In this document: in pieces, positions 1 through 64,000 of the stretch
How positions within the stretch are numbered: the stretch's first letter is position 1
Layout of the letters: each line of letters opens with the position of its first letter
Program-made: the position numbers and the translations under genes
Assembly: GCA_965116595.1 (NCBI GenBank)
Contig: OZ220708.1
Coordinates: 169,187-233,186, forward strand
From: Arenicellales bacterium
GTDB lineage: Bacteria > Pseudomonadota > Gammaproteobacteria > Arenicellales > Poriferihabitantaceae
Direction of reading: 5' to 3'
DNA length: 64,000 nt
The notes under the pieces: model-generated
Seen by the model: the letters and a program-made list of their open reading frames with translations, nothing else
What the model was told of the DNA's origin: nothing
Database searches by the model: none

Positions 1-1
1 C

Positions 2-391
2 GCGTCGGATGTAACGATCGCATGTCGTCGTGGCGCCACCCCGTGTAATGCAGCCCAGAAGCTGTTCCCCAAGGCAACCGTCCGACGTTTCGACGATGAT
101 GCCCAGGCATTCCAGGAAGTGGTTAACGGCAACGCTCATGCCATGATTTCCAGCGCCCCAAAACCCCGTTTCTGGTCCGACGCATACTCTGACAAGATTT
201 TTCTGCCGTTCGGCGGGGAAAACCTGACCAAGGGTGATGAAGCTTTCGCACTGAGAAAAGGGGATGCGGATGCGCTCAACTTTTTCAGCAACTGGATTCT
301 CGTCAATTCCAGTAACGGATGGCTGAAGGAAACTCACGACTACTGGTTCAAGGATCAATCCGGGTGGATAGATATGGTCTCCAGTGAATAA
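2..391 (+). CDS. Amino-acid ABC transporter periplasmic substrate-binding protein, C-terminal part (5' end outside window)
   Basis: The frame is open from base 2 to the stop at 389-391. The translation (...AQKLFPKATVRRFDDDAQAFQEVVNGNAHAMISSAPKPRFW...) resembles family-3 solute-binding proteins. The cognate permease and ATPase genes follow. Confidence 0.7.
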   Translation, partial: ASDVTIACRRGATPCNAAQKLFPKATVRRFDDDAQAFQEVVNGNAHAMISSAPKPRFWSDAYSDKIFLPFGGENLTKGDEAFALRKGDADALNFFSNWILVNSSNGWLKETHDYWFKDQSGWIDMVSSE

Positions 392-476
392 CCTCGCTGA
401 TAGTACATAACAGAACTTAAGCAACGCCGGTTTTCTGAAAATCGGCGTTGCATTAAACTCCAGACCAGACATCATT

Positions 477-1382
477 TTGGACCGAAACTCTCCACCGCCG
501 CAAAAGTCAAGACGCCGAATGCAATGGGTTGATTTCCTGCTGTTCGGCCTCGTTGCGGGGATTGTTTTCTATGGAATGTATCGTGTCAACGATGTTCTGG
601 TTTACGAGTGGGACTGGTCACGGGTATTCGGGTTTGTCATCCGATATGATCAGGAATCGGATTCCTGGGTTGCCAATCTGCTCCTGCAGGGACTGGCTAC
701 CACCCTGCGGCTCGCTGTCTGGTCTACCCTGTTCGCAATCATTGTGGGCGTCGTCATGGGCTATTGGCGAACCTGCAACAGCCTTGCATTGCGCATTATC
801 AGTCGCTGTTATGTCGAGTTGATTCGCAATATGCCACCCGTTGTTTTCATTTTTATTTTCTACTTCTTCGTATCCAGCCAGATATTTCCCGCTATGGGTC
901 TGGACAATATCGATACCACAGGCGCCATCGCCTCGAGTCCGGTTTTCACGTTCCTGTTTGGTGAACCTCATTTGTTCACTAATTTTCTGGCTGGAATGAT
1001 TTGCCTGTCCCTGTTTGAAGGCGCCTACATTACCGAGATCGTGCGTGCCGGCATTCAGTCCACACCCAATGGTCAGTGGGAGGCGGCCAAAGCGATTGGA
1101 TTATCCCATTTCAACGTGCTTCGGGACATCATACTCCCTCAGGCGATTCGCAAGATTCTGCCTCCGCTTGCCGGTCAGTTTATTACCCTGATCAAAGACT
1201 CGGCCATCATTTCGCTGATTTCAATTCAGGAGTTGACCTTTATCGCCAATGAAGTGGCTGCAACGACGACACGGGTATTTGAAACCTGGATACTGGTTGG
1301 CGGAATGTATTTCGTGCTTTGTTACAGCTTCGCTGTCCTGTTCGCTCATCTTGAAACGAGAGCGAAAAGGAGTAATCGCTAA
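477..1382 (+). CDS. Amino-acid ABC transporter permease (His/Glu/Gln/Arg/opine family)
   Basis: 301-aa multi-pass membrane ORF with an EAA-like loop (FEGAYITEIVRAGIQSTPNGQWEAAKAIGLS). The track start at 477 is TTG; an ATG at 519 is an alternative. Confidence 0.85.
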   Translation: MDRNSPPPQKSRRRMQWVDFLLFGLVAGIVFYGMYRVNDVLVYEWDWSRVFGFVIRYDQESDSWVANLLLQGLATTLRLAVWSTLFAIIVGVVMGYWRTCNSLALRIISRCYVELIRNMPPVVFIFIFYFFVSSQIFPAMGLDNIDTTGAIASSPVFTFLFGEPHLFTNFLAGMICLSLFEGAYITEIVRAGIQSTPNGQWEAAKAIGLSHFNVLRDIILPQAIRKILPPLAGQFITLIKDSAIISLISIQELTFIANEVAATTTRVFETWILVGGMYFVLCYSFAVLFAHLETRAKRSNR

Positions 1383-1409
1383 TCAGGAGCCTTTTCGGGA
1401 GACATTATT

Positions 1410-2165
1410 ATGCCAAACAAAAATTCTACGCTGCCTCTCGTTGAAATTTCCGGCTTGTGCAAATGGTACGGAAATTTCAGTGCGCTTCATGATATTAATC
1501 TGAATATTTCCGCCGGTGAAAAAGTGGTTGTTTGTGGACCATCGGGCTCCGGAAAATCAACCGTAATCCGTTGTATCAATCAACTTGAAGAACACCAGAG
1601 AGGGACCATTAAAGTCAACGGCCGTGAAGTCAAACCCGGCATGAAGAAGATCGAAGAAGTACGCCGTGACGTCGGTATGGTGTTCCAGAGTTTCAACCTG
1701 TTCCCACACATGACCGTTCTGGATAATCTGACTATTGGCCCCATTCGAAACAGCGGAATCCCCAGATCAGACGCGACTGATACTGCCATGCACTACCTCG
1801 AACGCGTTCAAATTTCCGAACAGGCGAACAAATACCCGCCGCAGCTTTCTGGCGGGCAACAGCAACGGGTAGCCATTGCCAGAGCGCTCTGTCTGAAACC
1901 GAAAATCATGTTGTTTGATGAACCGACTTCAGCTTTGGATCCGGAAATGATTGCCGGAATACTGGATGTAGTGGTAGAACTGGCTGAAGAAGGCATGACC
2001 ATGATCTGTGTGACCCATGAAATGGGCTTTGCCCGCAGGGTGGCCGACCGAATCGTCTTTATGGATGTTGGTGAGATCGTTGAAGTAGCCGATCCCGAAA
2101 CCTTTTTCAACAACCCCGAAACGGACCGGGCAAAACTGTTCCTGAGCCAGATCCTGGGACATTAG
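1410..2165 (+). CDS. Amino-acid ABC transporter ATP-binding protein (GlnQ-like)
   Basis: Walker A GPSGSGKST, signature LSGGQQQRVAIARAL and Walker B MLFDEPTSALD are present. An RBS-like GGGAGA lies upstream. Confidence 0.95.
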   Translation: MPNKNSTLPLVEISGLCKWYGNFSALHDINLNISAGEKVVVCGPSGSGKSTVIRCINQLEEHQRGTIKVNGREVKPGMKKIEEVRRDVGMVFQSFNLFPHMTVLDNLTIGPIRNSGIPRSDATDTAMHYLERVQISEQANKYPPQLSGGQQQRVAIARALCLKPKIMLFDEPTSALDPEMIAGILDVVVELAEEGMTMICVTHEMGFARRVADRIVFMDVGEIVEVADPETFFNNPETDRAKLFLSQILGH

Positions 2166-2231
2166 CGCTCCCGCCCCACCGTCGGGTTTCTATATCACTC
2201 GATTCTGTCAACGAATTACTGAACATTTACA

Positions 2232-2251
2232 ATTCCCGCGGAAGCGGGAAT
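2232..2251. repeat. REP-like palindrome attcccgcggaagcgggaat (family C)
   Basis: Perfect 8-bp-arm palindrome. The same motif recurs three times in the 47.0-47.3 kb tandem array. Confidence 0.7.
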
Positions 2252-2330
2252 CCACCAAAGGCTCTACGAACCCTGTTAGAGATTGCTGTTTCTGCTATCT
2301 AGTGATAGCGCTTTATGATATTATGAAAGA

Positions 2331-2585
2331 ATGAACAGCAAGCATAAGAAAACACTCGCTGCTATTTTCTCAACGCCTGTTCCAAAGAATATCGAATGGG
2401 CGAAAATAGAAGCGCTATTGGTTGCTGTAGGTTGCGTTGTTACGGATGGTGGTGGTTCAAGGGTAAAGTTTGATTTTAAAGGACATACGGCGGCTTTTCA
2501 TCGACCACACCCGCAAAAAGAAACCAAACCGTATGCTGTCCGTCTGGTACGTGAATATTTAAAACTGACCGGTATCAAACCATGA
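2331..2585 (+). CDS. hicA: Type II toxin-antitoxin system HicA-family toxin
   Basis: 84-aa ORF with the HicA-like pattern MNSKHKKTL..IF....I.W..IE.L......GGGSRV.F......AFHRPHPQKE. It overlaps the downstream HicB ORF by 4 nt. Confidence 0.85.
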   Translation: MNSKHKKTLAAIFSTPVPKNIEWAKIEALLVAVGCVVTDGGGSRVKFDFKGHTAAFHRPHPQKETKPYAVRLVREYLKLTGIKP

Positions 2586-2956
2586 ATAATTTAACATACA
2601 AAGGTTATTACTCAAAAATTGAGTTTGAAGCAGACAGTGATGTTTTTGTGGGTCGTTTGGCAGGCATTACCGATATTATCGTGTTTGAGGCGGATACAGT
2701 GGAGGAACTTAAAACAGCGTTTATTGAAGCGGTAGATGATTATCTGACGCATTGTGAGCGTATAGGGAAACAGGCGCAAAAAGCGTTTTCCGGAAAGTTG
2801 ATGTTGCGGATTAATCCGGAAGTACACGCAGAGGTTGCATTAGCGACTGAACTGAGTCATGCAAAAAGCATGAATGAGTTTGCAGAAGCGGCCTTGCACA
2901 AAGAAGCCCAGGCATATATAAATGCGCAACATGACATTCAAAGACCTGAAACCTGA
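2582..2956 (+). CDS. hicB: Type II toxin-antitoxin system HicB-family antitoxin
   Basis: 124-aa ORF with a YKGY...IEFEADSDVFVGRL N-terminal HicB fold pattern and a C-terminal RHH-like segment (GKLMLRINPEVHAEVA). It has an ATGA overlap with hicA. Confidence 0.85.
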   Translation: MNNLTYKGYYSKIEFEADSDVFVGRLAGITDIIVFEADTVEELKTAFIEAVDDYLTHCERIGKQAQKAFSGKLMLRINPEVHAEVALATELSHAKSMNEFAEAALHKEAQAYINAQHDIQRPET

Positions 2957-2995
2957 ATTGCGTACCACTCATGAATAACCTCTCTTACACCTCTC

Positions 2996-3757
2996 ATGCC
3001 CGTACCTGACCGCTCACAGAGCCTGGCGGTTCTGATTGATGCCGACAATACCAGCGAACGTTACGCTCACGCGATCTTCGAGGAGATCGCCAAGCTGGGC
3101 GAAGCTAACGTGCGACGGATTTACGGCGATTTCTCCGGCGCTCGCCTTGCCGGATGGGACAAGAGGATTCAGTCTCTTGCAATCCTGCAACATCAGCAAC
3201 GCAACAATACAACCGGCAAAAACGCCGCCGACATCGCGCTTGTGATTGACGCCATGGACCTGATGCACAAAGGTAAGCTGGACGGCTTCTGCCTGATCAG
3301 TTCGGACAGCGATTTCACCCGACTGGCGCAACGTCTGCGGGAGGATGGACTGGTGGTCTACGGCTTTGGAGAGCGCAAGACCCCGGAAGCATTCCGCAGC
3401 GCCTGCAACCGGTTCATCTATGTCGAGAATCTGATGGAAGCGGGAGAAGAAAAAGGGGATGGCAGGACGGCTGCCGCACCATCGTCGGCAGCAAAAAAGG
3501 AGCCGCCTTCAAAGGCCGTGAAGATCATCGCCAGGGCGATAGAGGAATCGGACGACGATGGCTGGATAAATCTGGGTATTGTTGGCGCCCGGATATTCGG
3601 CACGGCGCCGGATTTCGACCCGCGCACCTATGGCTGCCCCAACCTGAGCACGCTGGCCACGAAGTCCGGCGGTTTTGAAATCCAGAAGAGTCCGGGCAAC
3701 GCGGTGCATATCCGCCGCAAGGCGCAGGAAAAACCGAAAGGCAGAAAGGCCAAATGA
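2996..3757 (+). CDS. NYN-domain (LabA/PIN-like) protein with C-terminal OST-HTH/LOTUS domain
   Basis: The N-terminus (LAVLIDADN...GKNAADIALVIDAMDL...FCLISSDSDFTRLAQRLRE.G..VYGFG) is typical of NYN ribonuclease-like proteins. The C-terminus (WINLGIVGARI....DFDPRTYGC.NLS.L) is OST-HTH-like. Confidence 0.8.
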   Translation: MPVPDRSQSLAVLIDADNTSERYAHAIFEEIAKLGEANVRRIYGDFSGARLAGWDKRIQSLAILQHQQRNNTTGKNAADIALVIDAMDLMHKGKLDGFCLISSDSDFTRLAQRLREDGLVVYGFGERKTPEAFRSACNRFIYVENLMEAGEEKGDGRTAAAPSSAAKKEPPSKAVKIIARAIEESDDDGWINLGIVGARIFGTAPDFDPRTYGCPNLSTLATKSGGFEIQKSPGNAVHIRRKAQEKPKGRKAK

Positions 3758-3771
3758 CCGGTACCCAACCA

Positions 3772-3808
3772 TCATCGTAGGGGCAGGCCACCGTGCCTGC
3801 CCGCGAAC
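3772..3808. repeat. REP-like element (family B, gtaggg[ga]caggccaccgtgcctg[ct]ccgc)
   Basis: Imperfect palindrome. Near-identical copies lie at about 23378, 29381-29545, 32462-32566 and 34300, and within the 47.0 kb array. Confidence 0.7.
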
Positions 3809-3810
3809 CT

Positions 3811-4083
3811 TCATATTGATAGATCACGATAAAAGTTCTCGTGCGAACCCAGGGCGAGCAACGTCATGCAGTCCGGTTTTTTCTCATACAGATATGCCAA
3901 CAGATATTGTTTATCAGCCACTTTATATTTATATACACGCACCCCCGCCAGTCCCCCCTTTTTCATATCGCCAATACCGGTGTCGGCGATCAGCTTCCTG
4001 ACCGCATCATCGACAGCCGTTTTTTCTTTCCGGTGAAGCTTTTTGACCGTTCTTGAAAAAACTCCGGTTTGAACAACCTTCAT
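3811..4083 (-). CDS. RelE/ParE-family type II toxin
   Basis: The 90-aa ORF (...VDDAVRKLIADTGIGDMKKGGLAGVRVYKYKVADKQYLLAYLYEKK..MTLLALGSHENFY) has the RelE/ParE beta-sheet pattern. It overlaps the upstream antitoxin ORF by 4 nt. Confidence 0.75.
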   Translation of the reverse strand: MKVVQTGVFSRTVKKLHRKEKTAVDDAVRKLIADTGIGDMKKGGLAGVRVYKYKVADKQYLLAYLYEKKPDCMTLLALGSHENFYRDLSI

Positions 4084-4298
4084 CCGAATTGGTATTCGGT
4101 GAGACCAGCCGCATCCGCCTCTTCCAGCCCAATCAATACATCTTTCACAAAGCCCAGCGGCAAGTCAGGATTTTCCTCGGAAATCCTGCCAATCGTTGCC
4201 CAGTACTCAATCTGTTTGGGGGGCGAACGGTGAAACACCCTGGCATACGCAGTCGCATCAGCGACTAACTGATCCGACAGTTTGATGGCTTTAGGCAT
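4080..4298 (-). CDS. ParD-like/RHH-type antitoxin partner of the RelE-family toxin
   Basis: I chose the internal ATG at 4298, which is preceded by GAGGAAG. This gives a 72-aa product, MPKAIKLSDQLVADATAYARVFHRSPPKQIEYWATIGR.... The longer 117-aa track ORF has no support upstream of this start. Confidence 0.6.
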   Translation of the reverse strand: MPKAIKLSDQLVADATAYARVFHRSPPKQIEYWATIGRISEENPDLPLGFVKDVLIGLEEADAAGLTEYQFG

Positions 4299-4638
4299 AA
4301 TCTTCCTCGTGGCAATGCCAGTGAATAAACACCTATTATAGCCAATAGGTTCCTTTTTACAACCTATAGAGTTATCCAAGAAGGACGGATTTGTGATATC
4401 CTCGCCCCGGTATTTCAACTCCGAATCAATCATCCCATCAAGGCAGAGTGACGATGTGTGAAGAAAATCCGTTTGTAGAAATCCGTTCAGGGGAGCTTGC
4501 CGCCCCGGGATTGCCGTTCAGCCATTGCAAGGCACGACCGGCGTGCCGGCGGGATTGCGATGAGACGTTCGCCGGCATTGTTTCTTCTCTTCGCATTCCG
4601 GGCGCTGACTCCTGCCGTCGCGACTGCCGGGGACGGCG

Positions 4639-6705
4639 ATGACACGGGATCCGCGCTACGACGTGCTGTTCGAGCCGGTGCGCATCGGCCCGGTGACCGC
4701 AAAGAACCGCTTCTACCAGGTCCCCCACTGCAACGGCGCCGGCGACTGGTCGCCGCGGGCGACGGCCGCGATGCGCGAGGTCAAGGCCGAAGGCGGCTGG
4801 GGCGTGGTCTGCACCGAGAACATGATGGTGGACGCGTGGAGCGACATCAGTCCGTTTCCGGCGGTGCGGCTGTGGAGCGACGAGGATCTGCCGGGGCAAC
4901 GCGAGATGGTCGAGCGTGTACACGGCCACGGCGCGCTGGCCGGCTGCGAGCTGGCCCATTTTGGAATCGCCGCCGCCAATCGCACCACTCGCCATCTCCC
5001 GCTCGGCCCATCGAGCCGCATGACCATGGAGTCCATCGACCCGCGGCAGTCGCGGCGCATGGACACCGGAGACATCCGGCGCTTTCGGCGCCGCCACCGC
5101 GAGGCCGCGTTACGGGCCAAGCGTGTCGGCTTCGACGTCGTCTACCTCTACTGCCTGCACGAGAATTCGATCATCTCGCAGTTCTTCTCGCGCAGGATCA
5201 ACGACCGCGGCGACGAGTACGGCGGTAGCTTCGAGAACCGGACCCGGCTGTTCCGCGAACTGCTCGAAGACACCCTGGATGCGGTGGGGGACCGCTGCGC
5301 GGTGGCGGTGAGGATTGCCGTGGCGGAACTGGCCGGCCAACCCGTCGTCGAGCCGTCGGAACTGCGCGACATCATCGAGTTGCAGGCCGAGGTGCCCGAC
5401 CTATGGGACGTCAACCTCAACGACTGGTCCTTCGACTCCGCCACCTCCCGGTTCGCGGGGGAAGGGCACGAGGAGCCGCACGTGGCGTTCGTCAAGTCCG
5501 TGACCACGAAGCCGGTGGTCGGGGTCGGCCGGTTCACCTCTCCCGAAACCATGCTCTCGCAGGTGAGGCGGGGCATCATCGACTTCGTCGGCGCGGCGCG
5601 CCCGTCCATTGCCGACCCGTTCCTGCCCAAGAAGATCGAGGAGGGCCGCCTCGACGAGATCCGCGAGTGCATCGGCTGCAACATCTGCGTGGCCGGCGAG
5701 AACAGCTTCACCCCCATGCGGTGCACGCAGAACCCGACCATCATGGAGGAGTGGCGCCGCGGCTGGCATCCCGAGCGGGTGCCGCGAAGCGAGCGTTGCG
5801 AGCCGGTGCTGATCGTGGGCGCCGGCGCGGCCGGTCTGGAGTGCGCGCTGACGCTCGCGCGGCGCGGCCATCCGGTGACGCTCGCCGAGGCATCGGAGCA
5901 TCTGGGCGGAAGGGTCCTGCGCGAGAGTCAGCTCCCCGGCCTCGCCGAGTGGATTCGGGTGCGCGACTACCGGGTCGGGCAGCTTCGGACGATGCCCGGT
6001 GTCGACATCTATCCGGCCTCCGAGCTGACCGCCGAGGACGTGCTCGAATTCGGGGCGCAGCGCGTGGTCTGCGCCACCGGGGCGTACTGGCGCCGCGACG
6101 GCTGTGGCCGCCACCACCGGGCGCCGCCGCTCGATCCGGCGGAGCCCGGACTGTTCACGCCGGACGACGTGATGGACGGCGCCTGCATCGAGGGTCCGGT
6201 CGTCATCTACGACGACGACGGGGCCTATCTGGCGGCGGCCCTTGCCGAGAAGCTGCTCGCGGACGACGCCGAGGTCGCCATCGTGACGCCGCACGCCACG
6301 TTCGCGCGGTGGACGGCCCTCACCCTCGAACAGGACCGTCTGACGCGGCGGATCCTGGAGCGGGGAGTCCGTCTGGAGCTGGCCACGCAGCTCGGGAGGT
6401 TCGACCACGAGGGCGTGCACTGCGAATGCGTGTATACCGGTCGGACGGTGAGCTTGCCTGCAGCCTCGCTCGTGGTCGTCACCTCGAGGATGCCGAACGA
6501 CCGCCTGTTTAGGGCACTTCAGGCTCGGCCGCAGGCGCTGTCCGAGGCGGGCATCGAGCGGGTCGACCACATCGGCGACTGCGATGCGCCCGGACTGATC
6601 GCTCATGCCGTCTTTGCCGGGCACGAGTTGGCGCGCCGATTCGATGCACCCGAGGGGGAGCAACTTTCCTGTCGGCGTGAGCACCCGGCGGCGATGCACG
6701 GGTGA
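4639..6705 (+). CDS. Trimethylamine/dimethylamine/histamine dehydrogenase-family iron-sulfur flavoprotein (OYE-like FMN domain plus FAD/NAD(P)-binding domain)
   Basis: The N-terminus [33 protein letters not shown] parallels TMADH ([33 protein letters not shown]), including the FMN-linking Cys. The 4Fe-4S motif CIGCNICV...C and the dinucleotide fold [12 protein letters not shown] are present. The gene is strikingly GC-rich. Confidence 0.85.
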   Translation: [688 protein letters not shown]

Positions 6706-7314
6706 CAACAGCTCGACCGAGGTAAAGTGAAAGAGGTTCATCACCAGATCGATCAGGCTTCGCGAGCGCATGGCCTGACTCCCGCATTAGTGACTGCCGG
6801 GGCGGCGGCGATTCCGGCAATCCCGAGGAATCGCGGCAGCTTGCCCACTCCGGAGCGAAAGTTGTTCCTGCAATCCGGGGGGGCATGTTTGATGCCATTC
6901 TGATGTAGAATATATCTATCTTATTGTTTTTATTATCTTCGTGAAATCCAAAAGCTGAACACGCCCGTGGTAAAGGCACCATACCCGCGACGGAAGACGC
7001 AGAGATTGACACGCTTCCCGAGCAGTTCCGTGCCGCGGACATCCGCCGTCCCTGCCAGGCCTGAGAAAGCAAGCAGCAGCAGGGCCCGAAGCGGCGCTCC
7101 GACGATGATGGGACAGCAGACAGACTGGAGTATTTTTGACGTACTTTATGCCGAAAATCGCCGCTTTGTCACCATTAAAACTAATGGTTTTGGGCAATTA
7201 ATCAGCCGTAATGCAGAAATTAATATCAAAAACCGGTATATGACGAGACCGGCAACCGGATGACGATGCGCCGCACCGGGCATGATCGTCCCGGGGGCCC
7301 TGGGAGAAGGAAGG

Positions 7315-7390
<76 letters not shown>

Positions 7391-7445
7391 AAAAGCTAAG
7401 GGACGCTGGCTTGACGCTGGATTATATGCGCCGCGCCGGATCATA

Positions 7446-7478
7446 GTCTACCGGATAATTTCCGGCAGATCAGGCTTG
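7446..7478. repeat. Direct repeat copy A (relic of the ispH 3' end plus hairpin)
   Basis: gtctaccggataatttccggcagatcaggcttg matches 8179-8211 at 30 of 33 positions. It contains the palindrome ccggataatttccgg. Confidence 0.85.
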
Positions 7479-7504
7479 ACTATTCCGCAGTTCGGTCGGG
7501 AGGT

Positions 7505-8059
7505 TCAGACCGGCATGCCGAAGAGCACGCCGTGGAAGTACATCAACAGGCCGGCCGCGATCAGGCCACCGACCACCGCGGCCGCATCCATCGCCAGTCG
7601 GGGCGCCGTGTCGGTAGACGGATGTTTCCCGCGCGACTCCAGGCTCAATGCCGCCAGTACCGCATACGCCGCGAAACCGCCGAACAGAACGACCGAGGCC
7701 AGGTCACCGTTTGCGGCGAGGTGGGCGAGTGCCCACACGAGCAACCCGAGCAACATCGGGTGACGGAGCACGGCCCGGATGTGGGTTGGCATGTTGGCCG
7801 CCGCGAAGAGCACTATCGAGACCGGCACCGCGATCATCGCCGCATGGCGTCCCCAGGATGCAGGAATGTAGACCGGCTCGAAAGGCGCCTCGGAAAAGCC
7901 CCATACTATCAGCGCGATGCTTGCGAATGCGATCAGCGAGAACACGGCGCGGTAAGTCTGCTGGCCCATGCCCGCTACCAGGGCGGCGCGCAAGGGTGCA
8001 ATGCTCGGGATTGCATGAATGGCAATGAACAGCGCCAGGCCGGCAATGAGAAGAGTCAT
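7505..8059 (-). CDS. NnrU-family membrane protein
   Basis: 184-aa hydrophobic ORF with NnrU-like motifs (FIAIHAIPS, RHPMLLG..VWALAHL..NGD). It is GC-rich relative to its neighbours. Confidence 0.8.
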   Translation of the reverse strand: MTLLIAGLALFIAIHAIPSIAPLRAALVAGMGQQTYRAVFSLIAFASIALIVWGFSEAPFEPVYIPASWGRHAAMIAVPVSIVLFAAANMPTHIRAVLRHPMLLGLLVWALAHLAANGDLASVVLFGGFAAYAVLAALSLESRGKHPSTDTAPRLAMDAAAVVGGLIAAGLLMYFHGVLFGMPV

Positions 8060-8178
8060 CGGGATACTCCCTGGTGGGTCTTGTAAATCACGTCAGTGGT
8101 TGTCCGGAACATCCCCTGATTCTGCACCGAAACGCTGTGGAGCACAACGTCTTCGCCTGCCGGACGCGGCGTTTCGGC

Positions 8179-8211
8179 GTCTACCGGATAATTTCCGGTG
8201 GATCAGGCCTG
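8179..8211. repeat. Direct repeat copy B (authentic ispH 3' end plus hairpin)
   Basis: gtctaccggataatttccggtggatcaggcctg. Bases 8203-8211 are the last two codons and the stop of ispH. Confidence 0.85.
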
Positions 8212-9147
8212 GCCGCGGCGCAGTCCGGGCGGCAGGGAGAAAGACAGGTTCTCCTCCGGGCCTTCCATTTCAACCACAGTATTGTATCCGGTTGATAAAT
8301 ACTGGATGACTTTTTGCACCTGTGACTCAGGCGCGGATGCTCCCGCAGTCACACCGACAGTCTTTTTGCCCGCCAGCCATTCCCGTTGAATCTGTTCGGG
8401 CCCATCGATCAGGTAAGCCGGTACATTACGTGACTCGGCGATCTCCCGTAACCGGTTTGAATTCGCACTGTTCGGTGAGCCAACTACGAAGACCACATCA
8501 CTTTTCCTGGCCAGTTTTTTTACCGCATCCTGCCGATTTTGGGTGGCAAAGCAAATATCCTCTTTATGGGGCGCCTGAATTTTGGGGAACCTGGACCGCA
8601 AGGCAGCGATAATTTTCGCGGTGTCATCCACCGACAGGGTGGTTTGCGTCACATAGGCCAGTTTCTCCGGATCCGACACCTCCACAGTCTCAACATCATC
8701 AATCCTTTCAATAAGATGGATTCCCTGGTCCACCTGCCCCATGGTTCCTTCGACTTCGGGATGGCCCGCATGGCCTATCAACAGGATTTCGAGCCCCTTT
8801 CTGCGGTATTTCCTGACCTCGATATGAACCTTGGTGACCAGCGGACAGGTGGCGTCGAATACGGTCAACTTGCGTGCGGCGGCTTCGCGCCGAACCGACT
8901 GAGACACCCCATGCGCACTGAACACAACGGTGGAATTTTCAGGAACACTGTCAAGATCATCGACAAAAACGGCACCCTTCCCGGTCAGGTCATCGACCAC
9001 ATATTTATTGTGAACCACTTCATGCCGGACATATATCTTTTCATGGATTTCCAGCGCGCGTTCTACAATTTCAATAGCGCGTTCAACACCGGCGCAAAAC
9101 CCTCTTGGATTGGCCAGAGCGATTTGTGTTGGAAAGAGATTGTTCAT
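8203..9147 (-). CDS. ispH: 4-hydroxy-3-methylbut-2-enyl diphosphate reductase
   Basis: The 314-aa ORF has the typical LytB N-terminus [15 protein letters not shown] and the conserved HEVVHN, SAHGV and [10 protein letters not shown] motifs. Confidence 0.95.
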
Positions 9148-9169
9148 CGGTTAAATCACTTGATCATTG

Positions 9170-9691
9170 TCACAGCCGTTTCCCGGCCAGGCAGAAATTG
9201 TCTATTATCAACAGAATTGCCCCAATGGTAATCGAGAAATCCGCAATGTTAAACGCAGGGAAATACATATTCTGATAATGCAGCGAAATAAAATCAATAA
9301 CAAATCGATACGAAAGGCGATCAATCAGATTGCCTGTTGCGCCGGCCAGAATCATTGCCAGTCCCCAGGCCAGCAGGCGATTGGCGGCATGGCATCGCCA
9401 CAACCAGACCAGGATGAAAGCCGAAACCATTGCGGCCAGCGTCGAAAAAAAATAATGTTGGAGCCCACCGGCATCACTTAAAAATCCAAATGCGGCGCCA
9501 CGATTGGTCACCAATGTCCATTGTAATACAGGTAGCACCTCAATTGGAGGTTGTCCCAACAAAGAGTTGTAAGCCGCTTTCTTGGTAACCTGATCAATAA
9601 TAATGATCAATACTGAAATACAGATATATCCCGGAAATTTGAGCCTGGGCTTTTGTACTTTCAATTCTTTTCCACCTGGTCTTGATTTCAA
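9170..9691 (-). CDS. lspA: Lipoprotein signal peptidase (signal peptidase II)
   Basis: 173-aa membrane ORF with LspA motifs (IIDQVTK, NRGAAFG, GATGNLIDR, FNIAD). It has a 4-nt overlap with the ribF stop. Confidence 0.9.
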   Translation of the reverse strand: MKSRPGGKELKVQKPRLKFPGYICISVLIIIIDQVTKKAAYNSLLGQPPIEVLPVLQWTLVTNRGAAFGFLSDAGGLQHYFFSTLAAMVSAFILVWLWRCHAANRLLAWGLAMILAGATGNLIDRLSYRFVIDFISLHYQNMYFPAFNIADFSITIGAILLIIDNFCLAGKRL

Positions 9692-10623
9692 CCGACTTCC
9701 AGCTTGCCGGCAAAGAACTGTTTTCCGGCTTCGCAGTCAGCCAGAATCTGTTTTTTCAATTGATCGAAGCAATCGAATTTTCGTTCATCGCGGATTTTGT
9801 CAATGAATTCCACACAAATCCGTCTGCCATATATGTTTCTGTCGAAATTGAACAAATGCACTTCCAGCAATGTTTTCAGGCCCCCTACCGTAGGGCGCGC
9901 GCCAAGATTGGCGACACCGTAATATTCGTCCTGATCGATACCCCTGACGCAGACTGCAAAAACACCGGTAAACGGTGGTTTTCTGACCGCAATGTTCAGA
10001 GTTGGAAATCCCAACTGTCTACCGCGTTTGTCTCCATGGATGACGCGGCCCACCATCGAATAATTTCTTCCAAGCATCTGGCGGGCTGCATTCATTTCAC
10101 CATTTGCCAACGCTATTCTGATCCTGGTGCTGCTTATTCTGGCGCTTGCATCCGAGATGGTTTGAAATTGCTCGGCAATGAACCCATGCTCCTGGCCGAA
10201 CCGCTTCAGTACCCCATGATTTCCCCCTCTGCCCTCGCCGAATCTGAAATCATCTCCTGTAAGAATATACCTGATATCCAGCTTTTCAATCAGAATATGC
10301 CTGATAAATTCCCCGGCGCTGGTATTGGCCAACCTGGAATCAAACGGTAATGCCAGCATCACATCGACATTGTACTCCCTGATGGAAAAGTATCGTGCAC
10401 CAAGCTCGAACAAGCGGGGAGCCGCACTTTGTCTTTGAAAATACTCGTCCGGGGTAGGCAGAAATGTCATCACTACCGTTGGCAATGACAGTTCTTCTCC
10501 CTTCTCGACCAACCGACGCAGAATCATCTGATGCCCCAGGTGAAGGCCGTCGTAATTCCCAATGGTCAGAACGCACCCGCCTTCAGGGATATTTTTTGAA
10601 TCTGTTGATCTGGCCAATTTCAT
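9688..10623 (-). CDS. ribF: Bifunctional riboflavin kinase/FMN adenylyltransferase
   Basis: The start was moved to ATG 10623 (MKLARST...CVLTIGNYDGLHLGHQ). The 386-aa track ORF upstream of this merely overlaps murJ. The ATG overlaps the murJ stop (TAATG). Confidence 0.9.
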   Translation of the reverse strand: MKLARSTDSKNIPEGGCVLTIGNYDGLHLGHQMILRRLVEKGEELSLPTVVMTFLPTPDEYFQRQSAAPRLFELGARYFSIREYNVDVMLALPFDSRLANTSAGEFIRHILIEKLDIRYILTGDDFRFGEGRGGNHGVLKRFGQEHGFIAEQFQTISDASARISSTRIRIALANGEMNAARQMLGRNYSMVGRVIHGDKRGRQLGFPTLNIAVRKPPFTGVFAVCVRGIDQDEYYGVANLGARPTVGGLKTLLEVHLFNFDRNIYGRRICVEFIDKIRDERKFDCFDQLKKQILADCEAGKQFFAGKLEVG

Positions 10624-12191
10624 TATTCGTTGATTTCCTTGATTTTCCAGAGTAATCCGGGATTGATGCCCAACAGCAGCAATGCGGCCATATATGTTAT
10701 ACCACCCAACCCTGTCAAAAAGCCAAGTCTCAGTACCTTTTCCCAGACAGACGACTCCAGCCACCAGGCCGGGGCGCCAATCAACCACCAAACCGATAAA
10801 CCCATGGCCGTCGCAGCAATGATAATCCGTACCACAAAACCGACCCAACCGCGCTCGACGATGAAAATCCGCTGTCGCAGCAAGACAACCAATAGCATCA
10901 GCACATTCGAAAACGCCGAAATCGAAGTAGCCAGTGCAAGCCCGACATGTTTATAAGGCAGTACCAGGATCAGACTGAATACAATATTGATCGCAACGGC
11001 AATCATCGCAATCCGAACCGGAGTTTTGGTATTCTGTCTTGCGAAAAATCCGGCCGACAACACCTTTACCATTACAATCGGGGTCAATCCCAGAGAAAAG
11101 GCAATCAGGCTCAACACGGTCATGTTTACGCCGTTTTCCGTGAAATCTCCATGATAAAAAATGGTACTGACCATCGGCTGCGCCAGGATAATCAGTCCGA
11201 CGGTGGACGGGATACTGATAAGCAGGGCCCACCTGGTTCCCCACTCCAGGGTTCTGGAAAAATCCCCGGGCGAGTTTTCAGTGTATTTTCGTGACAAATG
11301 AGGAAGAATCGCGGTACTCAATGCCAATCCGAATACCCCCAGGGGAAACTCCATCAACCGGTCAGAGTAATACAACCACGAGACACTGCCGGTCACCAGA
11401 AATGAGGCCAGAACCGTATTGATCAGAATGTTGATCTGAGCCACCGACACGCCCAGCAAAGCCGGCACGGTCAGCGCCAGTACGCGCCGGGCGCCCTCGA
11501 TTCCTGCCTCGTCGCCCTGCCGTTTGATGACCCGCGGCCTGATCGTCAGTTTTTCCCTGCGCAGGAATGGAATCTGAAAAGCAAGTTGCACAACGCCGGC
11601 AACCAGGACTCCTATTGAAAGTGCGATCGGGGAATCGTCGACCAGCGGCACCAGGTATAATGTAGCCAGGATCAAACAGATATTGAGCAGTATCGGCGTT
11701 GCCGCAGGGGCGGCAAAACGATTACAGGAATTGAGCATCCCTGCCGACATCGCAACGAACGATATGAAAAAAAGATAAGGGAAAGTAATTCTGGATGCCT
11801 GCACAGTGAGTGCGAATTTCTCCGGCTGCTGGGTGAATCCGGTTGCCAGTATCGTCACCAGGGCGGGGGCAAATACCACGCCCGCCAAACTGACGAGAAG
11901 CAGAATCAACCCGAACCGGCCGATCATCAACTGCAGGAATCGCTCGTTTTCGCTTCCGGTTTTATTCAGTCGATACTCGGTAAAAACGGGAACGAATGCA
12001 GCCGAAAACGCACCTTCTCCGAACAGCCGGCGGAAAAAGTTCGGTATCCTGAATGCGACGATAAAAATATCAGCGGCGGCCTTGTCCCCAAGCACACTGG
12101 CAAACAGGATGTCGCGTATCAGCCCCGAGATTCTTGACAATAATGTCATCGACCCCACCGCCGACATCGATTTGAATAAAATGGACGACAT
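10623..12191 (-). CDS. murJ: Lipid II flippase MurJ (MviN)
   Basis: 522-aa polytopic ORF with the N-terminus LSRISGLIRDILFASVLG...AADIFIVAFRIPNFFRRLFGEGAFSAAFVPV, characteristic of MurJ. Confidence 0.9.
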   Translation of the reverse strand: MSSILFKSMSAVGSMTLLSRISGLIRDILFASVLGDKAAADIFIVAFRIPNFFRRLFGEGAFSAAFVPVFTEYRLNKTGSENERFLQLMIGRFGLILLLVSLAGVVFAPALVTILATGFTQQPEKFALTVQASRITFPYLFFISFVAMSAGMLNSCNRFAAPAATPILLNICLILATLYLVPLVDDSPIALSIGVLVAGVVQLAFQIPFLRREKLTIRPRVIKRQGDEAGIEGARRVLALTVPALLGVSVAQINILINTVLASFLVTGSVSWLYYSDRLMEFPLGVFGLALSTAILPHLSRKYTENSPGDFSRTLEWGTRWALLISIPSTVGLIILAQPMVSTIFYHGDFTENGVNMTVLSLIAFSLGLTPIVMVKVLSAGFFARQNTKTPVRIAMIAVAINIVFSLILVLPYKHVGLALATSISAFSNVLMLLVVLLRQRIFIVERGWVGFVVRIIIAATAMGLSVWWLIGAPAWWLESSVWEKVLRLGFLTGLGGITYMAALLLLGINPGLLWKIKEINE

Positions 12192-12237
12192 GTCTTGATG
12201 AAATACTTATGGCTTCACAAAAAACATGCTTTCGGGC

Positions 12238-12266
12238 TTGACTTTCAGGCCAAAATTGACCATATT
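12238..12266 (+). promoter_or_regulatory. Possible sigma70 promoter for rpsT
   Basis: TTGACT, a 17-nt spacer and CATATT (4/6 match to the -10 consensus) lie about 70 nt upstream of rpsT. This is pattern matching only. Confidence 0.3.
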
Positions 12267-12332
12267 CCGCCTCCGGTACGAGTCCTGTTAATCACTCCTG
12301 TACTTTGATTCGCATTTTCGAGAGGATAATCC

Positions 12333-12605
12333 TTGGCTAATTCACCGCAGGCAAGAAAAAGAGCCCGGCAAAATTCCAAACGCCGGTTGAACAACATGAG
12401 CCAACGCTCTTCGCTCCGCTCATCCATAAAAAAATTACTGAAGCTTATTTCCCAAAAGGACAGGGAGGGCGCAAGTTCAGCATACCGCGAAACCGTCTCC
12501 AGGATTGATCGCGCCGCGGGAAAGAACCTGCACCACAGTAATCGTGCGGCCCGCCTGAAAAGCCGCCTGAACAATCGCCTGAAATCCCTGTCGACAAGTG
12601 CATGA
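12333..12605 (+). CDS. rpsT: 30S ribosomal protein S20
   Basis: The product reads (M)ANSPQARKRARQNSKRRLNN.... It uses a TTG start, as known for E. coli rpsT. Confidence 0.95.
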   Translation: MANSPQARKRARQNSKRRLNNMSQRSSLRSSIKKLLKLISQKDREGASSAYRETVSRIDRAAGKNLHHSNRAARLKSRLNNRLKSLSTSA

Positions 12606-12618
12606 ACGGCGATGATGT

Positions 12619-13743
12619 TCATACAGTGATCGCAATATTATCGCGATGAATCAATTCTGTCTCACCGTGATAACCTAGAACATTCTCTACCTGGTCACTT
12701 GGAATACCCTTGATCCTGCGTACTTCATCCGCATTGTAGTTAACCAGTCCGCGAGCGATTTCATTTCCCGCCTGATCGAGACAAATCACAATTTCACCCC
12801 GGGTAAAAGTCCCTTCCGCCGCGGTCACGCCAATTGGCAGTAAGCTGCGTCCCTGCTCCTTCAACACGTTCACGGCGCCATTATCGAGCACCAGTTTTCC
12901 ATTCCCCCTGAGTTGTCCGGCCAGCCATTGCTTTCTCGCCGCTATCCGTCCCTTGCCGGGAATCAACATGGTTCCCAACTCTACACCCTGTCTGAGTTTT
13001 AAAAGAACATCCGGTTCAAGCCCGGATGTAATAACCGTGGTTGACCCGGACCTGGATGCCTTTTGTGCTGCGGTTATTTTCGTGATCATTCCGCCACTGC
13101 CGAATTCGCCTGCAGAACCCGCCATTTCCAGCAATGCGGGATCATCCGCCCTGCCATATTGAACCAGATTCACCTGATCGGTTTTTCTTGGATCTCCATC
13201 ATATAATCCCGACTGGTCGGTCAACAGAATCAGACATTCCGCTTCCACCAGGTTGGCTGTCAGCGCCGAAAGCGTGTCATTGTCGCCGAATCTGATTTCC
13301 TCATTCACTACCGCGTCATTTTCATTGACCGTCGGCACTATACCCAGATTCAACAACTCCCTTAATGTATTGCGCGCATTCAGGTATCGCTGCCTGTTGG
13401 CAAGGTCAGCATGGGTAAGCAGGATTTGTGCGGTCAGTATGCCATGACTTCGAAATGCGGCTTCGAAGCTTTGCACCAGGATCATCTGGCCGACTGCGGC
13501 TGCAGTCTGCACCCGGTGAACCTCTCCTGGTCGCTGATCCCATCCCAATCGACGCATTCCCTCGCCGATAGATCCGGAAGATACCAGCACGATATCCACA
13601 CCCTGTTTTTTCAACTCCGTAATTTGCCTGACCCAGGAATCAATCGCGTCCTGATTTAATCCGGATTCCGAATCCGTGAGCAGTGAGGTGCCAATTTTAA
13701 CGACCCACCTTGCTGAGTCGGTCAACGCAGTTCTGGAGGCCAT
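12619..13743 (-). CDS. proB: Glutamate 5-kinase
   Basis: The start was set at ATG 13743 (MASRTALTDSARWVVKIGTSLLT), 1 nt after the obg stop. A C-terminal PUA domain is present. The longer track ORF would overlap obg by 65 nt. Confidence 0.9.
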   Translation of the reverse strand: MASRTALTDSARWVVKIGTSLLTDSESGLNQDAIDSWVRQITELKKQGVDIVLVSSGSIGEGMRRLGWDQRPGEVHRVQTAAAVGQMILVQSFEAAFRSHGILTAQILLTHADLANRQRYLNARNTLRELLNLGIVPTVNENDAVVNEEIRFGDNDTLSALTANLVEAECLILLTDQSGLYDGDPRKTDQVNLVQYGRADDPALLEMAGSAGEFGSGGMITKITAAQKASRSGSTTVITSGLEPDVLLKLRQGVELGTMLIPGKGRIAARKQWLAGQLRGNGKLVLDNGAVNVLKEQGRSLLPIGVTAAEGTFTRGEIVICLDQAGNEIARGLVNYNADEVRRIKGIPSDQVENVLGYHGETELIHRDNIAITV

Positions 13744-13744
13744 T

Positions 13745-14905
<1,161 letters not shown>

Positions 14906-14925
14906 TCATAATGTTCCTGCTTACT

Positions 14926-15177
14926 TCAGATAATGCTGATTGTTTTACGTTTGTTCGGCCCTTTTACTTCAAACAATACCTTGCCCGGAGCGGTGGCAAA
15001 CAACGTGTAATCCTTGCCAAGCCGGGCATTTTTACCGGGGTGAAACCGACTCCCTCTTTGTCTTACAATTATGTTGCCTGCAAGCACCTGTTCCCCACCA
15101 TACTTTTTGACGCCCAGCCTTTTGGAGACCGAGTCGCGGCCGTTTCTGGAACTGCCGCCTGCTTTTTTATGTGCCAT
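14926..15177 (-). CDS. rpmA: 50S ribosomal protein L27
   Basis: [22 protein letters not shown] is the canonical L27 N-terminus. Confidence 0.97.
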
Positions 15178-15210
15178 GGTAACCCTCTTACAGATGTATA
15201 TGCTGATTGA

Positions 15211-15540
15211 TCAGCCGGTTTCTTTTACGACGCCACTCCCAATCCCGGTGATTTCCAGTTCCGTATAGGACTGGCGGTGGCCCTGGGTGCGGCGATAGTT
15301 TTTCCGCCGCTTCATTTTAAACACCTTGATCTTGTCCGCTCTGCCATGGGAAAGCACGGTCGCATTGACCTGGCTGTCAACCAACGGGGAACCCACCGTT
15401 ACCCTGTCTTCGTCCAGGATCATCAAAACCCGGTCCAGGCTCACTGTATCACCTTCAGCTGCCGGAATTTTCTCTACTTTAAGTTTATCCCCTACGGCAA
15501 CCTTGTATTGTTTACCGCCGGTTTCGATGACTGCGTGCAT
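15211..15540 (-). CDS. rplU: 50S ribosomal protein L21
   Basis: [16 protein letters not shown]...VEK is canonical L21. It lies upstream of rpmA as usual. Confidence 0.97.
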
Positions 15541-15738
15541 GGTTTGATGTCTGACTGGTTTGAGGTGGTCGTGTGTTTCTTGAGGCCAGTTTACACTGAC
15601 CTGGTCTCTGAGTCTTCAGGGACGCCGGATTTTATCCGCCCTTGGACATACAGTCAATTGGTTTATTGGTAACATTCGAACAATTCAGTGATCCATTGTC
15701 GGCTAAAATAGGCTGTTACGAAATCCCGATAAATTAAT

Positions 15739-16761
15739 ATGTCCCTTCTGAAGTTGCAATCATCTGGAAACAGTCCCGACCGGAATCCGAAATTGATCCT
15801 GGATTCGGCGATTTCACTGGTCAGGGAAGAAATGGAAAAGGTGGATAACATAATTCAGAACCGCCTGAAATCTGACATTACCCTGATCAGCACCATGGGC
15901 AAATACATCACCGAAAGTGGTGGAAAACGACTTCGGCCACTCATCCTTTTATTGAGTGCGCGTTGCTTCAACTATCAGGGCAGCCATCATGTCCTGCTGT
16001 CCGCCATCATTGAGATTATCCATACCGCAACCCTGCTGCATGATGATGTCGTTGATGCTTCCGCCACTCGCCGGGGGCAACCTACCGCCAATATCGCATG
16101 GGGCAATGAAGCCAGTGTACTGGTCGGTGATTTTTTATATTCCAGGTCATTCCAGATGATGGTGGAAACAAACAATATGGAAGTAATGCGGATTCTGGCC
16201 GAAACCACGAACGCCATGACGCAAGGCGAGGTAATGCAACTAATCAACGCCCATTCTCCTGATATCACCGAAAGCCAGTATTTTGAAACCATACGCCGTA
16301 AAACAGCAAAACTGTTTGAATCCGCCGCCTTGCTCGGCGTCAGCATCGCAAACCAGGATGACGAAACCTGCAAGGCGCTGGCGAACTATGGCATGTATCT
16401 GGGTACCGCGTTTCAAATGGCTGACGACATTCTTGATTATGATGCGCAAAGCAGAAAGATCGGGAAAGATGTGGGCGACGACCTCGCAGAAGGAAAGCCG
16501 ACCCTGCCACTGATCCATGCCCTGAAACTGGCTGATTCCAGACAAAAACAGTTGATTACGAAGGCGATTGAACAAGGTGACAGGACTAGAATGAGCGAAA
16601 TTCTGGCAATAGTCCGCTCCACCGGTGCGCTGGAATACACCTTCAAACTGGCCCGGAACCAGGCCCGGCTGGCGCAGTCATCCATCGCCGGGTTACCCGA
16701 CAATGAATACAGAGCCGCGCTTGAAAATCTCGCCGAATTCTCCATCATCCGACAACACTAG
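15739..16761 (+). CDS. ispB: Octaprenyl (polyprenyl) diphosphate synthase
   Basis: Trans-prenyltransferase with DDxxD motifs (LLHDDVVD and FQMADDILD). It is divergent from rplU, as in many Gammaproteobacteria. The precise start is uncertain. Confidence 0.85.
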   Translation: MSLLKLQSSGNSPDRNPKLILDSAISLVREEMEKVDNIIQNRLKSDITLISTMGKYITESGGKRLRPLILLLSARCFNYQGSHHVLLSAIIEIIHTATLLHDDVVDASATRRGQPTANIAWGNEASVLVGDFLYSRSFQMMVETNNMEVMRILAETTNAMTQGEVMQLINAHSPDITESQYFETIRRKTAKLFESAALLGVSIANQDDETCKALANYGMYLGTAFQMADDILDYDAQSRKIGKDVGDDLAEGKPTLPLIHALKLADSRQKQLITKAIEQGDRTRMSEILAIVRSTGALEYTFKLARNQARLAQSSIAGLPDNEYRAALENLAEFSIIRQH

Positions 16762-16777
16762 CAGGGGGCAATCCAAT

Positions 16778-16843
16778 CACTCCCCCCCTCGAGGGGGAGT
16801 CACAGAAGCCGAGCCGTCAAGCGACGGCTGATGTGGTGGGGGG
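16778..16843. repeat. Composite palindromic repeat, family A (cactcccccc-tcga-gggggagtg, variable hairpin, tggtgggggg)
   Basis: Full-length intergenic copy between ispB and thiDE. Related copies lie at 48661-48711, 50437-50502, 50935-50998, 52302-52354, 54238-54346, 54728-54780 and 54851-54873. Confidence 0.85.
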
Positions 16844-16867
16844 CCTGTGCCTGTCCGCCGAATCTTC

Positions 16868-18358
16868 TCAAGACCACAAATCCAGAAATTCCGTGGTTGC
16901 CTGTTCGCAGGATTTTGCCTGGGTGATCGCCGAAATCATCGCCACCGAACCCACGCCGGTGGATTTTAATGTGCGCGCCCTCTCAAGATCAATGCCGCCA
17001 ATGGCGACCAGCGGCCACTTCCCATCCAGGAATCTCACCCAGTAACGCACCATCCCGGGACCCTGCGGCGCGAATGGCATCACCTTGCTGGTAGTCTCAT
17101 AGATCGGGCCGATTGCAATGTAACTCGGGTTGAGATCAATCGCTGCGGCCATTTCCCAGTAACTGTGGGTGGACACACCCAGACGCAGGCCTGACCTGGC
17201 GATTCGGTTCAAATCAGCATGTTGTATATCTTCCTGACCCAGGTGGACGCCGTAGGCATTGTGCCTGACGGCCAATTGCCAATAATCATTGACAAACAAC
17301 CTGGCGCCAGCCTGGTTGGCGATTTCGACTGCGGCAATGATCTCTGCCTCGATTTGCCGCTCACCGGCATCCTTGATGCGCAACTGGATCGTTCGCACCC
17401 CTGATTCGACTAACCGGCGTACCCAATCTGCGCTATCCACCACCGGATAGAATCCCAGGCGATCCGTATCACATCTGGTAAACGTCAATGCAGTTTTCCG
17501 TGGAGTCCCGTATCGCAATACCGGCAGTTGCCGATAGTCGGTTGGCCAGGGCTGGCAGGCCTGAAACTGCATTTTGCCAAGTTGATAATGATGCTGGATG
17601 TTACGCCCGACCACGCTCCTCGACAAAACAACCGCATCTTTCAGATCATGGCCCAGCGCCACTGCACCGGCAATGGCCGTAGCCAGGGCACAGCCCGTGC
17701 CTCTGACTGAAGCGCCCTGATTTGTTCTCTGGCTTGCCAGCCAGAAACTTTCATTGCCATTGCTGAAATAGTCGTAACACTCATTTGCAGCGCCTTCAGG
17801 AGCAATACCGTCGAGATGTCCTCCCTTGATCAGCAGGTTTGACACTCCCGATTCAAGTATCCGTGATGAAGCTGCCGCCATATCATCGCAGCAACCAATC
17901 TCCATGCCGGCCAGTATCTGCGCTTCAGGAATATTGGGGGTCAACAGGGTAATCCTGTTTCCTGCCTGCTTGATGACTGTACGAACTGTTTCGGCAGCGG
18001 CCAGGGCCCCACCCGAGGAACTCACCATCACAGGGTCCCAAATCAACGGGCAATCGAACCGGTCTTTCAGCAAACAGACAGACTGCGCCTGACCACTATC
18101 GCAAATCAGGCCTGCCTTGATAACCCGGGGGCTGAATTCGGATTCAATACAATCCAGTTGCTGATCAAATCGGGCGCCGGTTACCGCGCTGCATAATGAA
18201 ACCCCCTGACTGTTTTGTGCGGTAATCGCGCTGACCGCGAAAAACCCGTGCAATCCCAGTTTCTGCAGTACCTGATTGTCAAGATGAATGCCGGCGCCGG
18301 ATGTCGGGTCTGTCCCGCCAACCACCAATACGGCTTGCACGTTTGTATGAGGAACCAA
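16868..18358 (-). CDS. thiDE: Fused hydroxymethylpyrimidine/phosphomethylpyrimidine kinase plus thiamine-phosphate synthase (ThiD-ThiE)
   Basis: The N-terminal half (VGGTDPTSGAGI..D) is ThiD-like. The C-terminal half (LGFYPVVDS..W..RL...GV..IQLR.KD) is ThiE-like. It forms one 496-aa ORF. Confidence 0.85.
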   Translation of the reverse strand: MVPHTNVQAVLVVGGTDPTSGAGIHLDNQVLQKLGLHGFFAVSAITAQNSQGVSLCSAVTGARFDQQLDCIESEFSPRVIKAGLICDSGQAQSVCLLKDRFDCPLIWDPVMVSSSGGALAAAETVRTVIKQAGNRITLLTPNIPEAQILAGMEIGCCDDMAAASSRILESGVSNLLIKGGHLDGIAPEGAANECYDYFSNGNESFWLASQRTNQGASVRGTGCALATAIAGAVALGHDLKDAVVLSRSVVGRNIQHHYQLGKMQFQACQPWPTDYRQLPVLRYGTPRKTALTFTRCDTDRLGFYPVVDSADWVRRLVESGVRTIQLRIKDAGERQIEAEIIAAVEIANQAGARLFVNDYWQLAVRHNAYGVHLGQEDIQHADLNRIARSGLRLGVSTHSYWEMAAAIDLNPSYIAIGPIYETTSKVMPFAPQGPGMVRYWVRFLDGKWPLVAIGGIDLERARTLKSTGVGSVAMISAITQAKSCEQATTEFLDLWS

Positions 18359-18359
18359 T

Positions 18360-19172
18360 CTAACCGGAAGTCTGATGCCAGAAAGGCATGCCCGCAGTGG
18401 GCGTGCTCGGCGAAGCAGCCTGTCGCTTTTGTATGGCGCCTGCCTGAAAGGCCAGCCGTCCGGCTATGATCGCGCCTCGAAAGGAATCCGCCATTTTGAC
18501 CGGATCAACCGCTTTCGCCACTGCTGTATTCAACAATACACCATCGTAACCCATTTCCATGGCCTGGCAGGCATCAGAGGGCCGCCCCAACCCGGCATCC
18601 ACAATCAGTTTTGTCCCGGGCAAACGGTCACGGATGGTTTTCAATGCATAAGGGTTGATCAGACCCCGACCAGTGCCGATCGGGGACCCCCAGGGCATCA
18701 CGACCTCACAACCCATTTCCGCCAGGGTTTTACATACGACAAGGTCATCCGTGCAATAGGGGAATACATTGAAGTCCAGGGCAATCAGCTTCTCCGCGGC
18801 TTCCACCAGTTTTACTGTATCGGGTTGAAGGTTGTAGTCATCTCCGATCACTTCCAGCTTGATCCAGTTGGTGGAAAACAGCTCTCGACTCATCTGCGCC
18901 AGGGCAACGGCTTCCTTTACACTGTGACAGCCCGCAGTATTCGGCAGGATATGAAGCCCTAAAGAACGCAACCAGTTCCAGAACTGATTCCCGCTCTGTT
19001 GTTCCGGAGATTGACGCCGCAAGGACACGGTTATCACCTGAGCGCCGGACATCTCTACCGCCTTTTGCAAAATCAGGGGGGATGGATATTGAGCGCTTCC
19101 AATCAGAAATCGACTTTGAAGCGGAACGTCATAGACATCCCATCCATCGGAGCGCTGATCCGGATTTATCAT
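18360..19172 (-). CDS. thiG: Thiazole synthase
   Basis: 270-aa ORF with ThiG motifs ([37 protein letters not shown]). Confidence 0.95.
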
Positions 19173-19185
19173 AACCGGCTACCCG

Positions 19186-19398
19186 CTAACCGCCGGAAAT
19201 GGGTTGCACGATATCGATCAGATCGTGGTCTTCGAGTAACCGGGTATCGTATTGTTCCCGGGGTACGAATTCACTGTTGACCGCCACCGCAAACGAGGCT
19301 GCCTCCACATCGTATCCGCAGGAACCCAGAAATGTCGCAATCGTGGCCGTTGGCACGACCTGCATTACCCGATTATTGAGACTAACCGTAATATTCAT
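19186..19398 (-). CDS. thiS: Sulfur-carrier protein ThiS
   Basis: The start was set at MNITVSLNN. The 70-aa product ends in the diagnostic GG. Confidence 0.85.
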   Translation of the reverse strand: MNITVSLNNRVMQVVPTATIATFLGSCGYDVEAASFAVAVNSEFVPREQYDTRLLEDHDLIDIVQPISGG

Positions 19399-20506
19399 CC
19401 CTGTAATCCGGATTGTCTGTTTCGAACAACTGGCCAAACCTGATCAAATCCATACTGCCATTGATGTAGCGCTGAACATCCGCCAATAACGCAGGCGTAA
19501 AGAGATAGCCATGTCGATACAGTCCATTTACGGAAATCAGCCGGCCGCAGACTCGCACCCGCGGCAAATTGTCAGGATAAGCCGGTCGGCAGTTTGCCTC
19601 CATCGACAGAATCTGTGCTTCAGCAAAACCACTGTGGACAATATACAGCGCGGACAACAACTCAAGCGCGGACCGAACGGTCACATCATGCATCGCATCG
19701 CTTTCTATTTCCGTGGCGCCAATCACATATTCATGATTTCCGTGGGGCGCAATATAGAGCGGGTATCTGGGATGAATCAATCGAATCGATCTTTGGATAT
19801 TCACTTCAGGCGCGTACACCCGAATCAGCTCTCCCCGTACCCCTCTCAAGTCTGTCTGGGAAATCACGTCCGTATCGGATGACGCATTGAGCGCTCCCAA
19901 CCCCCGGCAATCGATCACCCAGTCAAACCTGCCGGATTGATACAACTCAGACAAACAGGATACACGATGATTCTCAAGCCAGTTGACACCGTGTTTCTCC
20001 AGGGCCACGTTCAATGCCTGATAAAGCTGGTGATTGGACAATACGGCTTCATCAGGGAAATAGCTCGCCTCACTGAACCGCTCTGCCAGTTCAGGCTCTA
20101 AAATACGAACACACTGTCGGTCAAGTCGTTGAAAACCGGACTCTCCAAGTTTTGAGATTGCCATCGAATTGAATCCACACCAATCCTCTCTATCCGAACC
20201 ATGCGCAACCACGAGGGTCCCCAGGGCCTGATAATAAATCGGGGTCTCCGTGAATTTTTCCAGGTCTGCAATCAGCCCCGGCCATAACGCCATGCTTGCA
20301 ACGCCCAGATCACGCACGGTCGCGTCTTTCAACACCGCCTCGGTATAAGGTGCAATCATGGCTGCCGCAGTCAACCCTGCACTGGTTCTGCTGTGGCGGT
20401 CGCGGCTTTCGATCAGGGTAACCTTATTACCCTCCTGGAGGAGTTGCCAGGCCGTCAATCTGCCCGCAAGTCCTGCACCGGCAACAGCGAATGATTGCTC
20501 AGGCAT
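19382..20506 (-). CDS. thiO: FAD-dependent glycine oxidase ThiO
   Basis: It has an N-terminal dinucleotide fold (AVAGAGLAGRL) and belongs to the DAO family. It lies between thiC and thiS. Confidence 0.8.
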   Translation of the reverse strand: MPEQSFAVAGAGLAGRLTAWQLLQEGNKVTLIESRDRHSRTSAGLTAAAMIAPYTEAVLKDATVRDLGVASMALWPGLIADLEKFTETPIYYQALGTLVVAHGSDREDWCGFNSMAISKLGESGFQRLDRQCVRILEPELAERFSEASYFPDEAVLSNHQLYQALNVALEKHGVNWLENHRVSCLSELYQSGRFDWVIDCRGLGALNASSDTDVISQTDLRGVRGELIRVYAPEVNIQRSIRLIHPRYPLYIAPHGNHEYVIGATEIESDAMHDVTVRSALELLSALYIVHSGFAEAQILSMEANCRPAYPDNLPRVRVCGRLISVNGLYRHGYLFTPALLADVQRYINGSMDLIRFGQLFETDNPDYRDEYYG

Positions 20507-20512
20507 TATAAA

Positions 20513-22555
<2,043 letters not shown>

Positions 22556-22849
22556 TTGCATGATGGTAACAGACTTCATTTTTCATGTCCATCGCCATAA
22601 CCGGCAACGAAATCCCAACGGTGATTTCCTTGCATGCGCCAGACCACTCAATTCGTCGCTGACATTATTTATAGAGTTGGTTAGCTCACTTGGCTGCCGT
22701 CTGTGGTAAAGTGCATAGTTTAGTTGAAGTTTTACGGAAGCAAAATGATTACCTGTACCATCGACATACTGGCGGGAATGCGGGAAGCGGAGCAAATTGC
22801 GCCGTTGTCATTGCCATTTTGCCAATTTAATTAAAGTCGTAGTGTGTAG

Positions 22850-23338
22850 ATGGCGGACTGGGTAGACAAAGATGGCTACAGGAAGAATGTAGGCATCATC
22901 GTGTGTAATTACGACCAGCAGGTCTTGTGGGCAAGGCGCGCCCGACACGACGGCTGGCAATTTCCACAGGGAGGGATTGAGCCTGAGGAATCTCCGCGTG
23001 AAGCGGCATTTCGGGAACTCTACGAAGAAATTGGTCTTGCTGATAAGGATGTGAAGTTATTGGGCAATACTGAAAGGTGGTTGCGATATGACGTGCCGTA
23101 TGCAATCAGGTCTCGCCGATATCTACAGCCCCGACAATTCCGGGGACAGAAACAAAGATGGTTCCTGTTTCAATTGATTACCCAGGAATCCCGGGTTCGT
23201 CTGGATATCTCTGAAAAACCGGAATTCGATTACTGGGAGTGGGTCGATTACTGGCAGCCGTTGAAACAGATCGTCGAATTCAAGAAACAGGTCTACAAAA
23301 AAGCGCTGACTGAACTGGAACCACTGTTGACTCGGTAA
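22850..23338 (+). CDS. rppH: RNA pyrophosphohydrolase (Nudix)
   Basis: The N-terminus reads DGYRKNVGIIV.N...VLWARR...WQFPQGGI. The Nudix box is E.PREAAFRELYEEIGL. Confidence 0.9.
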   Translation: MADWVDKDGYRKNVGIIVCNYDQQVLWARRARHDGWQFPQGGIEPEESPREAAFRELYEEIGLADKDVKLLGNTERWLRYDVPYAIRSRRYLQPRQFRGQKQRWFLFQLITQESRVRLDISEKPEFDYWEWVDYWQPLKQIVEFKKQVYKKALTELEPLLTR

Positions 23339-23351
23339 GGATAACCACGGA

Positions 23352-23407
23352 GGGTTGCCCCTACATCCGATGCGACGCGTAGGGACAGGCCTCTGTGCCT
23401 GTCCGCC
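23352..23407. repeat. REP-like element(s), family B
   Basis: gggttgcccctac ... cgtagggacaggcctctgtgcctgtccgcc, in the intergenic region between rppH and pmbA. Confidence 0.7.
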
Positions 23408-23417
23408 CTGTGGTCGT

Positions 23418-24800
23418 TCACTCGCCCGCGACTGTCAGATTCTCGATCAGGATTGATCCTGCCCTGATGTTTTTTCGTTGATCGACATCCGAACCGACTG
23501 CGGTCATTGCCTTGAACATCTCTTTCAGGTTTCCGGCAATCGTGAACTCCTGCACGGGGTACTGAATTTCCCCATTCTCTACCCAGAAACCAAATGCACC
23601 CCGTGAATAATCACCGGTTACGGTGTTTACGCCAAATCCGATGAGTTCGCTGACAACAATCCCCCGGCCCATATCACTGATCATCTGTTCCAGAGTACCG
23701 GAGGCGCCGGAATCATCTGCATAAGTACTGTCGAGTGTCAGATTATGTACACCCCCGGCATTACCCGTGGTTTGCATACCCAGCTTTCTGGCGGAATAAC
23801 TGTTCAGAAGGTAACTTTCGAGTACCCCATCGCAAACAATCCGGTTCGGCCGTGTTGCCACCCCTTCGTTATCGAATACTGCACTGCCCAACGCTCTTGG
23901 CAGACGGGGCTGCTCATAAATATTTGTGCCATGCGGAAAAATTCGCTGGCCTTTATGATCCAGCAGAAAGCTTGCCTTTCGATACAGGCTTGAGCCGCTG
24001 ATGGCCGAGACCAGGTGAGAAATAAGGCTGGATGAAACCCCTGAATCGTAAATAACCGGATATTCTCCAGTCTTTACCTTTCGAGCGCCGAGCCTTTGAA
24101 CCGTTCTTCTGGCTGCCTCCAGTCCGATTTCATCAGATGGAATCAGATCATCCGCATGCCGCTTGCAGTCATACCAGTAATCCCGATGCATATTTTCACC
24201 CGCTCCGGCAATAATCGAACAACCGATACTGTGCCGACTTCCTCTCGACAGCCCAAAGAATCCATGAGAATTTGCCAGCATGCTGATCCCGTCGTGACTG
24301 GACACGGTCGCGCCTTCGGTGTTGGTGATCCGGGAATCGCTGTCCATGGCAACGGTTTCACAGTTTGTCGCTACTTCGATCATCTGGTCAACCGGGATCG
24401 GCCATGGGCGGTTCAAGTCAAGGTCAGGAAATTCTGTAGCCAGATATTCAATTTCCGCCAATCCGTTAAACGGATCCTCTTCCGTAAATCTGGCAATATT
24501 ACAGGCTGAATTGATACAGGACCGGATCGCTTCACTCGAAAAATCGGTGGACGAGGCGCTTCCGCTGCGATGACCATAATACACCGTCACCCCAATATTT
24601 TTATCGCGGTTGTGCTCAACCGTTTCGACTTCACGGTTCCGCACGGTCACTGACCTGCCCTGCTCCTGGGAAATCGACACGTCGGCCCAGTCCGTGCCCT
24701 GCTGTTTTGCCAACTCCAGTGCACTGGACGCGACCCCGATCAGGCTATGCTCTATGTCGGTCTGCACGTCAGGACGCCATATTTGATTTGACCGGGCCAT
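23418..24800 (-). CDS. pmbA: Metalloprotease PmbA (TldE)
   Basis: 460-aa PmbA/TldD-family ORF directly downstream of tldD, with a 1-nt overlap. Confidence 0.9.
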   Translation of the reverse strand: MARSNQIWRPDVQTDIEHSLIGVASSALELAKQQGTDWADVSISQEQGRSVTVRNREVETVEHNRDKNIGVTVYYGHRSGSASSTDFSSEAIRSCINSACNIARFTEEDPFNGLAEIEYLATEFPDLDLNRPWPIPVDQMIEVATNCETVAMDSDSRITNTEGATVSSHDGISMLANSHGFFGLSRGSRHSIGCSIIAGAGENMHRDYWYDCKRHADDLIPSDEIGLEAARRTVQRLGARKVKTGEYPVIYDSGVSSSLISHLVSAISGSSLYRKASFLLDHKGQRIFPHGTNIYEQPRLPRALGSAVFDNEGVATRPNRIVCDGVLESYLLNSYSARKLGMQTTGNAGGVHNLTLDSTYADDSGASGTLEQMISDMGRGIVVSELIGFGVNTVTGDYSRGAFGFWVENGEIQYPVQEFTIAGNLKEMFKAMTAVGSDVDQRKNIRAGSILIENLTVAGE

Positions 24801-26248
24801 CAGACTGACACTCCGCCCACTGTAAGCCGGTCAATACGCATGGTAGGCTGGCCCACACCAACCGGTACGCTCTGTCCCTCTTTTCCACAAACCCCCACCC
24901 CGGAGTCAAGCGCCATATCATTACCGACCATGGACACCCGGGTCAGTACTTCGGGGCCATTGCCGATCAGGGTAGCGCCCTTGACCGGATAAGTGACCCT
25001 GCCTTTTTCGATCATGTAGGCTTCAGAAGCGCTGAAGACGAATTTTCCGGAGGTAATATCCACCTGCCCGCCCCCGAAGTTTACGGCGTACAGCCCCTTA
25101 TCCACCGAGGCGATAATATCCCCGGGGTCATGATTTCCGGCATGCATATAAGTATTGGTCATTCTCGGCATCGGCAAATGTGCATAGGATTCCCTGCGGC
25201 CATTACCGGTTGGCGCCATGCCCATCAGACGCGCGTTCAGATTGTCCTGCATGTAGCCAGTCAGGATTCCATTTTTAATCAGTACCGTATCCTGGCCAGG
25301 TGTTCCCTCATCATCAATTGACAACGACCCGCGACGATTTTCAATGGTGCCGTCATCAACCACGGTACACAATTCGGAAGCCACCTTTTCCCCGATCCTG
25401 CCGCTGAAGGCAGAAGTCCCCTTGCGATTGAAATCCCCTTCCAGCCCATGTCCAATCGCTTCATGCAGCAGTATCCCCGGCCAGCCCGGACCGAGCACGA
25501 CCACCATTTCACCTGCCGGGGCTTCCCTCGACTCCAGTGAGACCAGCGCCTGGCGAACCGCCTCTTCCGCATATCCGTGCGCACGATTGTTTTGGGTGAA
25601 ATATCCGTAGTCATAGCGTCCGCCGCCGCCGCTGGAGCCCTGTTCCAGCCTGCCGTTATGCTCAACAATGACGTGAACGTTCATTCGCACCAGCGGACGG
25701 ACATCCGCAGCCAGCAGGCCGTCAGAGCGAACTACCATCACCACGTCGTGTAAACCTGCCAGGCTGACCATTACCTGTGTGATTCGACTATCGATTGCCC
25801 TTGCTGTTTTCTCCACTTCCTGTAACAACGCAACCTTGTCTTCATCGCGCATCGAATCGGAAGGATTAAATGGCTCATACAACCGGGTAAGCGCTTGATC
25901 GTGGGGCTGGATTTTTATCACATTCTCGTTATTGCTGCTCCTGGCAATGGCCTTTGCCGTATCCGCGGCGCTGGTTAACGCTGGCAGGATGATTTCATCG
26001 GAGTAGGCAAATCCTGTTTTCTCCCCGCTGACCGCACGAATCCCTACCCCCTGATCAATACTGTAGCTTCCCGACTTGACTGTTCCTTCGTCCAGCGACC
26101 ATGATTCCCGGCGGGAATGCTGGAAATACAGATCCGCATAGTCGATCTTCGGCCCCATCACCTGATTTATGGTTCGGGTCAGGTCGTGGTCGCCCAGCCC
26201 TGTGGGTTCGAGCAATAACTGCATTGCAGTTTCAAGTTGGTCAGTCAT
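24800..26248 (-). CDS. tldD: Metalloprotease TldD
   Basis: 482-aa ORF with the [11 protein letters not shown] zinc-binding motif typical of TldD. Confidence 0.95.
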
Positions 26249-26273
26249 CGATTCAGGTCAGAATTGGATTAAA

Positions 26274-27119
26274 TTAAAACAGGTCGAAACGACAATGCGA
26301 AAGCGAAGGCAGTTGTTGGCGAATGCGATGCAATTGTTCTCGATCAATCCTGCTGTGGACACTGCCCCAACCGGTTTTCAGTTCGGCGACAATGTTCCCC
26401 CATGGGTCAATGATAACAGTATGGCCCCAGGTTTTGCGTTTTTTATTGTGTTGCCCGAATTGTGCCGGCGCCACCACATAACAACTGTTTTCTATCGCTC
26501 TTGCTCTTAATAATGGCATCCAGTGATCCTTTCCGGTGGTATAGGCGAAGGCGGAAGGAACCACCAGAATTTCGGCGCCCCTTTGCACAAGCCGGCGATA
26601 TAACTCGGGAAACCGAAGGTCATAACAAACCGACAAACCGATTTTACCTGCCGGCGTATCGACCACCTCGATTCGGCTGCCCGGCAAGGTATAATCAGAT
26701 TCGTGATAATGCTCACCACCGGCCAGGGACACATCAAACAGAAATATCTTGTCGTAACGGGCCACTCGTTCTCCATGATTGTCGTAGACCAGCAGCGAGT
26801 TGGTTATTTTTTCTGGATCAGCGGAGCGCATTGGCACGCTTCCTCCCAGGATCCAGATATTATTCTCGTGCGCGGTTCGGGACAGAAAGCCCTGTATTTT
26901 CCCTTTGCCATCCTTCTCGGCGCATTGCAGTAACCGGGATATACCGGACGGCATCAGGCCGAAGCACTCCGGCAATACAACCACCTGATTTCCTGCATCA
27001 TCCTGCTGCCTGCCATCAGGATGACAGGCACGGGAGATATGTTTCGCAAGCGCCGTCAGATTACGGTCGATGTCGTCACCGGAATTGGTCTGGATTGCAA
27101 TTACAGTGCCCATTGTCAC
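26274..27119 (-). CDS. Carbon-nitrogen hydrolase (nitrilase superfamily) protein
   Basis: Catalytic-triad context is present: VVLPECF (Glu), K (YDKIFLFD) and SVCYDLRFPELY (Cys). This family is commonly adjacent to tldD. Confidence 0.8.
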   Translation of the reverse strand: MTMGTVIAIQTNSGDDIDRNLTALAKHISRACHPDGRQQDDAGNQVVVLPECFGLMPSGISRLLQCAEKDGKGKIQGFLSRTAHENNIWILGGSVPMRSADPEKITNSLLVYDNHGERVARYDKIFLFDVSLAGGEHYHESDYTLPGSRIEVVDTPAGKIGLSVCYDLRFPELYRRLVQRGAEILVVPSAFAYTTGKDHWMPLLRARAIENSCYVVAPAQFGQHNKKRKTWGHTVIIDPWGNIVAELKTGWGSVHSRIDREQLHRIRQQLPSLSHCRFDLF

Positions 27120-27669
27120 ATCCGGTCGGGCAGTCAGGCCCTGATGTTACAAAACTGTAGAATAAATGATTGCCGACCCTGGCGATCGGTTTATTTTCTG
27201 ATGCCCAGTAGGGCTGCACTGTCGAGGCATGATAATGGGTGGCGTTACCGACCTCTGTCATTTTCTCGCTTTCGAGAAATGACCTGGCCAGTGTCAGTGA
27301 CTGTTGCCATGCTCTCTGATCAGTGACAGAGTGAAATTTTGAAGCGGCCTGGGTCCAACTGAATTGTTTCCTTTGCCACACGACCTCACAGACCGTGTCA
27401 GGATAGTCCTCGCTGTTTACCCTGTTCATGGTTACCGCAGCGATTGCCACCTGCCCTTTACTATTCTCGCCACGTCCTTCGTGGTAAATATTCAATGCCA
27501 GACAACCCAGTTCCTGGCCCGGAGTCACGTTGGAAAAATTGAAATCATGAACCGGACCGGTCTGGTCGGCGTAGCTGAAGGTGGTTAACAGGATGCCGGA
27601 TGCCAGCCCCGATACCAAAACGATTTTGACACAGATCTTCCCAACAATAGTTTTGATATTCATAACCAC
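27076..27669 (-). CDS. Cell-wall hydrolase, SleB/Hydrolase_2-like, secreted
   Basis: It has an N-terminal signal-like hydrophobic segment. The core LALNIYHEGRGE...AIAAVTMNRV....YPDTVCEVVWQ..QFSW...NATHYH is typical of the family. Confidence 0.75.
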   Translation of the reverse strand: MVMNIKTIVGKICVKIVLVSGLASGILLTTFSYADQTGPVHDFNFSNVTPGQELGCLALNIYHEGRGENSKGQVAIAAVTMNRVNSEDYPDTVCEVVWQRKQFSWTQAASKFHSVTDQRAWQQSLTLARSFLESEKMTEVGNATHYHASTVQPYWASENKPIARVGNHLFYSFVTSGPDCPTGCDNGHCNCNPDQFR

Positions 27670-27774
27670 TGTGCGCTTTTAAAACGATTAATTGAACCAT
27701 AATATTACCATAATTTATACATAAATATACAATCAACTCAAAATTATTCCGTTTTTTTATTGCAGCGGACCCAT

Positions 27775-29355
27775 TCATACTTCTCTTGTAGTACGGAACT
27801 CGACATCAGGCCAGCGCTTGATTACTAGTTGCAGATTGGCCCGATTGGGGGCGATATAGACTAACGTATCCTGTCCATCCAGCGCCAGATTCTGTTCGTT
27901 GCGGCGCATGAACCCGGTTTCATCCGAAGGGTTTGTGAATTTGATCCAGCGCGCAGTGGATACCGGCACCGCTTCAAACATGCAGTCCACACCGTATTCT
28001 GTCTGGAGACGATGGGCCACCACATCAAACTGCAGAATCCCCACTGCGCCGAGAATCAGGTCATTGTTAGCCAATGGTGAAAATATCTGGGTGGCGCCTT
28101 CTTCACTGAGTTGGATCAGTCCCTTTTGTAACGCCTTGGCGCGCAATGGATCCTTCAGACGAACCCTCCTGAACAATTCGGGAGCAAAATTGGGAATCCC
28201 GGTAAATTTCAGGGCCTCTCCCTGTGTGAAGGTGTCGCCAATCCGGATAGTACCGTGATTGTGCAACCCCAGAATATCTCCGGCAAAAGCGTCTTCTGTC
28301 TGTCCGCGTCTGGCTGCCATGAAAGTATGTGCATTATGCACAGTCATGAATCTTTCTGCCCGCACGTGGCGAATTTTCATTCCCTTTCGGAATTCTCCGG
28401 AAGTAATACGTAAAAAGGCGATCCGGTCATGGTGCGCCGGGTCCATATTGGCCTGAATCTTGAAAACAAACCCGGTGAATTTTTCCTCCCCTGCCTCGAC
28501 CACCCGTGTTTCAGTTGCCCGTGACTGTGGGCCAGGCGCACAATCCACGAAATTATCCACCAGTTCATCCGTACCCTGACGATTCAACGCAGAGCCGAAT
28601 AAAACCGGAGTGAGTTCCCCGCGGCGATAAGCGGAAATGTCAAATTCATGACTTGCGCCCCTGACCAGATCCACTTCTTCACGCAGTTCTTCAGCCAGAC
28701 TGCCAATCTTTTCATCCAGCGCCGGATGATCCAGCCCCTGGATGAATTCATCCTGTTCGAAACCCCCGCGTCCCTTGAAGAAATGAACCACGTCATCATA
28801 CAAACGATAAACCCCGACAAACAGCTTTCCAGAGCCGACTGGCCAGGTCAACGGCGCACATTTGATTTTCAAAATCCGTTCAACTTCATCCATCACATCG
28901 ATCGGGTCACGCCCCTCCCGGTCCATCTTGTTGACAAAGGTCATGATCGGCGTATCGCGCAGGCGGCAGACGTCCATCAGCTTGACTGTCCTCTCTTCCA
29001 CTCCTTTGGCGATGTCGATCACCATCAGCGCTGAATCAACCGCAGTCAGGGTACGATAGGTATCTTCGGAAAAATCCGCGTGACCGGGGGTATCAAGCAA
29101 ATTCACGATACGATCCTTGTAGGAAAACTGCATCACGGAAGAAGTCACCGATATGCCCCTCTGCTTTTCCAGTTCCATCCAGTCTGACGTAGCGTAGCGA
29201 TTGCTTTTGCGTGCCTTGACTGTACCGGCAAGCTGGATGGCTCCTCCGTATTGCAGGAAGCGTTCAGTCAGTGTCGTCTTTCCGGCATCCGGGTGCGAGA
29301 TGATTGCGAATGTTCTTCGCCTGTTGATTTGATTGGCAGGATTTTCATTGCTCAT
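27775..29355 (-). CDS. prfC: Peptide chain release factor 3
   Basis: The start was set at [31 protein letters not shown]. The 66 extra N-terminal codons of the track ORF are translated REP repeats. Confidence 0.95.
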
Positions 29356-29380
29356 TGTCTTTGTCCCCGACTCCAATAAT

Positions 29381-29545
29381 GTCCTGGACAGGCACGACCA
29401 GCCCATCGCAGGGACAATCCCCCGTGGTTGTCCGGTACAGTTGTAACCAGCCCCATCGCAGGAACAACCCCAGTACACCTCCGGACTCGCCACAACCATC
29501 GTAGGGACAACCCCCCGTGGCTGTCCGGTACAGTCGTCACCGCTC
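29381..29545. repeat. Cluster of REP-like elements (family B variants)
   Basis: Several imperfect copies of catcg[ct]agggacaa[tc]cccccgtgg[tc]tgtccggtacag lie between the divergent prfC and uup genes. Confidence 0.8.
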
Positions 29546-29604
29546 CGGTGCAAAGTGCGTTATTGTACAATCTGATTGAACGCTTTCAATGCATAAAATC
29601 ACCG

Positions 29605-31488
29605 ATGTCTTTACTCACCATATCCAGGTTATCCATCGCCTTTGGTCATCACAGGCTGCTGGATAATGCCAACCTGTCCCTGGACAAGAAGCAGAGGGTC
29701 GGGCTGATTGGCAGAAACGGTGAAGGTAAATCGACGCTGCTTGCTATCCTGGACCAGAGAATCACCGCTGACGAAGGTGATTTCAGAGCAAGACCCGGTC
29801 TGAAAATCGCCCTCCTGGACCAGACACCTGATCCGGTTGAAAATGAATCCGTGTTTAACCTGGTTGCCAGGGGACTCGGCGATACAGGCCAGGTGTTGGC
29901 TGAATACCATCAGGTTTCGACCATGGCCGCGATTGACCATGGTCAACTGAAGCGGCTGGATGAACTGCAACAAAAACTCGACAACAGTGATGGCTGGAAT
30001 GCGCATGCCCGGATAAACAAGGCGCTCAGCCGACTGAATCTGAATGCGGATGACAGGGTGTCTGCATTATCCGGTGGATGGCAACGCAGAGCCGCTCTGG
30101 CCCAGGCGCTGGTCAGCAATCCCGACCTCCTGTTACTGGATGAACCGACCAATCATCTCGATACCGACGCCATTGTCTGGCTGGAGCGCCAACTCCTCAA
30201 ATTCAAGGGCGCTATTTTGTTTGTCACGCACGACCGTGAATTCTTACAGAATGTCTGTACCGATATCCTCGAACTTGATCGCGGGAAACTGGTCAACTGG
30301 CCCGGCGGCTATAGTGATTATCTGTCCCGGAAAGCGGCTGCGCTTGAACAGGAGCGCAGGCAAAATGCGGTCTTTGACAAGAAACTTGCCAAGGAAGAAG
30401 CCTGGATTCGACAGGGAATCAAGGCCAGGCGGACACGCAATGAAGGCAGGGCTAGGGCGCTGCAAAAAATGCGTACAGAGCAGGCCCGCAGAAGGAACAA
30501 ACCATCGAATACACGTCTGGAAATAAACAAGGGCTCCGAAAGCGGGAAAACCGTCATTGAAGCGGAAAAAATCAACTTCAAGATCAATCAGCAGATTATC
30601 GTCAGGGATTTTTCGACCCGCATCATACGCGGCGACCGGATAGGATTGATCGGGCCGAATGGCATCGGCAAAACGACATTGTTGAAAATCCTGCTGAAGG
30701 AAATCGAACCTCAAACCGGTTCGGTCCAGCACGGCACCCATCTGAAGGTTGCCAGCTTCGATCAATCACGGGCACAACTGGACCTGGAGAAAACCATTGT
30801 TGACATGATCGGTCAGGGCCGGGAGCAAATCAGCATTAACGGCAAGGACAAACACGTAATCAGTTATCTGGCGGATTTCCTGTTCGCGCCCGTCAGGGCC
30901 CGTTCGCCGATAAAATCATTATCCGGAGGTGAACGCGCGCGAGCGCTACTTGCCATGCTTTTCAGCAGACCTGTCAATTTGCTGATCATGGATGAGCCCA
31001 CCAACGACCTTGATATTGAAACCCTGGAATTGCTGGAAGAACAGCTTCTCCAATTCGATGGCACGCTGTTGATGGTCTCGCATGATCGCAGGTTTCTCGA
31101 CAATGTGGTTACCAGCACCCTGTCCTTTGAAGGGATGGGCAGAATCAACGATAACGTGGGCGGCTATTCAGACTGGCTGAAACACAGCAGTAAAGCCAGA
31201 CCCCGGCAAACGCCTGAAAAGACTGTAAAGCCCGTGTCCGGGAAATCAGATCGGAAAATCACCGGGAAAAAGAAAAAACCCGGGTTTAACGAGCAACGTG
31301 AACTGTCGGCGCTGACGGCAAAAATCGAGCATCTGGAAAACCACCAGACCAGCCTGACCCGAACCATCTCGGAGCCGGACTTCTATAATCGGTCACGGAA
31401 TGAAATCAATGCCGCCCTCGATGAAATTAAGTCCATAAGCACGCAACTTGAGCAGTGCTGGCAACGCTGGGAGGAACTGGATTCCTGA
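29605..31488 (+). CDS. uup: ABC-F family ATPase (Uup-like)
   Basis: The start was set at ATG 29605 (MSLLTISRLSIAFG). It has two ABC cassettes (GRNGEGKST / LSGGWQRR; GPNGIGKTT / LSGGERAR) and a C-terminal coiled-coil tail. Confidence 0.9.
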   Translation: MSLLTISRLSIAFGHHRLLDNANLSLDKKQRVGLIGRNGEGKSTLLAILDQRITADEGDFRARPGLKIALLDQTPDPVENESVFNLVARGLGDTGQVLAEYHQVSTMAAIDHGQLKRLDELQQKLDNSDGWNAHARINKALSRLNLNADDRVSALSGGWQRRAALAQALVSNPDLLLLDEPTNHLDTDAIVWLERQLLKFKGAILFVTHDREFLQNVCTDILELDRGKLVNWPGGYSDYLSRKAAALEQERRQNAVFDKKLAKEEAWIRQGIKARRTRNEGRARALQKMRTEQARRRNKPSNTRLEINKGSESGKTVIEAEKINFKINQQIIVRDFSTRIIRGDRIGLIGPNGIGKTTLLKILLKEIEPQTGSVQHGTHLKVASFDQSRAQLDLEKTIVDMIGQGREQISINGKDKHVISYLADFLFAPVRARSPIKSLSGGERARALLAMLFSRPVNLLIMDEPTNDLDIETLELLEEQLLQFDGTLLMVSHDRRFLDNVVTSTLSFEGMGRINDNVGGYSDWLKHSSKARPRQTPEKTVKPVSGKSDRKITGKKKKPGFNEQRELSALTAKIEHLENHQTSLTRTISEPDFYNRSRNEINAALDEIKSISTQLEQCWQRWEELDS

Positions 31489-32268
31489 TCATGTGTTCAG
31501 GCAAATGGCGCCCACCTGGCGGCCATAGCGCTTTTCCCCTTTATGACATGCCCGGCGATAGCTGAAAAACCGCCCCTCATTGCTGTAGGTATCCTCAAAC
31601 ATACGGTGGACTTTTACAATTCCCGCTTTTTTCAGTCTTTTCTCGATATATAAAGGCAGGTCGAACATTCGCTTGTGATCGGCCTCTGCCGGGCTGAAAC
31701 AATCCTTGCACTCGGCGCCGGATTGAGTAAACACCTGGTCCTGGATTTCGACGCTGACCTCGTAGGATTGGGATTGAATTGCAGGGCCGATCACTGCCTT
31801 GATATTGCTGATTTTGGCGCCGCGCCCGCACATTGCGTCAATGACTGAGTCGGTAATCCCGCCAATCGCTCCTTTCCACCCTGCATGAGCCGCTCCGATC
31901 ACCCCGTTTTTCGGGCCGACGAACAATACCGGAGCACAATCCGCTCCCAGTATACCCAGAGCTATCCCCTTTTCACATGTAACCATCCCGTCCCCTGCAA
32001 GGATCTCATCCGGATGCGAATTTTGATCGATCACATGAACGACGTTACTATGTACCTGTCTGAGACTGACCATGCGTTCGCAGTTGAGTGCAGCAGCCAC
32101 TCTTGAGCGGTTTTCCAGCACATGTTCCAGATGATCACCCGAAAACTGCCCGCAATTCAGGGAATCGAACTCCCCTTGCGATACCCCGCCCTGGCGAGTG
32201 AAAAAACCATGATTGATTTCGGATTGATGGCCCAACAACGGGCTTTGCAGAAAAGGCAACGAAGTCAT
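31489..32268 (-). CDS. pgeF: Peptidoglycan editing factor PgeF (YfiH/laccase-domain protein)
   Basis: 259-aa ORF with YfiH motifs (HGFFTR.GG.S, QVHS..V, ADC.PV, HAGW.G). Confidence 0.85.
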   Translation of the reverse strand: MTSLPFLQSPLLGHQSEINHGFFTRQGGVSQGEFDSLNCGQFSGDHLEHVLENRSRVAAALNCERMVSLRQVHSNVVHVIDQNSHPDEILAGDGMVTCEKGIALGILGADCAPVLFVGPKNGVIGAAHAGWKGAIGGITDSVIDAMCGRGAKISNIKAVIGPAIQSQSYEVSVEIQDQVFTQSGAECKDCFSPAEADHKRMFDLPLYIEKRLKKAGIVKVHRMFEDTYSNEGRFFSYRRACHKGEKRYGRQVGAICLNT

Positions 32269-32366
32269 AAGGCAAATTTACCAATAAAACCATACTGAAT
32301 CCATTGCCGGTTGGTAGCTTGCCCAATCCGGGTCATATATAATCCGCCCCGAGCACGACCTGAACC

Positions 32367-32454
32367 GGAGAGTTGGCAGAGCGGTCGAATGCGGCGGTCT
32401 TGAAAACCGTTGACTGTAACAGGTCCGGGGGTTCGAATCCCTCACTCTCCGCCA
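32367..32454 (+). tRNA. tRNA-Ser (anticodon UGA)
   Basis: GGAGAGTTGGCAGAGCGGTCGAATGCGGCGGTCTTGAAAACCGTTGACTGTAACAGGTCCGGGGGTTCGAATCCCTCACTCTCCGCCA. It has a long variable arm, the anticodon loop CTTGAAA and the acceptor stem GGAGAGT/ACTCTCC. Confidence 0.95.
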
Positions 32455-32461
32455 TATCCGT

Positions 32462-32566
32462 TCGCCCGTGCCTGTCCGAACTCGCCCCGGCCATCCGTAG
32501 GGACAGGCCACCGTGCCTGTCCGCCACCATCCGCCCCATGCCTGTCCAGGACAACCACAGGGGTTA
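32462..32566. repeat. REP-like elements (family B) downstream of tRNA-Ser
   Basis: ccgtagggacaggccaccgtgcctgtccgcc plus flanking half-sites. Confidence 0.75.
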
Positions 32567-32622
32567 TCCTTACTTCATCATTGTCATAATTAATTGCATA
32601 AAGTATCGAATAATGATACTTT

Positions 32623-33432
32623 ATGCGAATGAAATCGAATTATTGTCAGCTACGCGCCAGAGACTACATCAACGACCTTGCCGCCTCCGGGCACTATCAC
32701 TTTCTGTCGAGTGACGCTCGTGAAGCGCTTGGCGTGTCCGCTGAAGCGACCAAGCTCGCCCTGAACCGACTGGCCCGGCAGAATATGATCGCGCAGCCCG
32801 CACGGGGCTTCTATGTGATCCTTCCACCGGAGTACCGCTCTCTGGGATGTCTCCCGACAGACCAGTTCATCCCGGCGTTGATGCAGCAGCTTCGGCAACC
32901 ATACTATGCCGGGCTATTGTCAGCCGCGCAGTATCACGGCGCAGCCCACCACCGACCGCAGGAATTTCAGGTGATGCTCGAAAAGGCGCGCCGACCTATC
33001 CGCTGTGGCCAAGTGCGCACGATGTTCATCGTCCGCAGGCGCCTTCGGCAGGTTCCCGCGCAGAACTTCAACACGCCCCGAGGCACAATCCGCGTCTCGA
33101 CCCCAGAGGCGACAGCCGTTGACCTCGCAGGTTATTGCCATCGTGCAGGAGGGATTGATCAAGTGGCGACTGTTCTTTTCGAGCTTGCAGAGCGAATTGA
33201 TCCGCAGAAACTGGTGGCAGCCGCACAAACCGCACCTGTTACATGGGCGCAAAGGCTTGGATACCTGTTCGAGCATATCTCTGTCTATGAACAGGTCACC
33301 CTCCTCAAAGCCTATGTCAAGGATCAAGCCCGGCAATCAGTTCCGCTTATCCCGGGGAGAACTCACAAGGAAGCGTCACGCGACGCGGACTGGAAGATTC
33401 TTGTCAACGCCGATATCGAGCCGGACTTATGA
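32623..33432 (+). CDS. Type IV toxin-antitoxin/abortive-infection antitoxin AbiEi-family protein
   Basis: The 269-aa ORF has an N-terminal wHTH-like region, and FIPALMQQLRQPYYAGLLSAAQYHGAAHHRPQEFQVM is typical of AbiEi. It overlaps the downstream AbiEii gene by 4 nt. Confidence 0.8.
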   Translation: MRMKSNYCQLRARDYINDLAASGHYHFLSSDAREALGVSAEATKLALNRLARQNMIAQPARGFYVILPPEYRSLGCLPTDQFIPALMQQLRQPYYAGLLSAAQYHGAAHHRPQEFQVMLEKARRPIRCGQVRTMFIVRRRLRQVPAQNFNTPRGTIRVSTPEATAVDLAGYCHRAGGIDQVATVLFELAERIDPQKLVAAAQTAPVTWAQRLGYLFEHISVYEQVTLLKAYVKDQARQSVPLIPGRTHKEASRDADWKILVNADIEPDL

Positions 33433-34223
33433 TCCCGCGCGATTACATCACGGAGTGGCGGGTTCATGCGCCCTGGGTGCAAGACTTCCAGGTCGAGCAG
33501 GACCTCGTCATCAGCCGGGCGCTCATTGCAATTTTCAACCATCCCGTTCTTGCAGATGCTCTGGCGTTCCGAGGTGGTACGGTGCTCCACAAACTTCACA
33601 TTCATCCGACAGCCCGCTATTCCGAAGATATCGACCTTGTGCAGGTAAGGGCCGAGCCGGCCGGGCCGATGATGGACGCGATACGGGAAGTTCTTGATCC
33701 CTGGCTTGGCAGGCCACGATGGAAGCAGACCGAAGGCCGCGTGACATTCGCCTACCGATTCCAGTCCGAAGACACTCCGCCGCTAACACTCAGGCTCAAG
33801 GTGGAGATCAATTCGAGGGAACGCTTTACAGTGTACGGATTCATTCAACAACGATTTAGCGTAACTTCGCGCTGGTTTGAGGGAAGGACGAAGATCACCA
33901 CATATACACTCGATGAACTCATGGCGACGAAGTTACGCGCCCTGTATCAGCGCCGAAAGGGCAGAGATTTATTCGACCTGTCTGTAGCGCTGGAGGAAAG
34001 GGAACTCGACCCGGATTGCGTCATTACCGCCTTTTTACAATACATGGCACATGGAGGGCATCATATAACGCGGGACGCGTTCGAGCAGAATATCCAGAAA
34101 AAACTGCTTGATGCTCGGTTCAACGCCGATATCGGCCCGCTTCTAACCACAGGATTCTCCTGGAATTCCCGGGATGCGATAGAGAACATTCGCTCCCGAC
34201 TGATCGCACGATTGCCGGGGTAA
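33429..34223 (+). CDS. Nucleotidyltransferase AbiEii/AbiGii-family toxin
   Basis: The sequence VEQDLVISRAL..IF........LAFRGGTVLHKL......RYSEDIDL matches the AbiEii NTase motif arrangement. Confidence 0.85.
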   Translation: MIPRDYITEWRVHAPWVQDFQVEQDLVISRALIAIFNHPVLADALAFRGGTVLHKLHIHPTARYSEDIDLVQVRAEPAGPMMDAIREVLDPWLGRPRWKQTEGRVTFAYRFQSEDTPPLTLRLKVEINSRERFTVYGFIQQRFSVTSRWFEGRTKITTYTLDELMATKLRALYQRRKGRDLFDLSVALEERELDPDCVITAFLQYMAHGGHHITRDAFEQNIQKKLLDARFNADIGPLLTTGFSWNSRDAIENIRSRLIARLPG

Positions 34224-34342
34224 ATTGAAGGCGTATGAATCAGCCTGCTGGCATCAAAGCTCTGAAGCAAGATCAGCGCCATATCTATTCGCCCCGGCCA
34301 TCCGTAGGGACAGGTTGAGGCGTACTGAAAAAGGTGGACACT

Positions 34343-34573
34343 TTATAATTTGCCATCACGACGAGCTTTCGCTTTGAAACCGTCGAGCATTTCCTCTGGT
34401 GTTTTTTCGACCCATCCATGTTGTTCTACGGACTGTGCGGCTGCAATCAATTTGGTGCGGATATATTCATTCTCCGCTGTCCGCATTTCTTTCTCGCGCA
34501 GCGCTTCGCGGATGAGTTCGCTGTCCGTGGCGTATTGGTCTGGTGCCATTTGCGTCTGAATCCAACTTTCCAT
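34343..34573 (-). pseudogene. ParD-family antitoxin remnant (N-terminally short, no cognate toxin)
   Basis: The 76-aa ORF ...YATDSELIREALREKEMR...IRTKLIAAAQSVEQHGW...EEMLDGFKAKAR resembles the helical part of ParD. The N-terminal RHH beta-strand is not recognisable and no ParE ORF follows. Confidence 0.45.
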
Positions 34574-34579
34574 AACCCG

Positions 34580-35743
34580 TCAGGGAACTCCGGTTTCTGC
34601 CCGCGTCTCCGCGAGCAACAAGTCGACTACGCGGCGCAACGCCTCTTCGTGAGTATCTCCTTCCAGGCGGCGCAGGTTGTAGAAATCCAACTGGCGGTCC
34701 GCGCTGGCGCCCTCCTTGATGATGGTCATTGCGTGGCGCATCTCGGGTTCGCACCCCAGCGCGCGGGCATCGGAGGCCAGCTCCTCGATAAGTCCGGCAA
34801 GGTAGTCCTGGATATCGATTCTGTCACCTATGCCGTGCCTGTCGCCGAAGAAGGAGAACACGCCATAGCGCTGCGCGATCCAGCGGTCTTCCTTGATCAG
34901 CTCGGTCAACGGCTCGGGAGGCAAGGCGCCGTCCCTGTCCCGACGTAGCAGCCATCTGATCAGCGACGCATAAAGCGCAGCCATGCACACCGCGTCCTCC
35001 AGTCGCGTGCAGACGTCGCAGATGCGCATCTCTACCGTCGGATAGGCGTGAGAGGGGCGGATGTCCCACCACAACTCGCTGCCGTCCGTAATGTAATTGC
35101 AGCGCTGGAACTCCGTAAGCAACCGATCATACTCCGCCAATGAGTGAAACGGGCGGGGCATGCCGGATCGCGGGAGACTTCCGACAATTGTCAGCCTCCA
35201 GGATTTGAACCCTGTTACGCGCCCGTCGCTGAACGGCGAGGACGTGGACAGGGCATGGAACAGCGGCAGGTACTGGCGAACCGCCGTCATCACCCGAATA
35301 CGTGTTTCCGCATCGCCGAATCCCGCATGAATATGCATGCCTCCGATCAGGAAACGGCGCAGATTATCCTGATGAGCGGCCGCAAATCGCTCGTAGCGTT
35401 CCCCCGATGTGATTGCCTGTGTCTGCCACCGTGCAAACGGATGGGTAGAGGCAGCCATCACCGCCGCCCCATACCGCTCGGCCGCCGAGATGACAATGCG
35501 TCGGGTCTCGATCAAAGCCTCGCGCAATTCGGCAACCGAGGCGCACACCCTGGTATTGGTTTCGATCTGGGACCGCAGCGCCTCCCGCACGATCTTGTGC
35601 GGCCCGCAGGTTTTCTCGCAGGTTTCGAAGATACCCGGGTCGGGATCAATGAGAAGGTCGCGGGTCTGTGGATCCACCAGAAAGCACTCTTCCTCGACCC
35701 CGAGCGTGATCTTCAGGTCATCGCGATCCACCGCCGCCGTCAC
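34580..35743 (-). CDS. ybdK: Carboxylate-amine ligase, YbdK family (glutamate-cysteine ligase family 2)
   Basis: The 387-aa ORF has the N-terminus LGVEEECFLVDP.TRDL and MHIHAG, typical of GCS2/YbdK. It is GC-rich. Confidence 0.85.
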   Translation of the reverse strand: MTAAVDRDDLKITLGVEEECFLVDPQTRDLLIDPDPGIFETCEKTCGPHKIVREALRSQIETNTRVCASVAELREALIETRRIVISAAERYGAAVMAASTHPFARWQTQAITSGERYERFAAAHQDNLRRFLIGGMHIHAGFGDAETRIRVMTAVRQYLPLFHALSTSSPFSDGRVTGFKSWRLTIVGSLPRSGMPRPFHSLAEYDRLLTEFQRCNYITDGSELWWDIRPSHAYPTVEMRICDVCTRLEDAVCMAALYASLIRWLLRRDRDGALPPEPLTELIKEDRWIAQRYGVFSFFGDRHGIGDRIDIQDYLAGLIEELASDARALGCEPEMRHAMTIIKEGASADRQLDFYNLRRLEGDTHEEALRRVVDLLLAETRAETGVP

Positions 35744-36228
35744 CGCTCGCTCTCCAGTTGCGCGTGGACCGGGGCATCGACCGCTTCGACCGCCTCGACT
35801 GCGAACACCGCCCCATCAGCGCTGACCACCTTTACCTCTGTACCTTTTTTCAACGGCGCTCCGGTTACATTCCAATAGGTATCGTCGACTTTGATCTTTC
35901 CTACGCCTTGCGAAATACCCTCACTCAAGGTAAACACCCTGCCGACATACTGTTGCGCCCTGCGATTCAAATTGGGCACATCCGAAACTGTTTGCCGTTT
36001 CACCAGATACCGCCTGGAAATCACGATACTGGTCACCGACAGGATGGAAAAAACCAGGAACTGCACCTCCCATGACATGCCGGAGAAAACCAGCGCTGCC
36101 AACCCGGTCACCAGGGCGGAAATGCCCAGCCATAAAAAGAAAGTGAGTGGGGCAACCAGTTCAAACGCCAGCAAAACCAGACCCACGGCGAACCACCCCC
36201 AGTAAGTCATTCCAGGCAGATCAAACAT
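35740..36228 (-). CDS. NfeD-family membrane protein
   Basis: It has N-terminal TM helices and a C-terminal OB-fold segment (GKIKVDDTYWNVTG). It lies downstream of an SPFH gene. Confidence 0.85.
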   Translation of the reverse strand: MFDLPGMTYWGWFAVGLVLLAFELVAPLTFFLWLGISALVTGLAALVFSGMSWEVQFLVFSILSVTSIVISRRYLVKRQTVSDVPNLNRRAQQYVGRVFTLSEGISQGVGKIKVDDTYWNVTGAPLKKGTEVKVVSADGAVFAVEAVEAVDAPVHAQLESER

Positions 36229-36230
36229 AT

Positions 36231-37199
36231 TTAACCATTTGAATCCGTGTTCTTCCTGCTGTTGTCAAAAGTTTCTTTAACCAGTTCGCCTATTCCACCA
36301 ATTGACCCGATAATACTACTGAGTTCCATCGGAAGGAACAGAATTTTCTGATTCTTCGACATGCCCAGTTCCCTGATTGCTTCGACGTACTTGGTCGCAA
36401 CGAAATAGTTCACCGCCTGCATATCTCCTGCAGCAATCGCCTCGGATACCATCCTGGTCGCCTCGCCTTCCGCCTGAGCCAGTCGCTCTCGCGCTTCTGC
36501 CTGTCTGAAAGCCGCTTCCTTCTCGCCCTCAGCATCCAGAATCATGGCGCGTTTCTCACCTTCCGCTTTCAATATATCTGCCTGTCTCATGCCTTCGGCC
36601 TCAAGAATGGACGCTCGCTTGTTCCTTTCAGCCTTCATCTGGCGCGCCATTGATTCCACCAGGTCTGCAGGAGGTGAAATATCTTTTATCTCGATCCGGG
36701 TGACCTTGATTCCCCAGGGTGATGTCGCTGAGTCAACCACCATCAACAGCGAGGCATTGATTTCATCGCGCTTGGACAATGATTCGTCCAGGTCCATCGA
36801 CCCGAGCACCGTCCGGATGTTGGTCATGGTCAAATTTAAAACCGCATTTTCCAGTTGATTCACTTCGTAGCTGGCTTTCGCCGCATCCAGCGCCTGGAAA
36901 AACACGACGCCATCGACTCTGACGACAGCGTTGTCCCTGGTAATGACATCCTGGGAGGGAACCTCCAACACCCGTTCCATCATATTGACCCTGGCCCCTA
37001 TTCGATCAACAAAAGGGACAATGATGCTAAAGCCCGGCCTCAATGATCGGGTATACCGTCCCAATCTTTCGATGGTGTATTCATAGCCCTGATGAACAAT
37101 AACGATTCCCTTGTAAACAATCAGAACTGCAAGAAATATAACAATGATTGATACAAAAGATACGCCGAACAACGAGTATATGGAATCAATCGGGTTCAT
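36231..37199 (-). CDS. SPFH/band-7 (stomatin/QmcA-like) protein
   Basis: It has an N-terminal TM anchor and an SPFH core (V.QG.E..IERLG.Y.R.L.PG), followed by a coiled-coil Ala/Glu-rich tail. Confidence 0.9.
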
Positions 37200-37270
37200 G
37201 AAATTCTCCCACTGAATTTAAAGAGTAGTCTGTGCTATGACTATGTATTCCGCCTGCTGATACAACCGGA

Positions 37271-37741
37271 TTATAACTGTTTCTCCATGAAAACAGATAA
37301 CGGGTCATGTTTCGGGTAATCACCAAATGAGGATCGCTTGCGATATCCTGACCTCTGGTACAGCGCCAGCGCCTCGGGTTGATATATGCCGGTTTCAAGC
37401 CGCGCGATCTGAATGCCTTTTTCGACCAGATAATTTTCCAGATGCTCCATGATCAGCCTGGATATGCCTTTTCCCCGGTGTGATTTTTTGACGAATACAC
37501 GTTTTATTTCGCCGTATCTGATTTTTTCACGACCATCGCTGAGCTGTTTGACCGCGCCTGTACCGACCAGTTGCCGCCCCTGAAACGCGCCGATGAAAAA
37601 AACTTCCACGCGGCGCAGTTCCTCGACTGAATCAAGGTGGTTGGACTCTGCCGGATAGATCGACATCTGGTATTCATCCAGTTCCCGGATCAATTCCGAT
37701 ACGTCGGCATCAATCGGATCGACCTGCCTTATTTCTATCAT
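37271..37741 (-). CDS. GNAT-family N-acetyltransferase
   Basis: 156-aa ORF with an acetyl-CoA-binding motif (VFVKKSHRGKGISRLIM). Confidence 0.8.
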   Translation of the reverse strand: MIEIRQVDPIDADVSELIRELDEYQMSIYPAESNHLDSVEELRRVEVFFIGAFQGRQLVGTGAVKQLSDGREKIRYGEIKRVFVKKSHRGKGISRLIMEHLENYLVEKGIQIARLETGIYQPEALALYQRSGYRKRSSFGDYPKHDPLSVFMEKQL

Positions 37742-37772
37742 TTTACGGGACAGTTCAATCCGGATAATTCAT

Positions 37773-39008
37773 TTACAGCCAATCCAGCTCCATAGGATAG
37801 AGGGTCATCACCTCGGCTCCGTGTTCGGTGATCAGAACCTGTTCTTCCAGTTTAACCCCTTCACCGCCTCTCTCGGAACCAATGTAGGATTCGATGCACA
37901 GGGTCATGTTTTCCTCAATAACTCCCCGGTAACCTGCCATCTCAAGTTTATCGATATGCTTGATGCTCGGATACTCATCCGCCAACCCCACTCCATGTAT
38001 CAGGGAGCTGTATTTGGTGTTTGAGAATTCTGCTGGAATCTTCCAGGCTGCGCGCGAGGCTTCATGGAAGGTCATGCCGGGTCTCAACATCGATACATTA
38101 TGCTGAATCTGCTGCCACGCGTATGCATAAATCCTGCGTTGCTCATCACTCGGTTTATCTCCACACACCCAGCTTCGGGACATGTCCGAGCAATAACCGT
38201 AAGGCCCGATCAAATCCGTATCAAAACTGACCATATCGCCCTGTTCAATCACCCTCATCGAGGATTCCCGAAACCAGGGAAAGGTTCTCGGCCCTGAAGA
38301 CAATAACCGGGTTTCGATCCATTCTCCCCCTGAAGCGACATTGGTCTCATGGAGTATTGCCCATAGTGCGTTTTCAGTGATACCCGGTTCAAGCGCCTCA
38401 CGCATCCTGCCAATACCGGTCTCGCAGACATCGATGGCGCGCCGCATCAGTATTATTTCTTCATTTGACTTGATTACCCTGGCCAGTTCCATGACCTCAA
38501 GGCCATCGTGGATTGAAATACCACGCTGCAACAAGGGCTCACAACCGGTATGGGAGAGCCTGTCAATCGCCAGCCGGGTGTTACCGCCACCGTGGGTTTT
38601 GATCAGATCAGCGATAGTATCAGCAAAGTCCTGCGCCTTTTCACGAACCCGTTCTCCGGCAGCGAAGTAATGAAAGGAAGTATTGATCCGATACTCATCG
38701 ATCGTCGGGATGCCTTCCGCCAGATGGGGATATTCACCATAATCAAACAGGATCAGCGGACCGTCTGTGGCAATGAAGACGCAGCGTGTCTCATAATGTG
38801 AACACCACACCTGCATGTTGGTCGCATCGCAGGCATAGCGGCAATTAATCTGATCGAATAACAGTATTCCTGCGTAATCGAGTCTGTGCAGTTGCTGTTG
38901 TATGCGATCCAGGCGGTATCGTCTGACTGTGTCGATGTCAACCGGAGCCTCAGCATATTCCATCGCCCCGTGTTGTCTCGCCGCAATATTGCCTTGTGAA
39001 ATTCTCAT
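37773..39008 (-). CDS. M24-family (creatinase/prolidase-like) hydrolase
   Basis: It has a creatinase-N-like N-terminal half and a pita-bread C-terminal half (SFDTDLIGPYGYCSDMSRSW, HGVGL..EYP, ESY). The substrate is unknown. Confidence 0.75.
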   Translation of the reverse strand: MRISQGNIAARQHGAMEYAEAPVDIDTVRRYRLDRIQQQLHRLDYAGILLFDQINCRYACDATNMQVWCSHYETRCVFIATDGPLILFDYGEYPHLAEGIPTIDEYRINTSFHYFAAGERVREKAQDFADTIADLIKTHGGGNTRLAIDRLSHTGCEPLLQRGISIHDGLEVMELARVIKSNEEIILMRRAIDVCETGIGRMREALEPGITENALWAILHETNVASGGEWIETRLLSSGPRTFPWFRESSMRVIEQGDMVSFDTDLIGPYGYCSDMSRSWVCGDKPSDEQRRIYAYAWQQIQHNVSMLRPGMTFHEASRAAWKIPAEFSNTKYSSLIHGVGLADEYPSIKHIDKLEMAGYRGVIEENMTLCIESYIGSERGGEGVKLEEQVLITEHGAEVMTLYPMELDWL

Positions 39009-39033
39009 CCCGAACTCCCGTCTGTCTTCCGGT

Positions 39034-39816
39034 TCAGCATCCTTTCCAGACCGGTTCTCTTTTCTCGGAAAAGGCTAATGCGCCTTCGTGCATATCTTCA
39101 CTATTGTAGAGTTTCCTGACAGTGGCGATGCCCTCGGCATTCAGCATGTCGATGGATTCCTGAAAGTCCATGTTTTCGGTTACCCGCACGGTCTCCTTGA
39201 TCGCAGCAAAGACCAGCGGCGGACCCTTGGCCAGACGCTGGGCAACCTCCCTCGCCCGGGTCATGAGATTCCCGGCGTCTGTGATTTCATTGACCAGCCC
39301 CCACCTGTGAGCTTCGAAGGCATCCATCCAGCGACCTGTCAGCAGCAGTTCCATCGCCACATGGTATGGAATTCGTTTGGGCAGCTTCAGGGTTGCCGCA
39401 TCCGCCAATGTGCCGGCATTGATTTCAGGCAACGCAAATGTTGAATGCTCCGCGGCGATTATGATGTCCGCAGAAATCATCAATTCGAATCCGCCGCCGC
39501 AGGCAATGCCATTGACCGCCGCAATCACAGGCTTGTTCATGTCCGGCAGTTCCTGCAAGCCACCGAATCCACCGACCCCGAAATCGCTGGTCACGCCTTC
39601 TCCCCCGGCAGCCGCTTTCAAATCCCATCCGGCACAAAAAAACTTCTCACCGCCCCCGGTAATGATCGCCACCCTCAATTCGGGATTATCCCTGAAACCC
39701 TCAAACACCCTGCCGAGTTCCTGACTGGTTGGGCCATCTATCGCATTGGCCTTGGGCCGATCCAGGGTAACCTCAAGCACACCCCCGTCAATCACTGTTT
39801 TTACCGCATCAGACAT
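39034..39816 (-). CDS. caiD: Crotonase-family carnitinyl-CoA dehydratase-like enzyme (CaiD-like)
   Basis: It closely parallels the E. coli CaiD sequence as I remember it. The parallel segments are LEVTLDRPKANAID, RVAIITGGGEKFF.AGWDLKAAA, PVIAAVNG...GGGFEL and the C-terminal SEDMHEGALAFSEKREPVWKG. Confidence 0.75.
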   Translation of the reverse strand: MSDAVKTVIDGGVLEVTLDRPKANAIDGPTSQELGRVFEGFRDNPELRVAIITGGGEKFFCAGWDLKAAAGGEGVTSDFGVGGFGGLQELPDMNKPVIAAVNGIACGGGFELMISADIIIAAEHSTFALPEINAGTLADAATLKLPKRIPYHVAMELLLTGRWMDAFEAHRWGLVNEITDAGNLMTRAREVAQRLAKGPPLVFAAIKETVRVTENMDFQESIDMLNAEGIATVRKLYNSEDMHEGALAFSEKREPVWKGC

Positions 39817-39852
39817 AACTTTTTCACCTCAAATATAAACTTGCCGGCTTTT

Positions 39853-41922
39853 TCAACTTCGAACCCGGATCAGTACGTCGGCAGCGACGGCGCCATGGCT
39901 TTGCGCCCTGACCATTAACGGGTTGATTTCGAGTTCAATGATCCGGTCGCGTTGATTTTTAACCAGCCCCGCTACCGCCATTACGATATCGACAACCGCC
40001 TCGACATCAGCCAACGGCCTGTTACGGAATCCGTTCAACAGCGGCCAGGTCTTCAATCGCTGCAAAGCGGCGATACTTTCGGCACGGTCAACCGGAAACA
40101 GCAATATTTCGCTGTCCCCGATCAATTCGACCAGAGTGCCGCCAAACCCGAGAATCATATAATGACCAAAGAGCGGATCATAACTGACTCCGACCAACAA
40201 TTCGGCAACTGAATCGGTAACCATTTGTTCTACCAGCAGGACATCGGATAATTCAAACAGGCGAGTGCTTTGTGCGATCAATGTTTCTTCATCAGAGATC
40301 CCGACCACCACGGCGCCCACTTCAGACTTGTGCGAAACAAACGAAGATAAGACTTTCAATACCAGTGGATAACCGATCACTCCTGCCGCCTCTTTGACCT
40401 CATCGGGGGTGCTGGCGGTGGTTGAAACAGGCGTCTTGATGCCATGCGACTTCAATAACTGCTTTGCCTGATTTTCATTCAGGCTGCTGATCCTGCCGGA
40501 ATCCGGCTGCGTTGATAAATCCGGGATCACCGGCATCGACCATTCGCTGGTCCATCTGATGCCGATCCTGCTGATGGTTTCAATCGCCGACAGGGCCTGT
40601 TCCATGCCGTGCATCGGCGCCACGCCGTTTTCTATCAGATAAGACCGGATTTCATGGTTAAGGTTTTCTGACAGACAAGTGACCACTGCACCTTTGCAAC
40701 CGTTTTGCCGGCAAGCTGTTACAAATGCCCGGGTTGCCTCCATCCAATCGTCGATCACGCAATCATTGACCAGGGGAAAGTCGATGATAAACAGGGTCAG
40801 GTCATAGTTTGCGGACATCATGGCGGAAAATGTTGCGGTCATGCGCTGCCTGTCGCCCCAGATAAATGTGTGGTAATCCAGTGGATTATGGATCGCGACG
40901 TAGTCATTCAGTGTTTCGCGCAACCGCATCCGGTGATCGGGTTCGATCTTCGGAAAAACCAGTTCACGCCCGACAGACAAATCGGCGATCAGCGAGGCTT
41001 CTCCACCAGAGCAACTCATCGATGCAATCCGGTTTCCTGCTAACGGCCCCACGACAAGACCCAGCTTCAGCGCTTCCAGAAAGGTTTCAATGTTACTGGT
41101 AGTACCGATACCAAGGCGATCGAACAGGGCCGTATAGAGTTCGTTTTCTCCGGCCAGGACAGCGGTATGGCTGAATGTAATATGTGCGCCAAGGTCCGAT
41201 TTGCCTGTTTTGAGAACAATCACCGGCACCCCCCTGTCACGCGCGCGGACAGCTAGTTCAGCGAACGACGGCAGGTCTCTCAGGCCCTCGATGTGTAAAC
41301 CGATCGCCTTTATCCTTTCATTCTCAAGCGCCGCCGCCATCACTTCCTCAATGCCGATGACAGCCTGATTGCCCACTGTGACCAGCCAGGAAATCGGCAG
41401 TCCTCTTTGCTGCAATGTGAAATTGATTCCTATATTTCCGCTCGACGTGATGATTGCGACACCCTGATCCGTACGGCACAGTCCATGCTGATCCGGGAAC
41501 AGGGCGGCTCCCAGCAGTGTATTGACATACCCATAGCAATTTGGCCCCAATACCGGCATGTCCCCGGCTGCCTTCAATAATCTTTGTTGACGGCCCCCGC
41601 CCTCATCACCCACTTCGCTGAATCCTGATGCGAGGCAGACGGCCCCGCCTGCGCCGAGATGGTTCAATTGAGCGACGGTCTCGATGGTCGGTTCAGCGGG
41701 CACCCCGATGAATACTGCATCGGGCGTCTCGGGAAGCAGGTGGTAACCGGCCAGGCATGAAATACCGGCCATGGAATGTCTTTTCGGGTTGATCGCCCAC
41801 ATCTTTCCCTGAAACCTGAGCTTTTGGCATTGAATCAATACCTGCTCCGCTTCCCTGCCCCCGATCACCGCGATCGAGCGTGGATTCAGGAATCGGATCA
41901 GTCGATCCCGGTTAACCCGCAC
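39853..41922 (-). CDS. ADP-forming (NDP-forming) acyl-CoA synthetase, fused alpha/beta domains
   Basis: 689-aa ORF with an N-terminal CoA-binding domain (PRSIAVIGG), a succinyl-CoA-ligase-like flavodoxin domain and a C-terminal ATP-grasp domain (LLKSHGI....PLVLK). Confidence 0.8.
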   Translation of the reverse strand: MRVNRDRLIRFLNPRSIAVIGGREAEQVLIQCQKLRFQGKMWAINPKRHSMAGISCLAGYHLLPETPDAVFIGVPAEPTIETVAQLNHLGAGGAVCLASGFSEVGDEGGGRQQRLLKAAGDMPVLGPNCYGYVNTLLGAALFPDQHGLCRTDQGVAIITSSGNIGINFTLQQRGLPISWLVTVGNQAVIGIEEVMAAALENERIKAIGLHIEGLRDLPSFAELAVRARDRGVPVIVLKTGKSDLGAHITFSHTAVLAGENELYTALFDRLGIGTTSNIETFLEALKLGLVVGPLAGNRIASMSCSGGEASLIADLSVGRELVFPKIEPDHRMRLRETLNDYVAIHNPLDYHTFIWGDRQRMTATFSAMMSANYDLTLFIIDFPLVNDCVIDDWMEATRAFVTACRQNGCKGAVVTCLSENLNHEIRSYLIENGVAPMHGMEQALSAIETISRIGIRWTSEWSMPVIPDLSTQPDSGRISSLNENQAKQLLKSHGIKTPVSTTASTPDEVKEAAGVIGYPLVLKVLSSFVSHKSEVGAVVVGISDEETLIAQSTRLFELSDVLLVEQMVTDSVAELLVGVSYDPLFGHYMILGFGGTLVELIGDSEILLFPVDRAESIAALQRLKTWPLLNGFRNRPLADVEAVVDIVMAVAGLVKNQRDRIIELEINPLMVRAQSHGAVAADVLIRVRS

Positions 41923-41948
41923 AGTTACTGTCTCCAGGTGGTGGTTTT

Positions 41949-43115
41949 TTACGATTGATTTTCCAGCGGCCGCAATATTGATCTGGAAATAATCAATCGC
42001 TGGATTTCGCTGGTTCCCTCCCAGATACGCTCTACCCTGGCATCGCGCCAGATTCGCTCCAGGGGGAGATCCGACATCAGCCCCATGCCGCCAAAAATCT
42101 GTAACGCCTCGTCGGCAATAAACGCCAGTGTTTCTGTCGCTGACAACTTTGCCATAGCCGCGTCCATATCGGTCATTTCATTTTTACAGGCCCGTGCGCC
42201 AGCCTGGTAGGTAATCAGTTCAGCGGCCCTCAACTTCAACGCCATATCTGCAAGTTTAAAGCTGACCCCCTGAAATTTGCCGATAGTCTGATTGAATTGA
42301 GTCCGACTGGCGGCGTGTTCGCAGGCCAGTTCATAAGCACGATCGCAACGGCCCAGACAGATCGCGGCCACTTGCAGCCTGGTATTGCCCAACCAGTCAT
42401 TTGCGACCTCAAACCCCTGGTCGACCTCGCCGAGTACCTGGCTTGCAGGAACGCGGCACTGATCAAACTCAAGAATGCAATTATGGTATCCACGATTGGA
42501 CACGCTCTGGTAACCCGGCCGTATGGTGTAGCCGGAGGCGCCGGTGTCAATGAGAAACGAAGTGATTCTCTTTCTCGGGCCTCGCGGCGTATCATCCACG
42601 CCGGTTGCAGCGAACAGGATTACAAAATCAGACACATCCGCATGACTGATAAAATGCTTGACGCCATTGATGACATAATCATCACCGTCCCGTTCCGCCT
42701 TGCATGACATCGAACGAACATCGGAGCCGGCGCCCGGTTCAGTCATTGCCAGACAATCGATTTTCTCTCCGCGTATGCAGGGATACAGGTATTTTTCTCT
42801 CTGATCACCGACGCAGGCCTGAAGGATATTACTGGGGCGGCCGACGGTATACTGCAATGCGTAACTGGCCCTGCCGAGCTCCCGGTCAAGCATGCACATT
42901 GACAACGGATCAAGCCCTCCCCCTCCAATTTCCTCTGGCATTGCGGCAGCGTATAGTCCCGCCCTGACCGAACGGTCAATGATCTGTTGACGAAGTTCAG
43001 GGCGGACGTCGCCGGATTGTTCAACCTCTTGCTCAAAAGGATACAGCTCCTGCTCGACAAAGCGTTTGGCGGTATCGATCAGCATCAATTGCTCTTCGCT
43101 GTAGTCAAAGTTCAT
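41949..43115 (-). CDS. Acyl-CoA dehydrogenase
   Basis: The 388-aa ORF has the three ACAD domains and the C-terminal motif RIWEGTSEIQRLII. Confidence 0.9.
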   Translation of the reverse strand: MNFDYSEEQLMLIDTAKRFVEQELYPFEQEVEQSGDVRPELRQQIIDRSVRAGLYAAAMPEEIGGGGLDPLSMCMLDRELGRASYALQYTVGRPSNILQACVGDQREKYLYPCIRGEKIDCLAMTEPGAGSDVRSMSCKAERDGDDYVINGVKHFISHADVSDFVILFAATGVDDTPRGPRKRITSFLIDTGASGYTIRPGYQSVSNRGYHNCILEFDQCRVPASQVLGEVDQGFEVANDWLGNTRLQVAAICLGRCDRAYELACEHAASRTQFNQTIGKFQGVSFKLADMALKLRAAELITYQAGARACKNEMTDMDAAMAKLSATETLAFIADEALQIFGGMGLMSDLPLERIWRDARVERIWEGTSEIQRLIISRSILRPLENQS

Positions 43116-43148
43116 TACCGGATTCTCCTGTTGTCTGGTTGGGGGCGT

Positions 43149-43931
43149 TCAATCATCCAGTCCCCAGAAGGTTTCGAGATGACCATCCACGTTCAGTACC
43201 TGGCCGGTTACCGTCCTGGCATTATCCGAGCAGAGAAACAGGGCCATATCAGCAATATCCCGGGCATCGATAAACGTTCTCATCGAGTTGCTCCTGGTAT
43301 ATCTGTCCTTGACTGTCTGCTCACTGATTCCCTTGAGACTGGCTTCAGCCGAGATCACACGATCCATCCGGTCGCCATTTATGCTCCCCGGACAGATAAC
43401 ATTTGCACGTATACCCAGGCCGCCAAGTTCCATCGCAAGCGACTTGGTCAGGCCGATTACCGCCCACTTTGATGCGGAATAAGGCGTTCGCAACGGGTAG
43501 CCGTGCCAGCCCGCGGTCGATGAAATATTGATAATGTTGCCAGCCCGCGCTGCCTTCATGAAGGGGACAACCTGGTTGCAGAACAGGAAGACAGCATCGA
43601 TATTTACAGCAAAACAGCGTTGCCATTGTTCGAACGTAATATCTTCCACAAATTCGGTGGGTCCGGCAATTCCTGCGCAATTCACCATCACATCGACACC
43701 GTGAAAATGTTCGATATGGGTATCAATGACCCGGCAGACATCGGATTCACTGGCAACATCTGCAACCGAGGTTTTGATACCGGGATAATCCGAGGAAAAC
43801 CGTGCAACCGCTTCGGCATCGATATCGACAACATGAACGGCGTCACCGTTTTGATGAAATGAAGAAGCAATGGCATGGCCTATACCGCTTGCCCCTGCGG
43901 TGACAATCACACTTCTGCCTGAATTACTCAT
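43149..43931 (-). CDS. Short-chain dehydrogenase/reductase (SDR)
   Basis: TGASSGIG-type motif (VTAGASGIGHAI), NCAG and catalytic YSASK are present. Confidence 0.9.
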   Translation of the reverse strand: MSNSGRSVIVTAGASGIGHAIASSFHQNGDAVHVVDIDAEAVARFSSDYPGIKTSVADVASESDVCRVIDTHIEHFHGVDVMVNCAGIAGPTEFVEDITFEQWQRCFAVNIDAVFLFCNQVVPFMKAARAGNIINISSTAGWHGYPLRTPYSASKWAVIGLTKSLAMELGGLGIRANVICPGSINGDRMDRVISAEASLKGISEQTVKDRYTRSNSMRTFIDARDIADMALFLCSDNARTVTGQVLNVDGHLETFWGLDD

Positions 43932-45466
43932 AACCTTGCCGCCGGCGAGTCGTCTTCTGTGACCCCGGTCGACTGCGGGCGGTTTATACCAATCGAACGA
44001 CCGGCCGATTCAGGTCTGGGGAGATTCACATGACTTTGGAAAATCAAATCCAGTTTCTCGAGGACATGGGGTTCAGCCGGACAGGCTTTCGAGGCGGTGG
44101 TATCGACATGCAGCAGCATTTGCTCTGCGCTTGCGATCAGTACACCTTCATCGGAGATCATGCCATGATAAAGATGAATTCGCTTTTGATCGACGTCCAG
44201 TAACTGAGTGGTTACATGAAACCGCTGGCCCGATGTTAATTCGCCCTGATTCATCATGTGAGTCTCTACCGTGAAGTAGCTCATTCCCCTGGCATGGTAA
44301 TCTTCACCCACCCCTGTAAATCGAAACAGGGCATCGGATGCATTGCCGAAAGCATACAGATAACTGCTTTCTGTCATATGGTTATTGTAGTCAACCCACT
44401 GTGCCTTGACCGTGTCTGAATACAGCCGTAGAGGTTGCGCCAGATCATGACTTTCGGCCAGGCCGTCCTGGTAAGAGATCTGATAAAGCGACTCTTCATA
44501 GCGGGCCAGTACCCTGCCTGCTGCACTATCGTTCGCTTTCAATGCCTGGAGTATCGCAACGATACAGTCATCCCTTTTCCTCTCAAGCTCAAGAATGCTA
44601 CGGCCTTGAGCCTGGTCATCGGATTGTGCGCATATCCTGTCGAGCAATTCTTCGGTCAGGTCGGGTCCGTCAAATCGGGTCCAGGGCCATTTCAAAGCCG
44701 GGCCGAACTGTGACATGAAATGGCGCATCCCGCCCTCGCCACCGGCAATGCGAAATGTCTGAAAGGAACCCATGAATGCCCAGCGAAGGCCTGGACCATA
44801 AGTGATAGCCTGATCGAGTTCATCGACAGTGGCGACATCCTCATTCAACAGGTGCAACGCTTCACGCCACAAGGCTTCCATCAGGCGGTCGGCGATGAAT
44901 GCCTCGACTTCTTTGCGCACAACCAGGGGATGCATGCCAATACCGGAATAAAACGCACGCGCGGCGTCAACGGCCTGATGAGTGGTCTGATCGCCCCCCA
45001 CTATCTCAACCAGCGGGATCAGGTAGACCGGATTGAACGGGTGACCCACGATAATTCGCTCAGGATGATCCACGCCCTGCTGCATTTCGCTCGGCAGCAG
45101 CCCGGAAGAGGAAGAAGCCACGACTGCATCCGCACCTGCAAAGCGGCAAATTTCACGCATCAACGCCTTTTTTACATCGATTCGCTCGGGTCCGCTCTCC
45201 TGGACGAAGTCGGCATCGGACACGGCCGCCTCAATGCTGTCTACCAATGACAAGCGGCCCCTGGCGTCAATCGGGGCAAGAGTCATTGTACGACAAGCCC
45301 GCAGCGCATTGTCCAGCACGTCATTGATTCGCCTCTCGACCCCTTCTGCAGGATCATACAGATTCACGTCGATTCCATTAATCAATAAGCGGGCAGCCCA
45401 GGCAGAGCCAATTACTCCTCCGCCGATCAGTCCGACCAGTTTGACCTTGCCATCCGGCTTGCTCAT
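43928..45466 (-). CDS. L-carnitine dehydrogenase-like 3-hydroxyacyl-CoA-dehydrogenase-family enzyme fused to a C-terminal hotdog thioesterase domain
   Basis: The N-terminus has the NAD fold GLIGGGVIGSAWAARLL.NG.DV.L.DP. The C-terminal ~150 aa (WVDYNNHMTESSYLYAFGNASDALF...) is 4HBT/YbgC-like. Confidence 0.7.
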   Translation of the reverse strand: MSKPDGKVKLVGLIGGGVIGSAWAARLLINGIDVNLYDPAEGVERRINDVLDNALRACRTMTLAPIDARGRLSLVDSIEAAVSDADFVQESGPERIDVKKALMREICRFAGADAVVASSSSGLLPSEMQQGVDHPERIIVGHPFNPVYLIPLVEIVGGDQTTHQAVDAARAFYSGIGMHPLVVRKEVEAFIADRLMEALWREALHLLNEDVATVDELDQAITYGPGLRWAFMGSFQTFRIAGGEGGMRHFMSQFGPALKWPWTRFDGPDLTEELLDRICAQSDDQAQGRSILELERKRDDCIVAILQALKANDSAAGRVLARYEESLYQISYQDGLAESHDLAQPLRLYSDTVKAQWVDYNNHMTESSYLYAFGNASDALFRFTGVGEDYHARGMSYFTVETHMMNQGELTSGQRFHVTTQLLDVDQKRIHLYHGMISDEGVLIASAEQMLLHVDTTASKACPAEPHVLEKLDLIFQSHVNLPRPESAGRSIGINRPQSTGVTEDDSPAARL

Positions 45467-45472
45467 TGATGA

Positions 45473-46381
45473 TTACCCTCTTTTGAGCAGTTTGAGGTTA
45501 TTCCTGACTTCATCCGGGCCCAGGATATTGACATTCATCGCATCCAGAATGGTGACCGCTCTTTCGACCAGTTGAGCATTGGAGGCCAGTACGCCTTTTT
45601 CCAGATAAAGATTATCCTCCAGTCCGACCCGGACATTGCCGCCGGCCAGCACCGCCATTGCCACATAAGGCAGTTCCTTCCTGCCGATCGAAAAGGCCGA
45701 GAAAGTGGCTCCTTCGGGCAGGGCATGAACCATCGACATCAAGGTGGTCGGATCATCAGGCGCGCCGTACGGAATACCCATGCATAATTGAATCATGACC
45801 GGATCATCGATCAGGCCTTCCCGTATCATTTCCCTGGCCAACACCAGGTGGCCGGTATCAAAGACCTCCAGTTCCGGTCTGACCCCGAGTTCCTGCACCC
45901 TTTTGGCCATGGTTCTCAACATCCCCGGGGTATTGGTCATGACATAGTCGCTTTCTGCAAAATTCATCGTACCGCAGTCCAGTGTGCAGATTTCCGGCAG
46001 GCATTGTTCAACATGAGCCAACCGTTCCAGGGGGCCCGCCATATCGGTGCCATCCTGTAACGGCAATGGATTTTCACCTTTGCCGAAAACCATGTCGCCG
46101 CCCATTCCTGCAGTGGTATTGATGACGACATCGGTGTCACTGTCCCTGATCCGTGCTACTGCTTCCGCGAAATATTCAGGTTTTCTCGATGGCGCGCCGG
46201 TTTCCGGGTCCCTGACGTGAATGTGGACAATCGCCGCCCCCGCCCTGGCCGCATCGATAGCCGCGTTCGCTATCTGTTCAGGCGTCTTGGGAATATCGGG
46301 ATGTTTGCCCACCGTGTTACCGGCTCCGGTAACCGCGCAAGTGATAAAAGCGTTAAAGTTCAAGACAAGGCCCTCAAGCAA
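45473..46381 (-). CDS. BKACE-family (3-keto-5-aminohexanoate cleavage, DUF849) enzyme
   Basis: 302-aa TIM-barrel ORF with an N-terminus (ITCAVTGAG...P.IP.TPEQIA..A..A..AGA.IVH.HVRD) typical of BKACE/dehydrocarnitine cleavage enzymes. Confidence 0.85.
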   Translation of the reverse strand: MLEGLVLNFNAFITCAVTGAGNTVGKHPDIPKTPEQIANAAIDAARAGAAIVHIHVRDPETGAPSRKPEYFAEAVARIRDSDTDVVINTTAGMGGDMVFGKGENPLPLQDGTDMAGPLERLAHVEQCLPEICTLDCGTMNFAESDYVMTNTPGMLRTMAKRVQELGVRPELEVFDTGHLVLAREMIREGLIDDPVMIQLCMGIPYGAPDDPTTLMSMVHALPEGATFSAFSIGRKELPYVAMAVLAGGNVRVGLEDNLYLEKGVLASNAQLVERAVTILDAMNVNILGPDEVRNNLKLLKRG

Positions 46382-46499
46382 AATGGATAAGGCAAAAATT
46401 TTCCACCTTTAGTATCGGACTTGCAAGGATTATTATAAACATGCCCCCGAACAGGCCTCTGATATAATGGCCGGAACACGAACATAAAGGAATATAAAA

Positions 46500-46982
46500 A
46501 TGCCGACCAGTGCGATACCCGCTACGAACGAAATCCACATCCGCAAAGCCACGCAAACTGATGCAGAGCGGATTGCCGACTTTAATCGGAAAATGGCATT
46601 GGAGACCGAAGGGATAAAATTGAATCCGGAGGTCATTCTGGCGGGCACATGCCGAATGATTCAGGATCAGAATCGTGGATTTTATCTGGTCGCCGAATCC
46701 GAACAGGAAATAGTCGCATCTTTAATGATTACCACCGAGTGGAGTGACTGGCGAAACGGAGTCTTCTGGTGGATACAGAGTGTTTACGTGATGCCGCGTT
46801 GGCGACGAAAGGGAATCTACCGCCGCCTGTATGAAGAAGTGAAGGAGCTTGCCGAAGCGAACCCGGACGTCTGCGGCTATCGCCTGTATGTGGAGAGAGA
46901 AAACACCGCAGCCCAATCAACCTACCGCAGTGTCGGCATGGAGGAGACCCATTACAGGATGTACGAAGAACTGAAAGAGTAA
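46500..46982 (+). CDS. GNAT-family N-acetyltransferase
   Basis: 160-aa ORF with the motif-A-like sequence VYVMPRWRRKGIYRRLY. Confidence 0.8.
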   Translation: MPTSAIPATNEIHIRKATQTDAERIADFNRKMALETEGIKLNPEVILAGTCRMIQDQNRGFYLVAESEQEIVASLMITTEWSDWRNGVFWWIQSVYVMPRWRRKGIYRRLYEEVKELAEANPDVCGYRLYVERENTAAQSTYRSVGMEETHYRMYEELKE

Positions 46983-47014
46983 TCACCCGAACCCTGCGTA
47001 GGGGCGGGTCCCTG

Positions 47015-47345
47015 TGCCCGCCCACCGTGGCTGTCCGGGGCATCCCCCGACCCTCATTTCGTCATTCCCGCGGAAGCGGGAATCCACATTGCGATCATCA
47101 ACCGCATTCGTAACGGCATCCCCCGTGCCCGCCCACCGTGGCTGTCCGGGGCATCCCCCGACCCTCATTTCGTCATTCCCGCGGAAGCGGGAATCCACAT
47201 TGCGATCATCAACCGCATTCGTAACGGCATCCCCCGTGCCCGCCCACCGTGGCTGTCCGGGGCATCCCCCGACCCTCATTTCGTCATTCCCGCGGAAGCG
47301 GGAATCCACATTGCGATCATCAACCGCATTCGTAACGGCATCCCC
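47015..47345. repeat. Tandem array of three ~110-bp units, each built from a family-B and a family-C palindrome
   Basis: gtgcccgcccaccgtggctgtccggggcatcccccgaccctcatttcgtcattcccgcggaagcgggaatccacattgcgatcatcaaccgcattcgtaacggcatccccc recurs, with unit starts at 47015, 47125 and 47236. Confidence 0.9.
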
Positions 47346-47400
47346 CGTGGCTGTCCGCACCGGTGGGGGCGCCGGGTGATAATCCCGATCAGATTCCGGT

Positions 47401-48540
47401 TTATTGCTGTGCCTGATCGCAAACCCGCTCCCAGCTCCGTGTCACCACTTCAACCCGTCGCCGTTCCCCCGAGTCAAGTTCCACAAACAGTATATTTCCC
47501 GGAGTGCTGAACTCGATCTTGACTTTTGCGAAGGCAATATTTGATCCGAATTTTCTCGAATACGCCAGGCTGGTCACTATTCCCACCGGGTTATCGCCAC
47601 TGTCGAACAAATCCCAGGTATGGCGCGGCGACAACAACGCATCACCACTGACATGGATATATACCAGGGCATTTTTTATACCCTCTTGCAAAATCCTGCC
47701 AAGCGCCTTTGTGGACAGGCATTCTGCTTCCTTCTCTTCATTGAAAAAGCGATCAAGCCCGATTTCATATGGATTGTCCTGCAAGGTCATGTCACTGCCA
47801 TAAGACAACAGACCCCGTTCTATCCGATCGATCAGGTTGGGGCTGCCGGCACGAATATTGTACTTTTGCCCAACCTCCCAAATAGCATCCCACAGCGCCG
47901 GACCCTTTTTGGAATCCTCGAGATAAATCTCGTACCCTCCCTGCCCACTCCAGCCGGACCTTGCTGTGATCAGGTCCATACCGGCGATATTTGCCCTGAA
48001 ATACCAGAAAAACTTCAAATCCCTGATTTCTTCACCCACTATTTCAGCCATCAGATCAACGGCCTTCGGACCCTGGATCGCCAAAGGACTGACATCGGGA
48101 CTGTACACGGATACATCCAGGTTTCGACCACTGGCAAGACCCTTTAGCCATAACAAAACACCGGAGTCTGAAATCGACAACCGGTAACGGTCTTCGGCAA
48201 GTTTGATCAACAGAGGATCATTCACGATTCCGCCGTGTTCATCCACCAGAATCGTGTACATGCACTGTCCAATCCGGCATTTGGATATATCTCTCGGAGT
48301 GACCAGTTCGACCAGTTTCAGGGCATCGGGTCCGACCACTTCAACCTGACGCTCACACGACACGTCCCAGATCTGGACATATTCGCACAGATGTTCGTAA
48401 TCTTCCTGGGGGGACCTGAAAACAGACGCAAGCGGCATATGATTGTAAACGGTAAACATTCGAGCCCCATGTTCGAACACCCGATCCTCAAAGGGGGTCT
48501 TGCCAATTCGACGAGACAATACCAGTTGCGATATCTTCAT
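47401..48540 (-). CDS. GcvT-family aminomethyltransferase/demethylase (DmdA-like)
   Basis: The 379-aa ORF has the folate-dependent aminomethyltransferase fold. The N-terminal region TPFEDRV...FTVYNHMPLASVF.S..EDYEHL.E.VQIWDVSCERQVEV.GPDA resembles my recollection of DMSP demethylase-type members. Confidence 0.7.
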   Translation of the reverse strand: MKISQLVLSRRIGKTPFEDRVFEHGARMFTVYNHMPLASVFRSPQEDYEHLCEYVQIWDVSCERQVEVVGPDALKLVELVTPRDISKCRIGQCMYTILVDEHGGIVNDPLLIKLAEDRYRLSISDSGVLLWLKGLASGRNLDVSVYSPDVSPLAIQGPKAVDLMAEIVGEEIRDLKFFWYFRANIAGMDLITARSGWSGQGGYEIYLEDSKKGPALWDAIWEVGQKYNIRAGSPNLIDRIERGLLSYGSDMTLQDNPYEIGLDRFFNEEKEAECLSTKALGRILQEGIKNALVYIHVSGDALLSPRHTWDLFDSGDNPVGIVTSLAYSRKFGSNIAFAKVKIEFSTPGNILFVELDSGERRRVEVVTRSWERVCDQAQQ

Positions 48541-48660
48541 AAGAATCAGAATTGTTAAACGATAGCCAGAATCGGCGGGAATTATGCACTTAAAATATTG
48601 ATTATGGAAATCAAATTGCCTTATCGTCCCGGTTTAAAGTATATTAATCCGGCTGTCGGC

Positions 48661-48711
48661 GGGGGGAGTCACAGAGGCCGAGCCATCAGGCGACGGCTGA
48701 TGCGTGGGGGG
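48661..48711. repeat. Family A repeat, partial copy (lacks left palindrome arm)
   Basis: ggggggagtcacagaggccgagccatcaggcgacggctgatgcgtggggggg lies upstream of the acyl-CoA synthetase gene. It is what inflates the track ORF start to 48598. Confidence 0.8.
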
Positions 48712-48753
48712 GATTGCGCTGACAGAGCCGGCACAAACAGTATCAAATATCAA

Positions 48754-50394
48754 ATGAAAGAAAATTACGATATCCTGGACCAGGTAAAAGGTCTCAACTA
48801 TGTGGAACTCACCCCGATTTCGTTCCTGCAGCGCGCGAGCGAAGTCTATGCAGACCATCCGGGAATTATTTACGGCAACCGGAATTCAACCTGGAAAGAA
48901 GTATCGAAGCGATGTCGCAGGCTGGCTGATGGACTTAATAAACTGGGGGTAAAACAGGGCGACACCGTGTCCATAATGGCCGCGAATACCCCGGAACTGG
49001 CAGAAGCCCATTTCGGTGTTCCGATGTCGGGAGGGGTGCTGAATTCGATCAATACCCGGCTTGATGCGGATACTGTTTCCTATATTCTCGCACACGGCGA
49101 TGCCCGGGTTCTGATCACCGACACCCATTTCTCCGATGTAGTTTCAAAGGCCTTGTCGACACTGGACAGCCCGCCTGTGGTAATTGATATTGTCGACAGC
49201 CAGGCGCCGGCCCCACAGGCAGGCGGCCAACGCCTCGGCAACATGACATACGAGGAATTACTCGCTCAAGGAGACGAAAACAGCGACTGGGGCATGCCTG
49301 ATTCTGAATGGGACGCACTGACGCTGAACTACACTTCGGGCACCAGTGGGCGGCCCAAGGGCGTGGTCTATCATCATCGCGGCTCCTATCTGATGTCGAT
49401 GGGTACAGTCGCAGCCTGGCAGATCCCGAAATTTGCCAGATATCTGTATACCGTCCCGATGTTCCATTGCAATGGCTGGGGGCATGTCTGGAGCATGGCC
49501 CTGATGGGTGCGACATTGATCTGCAATCGGGTAGTCAGCGCCGAAAACATATTCGCGGCACTGCGGGATCATCAGATTACCCATTTCGGCGCGGCGCCGA
49601 TTGTCCTCTCCATGCTGGCTAATGCGCCGGACGTGATCAAGTACATCCCTGACCATACCGTCCAGGTGATGACCGCGGGCGCCCCGCCGCCGAGCAAGGT
49701 GCTGGAGAAAACCCAGCAGCTTGGATTGAATGTGATCCATGTATACGGCCTGACCGAAACATACGGCCACGTTGTCTTCTGTGACTGGAGGGCACAATGG
49801 TCAGATCTGACTATTGAAGAACAGGCTGAAATCAAATCACGACAGGGTGTTCGGTTCCCGATGATGCAGGCAGCCAGGGTCATTGACGTCAATTCCGGTG
49901 AAATGGTGCCGGCTGACGGACAGACAATCGGAGAAATCGTCCTGCGGGGCAATCCGATCATGAAAGGTTACTACAAAAGCCCCGAGGCCACTGCCGAAGC
50001 GTTCAGTGATGGCTGGTTCCATAGCGGCGACCTCGCGGTAGTGCATCCGGATGGTTATCTGGAAGTCAAGGACAGACTGAAGGACATCATCATATCGGGC
50101 GGGGAGAATATTTCCTCCATTGAAGTCGAATCAGCGCTTTACAAATTTCCGAAAGTTGCCGCTGCCGCGGTAGTCGCAAAGCCGGATGAGAAATGGGGGG
50201 AGACCCCCTGCGCGTTTGTCGAACTGAAACCCGGCGAAGAATCCACCGAAGAAGAAATCATCGCATTTTGCAAACAGAACATAGCCGGCTACAAACGCCC
50301 GAAGCACATCGTATTCCTTGAATTACCGAAAACCTCCACCGGCAAAATCCAGAAATTCAAACTGCGTGAAATGGTAACCAACGGCGAAGTGTAA
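48754..50394 (+). CDS. AMP-dependent acyl-CoA synthetase/ligase
   Basis: The start was set at ATG 48754 (MKENYDIL). AMP-binding motifs YTSGTSGRPKGV, YGLTET, GD and GKIQK are present. Confidence 0.9.
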   Translation: MKENYDILDQVKGLNYVELTPISFLQRASEVYADHPGIIYGNRNSTWKEVSKRCRRLADGLNKLGVKQGDTVSIMAANTPELAEAHFGVPMSGGVLNSINTRLDADTVSYILAHGDARVLITDTHFSDVVSKALSTLDSPPVVIDIVDSQAPAPQAGGQRLGNMTYEELLAQGDENSDWGMPDSEWDALTLNYTSGTSGRPKGVVYHHRGSYLMSMGTVAAWQIPKFARYLYTVPMFHCNGWGHVWSMALMGATLICNRVVSAENIFAALRDHQITHFGAAPIVLSMLANAPDVIKYIPDHTVQVMTAGAPPPSKVLEKTQQLGLNVIHVYGLTETYGHVVFCDWRAQWSDLTIEEQAEIKSRQGVRFPMMQAARVIDVNSGEMVPADGQTIGEIVLRGNPIMKGYYKSPEATAEAFSDGWFHSGDLAVVHPDGYLEVKDRLKDIIISGGENISSIEVESALYKFPKVAAAAVVAKPDEKWGETPCAFVELKPGEESTEEEIIAFCKQNIAGYKRPKHIVFLELPKTSTGKIQKFKLREMVTNGEV

Positions 50395-50412
50395 TCGTAT
50401 TAAAGGCAGCCC

Positions 50413-51005
50413 GTGGCACAAGCACAAAAAACCAACCACTCCCCCCTTGAGGGGGAGTCACAACCCGCCGAGCCGCCAGGCGATAGCGGGTGTGGTGGGG
50501 GGACCAACCGCCGAAGCCCGCCGGAGAGCCAGTGGGGGAAAATCAAACAATCCTATTCAGAAAAAACCCTGAACCGGGCAAAATCCCTGCGCCAGAACCA
50601 AACCGACGCAGAAGGTCTACTCTGGCACTATCTTCGCAACAAACAACTGGACGGCTACAAATTCCGTCGTCAACAACCCATTGGCCCGTACATTGTCGAT
50701 TTCGCCAGCTTGCCCGAAAAGTTGCTTATCGAACTGGACGGCGGCCAACACGCTGAACATGAAGACTACGATGAGCGGCGAGACCGATTCCTGAAAAGCA
50801 AGGGATACAGGGTACTGCGCTTCTGGAATAACGAAGTTTTCGAAAACTGCTTCGATGTGCTGGAGAATATATACCAGGCTTTAACATCCACCATTGACTC
50901 CCCCCATGAAGGAGAGCCGACTCAAACAACGCATCACTCCCCCTTGAGGGGGAGTCGGCAAAACAAGGGCGCTAGCCCGCAGGTGCGCCGGTGGGGGGAA
51001 ACGAG

Positions 51006-51009
<4 letters not shown>
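50413..51009 (+). CDS. DUF559 (Vsr/restriction-endonuclease-like) domain protein, copy 1, read through flanking palindromic repeats
   Basis: The core [74 protein letters not shown] is the DUF559 signature. The only in-frame start is GTG 50413. The stop TGA at 51007-51009 overlaps the hsdM ATG at 51006 (ATGA). Confidence 0.8.
50437..50502. repeat. Family A repeat (left flank of DUF559 copy 1)
   Basis: cactccccccttgagggggagtcacaacccgccgagccgccaggcgatagcgggtgtggtgggggg. Confidence 0.85.
50935..50998. repeat. Family A repeat variant (right flank of DUF559 copy 1)
   Basis: cactcccccttgagggggagtcggcaaaacaagggcgctagcccgcaggtgcgccggtgggggg. Confidence 0.75.
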
Positions 51010-52588
<1,579 letters not shown>

Positions 52589-52592
<4 letters not shown>

Positions 52593-52834
52593 CGGTACAC
52601 CAACTGATTCGGCTACTCAAGAACCACCCAGCCGACATGCGAGTCGTCGTCAACGGCTATGAGGAAGGTTACGATGATCTGTCTCCAGAACAGATTTCTG
52701 TTACATCTATCCGCCTGAACACCGGCAGAAGGGACTGGGAAGGATGCCACGGAGATATTGGCGACAAACCGAGTGACCGGATAGACAATTCACCTGTAGT
52801 CGAGGCTCTGATCTTGCGCCGCACATCGAATTGA
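52589..52834 (+). CDS. Hypothetical small protein (81 aa)
   Basis: ATG 52589 overlaps the hsdM stop (ATGA). The stop is 2 nt before the next ORF's ATG. I recognise no motif ([31 protein letters not shown]...). Confidence 0.5.
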
Positions 52835-52836
52835 CA

Positions 52837-53264
52837 ATGATGGACAATAACAACAACATGATTGACTACGACAAGTTCCAATTATCGCTGAAGCGTCTTG
52901 AGGAGCAATACGAAAACCACCGGACACTGGACCCGAACCTGCCGGAACTGATTCGTGAAGGGGTCTCCGAATCCGTCATCCAGAGATTCGAGACCTGCTA
53001 CGACTGCCTGTGGAAAGTATTGAAGCGATATCTGGTTGAGGGGCTTGGAGTCGTGGATGCGCCAAACAGCCCGAAACCGATTTTCAGGCTTGCAAGTGAA
53101 AATCATCTTTTCGCTTCGCCGATTGTGCAATGGCTGCAATACGCCGAGCTGCGTATCGGCACGGCGCATGACTATGACGGTGAAAAAGCGAAAGCCTGCC
53201 TGGCGCTGATGAATGATTTTATCGACGATGCAATCGGCCTGTACCAGACCATGAGCGGAAAGAC

Positions 53265-53274
<10 letters not shown>
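52837..53274 (+). CDS. HEPN-domain protein, HI0074-family nucleotidyltransferase substrate-binding protein
   Basis: VIQRFETCYDCLWKVLKRYL and the Rx4H motif RIGTAHDYD match the HI0074/HEPN family. It overlaps the downstream MNT ORF by 10 nt. Confidence 0.85.
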
Positions 53275-55613
<2,339 letters not shown>

Positions 55614-55650
55614 TTTGCTACGCTGTCTTCTGAATTCCATCTCTGCGCTC

Positions 55651-56664
55651 ATGACGAAGTTTAAATCTGATTTAGTCCGCATTATCAAACAAAATTTTGA
55701 TAATGCAGGTGTCGCTTATGACAACAACATGGATGTCTGTAGTTTGACGGCAAGCTATTTGGAAATGCTGAATAGAAGGATCGTTCCATTTCCCCGCACG
55801 GTTCATTTTTCCGAAGAAATACATAATTCGTTAGGTTCTCTCATAAGAGAATGCGACGTGGAGCGACAAGAAAAAGCGAGAGAGGCATGGACGACGGTCT
55901 TTTTCATTCGCTATCTTCTTGCAGAAGGCCAAAGTGTCAATGGATTCCTGAGTACAAGGATTGAATTTGCGACGGGGAAAGGGAGCAGAGACGGGCTTTT
56001 ATGGGATTTTGGTTTGCACCATTTCCATCTCAGTAGGAAACCCCATTCTGATAAGAAAATCTGGGAAAAAGGATTTGTCGAAAGATCGGACTATTTGCTT
56101 TTCGCTATAATAACTCAGAACCACGCATACTTAGTAGACGTAAGACCGCACCAAGACCCTCAAAACCTCGGATGGGTTCGGCAGGAGTTGCGTAAAATCG
56201 TATATAGAAACTGGCCGGAATTGATTGAACCCCATATTCTTCGAGGTGTGCGGGGCGACATGGTGACGGATGAGGAACTCAGGGAACTCAGAAGAAAGAA
56301 CGTCAATCACTGTCCAGAACTCGGCGGTAGGGCGGTCGCACCACTTGGTGGCGGAACTATGGCGGATGGTTCGAGCACTTTGTGCAAAGTCATGGCAATG
56401 AGGCTGCTGCATGAAATTGAACGTCATCAATCTTACTTCGACACTAAGCCGCCCGATCTTTTATCCGCACTCAAGGACAAAGGGCCAGACATAGCAGGTG
56501 AGATAGAATTCGAGCTTGTCTTATTGGACGAATTGAATCCATCAGCCGAACCAATTGATTCCTTGAAAGACAATCACTGTCTGAGTAAGGACCTATATTA
56601 TTTTGGTTTGGCGGTGATGGAACGAACAACACGTTTACCTATAGCAATTTGTTTCAAAGAGTGA
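55651..56664 (+). CDS. Hypothetical protein (337 aa from ATG 55651; a TTG at 55615 is also possible)
   Basis: Long uninterrupted low-GC ORF starting 2-38 nt after hsdS. I recognise no family. It has the His-rich segment LLWDFGLHHFHLSRKPHSD and ERSDYLLFAIITQNHAYLVDVRPH. Confidence 0.6.
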   Translation: MTKFKSDLVRIIKQNFDNAGVAYDNNMDVCSLTASYLEMLNRRIVPFPRTVHFSEEIHNSLGSLIRECDVERQEKAREAWTTVFFIRYLLAEGQSVNGFLSTRIEFATGKGSRDGLLWDFGLHHFHLSRKPHSDKKIWEKGFVERSDYLLFAIITQNHAYLVDVRPHQDPQNLGWVRQELRKIVYRNWPELIEPHILRGVRGDMVTDEELRELRRKNVNHCPELGGRAVAPLGGGTMADGSSTLCKVMAMRLLHEIERHQSYFDTKPPDLLSALKDKGPDIAGEIEFELVLLDELNPSAEPIDSLKDNHCLSKDLYYFGLAVMERTTRLPIAICFKE

Positions 56665-56666
56665 CA

Positions 56667-56807
56667 TTGAAACCCATCACCGAAACCGAGGTCGAAGGCA
56701 CCGCGCTTGAATGGCTTGCAGGTCTCGGCTGGAACATCGTCCACGGCCCGAACATCGCCCCCGATACGCCGGGCGCGGAACGCGCTGACTACAGCAAGGT
56801 GACGCTG
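56667..56807 (+). pseudogene. hsdR: Remnant of an hsdR 5' end (first 47 codons only)
   Basis: 122 of 141 nt are identical, without gaps, to 60358-60498 (manual alignment). TTG replaces ATG. Homology stops abruptly at 56807. Confidence 0.85.
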
Positions 56808-56819
56808 ATGAAATTCGGA

Positions 56820-57236
56820 TCAGTCAATACCCAAAGCCTCAAAAGCCAGCTTCTTGACACACGCTACAAGTATCTCTGTTGATACTTTTATGCCGGTCTT
56901 CTGGATTTCATTTACAGCCTTTTCATACTGGCTTGCAGCGTTCCTTACATATTCTCCACCTTCTTGCGACAATCCATCCATGTAGGAAATGATAATACTT
57001 CGCCCTTCCAGTGTGCTTGCATCCAAAGTGCCTCCATCTAGCAAACCGGCTTGGATGGAACAAATAACAGAATAGTCAATGTTCGCCTGGTCATGATTCG
57101 GGAAAGCGGCATACAGGTCTGACGGACATAAATTTGATGGATACGGCACATCATCGCGCGCGAAGTGTCGAAGAATGTTCAACGTCAATTCTGTGTTTTC
57201 TATCATTGGTTCTTTACACCCTCTATCGGCAGGCAT
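56820..57236 (-). CDS. Small hypothetical protein, possibly DUF2513-like wHTH
   Basis: It is the third gene of the low-GC cassette. The C-terminal pattern IISYMDGLSQEGGEYVRNAASQYEKAVNEIQKTGIKVSTEIL...LAFEALG is reminiscent of DUF2513 (I.GLT.EGHEFL...). This is a weak assignment from memory. Confidence 0.4.
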   Translation of the reverse strand: MPADRGCKEPMIENTELTLNILRHFARDDVPYPSNLCPSDLYAAFPNHDQANIDYSVICSIQAGLLDGGTLDASTLEGRSIIISYMDGLSQEGGEYVRNAASQYEKAVNEIQKTGIKVSTEILVACVKKLAFEALGID

Positions 57237-57240
57237 TCAC

Positions 57241-58902
57241 TCATGGTTTTGTGCTCCCGGATACCAGTTGTTTCACACGCCCTTTGATATTTTCGTACGT
57301 TACGGTTAAATGGTTTTTTGCGATCTTTGTCAACAAACCTGTATGGCCCACTACATTTCTGACTGGTTTGTACCTAACCGCATCCTTACACAAAGGCGCT
57401 GATTTAGAACCTTCCACCGTTACAGATAAGTAATCCATGCCCAGATAGCTCAATTTTCCCTGATCTTCCCGAATCTCAAAACTTATATTTGCCTTTCTTT
57501 TTCTATCAGCCTCCCTCTCTTCCCATGTCGTGGTTTCTTTTAGCGCACCGTCTTTGAGTTCCAATTCATGTTCCTTGATAAATTTTCGCAGTAAGTTTTC
57601 CGACAAAAAACAGTCAATATAAGCCAGCGAATTAAAGGCTGCGTCATCTCGTAAATCATCCAGCCAGGTCTCCACCTGATCTTTCGCGGGAGCTTCATCA
57701 TCGGGTTTATATTCCTCTCGCGCAGCGGAGTACAAATCCCGCGCCTTTCGTTCTTTTCTGGTTTTTCTCGGATTTTCTTCGTCACCTTCTTTACCTCTTC
57801 CCAGTCGAAGTTCATCCCATTTATCCATAATCCGGGGGAGAGCGTCACGCTTTAGAAAATCCAGCAGCGCCTGAAAATTCTCATCGTCCTCTACGATACC
57901 TTCCCGACTACTCGTGAATGGATCTTTCCCCGATTGATCCATGGAATCAAAGTGAATCTGTCCGTAAATGTAACTCTCAATAATTCTCTGTGTCGGTATA
58001 TGTCGCAATATGTTTTTTTCACGTAATCGACCATTTACGAAAAGATCAATGGTGGCACGTTCTTCAGTGCCTGTGATTTTCAAGTTCCTCGGTTTTTCAA
58101 CAGTCGCTAAAAATCCTCTGATATCAAGAGTTGTAGGCAGATAAACAGCATCACCCTTCAGTTTCCCAAGTTCGGACACATAATCGTCTGTGTGCTGGTT
58201 TATCAGCCATAGAAATTCCGTAGCGTCTGTCAAATCTTTGAGATCATCCATGGTAACTTCTTCATCGTTCACAAAGATCGTGAATTCCTTGTCAAGTAAT
58301 GAGAACCGGAAACTCATTGCAAGCAGTTTCTTTATGTGGGGAATGGAGTTCTTTAACTGGTCTTTCGTTTCTTCAAAGACAATAATGGTCCCTTGGTCGT
58401 GACCACTTTGCAGGTCCGTGATCAAATCAAAATCCAAATCTTCAAGAGGATACTCTTCCGGTTGAAGGTCCTGGGTGATTGCTTCGTCCAAACCGGAATT
58501 GTCTATTATGCCCCCGATATAGGTGGCGCCGCAGGTTTTGGAAAAAACAGAAACCCTTTTCGCACAGGACAGTAACGCCAGTTTCCCAATTCCTTTTGCG
58601 CCAATGAAAGGTCTGTTGCTGGAGGTCTTCATGCGTCCATCAACCCGTTTGGAATAACCAATCTTCAAGAATTTTGATTGAAAATCTTCTCTATCCATCC
58701 CGGTCCCGTCATCCTTGATACTGAAAACGGAGTTCTCGCGATCAATGTTAATCCAGACATTCCTGGCATCGGCGTCCCAGGAATTGGAGATCGCCTCACC
58801 AAGAACAGTAATAAAGTTACGGTACAGATTGCGTCCAAGGTGGTTGAGGACACTCAACGAAATAGCGAACCGGAAAGTATTTTCGTCGTCAGGAAATGCC
58901 AC
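57241..58902 (-). CDS. GHKL (HATPase_c_3/MORC-like) ATPase with an uncharacterised C-terminal region carrying an Rx4H HEPN-like motif
   Basis: Bergerat-fold motifs are present: LGEAISNSWDA (N box), KDDGTGMD (G1) and IGAKGIGKLA (G2). RNVVGH is encoded at 57343-57360. The GTG start at 58902 overlaps the dcm stop by 14 nt. Confidence 0.8.
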   Translation of the reverse strand: MAFPDDENTFRFAISLSVLNHLGRNLYRNFITVLGEAISNSWDADARNVWINIDRENSVFSIKDDGTGMDREDFQSKFLKIGYSKRVDGRMKTSSNRPFIGAKGIGKLALLSCAKRVSVFSKTCGATYIGGIIDNSGLDEAITQDLQPEEYPLEDLDFDLITDLQSGHDQGTIIVFEETKDQLKNSIPHIKKLLAMSFRFSLLDKEFTIFVNDEEVTMDDLKDLTDATEFLWLINQHTDDYVSELGKLKGDAVYLPTTLDIRGFLATVEKPRNLKITGTEERATIDLFVNGRLREKNILRHIPTQRIIESYIYGQIHFDSMDQSGKDPFTSSREGIVEDDENFQALLDFLKRDALPRIMDKWDELRLGRGKEGDEENPRKTRKERKARDLYSAAREEYKPDDEAPAKDQVETWLDDLRDDAAFNSLAYIDCFLSENLLRKFIKEHELELKDGALKETTTWEEREADRKRKANISFEIREDQGKLSYLGMDYLSVTVEGSKSAPLCKDAVRYKPVRNVVGHTGLLTKIAKNHLTVTYENIKGRVKQLVSGSTKP

Positions 58903-59983
58903 GGGAAATTAAATGTTCAGGGGTTACAAGTAAATTTCCTATTGCTTCGGCAAGTTTGACTGGCACAGCATTCCCTATCCATCTCCCGACTTCCGAAAAG
59001 GAGGGTTTCTCCTCTGGTGGCAGAAACTCATAATAATGCGGAAATGACTGCAAAATAGCGGCTTCTCGAAGGGATATGGCCCGATCCTGTTCGGGATGCC
59101 CGAACCGGCCATTACCATACCCGTAACACTGGGTTGTCATGGTCGGAGATGGATTGTCCCAAGTCATACGCGCATATACGCTGGCAAAGGTCTTGCCTGA
59201 AAGTTTACGGTGGCAATCAGCGCGCAAATCTTCCGGCCAGTCACGCCAAGTGCCCCCCGGCTTTGAGGCTCGAATACGGCGAAAATTGATTTCCGCCAAT
59301 GATCGCGAGATGTGCAACGGGTCTATGGGATTTGGCTGGCCCGCTTCAATTTTATCGAGCGACCCTATTGCCTGACGAACAGATATTGCTTCTGCATGTG
59401 TCGGTTTCAGTGGTTCAAGTCCTACTGATCTTGAAGCGACCAAAACCAACCGTCTGCGTTTTTGAGGGATCCCGAATTCCTCACATTTCACTATGAACCA
59501 CTTGACATGATAGCCTGCGCTATCCAGATTATCACAGAAATCATTAAAAACACGTCCATCCTTGTATTTGATCAGCGCCGGCACATTTTCCATGGTTACA
59601 AAGTCCGGCTGCACCGTTACGGCCAACTCTCCAAATTTCGCAACCAGTTCCCATCTTGGGTCTTCGCCATAGCGATGTTTATACGTTGAAAATGGCTGGC
59701 ACGGAGCGCATCCCGCAAGAACGGAAGGTACAGTACCCGTATAGTGGCTTTGAACTTCCCTGGCCGTTAGTTTCCCAACATCCCGAGCGAAAAAGCTGGC
59801 GTTGTTGTTTTTTTGAAAAGCGTATTTGCATCGGGCATCTACATCATATCCTGCGATGATATCGAAACCCGCCAGCATCAAGCCGTGACTGAGAGCTCCA
59901 ATGCCGCAAAAAAGATCAACGACCTGACCCCTGTCCTCGCCAGTGTAAGGCATCCCGTGTTCGGTTAACATGGAGTTAACCAT
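58889..59983 (-). CDS. dcm: DNA (cytosine-5)-methyltransferase
   Basis: All diagnostic motifs are present: DLFCGIG (I), GCAPCQPFS (IV), MENVPAL (VI), QKRRR (VIII) and GNAVP (X). Confidence 0.95.
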   Translation of the reverse strand: MVNSMLTEHGMPYTGEDRGQVVDLFCGIGALSHGLMLAGFDIIAGYDVDARCKYAFQKNNNASFFARDVGKLTAREVQSHYTGTVPSVLAGCAPCQPFSTYKHRYGEDPRWELVAKFGELAVTVQPDFVTMENVPALIKYKDGRVFNDFCDNLDSAGYHVKWFIVKCEEFGIPQKRRRLVLVASRSVGLEPLKPTHAEAISVRQAIGSLDKIEAGQPNPIDPLHISRSLAEINFRRIRASKPGGTWRDWPEDLRADCHRKLSGKTFASVYARMTWDNPSPTMTTQCYGYGNGRFGHPEQDRAISLREAAILQSFPHYYEFLPPEEKPSFSEVGRWIGNAVPVKLAEAIGNLLVTPEHLISRGIS

Positions 59984-60357
59984 GGCTTCGGGTTGCCATG
60001 GAACAACCGCTGCACATTAGGTATCAGGTACCTTAAGGGTTGAAAAGGCTATTATACACTATAATCTTTTGCAGTGAGATTCTATTAGGGGCACTGACGC
60101 AGTGGTTGGGGCAGATATTCCCAGCTCGGCTAATTGTGGAGTATGATCAGCCAGAAATATGTGATTGAAGTATGGGATGTTGTCAATGTTAAATGAAGGA
60201 CAGCGATGTGCCTGCATAATGTATTTTCCAGTGAAGAGTTGAGGGCGATGTCAACTACCGAGGATTCCTCAGTAGTTCAATCCGAAGGTGAACGGACAGT
60301 TTCGCGAAAAGTAAACCACTATAACCTCATCTTAAATTTGCTATCGCCTCCACTCGA

Positions 60358-63492
<3,135 letters not shown>

Positions 63493-63571
63493 TTATTGCC
63501 CCATCACACAAGCCTGCGCCCTGACGGGCTTGGCTCGTAGTGATTCCCCCCTCAGAGCCTGCCCGCTTCCA

Positions 63572-64000
63572 TCACAAAAAGTCGGCTTTGGTCGGTTTCT
63601 GCCGGGCGACCTGGACTGCGTCCTCTATCGAGATTTTTTCGTTGAACAGTGCCCAGCCGGTCACTACTCCCGCTATGTTCGGTAAATTGGCTAATATTGA
63701 AATATCATCCAGATTACGAACCGTGCCGCTGGAAATCACCGGGCAATTCAGCTCGGTCCCCATCTGCGTGGTATTAGCCATACTGCTTTCCGGCAACTCG
63801 TCATAGCGATCAATATCTGTATAAATAATCGCCGCGGCGCCGCAACGCTCGAATCGTTTGGCCAACTGCTGGGCGGTGAATGTCGATATGTGCTTCCAGC
63901 CATGGGAAACCACCTTTCCATCGCGCGCATCAATACTGATCGCAATTTTATCGGGATATTCCGCACATAAAGTCTCAACCAGTCTCTGGTCCACCACAGC
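63572..64000 (-). CDS. HisA/HisF-family TIM-barrel protein, C-terminal part (5' end outside window)
   Basis: The frame is open to the window edge. IAISIDARDGKVVSHGW......QLAKRFERCGAAAIIYTDIDR and PVISSGTVRNLDDI parallel HisA. The usual DGT..G phosphate-binding loop is replaced by YDELPES. Confidence 0.65.
   Translation of the reverse strand, partial: AVVDQRLVETLCAEYPDKIAISIDARDGKVVSHGWKHISTFTAQQLAKRFERCGAAAIIYTDIDRYDELPESSMANTTQMGTELNCPVISSGTVRNLDDISILANLPNIAGVVTGWALFNEKISIEDAVQVARQKPTKADFL

Follow-up and report, generated by a model that had tools for sequence, protein, structure and literature searches.

A DUF559 nuclease gene bounded by hairpin repeats upstream of hsdM and within hsdS: a probable selfish cassette translated in frame with its host genes

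Introduction

In a type I restriction–modification (R-M) operon of an Arenicellales bacterium, hsdM is preceded by a short open reading frame (ORF) that encodes a DUF559 protein and reads through hairpin repeats on both sides, and a second DUF559 domain is embedded downstream in hsdS. The locus raises the question of whether the nuclease is a working part of the operon or an insert that the operon tolerates, and of how the copy in front of hsdM came to be there. The window, which is the whole 64,000-nucleotide stretch of DNA analysed here, probably contains a selfish Vsr/EDxHD-like nuclease cassette that is tied to REPIN-like hairpin repeats and tolerated through in-frame translation, the copy upstream of hsdM (copy 1) being a displaced one.

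The ORF upstream of hsdM

The interval between the preceding ligase gene and hsdM, all on the plus strand, is organised as follows.

50413..51009, plus strand: ORF of DUF559 copy 1, 198 codons, GTG start, reading through the flanking repeats
50435..50504, plus strand: A-type unit, consisting of the hairpin CTCCCCCC-TTGA-GGGGGAG, a second hairpin and the tail GGTGGGGGG; translated
50539..50883, plus strand: DUF559 nuclease core of copy 1, 115 codons, with the conserved E, D, H and D present
50892..50923, plus strand: degenerate hairpin unit directly 3′ of core 1, also present upstream of hsdM in the core-less relative L081
50933..51001, plus strand: B-type unit, with a G-run 7 nt ahead of the hsdM ATG as the likely ribosome-binding region
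51006..52592, plus strand: hsdM (HsdM_N and N6_Mtase by Pfam)

The original prediction correctly placed the start of the ORF at GTG 50413, 18 nt past the stop of an AMP-binding ligase gene (48598–50394), and its end in an overlap with hsdM: the TGA (51007–51009) shares bases with the ATG (51006–51008), giving ATGA at 51006–51009, the overlapping-codon arrangement of a coupled pair, and the G-rich GGTGGGGGG run stops 7 nt ahead of the ATG. The product matches Pfam DUF559 over residues 52–157 (E = 3.1e-43). Translated repeats flank the core on both sides, as had been claimed, but they do not belong to the same subtype, the downstream repeats being the degenerate hairpin and the B unit rather than A units. 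The inverted unit with which the hsdS copy closes on the right is missing from copy 1, and copy 1 has no inverted partner of its own. Its native start just before the core has been lost and there is no ATG, so that only the GTG 42 codons upstream of the core, preceded by a weak AAGG, puts the nuclease in frame. Between the ligase gene and hsdM, a scan detected neither a sigma-70-like promoter nor a terminator on the plus strand, a result that says nothing about expression. The left boundary of copy 1 is the start of the A unit; a remnant of hsdS at this edge ('PVRAK' vs. 'VAQAQK') was considered and rejected, as a by-eye comparison of the bases found nothing alike beyond CCCGT.

The suggestion that the DUF559 ORF contributes expression signals to hsdM can be judged against L081, a relative of ~90% identity that has the same repeat-derived hsdM leader and no nuclease there. 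Upstream of its hsdM, L081 carries an A unit, the degenerate hairpin and a B tail, with the core absent; the last ~30 nt of the B unit and the next 4 nt are identical, the last ~36 nt before the hsdM ATG (G-run and ATGA) are the same, and the upstream frame contains stops. Since this leader has no DUF559 ORF, hsdM probably does not depend on the ORF of copy 1. What holds of the suggestion is the part that concerns the B-type repeat, from whose G-run hsdM translation probably starts. Coupling of hsdM to the DUF559 ORF, which the overlap makes possible in this genome, is not required in relatives.

The nuclease core and its conservation

Both cores score well above the Pfam DUF559 (PF04480) cut-off of 20.6 bits (146.5 bits for copy 1 and 140.5 bits for copy 2); apart from DUF559, a Pfam scan at E ≤ 0.01 gave only MTES_1575, which stayed under its own cut-off, and no match to the Vsr family profile. 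In sequence searches the closest structure was PDB 3HRL (E = 3.5e-29), with 3R3P, the structure of I-Bth0305I, at E = 0.62 only. The AF2 model (pLDDT 83.7) retrieved 3HRL (1e-6), 3R3P (5e-4) and Vsr 1CW0 (0.04) with Foldseek, in agreement with the predicted Vsr/restriction-endonuclease-like fold, and the core is, as modelled, a PD-(D/E)xK nuclease of the Vsr/EDxHD-like fold. The clade alignment shows no variation at E25, D54, H71 and D82; the loss of catalytic residues, which the original prediction had named as evidence against it, has not taken place.

The dN/dS ratio is ~0.1 in all core comparisons, with values of 0.10–0.13 for the copy 1 core against copy 2 and against L081, and substitutions cluster at the third codon position (35, against 11 at the first and 9 at the second). 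To judge from these patterns, the nuclease core is under purifying selection and has kept its catalytic residues. Long purifying retention inside an intact HsdS is also what would be expected of a useful domain.

The type I operon, copy 2 and the repeat units

The remaining genes and repeats of the window that concern the cassette are listed below.

16776..16845, plus strand: solo A unit, intergenic, between convergent genes
48662..48711, plus strand: partial A unit in the listed 5′ end of the ligase ORF (48598–50394)
52299..52358, plus strand: repeat-only A unit, 3′-truncated, 60 nt in frame inside hsdM
52831..53274, plus strand: NTase_sub_bind (HEPN-like) gene between hsdM and hsdS
53265..55613, plus strand: hsdS ORF, 782 codons, comprising a nucleotidyltransferase (Polbeta/MNT) domain, TRD1, central helix, DUF559 insert and TRD2
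54207..54884, plus strand: in-frame hsdS insert relative to the empty-site allele of L083, ~678 nt or 226 codons, ends accurate to within a few nucleotides
54236..54347, plus strand: two tandem A units upstream of core 2
54381..54725, plus strand: DUF559 nuclease core of copy 2
54727..54878, plus strand: REPIN-like doublet, an A unit (plus) followed by an inverted B-type unit (minus)
60358..63492, plus strand: hsdR of the type I system, without repeat inserts

The type I assignment follows from the Pfam domains of the three subunits (N6_Mtase and HsdM_N; Methylase_S; HSDR_N, SWI2_SNF2 and T1RH-like_C), and HsdR retains its own nuclease-bearing N-terminal domain. Neither an intein domain in the hsdS ORF (Pfam) nor an Rfam intron at the locus was found. 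The sole Dcm gene (58889–59983, minus strand) is part of a distinct inserted island 8 kb away. Housekeeping genes show 64–70% nucleotide identity to a Kiloniellaceae MAG.

Copy 2 is located 3842 nt downstream of copy 1, on the same strand and in the hsdS frame, which bears out the predicted second copy about 3.8 kb away. The identity of the two cores, given before as 96/111 residues, is 98/115 residues, or 290/345 nucleotides (84%). The copies have diverged (dS 0.68, dN/dS 0.13), no exact match between them is longer than 35 nt, and homogenisation is not apparent; by this measure they are old paralogues. The 35-mer common to both copies had no match in JGI metagenome contigs.

The repeats are not a product of chance: the hairpin CACTCCCCCCTTGAGGGGGAGTC occurs six times in the window and in none of 100 shuffles. 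Eight of the ten units fall within 50.43–54.88 kb, and two lie outside the R-M locus. The doublet that closes copy 2 is bounded by a terminal inverted repeat of 27 nt (54725–54751 vs. 54851–54877) that is 100% complementary, and the first tandem A unit of the hsdS insert has a TCGA loop, which remains in frame where a TTGA loop would create a TGA stop. No Rfam family matched the units at its gathering score, Whalefall-1, Gut-1 and Clostridiales-2 being sub-threshold look-alikes.

The hsdS linker as the resident site

According to the sequence comparisons, the cassette usually resides in the hsdS linker that joins the central helix to TRD2. In the closest loci its state varies: in L081 the hsdS site holds a cassette of the copy 1 type that is frameshifted by 2 nt, in L082 it contains repeats only, and in L083 it is empty; other genomes, too, commonly have hsdS alleles of this family with the site empty. 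Copy 1 is collinear with the hsdS-resident cassette of L081 (87% over 596 nt). The flank 3′ of the insert differs between occupied alleles (ERARAYLDRMDPEIA) and empty alleles (EGRDTGLPPDVA), a difference that fits a single origin, and no clear target-site duplication was seen in the comparison of hsdS alleles or in aligned doublets.

Of the seven closest genomic relatives, five (one each from Nitrospira, Pseudomonadales and Latescibacterota and two from Binatia) have the cassette in this same hsdS position, and their operons are 75–81% (HsdM) and 77–81% (HsdR) identical to that of the window. By HMM count, DUF559 follows the HsdS central helix in 80 of 139 representative proteins, 46 of the 80 being complete S subunits, and at least four DUF559 sub-lineages have inserted in this linker, at points that differ slightly. 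The survey of hsdM upstream regions that the original prediction had proposed found DUF559 in none of the five homologous operons sampled from other phyla. In-frame inserts occur in other subunits as well: one hsdM (L006) contains DUF559 and GIY-YIG, both in frame, and one operon (L001) has in-frame repeats in hsdM, the HEPN gene, hsdS and hsdR.

The identities of HsdM, HsdR and DUF559 are broadly parallel, save in L005 and L007, where HsdM is 93% identical and DUF559 just 69%. Given this parallelism, phylogeny alone is no proof of independent movement. A single old insertion, spread afterwards as operons or hsdS alleles were transferred horizontally, can account for the site that the phyla share, so that site-specific re-invasion is unproven for this clade.

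Related loci and free repeats

A survey of 80 loci covered the DUF559 sub-family nearest to the window copy. Pyrimidine-run/purine-run hairpins lie within 150 nt of the core in 71 of the 80 loci, compared with 1.9% of 1157 control windows; flanking inverted repeats scoring ≥20 were found in 41 of 78 loci, and 27 of the 80 cores are in open frames of ≥300 residues. By Pfam, the host gene could be recognised on both sides of the insert in HsdS, class I tRNA synthetases, PriA, PrmA and an aminotransferase, and on one side only for GHMP kinase, Smr protein and M14 peptidase. Separate DUF559 lineages, as well as GIY-YIG, have been taken up by HsdS, HsdM and Eco57I-type methylases, and the sub-family also occurs free-standing, among toxin–antitoxin genes. 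The hairpin type covaries with the DUF559 or host lineage, and the cassette ends are GC-rich even in AT-rich hosts.

The hairpins are also dispersed without the nuclease. Among 120 metagenome loci, 142 exact hairpin units were found, none adjoining DUF559 and 36 with a partner hairpin within 260 nt, and seven aligned doublets from unrelated metagenome contigs share the ~150-nt architecture of the doublet at 54727–54878, with sharp ends. At least 7916 DUF559 relatives were counted at E ≤ 1e-10. Phages were considered as the main vehicle and ruled out by the scarcity of relatives in IMG/VR, where 2.9 million contigs yielded 27, at most 59% identical. In the literature open without subscription on DUF559/PF04480/COG2852, HsdS insertions, REPIN/RAYT and I-Bth0305I, no description of this arrangement was found, and the cassette is apparently a widespread, undescribed kind of selfish insert that resides within bacterial genes without interrupting them.

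Discussion

The cassette would consist of a 115-residue DUF559 nuclease between GC-rich two-hairpin units, which are also found alone, as REP/REPIN-like singlets and doublets. In this type I R-M family its resident site would be the hsdS linker, which copy 2 occupies. The selfish cassette of the original prediction gains support from the variable presence, the unrelated host genes, the free-standing forms, the hairpin ends and the purifying selection; the accompanying claim that it had captured the 5′ end of the operon has to be revised. Copy 1 would be a displaced, right-end-truncated copy between the A and B units that flank the hsdM start in the nuclease-free relative; it most likely arrived there when the shared repeats recombined or underwent gene conversion. 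The hairpin ends are free of stops in most frames, and only copies that keep the host ORF open would survive, the insert being translated as a flexible linker and a domain in permissive loops; the cassette may thus persist in genes because its ends are stop-poor and only frame-keeping copies survive. Selection would keep the nuclease active; its targets are presumed to be the hairpin repeats or unoccupied sites, and by acting there it would further its own copying. A broader joint reading, which is put forward tentatively, is that hairpin-bounded DUF559 genes form a new, autonomous selfish class spanning many phyla, in which the nuclease copies itself through hairpin/REPIN-like repeats and colonises R-M and essential genes (tRNA synthetases, PriA) in frame and with no splicing, the doublets being non-autonomous derivatives or landing sites.

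The same conservation would be found if DUF559 were a domesticated part of the R-M system, such as an S-tethered nuclease or nickase, with copy 1 as an extra subunit co-expressed with HsdM. The in-frame position, the intact catalytic residues and a dN/dS of ~0.1 in HsdS of many phyla agree with this, as do the 46 complete representatives of HsdS with DUF559, the recruitment of independent DUF559 lineages and of GIY-YIG into HsdS, HsdM and Eco57I-type methylases, and the ATGA overlap, which suggests co-expression. The account is nevertheless unlikely, as L082 has repeats only, L081 is frameshifted and empty-site alleles are common elsewhere; the same sub-family also sits in tRNA synthetase, PriA, PrmA, aminotransferase and peptidase genes and stands free near toxin–antitoxin genes, hairpin inverted repeats at the ends are a usual feature of mobile DNA, HsdR already has a nuclease-bearing domain, and none of the five operons sampled has DUF559 upstream of hsdM. 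A further account, quite unlikely in our judgement, makes the hairpins the replicators and DUF559 a dedicated, RAYT-like nuclease that mobilises or maintains REPIN-like doublets and is flanked by its substrates. Inverted hairpin units do flank the gene in 41 of 78 loci, the hairpin type varies with the DUF559 or host lineage, the units far outnumber the nuclease genes (none of the 142 units in 120 metagenome loci adjoins one), and doublet ends are sharply defined in unrelated contexts; yet RAYT genes are normally single-copy and extragenic whereas DUF559 is multi-copy, variably present and embedded in coding sequence, a PD-(D/E)xK nuclease has no known strand-transfer chemistry, and the link between enzyme and repeats is drawn from sequence. 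The RAYT-like account overlaps with the selfish-cassette reading, the main difference being which part is the replicator.

Two accounts that concern copy 1 in particular fare far worse. The proposal that the direct copies recombine to delete hsdM and TRD1, as an on/off or specificity switch, draws on their orientation, their spacing of 3842 nt and identical blocks of up to 35 nt; it is very improbable at 84% identity and a dS of 0.68 with no homogenisation. Such a deletion would be irreversible and hence no switch, there are no inverted hsdS cassettes and no recombinase gene among the ORFs listed across the R-M locus, and none of the sampled relatives shares the arrangement. It is just as hard to believe that copy 1 is an inert relic, that is, an unexpressed recombination scar that is open because it is GC-rich and stop-poor. 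The lost native start, with no ATG and the distant GTG as the only start, the absent right-end inverted unit and the failure to find a promoter-like site would be in keeping with a relic, but a dN/dS of 0.10–0.13 against copy 2 and L081, the excess of third-position substitutions and the retention of all catalytic residues across 115 codons are not.

Comparison with known systems

The proposed selfish cassette resembles REP/REPIN–RAYT systems in that an enzyme gene lies between inverted copies of a hairpin repeat (in the hsdS copy and in 41 of 78 loci) and the same repeat is dispersed as far commoner singlets and inverted doublets, which are mostly extragenic. In contrast to RAYT, which is an HUH Y1 tyrosine transposase, the enzyme here is a Vsr-like PD-(D/E)xK protein of the DUF559 family, its gene is multi-copy, variably present and often in the frame of a host gene, and the hairpins combine pyrimidine-run/purine-run stems with a G-run tail. 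Rickettsia palindromic elements (RPEs), reportedly described by Ogata and colleagues in 2000 and known from Rickettsia, are likewise palindromic repeats that lie in frame in ORFs and are translated in tolerant regions, as at hsdM 52299–52358 and hsdS 54207–54884. RPEs are not known to encode an enzyme, whereas the cassette carries a nuclease domain of 115 residues, has hosts in many phyla and has GC-rich ends. The Whalefall-1 RNA motif (RF01762) shares the pyrimidine-run hairpin, the second hairpin and the G-rich tail in a full-length model match, but at 22.5 bits against a gathering score of 37 the units are not members, and they are repeats at the DNA level, present on both strands and also within ORFs.

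Among nucleases, the closest solved relative is N. gonorrhoeae NGO0050 (PDB 3HRL), a DUF559 protein from structural genomics, with 45% identity and a TM-score of 0.69–0.83. The EDxHD homing endonucleases share the Vsr-like fold, I-Bth0305I (PDB 3R3P) being the second-best structural match (TM 0.50–0.57), as well as the E...D...H...D catalytic pattern and the location of a selfish gene at a conserved site of a conserved gene. I-Bth0305I is found in a self-splicing group I intron or intein and carries N-terminal NUMOD/HTH DNA-binding modules (PMC3239194), whereas the cassette has no intron, intein or extra DNA-binding domain and is translated with the host protein. Vsr belongs to the same fold superfamily and has equivalent catalytic residues, but the DUF559 gene here does not match the Vsr profile, is not paired with a gene for the C5-cytosine methyltransferase Dcm, and is multi-copy and hairpin-flanked.

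Implications

If the selfish-cassette reading is correct, the very large DUF559 family would gain a role as the nuclease of a hairpin-bounded selfish element, and in-frame translation in a tolerant loop would be a third way of lodging for nuclease genes, beside introns and inteins. It would also account for the chimeric 'DUF559' or 'endonuclease domain-containing' labels on HsdS, HsdM, Eco57I-type methylases, tRNA synthetases and PriA. Compact nucleases of 115 residues with a defined hairpin partner could have practical use. As hsdS alleles differ among near-identical operons, repeats and a nuclease placed exactly between the two TRDs of HsdS are a plausible driver of TRD exchange. DUF559 proteins are 14-fold enriched among predicted targets of programmed inversion (PMC9881135), an enrichment that the cassette may explain.

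The nuclease gene upstream of hsdM

The ORF upstream of hsdM is a genuine DUF559 nuclease gene, kept under selection and enclosed by hairpin repeats that are translated with it, and the region is organised as the original prediction described, with a GTG start, 198 codons, translated repeats and an ATGA overlap with hsdM (51006–51009), in which the TGA of the ORF overlaps the hsdM ATG. Pfam places DUF559 at residues 52–157 of the product (E=3.1e-43), and on either side of the domain, towards both termini, the protein is encoded by the repeats. The repeats are of two subtypes, the A unit and the B unit, and a core with its flanking hairpin repeats is here called a cassette; the core upstream of hsdM is copy 1, and that within hsdS is copy 2.

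Features of the window ("new" marks repeats missed in the original prediction)
16776–16845, repeat unit outside the R-M locus, intergenic, new
48598–50394, AMP-binding ligase gene, ending 18 nt before the copy 1 GTG
48662–48711, repeat unit outside the R-M locus, new
50413–51009, + strand, copy 1 ORF, 198 codons, GTG start 18 nt past the ligase stop
50435–50504, A unit upstream of the copy 1 core
50892–50923, degenerate hairpin downstream of the copy 1 core
50933–51001, B unit (variant) downstream of the copy 1 core
52299–52358, repeat-only in-frame insert of 60 nt in hsdM, new
53265–55613, hsdS ORF, 782 codons, with a nucleotidyltransferase domain, both HsdS halves and in-frame DUF559

The run GGTGGGGGG of the B unit stops 7 nt before the hsdM ATG, and hsdM is probably translated from this G-run, with or without the DUF559 ORF.

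The core matches the structural-genomics DUF559 protein 3HRL (E=3.5e-29). An AlphaFold model of the core, for which 19 clade members served as input (pLDDT 83.7), has 3HRL (E=1e-6), the I-Bth0305I catalytic domain (5e-4) and Vsr (0.04) as its best structural matches, in that order. Residues E25, D54, H71, and D82 are invariant across the clade and retained in both window copies. The 'EDxHD' family is defined by I-Bth0305I and has its conserved catalytic residues in common with Vsr (PMC3239194); the four residues are probably the counterpart of the EDxHD motif.

Comparison of the two copies

The second DUF559 lies 3842 nt downstream of the first, in frame within the 782-codon hsdS ORF, and the two cores share 98 of 115 residues and 290 of 345 nt. 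Because their dN/dS is 0.13 and their dS 0.68, with a third-position bias (35 of the 55 differences), both copies have been kept as working proteins and are old paralogues rather than a recent duplication; dN/dS is about 0.1 in all other core comparisons. The original prediction had also envisaged a switch by deletion between the direct copies, which is unlikely, since the copies are 84% identical, the longest stretch common to both is 35 nt, they have not been homogenised, and a deletion is irreversible.

The copies also differ at their right ends, a difference that the original prediction missed together with the closing arms themselves: the hsdS copy is closed by arms of 27 nt (54725–54751 and 54851–54877) that are 100% complementary, whereas the inverted right-end unit is absent at copy 1.

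A Polbeta/MNT nucleotidyltransferase domain is fused in frame to TRD1 at the start of the HsdS ORF (53265–53600), preceded by an NTase_sub_bind (HEPN-like) gene (52831–53274). The continuous MNT–HsdS frame is also seen in the relatives' loci L001, L003, L007, and L082, in the database proteins P0250–P0278, and in 14 of 80 HsdS::DUF559 representatives; HsdS would be produced either as the full fusion or from a start codon further in.

The hsdS linker as the usual site

Copy 1 is a displaced, right-end-truncated copy, and the usual site of the cassette is the hsdS linker. The closest database proteins very often start within the HsdS central helix (...LFKSWFVDFDPVRAKA...), pass through hairpin-encoded peptides into DUF559, and continue with ...W(S/T)VERARAYLDRMDPEIAALFPDRFVDSELGEIPxGWEV, the start of TRD2. 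In a core-alignment scan of one genome per species, the seven closest relatives (67–76% aa) came from Nitrospira, Chloroflexota, Pseudomonadales, Ca. Versatilivorator, Binatia (two), and Latescibacterota. Five of the seven carry DUF559 at the same hsdS position in operons homologous to that of the window, with HsdM 75–81% identical and HsdR 77–81% identical (in the four with hsdR captured), and none of these five operons from other phyla has DUF559 upstream of hsdM.

When the junction–DUF559–junction segment was searched in 1.84 billion representative proteins, 239 matches were obtained at E<=1e-30; among 139 newly listed representatives, DUF559 was present in 114 and followed the HsdS central-helix motif in 80, including 46 complete S subunits read through the insert (median length 600 aa). 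At least four DUF559 sub-lineages occur in HsdS, with their own hairpin-encoded linkers and slightly different entry points into the same linker; one HsdS holds GIY-YIG and DUF559 inserts together, and one Eco57I-type methylase holds two DUF559 inserts. The shared site reflects either a single old insertion event or homing that occurred repeatedly.

Presence and absence among close relatives

Cores are variably present and absent at both sites, the hsdS linker and the region upstream of hsdM, among close relatives. In L081, a syntenic locus that shares the his-gene flank and has about 90% nucleotide identity in hsdM and hsdR, the hsdS cassette is collinear with copy 1 of the window (87% identity across 596 nt that take in the repeats on both sides), is less similar to copy 2 (82%), and has a 2-nt frameshift in its core. 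The hsdS module has been exchanged, because nucleotide comparison of L081 with the window gave no match for TRD1, TRD2, or the stretch separating hsdM from hsdS. The region upstream of hsdM in L081 comprises an A unit, the degenerate hairpin and the B tail with no core; the frame ending at ATGA holds stops, and the ~36 nt immediately preceding the hsdM ATG differ from those of the window at a single base (CGCAGGTGCGCCGGTGGGGGGAAACGnGATGAAG). Copy 1 probably reached its present place by recombination through A and B units that were already there upstream of hsdM.

L082 (~82% identical) has the hsdS flanks of the window without the core and its upstream A units, retaining only a half-hairpin remnant and an A(+)...B(-) doublet, and L083, a more distant operon, has an empty site in which GCCAAGATGG is followed directly by AAGGGCGG; against it, the window insert measures about 678 nt, or 226 codons. 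Repeat-only alleles are either deletion products or landing sites. Between the loci L005 and L007, HsdM is 93% identical and DUF559 only 69%; therefore, the cassette travels with hsdS alleles and not with the operon backbone.

An A unit inside hsdM of L081 (1645–1721) is 98.7% identical to window 50437–50512, compared with about 90% for the surrounding genes, and this identity suggests that repeat units are exchanged or converted between sites.

The hairpin repeats

The repeat unit has the hairpin CTCCCCCC-TTGA-GGGGGAG first, then another hairpin, which is variable, and last a G-run tail; folding z-scores reach down to -4.8. The window has six copies of the hairpin core CACTCCCCCCTTGAGGGGGAGTC, and 100 shuffles have none. 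Unusually, the R-M locus holds eight of the ten units of the window, seven of them within ORFs; the unit at 54238 has a TCGA loop, where the usual TTGA would give a TGA stop in the frame read. Homologous operons are peppered with repeat inserts and their ORFs stay open. L001 has such inserts in hsdM (two), the HEPN gene, hsdS, and hsdR, and hsdM of L006 is a 796-codon ORF with three in-frame inserts, namely a distant DUF559, a short repeat exactly where the window has its hsdM insert, and a GIY-YIG domain.

The exact 25-nt hairpin was found on more than 120 metagenome contigs, in 142 units, none of which adjoins DUF559. A partner hairpin lies within 260 nt in 36 of the 142, and aligned doublets (n=7) have a ~150-nt architecture with sharp ends, like window 54727–54878. 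At least 60 open codons on both sides were seen for only 17% of the units, compared with 61% at random positions, which makes most of the units extragenic. The repeats thus constitute an abundant REP/REPIN-like family independent of DUF559. The Rfam motif Whalefall-1 has a similar layout, but the score of 22.5 bits against a gathering score of 37 makes the repeat a non-member.

The A unit at window 54728–54781 aligns along the full length of the Whalefall-1 model, and Whalefall-1, an 'sRNA' motif known only from metagenomes, may belong to the same architectural type of repeat. A distinct family forms a tandem array at 47010–47349 (3.1 copies of a 111-nt unit, 99% matches) that is open on both strands and encodes a '...SRFRGNDE...' peptide of a type common in spurious ORFs.

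Generality beyond restriction–modification

Two traits of this DUF559 sub-family are general: its link with pyrimidine/purine-run hairpin ends, and the in-frame position of the core within diverse genes. Of 80 genomic loci picked solely by DUF559-core similarity, 71 have a perfect hairpin (7 bp or longer) no farther than 150 nt from the core, with a pyrimidine run as the 5' arm and a purine run as the 3' arm (CTCCCCC, CTCTCCC, CCCTCCC and so on), versus 1.9% of 1157 control windows. A flank-to-flank inverted repeat scoring at least 20, often of 30–57 nt and made up of the hairpin and a G- or C-run, was found in 41 of 78 loci. The GC-rich hairpin repeats stand at the flanks even where the flanking host sequence is AT-rich, and the clade is rarely carried on phage contigs. 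In 27 of the 80 loci, the core is part of an open frame that spans 300 codons or more, and the host genes of these long frames were identified by Pfam.

Host genes of DUF559 cores in long open frames
HsdS: L001, L003, L005, L006, L007, L041
Class I tRNA synthetase (Rickettsiales MAGs): L016 (7290–10499), L071 (6048–9434)
PriA (Micavibrio MAG): L076 (7500–10142)
PrmA (Melainabacteria MAG): L029 (5025–6485)
Class III aminotransferase: L070
GHMP kinase: L014
Smr protein: L019
M14 peptidase: L038
End-fusions to RuvC, HemN and agmatine deiminase: L066, L045, L059

The tRNA synthetases, PriA, and PrmA are essential genes, and each is read in a single unbroken frame through a DUF559 cassette whose hairpin ends are GC-rich. 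GIY-YIG lies in frame in hsdM of L006 (3566–5956, Latescibacterota; residues 670–739) and beside DUF559 in the HsdS linker of protein P0262, and is therefore a second small-nuclease family with the same in-frame lifestyle. Two or three tandem DUF559 cores with hairpin-encoded linkers between them occur in proteins P0283, P0293, P0012, P0036, and P0056 and at L043 (8001–9581).

Relation to known systems

The cassette is probably selfish, and its nuclease would act on the hairpins or on unoccupied sites. The closest system in its working is REPIN–RAYT, in which an enzyme gene is likewise framed by inverted copies of a dispersed hairpin, although the enzyme here has a PD-(D/E)xK fold. Rickettsia palindromic elements are similarly translated within host proteins. 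The EDxHD homing endonuclease is structurally nearest to the nuclease, but the cassette has no intron, intein, or extra DNA-binding domain. The cassette departs from each of these three families in at least one defining feature, and the searchable literature yielded no account of DUF559 within HsdS or of DUF559 cassettes bounded by hairpins. The annotation 'DUF559 domain-containing protein' is 14-fold enriched among predicted programmed-inversion targets (PMC9881135), an enrichment for which chimeric HsdS, HsdM, and Eco57I proteins could account.

Other features of the R-M locus

Directly after hsdS, a 349-aa ORF with no Pfam match (55615–56664) is 91% identical in nucleotides in L082, versus 82% for hsdM or hsdR. 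In the segment 56649–60357, a 77-codon remnant of the HsdR N-terminus (56649–56882) duplicates the start of the full hsdR (60358–63492), and three minus-strand genes lie between the two, encoding a 138-aa protein that Pfam does not match, a HATPase_c_3 protein of 553 aa, and a C5-cytosine methylase. This looks like an island inserted at the 5' end of hsdR, and the same place is occupied by a Fic/RhuM gene in L081 and L082.

Follow-up and report, generated by a model that had tools for sequence, protein, structure and literature searches.

Within the 64,000-nucleotide (nt) stretch of contig OZ220708.1 of an Arenicellales bacterium analyzed here (the window), we found a type I restriction-modification (R-M) operon on the plus strand. 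Its hsdM gene (positions 50991 to 52592), taken from the list of open reading frames (ORFs), has copies that are 68 to 80% identical by tblastn in nine related loci, and it is followed by an 84-amino-acid (aa) ORF (52580 to 52834, plus strand). Between hsdM and hsdS lies a plus-strand gene (52831 to 53274) for an HI0074/HepT-like nucleotidyltransferase substrate-binding protein, recognized by Pfam NTase_sub_bind (E value of 7.9e-20) and by TIGR01987 with an E value of 1.3e-12 that falls below the cutoff of this model. The hsdS gene forms part of a 782-aa frame on the plus strand (53265 to 55613), in which an MntA-like nucleotidyltransferase is fused to HsdS and a DUF559 domain interrupts HsdS in frame, separating its two target-recognition halves; Pfam detected Polbeta/NTP_transf_2, Methylase_S, and DUF559 (E value of 2.3e-41) in this frame, and PADLOC detected Specificity_I (E value of 4.6e-89). 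The start of hsdR is present twice, as a 47-codon 5′ stub with the start codon changed to TTG (56667 to 56807, plus strand), which shares 37 of 47 residues with the beginning of hsdR at 60358, and as the intact hsdR gene of the ORF list (60358 to 63492, plus strand), copies of which are 70 to 78% identical in nine related loci. A second cargo block on the minus strand (56820 to 59983) separates the two and contains genes for a 138-aa protein of unknown function, a GHKL-ATPase protein, and a C5 cytosine methyltransferase (Dcm), which were assigned by Pfam (HATPase_c_3 and DNA_methylase), NCBIfam, and PADLOC (REase_II and MTase_II). The GHKL-ATPase protein resembles the BbrUII/HgiDII restriction enzymes (NF050001, E value of 1.3e-87, but below the cutoff).

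The ORF of interest is located between hsdS and the hsdR stub. In the six-frame ORF list, it forms a single frame on the plus strand that extends from a TTG codon at position 55615 to position 56664 and encodes 349 aa; translation from an in-frame ATG at 55651 yields a 337-aa product and ends with a TGA stop codon at 56662 to 56664. Because the N termini of nearly all of 33 aligned homologs fall within 1 or 2 residues of the Met encoded at 55651, and because public data hold an identical 337-aa protein (P0001), the ATG at 55651 is likely the start codon. We discarded the TTG at 55615 as an alternative start, since the corresponding extension is absent from the homologs in this alignment of 33. 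The gene (55651 to 56664) is thus separated by 37 nt from the hsdS stop codon, which ends at 55613, and a sequence scan revealed neither a promoter-like nor a terminator-like site between the two genes; therefore, the ORF is likely co-transcribed with hsdS.

An earlier note on this DNA, made from the sequence alone, had described a long, low-GC ORF at the hsdS-hsdR junction, and the composition agrees with this description: the GC content of the ORF is 0.447 (0.45 at the third codon position), compared with 0.559 for hsdM and 0.593 for hsdR (0.70 at the third position). The ORF also ends, as noted then, 2 nt from the hsdR 5′ remnant, with the TGA followed by CA and then by the TTG at 56667, and the peptides quoted for it, GLLWDFGLHHFHLSRKPHSD, DYLLFAIITQNHAYLVDVRPHQD, and DEELRELRRKN, are all found in the translation. 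Comparisons with two homologs gave dN/dS values of 0.27 and 0.20, and the frame is therefore under purifying selection. Homologs are numerous: one database contains 305 of them, and a second one yields 3023 clusters at 50% identity. The ORF is a genuine gene rather than a frame that is open by chance.

The identity of the gene product was revealed by the defense-specific models of PADLOC. The protein matched two models of the PD-T4-7 family, PDLC04066 with an E value of 2.4e-38 (residues 3 to 291 on profile positions 9 to 283 of 337) and PDLC04065 with an E value of 1.8e-36, and these matches cover approximately 85% of its length. Both models, and nothing else in PADLOC, were also matched by each of 61 relatives that were sampled for diversity and are 23 to 51% identical to the window protein. 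The 3023 clusters were obtained in a full-library HMMER search at an E value of ≤1e-3, and 2426 of them remained at ≤1e-10. We assign the protein to the PD-T4-7 family with high confidence; judged by its sequence, it is a divergent copy of the known, Escherichia coli-validated PD-T4-7 and not a new system. The divergence is considerable, as the window clade is only about 25 to 30% identical to the bulk of the family and the C-terminal 45 or so residues of the window protein are not common to most of its members.

Other searches returned little. The protein had no match in Pfam or NCBIfam, the search of 34 homologs against Pfam with E values of up to 10 produced only noise (one ParE_toxin match at 0.24), and a profile search of PDB sequences gave a single chance match, cyanophycin synthase. 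No match was obtained by tblastn against phage genomes or by a scan of viral contigs for homologs of the ORF. A plasmid search yielded only 12 weak partial matches, all of them annotated as “hypothetical protein,” and a blastn search with a Klebsiella plasmid homolog against all complete E. coli genomes found no match. The ORF had previously been called unrecognizable, a description that fits the blindness of Pfam and NCBIfam and that no longer applies once both PD-T4-7 models of PADLOC are considered. The accompanying proposal of a candidate defense protein has fared better, since the PD-T4-7 match and the location in a slot for defense cargo make it very probably a defense gene. PrrC/RloC and HEPN proteins, named in the earlier note as frequent cargo of type I R-M operons, had no counterpart among the PADLOC matches. 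PrrC and RloC were rejected, as no match to either of them or to any ATPase was found by PADLOC, Pfam, or NCBIfam and the fold differs; a HEPN RNase (Rx4-6H) was likewise rejected, with no HEPN family match in Pfam or PADLOC and none among the listed structural matches.

PD-T4-7 was discovered by Vassallo et al. in 2022 in a functional selection on phage T4, as a single gene of E. coli UMB0103 (RRN43039.1) that, cloned alone with its native promoter, protects E. coli from phage (PMC9519451). The authors grouped it with abortive-infection, toxin-antitoxin-like systems and labeled it “RelE toxin-like”; their supplementary HHpred analysis lists YafO_toxin with a probability of 51% over residues 118 to 164 and YafQ_toxin with 11% (PMC9519451). 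A later survey places PD-T4-7 among RNase-type systems, its mechanism remaining to be elucidated, and no mechanistic study of PD-T4-7 turned up in the literature that we searched.

The structure of the window protein was predicted with AlphaFold2 from an alignment of 34 sequences, which gave a full-length model with a pLDDT of 87.4 and a pTM of 0.84. The earlier note had recommended a Foldseek search with such a model; in this search, the best 35 matches in the PDB all belong to the RelE/ParE superfamily, with probabilities of up to 1.0 and target-normalized TM-scores (TMt) of 0.6 to 0.66, and they include ParE2, RelK, YafQ, YoeB, HigB, HP0894, PrpT, and the RelE-domain protein Cami1. When residues 44 to 172 were modeled alone (pLDDT of 85.9), the best 38 PDB matches were again exclusively members of the RelE/ParE superfamily (best E value of 1.5e-3, probability of 1.0, query-normalized TM-score [TMq] of up to 0.51, and TMt of up to 0.67), which locates the fold in this part of the chain (55780 to 56166, plus strand). 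In the predicted model, the core is composed of a first strand (residues 50 to 53), two helices (55 to 65 and 70 to 92), a poorly modeled insert, and the strands beta2 (123 to 126), beta3 (148 to 154), and beta4 (158 to 166), and it thus contains the compact RelE/ParE layout, which combines one strand and two helices with an antiparallel sheet of three strands. Residues 44 to 172 are therefore predicted to adopt the RelE/ParE toxin fold. This link, which rests on the models, is structural and comes without significant sequence similarity, and the Foldseek E values are modest, with 1.5e-3 being the best. Neither the two N-terminal helices nor residues 173 to 337 had a significant structural match, and the search of a viral structure library found nothing significant. 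ParE gyrase poisons scored as well as RNases in the searches with both the full-length and the domain models; therefore, the fold alone is no proof of RNase chemistry.

Candidate active-site residues emerged from the comparison of the 61 relatives. Residues D7, G93, D114, H124, H126, H167, and G235 are invariant among them, and R49, S54, R145, N187-W188-P189, R214, and G233-G234 are at least 90% conserved. In the AlphaFold2 model, H124 and H126 lie on beta2, R145 immediately precedes beta3, and H167 immediately follows beta4. By conservation, and with their codons checked, H124 (56020 to 56022), H126 (56026 to 56028), R145 (56083 to 56085), and H167 (56149 to 56151), all encoded on the plus strand, are the candidate catalytic residues. 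In a profile comparison, the alignment of the family with the YafO family placed WGIHHfHL...RSd on VaHiHL...rTsd with a P value of 0.0012 and a probability of only 19%, and this weak alignment coincides exactly with the candidate His/Arg motif. No match was obtained when the family profile was compared with the individual YafQ and YafO sequences of E. coli. By eye, the window strands YLLFAI...YLVDVRPH can be set against HLVYCQ...LLIAILKPEPH of YafO and against DWILIY...RTGTH of YafQ, and the His/Arg pattern of the window protein parallels DHPL...RDAHVEPDWILIY...RTGTH of YafQ. These observations suggest that H124, H126, R145, and H167 may be catalytic and make an RNase-type site in the window protein plausible.

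We then examined where the homologs reside. Scanning one genome per species yielded 41 loci, all in metagenome-assembled genomes (MAGs), which span about ten higher-level lineages (among them Binatia, Nitrospirales, Latescibacterota, Chloroflexota, Acidobacteriota, Gemmatimonadota, Alpha- and Gammaproteobacteria, Rhodothermaceae, and Thermodesulfobacteriota). Ten of these loci carry the gene within or next to the type I hsd lineage of the window, with HsdM and HsdR 68 to 80% identical. In seven of the ten, the gene is flanked by hsdS and hsdR in the same orientation; the others have it upstream of hsdM, downstream of hsdR, and adjoining hsdR fragments, respectively. About three-quarters of the homolog loci have no hsd genes within 10 kb. 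By a rough estimate, in which 20 kb represents some 0.5% of a 4-Mb genome, the association with the hsd lineage would be a strong enrichment. When five genes on each side of the 41 loci were clustered, no recurrent neighbor was found apart from the hsd genes in the subset, which fits a single-gene system, and a conserved small adjacent gene that could encode a cognate antitoxin was not found across the 41 loci.

The hsdS-hsdR slot carries varied defense cargo in related loci, in agreement with the earlier view of this position as one that receives accessory anti-phage genes. Its cargo includes an AbiP2-type reverse transcriptase in locus L006, HEC-01A/B in L041, a PARIS-like AriAB fusion in L023, PDC-S15 FRG-TPR and PDC-M24B in L004, a PIN_4 protein in L019, and Fic/RhuM in L042. 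In the 31 loci outside the hsd lineage, the neighbors include HEC-05, MADS, Druantia, and pAgo genes, type I, II, and III methyltransferases, a type ISP enzyme, a Schlafen-like protein, integrases, and recombinases, and in some of these loci they are housekeeping genes. Metagenome contigs with close homologs are plasmid-like (RepA_C, relaxase, MobC, and ParA), transposase-rich, or adjoin DISARM-like genes, and one metagenome homolog stands alone among metabolic genes. A gene upstream of the homolog P0008 in metagenome contigs was considered as a traveling hsdS remnant and rejected, as it encodes an unrelated 203-aa protein with a hydrophobic N terminus. The context of the gene is embedded, mobile, and defense-rich. 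The neighborhood survey that had been called for at the outset thus supports a defense association through the 10 of 41 loci at the hsd lineage and the defense neighbors, and speaks against it through the homologs found among housekeeping genes.

The region around the ORF also bears traces of its history. Over the segment from 55533 to 56779, where hsdS ends and the ORF and the hsdR stub follow, the identity to locus L042 is 91%, whereas the flanking hsdM and hsdR genes are only about 82% identical; the synonymous divergence is 0.19 for the ORF versus 0.83 for hsdR. The block of the ORF plus stub is also present in L001, with 73% identity. After the stub, L042 continues with Fic/RhuM and then hsdR, and the window continues with the methylase/restriction block and then hsdR. 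Stubs of the hsdR 5′ end, 35 to 56 codons in length, occur also in L001, L019, and L023, where they adjoin other cargo. Most simply, these features would go back to an ancestral hsdS-ORF-hsdR order into which segments of “cargo plus hsdR” came at a later time; these segments would have replaced the downstream gene and left behind stubs of different lengths.

We propose that the ORF encodes a divergent PD-T4-7 protein acting as a self-contained RNase of the RelE/YafO kind, which is triggered by phage and aborts the infection by stopping translation, an account that we consider, taken as a whole, somewhat probable. The core of residues 44 to 172 would be a YafO/YafQ-like endoribonuclease, probably ribosome dependent, that uses H124, H126, R145, and H167. 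The N-terminal helices and the C-terminal domain of residues 173 to 337, with the conserved NWP and GGG motifs, would hold the toxin silent until a phage cue releases the core, and the released toxin would shut down translation of the infected cell. The gene itself is carried as cargo between hsdS and hsdR in a type I R-M operon that spreads horizontally, and there it would provide a second layer of defense against phages that escape restriction. Phage protection by abortive infection has been seen for the E. coli prototype and is presumed for the window ortholog; similarly, we infer the RNase chemistry, the autoinhibition, and the trigger of the window protein.

Several other explanations were weighed against this proposal. 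The RelE/ParE-fold core could act in a ParE-like manner, poisoning DNA gyrase and blocking replication with no RNA being cut, and the outcome would still be abortive infection. ParE2, ParDE2, PfiT, and PrpT are indeed among the best structural matches and equal YafQ and YoeB. To our knowledge, however, ParE toxins lack RNase-type catalytic residues, and the invariant or near-invariant His, His, Arg, and His of the family, placed on or beside strands, form the kind of site seen in the RNase members. As the only sequence-level signal is, moreover, to the RNase YafO (our profile comparison and the HHpred table in PMC9519451), we regard gyrase poisoning as unlikely. The earlier suggestion of a metal-dependent nuclease, which would use the histidine cluster HHFH, draws on the three conserved histidines of this motif and on the invariant H167. 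The His-rich patch and the beta-like hydrophobic run described in that note correspond to beta2 to beta4 of a RelE/ParE-type fold, and the proposed enzymatic activity found no support. The listed Foldseek PDB matches contain no HNH, His-Me, PD-(D/E)XK, or other metal-nuclease structure, searches of Pfam, NCBIfam, and PDB sequences gave no match to such a family, and the histidines lie on a strand of the RelE/ParE fold. The RNase members of the RelE/ParE superfamily are not known to need metal. A metal-dependent nuclease is hence very improbable.

The remaining alternatives concern the role of the protein and its tie to the operon. PrrC provides a precedent for a guard wired to a type I R-M enzyme, and the ORF product could similarly be latent under HsdMSR and be switched on by a phage anti-restriction factor. 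Such a role would suit the placement of the gene, which hsdS and hsdR flank in the same orientation in the window, in L042, and in seven species-level loci of one hsd lineage spread over several phyla, as well as the junction with hsdS, which is free of promoter- or terminator-like sites. We nevertheless consider it quite unlikely, since roughly three-quarters of the homologs are without nearby hsd genes, some are found on plasmid-like contigs or alone among housekeeping genes, and the E. coli prototype is active when cloned on its own; in addition, the slot holds many unrelated cargoes, and a recombination hot spot therefore accounts for the position of the ORF. The combined proposition that the hsdS-hsdR junction is a cassette-swapping site marked by leftover stubs and that the ORF protein is an R-M-coupled, PrrC-style guard appears to us similarly doubtful. 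If it were true, defense cargo would be swapped along with a new hsdR at an hsdS-hsdR junction shared across phyla, and a PD-T4-7-like protein would be silent in the presence of intact HsdMSR and unleashed once a phage disables restriction. Finally, the toxin fold and the company of transposases, plasmid replication and mobilization genes, and other toxin-antitoxin genes would be compatible with a selfish addiction or stabilization module that aids the persistence of the island and has no real anti-phage role. The 41 loci, however, lack a conserved antitoxin partner gene, the neighbors are mostly defense genes, and the family prototype protects against phages (PMC9519451), all of which renders this explanation decidedly unlikely.

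These results have several implications. General libraries (Pfam and NCBIfam) miss the gene, and defense-specific models name it as PD-T4-7 at once; calls of “unrecognizable” ORFs should therefore be checked against PADLOC or DefenseFinder. PD-T4-7 is a large family, with about 3000 clusters at 50% identity, for which the models presented here add a consistent predicted RelE/ParE fold in place of a 51% HHpred hint. The four named residues, H124, H126, R145, and H167, make the question of RNase versus gyrase poison testable. Furthermore, the locus is a clear example of cargo stacking at the 5′ end of hsdR and shows a type I R-M operon that gathers stacked defense cargo in uncultured bacteria of several phyla.

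The closest known counterpart is the PD-T4-7 prototype, which is likewise a single gene of similar size (about 352 aa versus 337 aa in the window). The HxHL...RS...PH motif of the window protein lies where the HHpred analysis of the discoverers put the weak YafO/YafQ matches, at residues 118 to 165. In contrast to the prototype, which is found in enterobacteria, the window protein occurs in MAGs of uncultured bacteria and its gene is embedded in a type I R-M operon; the sequence distance is large as well, the identities of 23 to 51% to the sampled relatives being mostly 25 to 30%. With the mRNA interferases YafO, YafQ, and YoeB, the window protein shares the predicted fold of residues 44 to 172, the conserved His/Arg residues on or beside strands, and the weak YafO profile match at HxHL. 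It differs from them in size, being three to four times larger, and it carries additional segments at both ends of the chain as well as an insert of approximately 25 residues; the loci of its family lack a conserved adjacent antitoxin gene, and it has no significant sequence similarity to these interferases.

Cami1 senses cyclic tetra-adenylate through a CARF domain. It is a CRISPR-associated, RelE-domain, ribosome-dependent RNase with a fused sensor, and the window protein resembles it in being a larger immune protein whose RelE-type domain is linked to what may be a regulatory domain; the structural match (PDB 8phb and 8phj) is weak, with E values of 0.24 to 0.9, and the Pfam scan found no CARF or other domain in the window protein. 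CapRel-type fused toxin-antitoxin proteins likewise unite a toxin with inhibitory or sensor parts in a single chain and act by abortive infection, as is proposed here, although their toxin fold differs and autoinhibition of the window protein is a hypothesis. Defense genes inside type I R-M operons are already established, as exemplified by TgvAB (PMC11411939) and by the embedded defense candidates of the “guilt-by-embedding” survey of Payne et al. in 2024 (bioRxiv 10.1101/2024.01.29.577857). The window protein has no relationship to GmrSD or to PrrC, which combines an ABC ATPase with an anticodon nuclease, and most members of the PD-T4-7 family are found outside hsd operons. What the locus has in common with PrrC, TgvAB, and the “guilt-by-embedding” candidates is the position between hsd genes, the shared orientation, and a slot that is filled with varied defense cargo.

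The PD-T4-7-family ORF lies directly before a truncated 5′ stub of hsdR (56667-56807), and comparison with related loci revealed that such stubs recur, span 35 to 56 codons and stand each beside different cargo. They were located at 7227-7394 in L019, 9768-9914 in L023 and 11962-12419 in L001, all species-level loci carrying homologues of the ORF, and at 4376-4537 in the further locus L042. Moreover, divergence between the window and L042 is far smaller for the ORF block (dS 0.19) than for hsdR (dS 0.83). Together, the recurrent stubs and the low dS of the ORF block suggest that segments consisting of cargo plus hsdR have been replaced repeatedly in this lineage.

Between the stub and the intact hsdR, the window holds a second cargo block on the minus strand (56820-59983). 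It encodes a 553-aa GHKL-ATPase protein, whose likeness to the BbrUII/HgiDII restriction enzymes covers only the first ~375 residues and scores below the family cutoff, a 138-aa protein without any match and a Dcm methylase.

The hsd region also contains two DUF559 copies, one just upstream of hsdM (50413-51009) and one in frame within hsdS (inside 53265-55613), which share a 300-nt direct repeat of 84% identity. Both are flanked by the palindromic repeat CACTCCCCCCTTGAGGGGGAGTC (translation HSPLEGES), found in the window at 50434-50488, 50939-50956, 52299-52353, 54235-54345, 54726-54780 and 54851-54878, and a solo copy of this repeat lies within hsdM. Furthermore, hsdM is split by a DUF559 in loci L011 and L013. 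DUF559 with its hairpin ends looks like a small mobile element that enters hsd genes with the reading frame kept.

P0008, a homologue of the ORF protein from metagenome contigs, was found with identical sequence in four different flanks (L046-L049), always preceded by the same 195- to 203-aa protein (6296-6907 in these loci). The N-terminus of this protein is hydrophobic; the protein matches no known family and bears no relationship to HsdS. It could be a partner or, in that lineage, belong to a small mobile unit. In L033 (9995-12544), an 849-aa frame joins the PD-T4-7 homologue to pentapeptide repeats and an FRG domain that follow it, and in L004 (11122-12699) the gene after the homologue encodes an FRG-TPR protein (PDC-S15). 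This may reflect a recurrent pairing of PD-T4-7 homologues with FRG proteins or else an assembly artefact.

According to their record titles, all species-level homologues (41/41) come from metagenome-assembled genomes, and several bin names (APA_, RHO1_, RHO3_, SB0662_) may denote sponge-microbiome bins. HsdM and HsdR are 68 to 80% identical across distinct phyla, and these identities indicate that the operon as a whole has spread recently inside a single community.

Finally, a HepT-like (HI0074) gene (52831-53274) overlaps the single reading frame (53265-55613) that encodes HsdS with an MntA-like nucleotidyltransferase joined to its N-terminus. As this fusion is contiguous in L004, L006, L011, L013, L015, L019 and L041, this type I restriction-modification lineage seems to have a type VII toxin-antitoxin pair built in.
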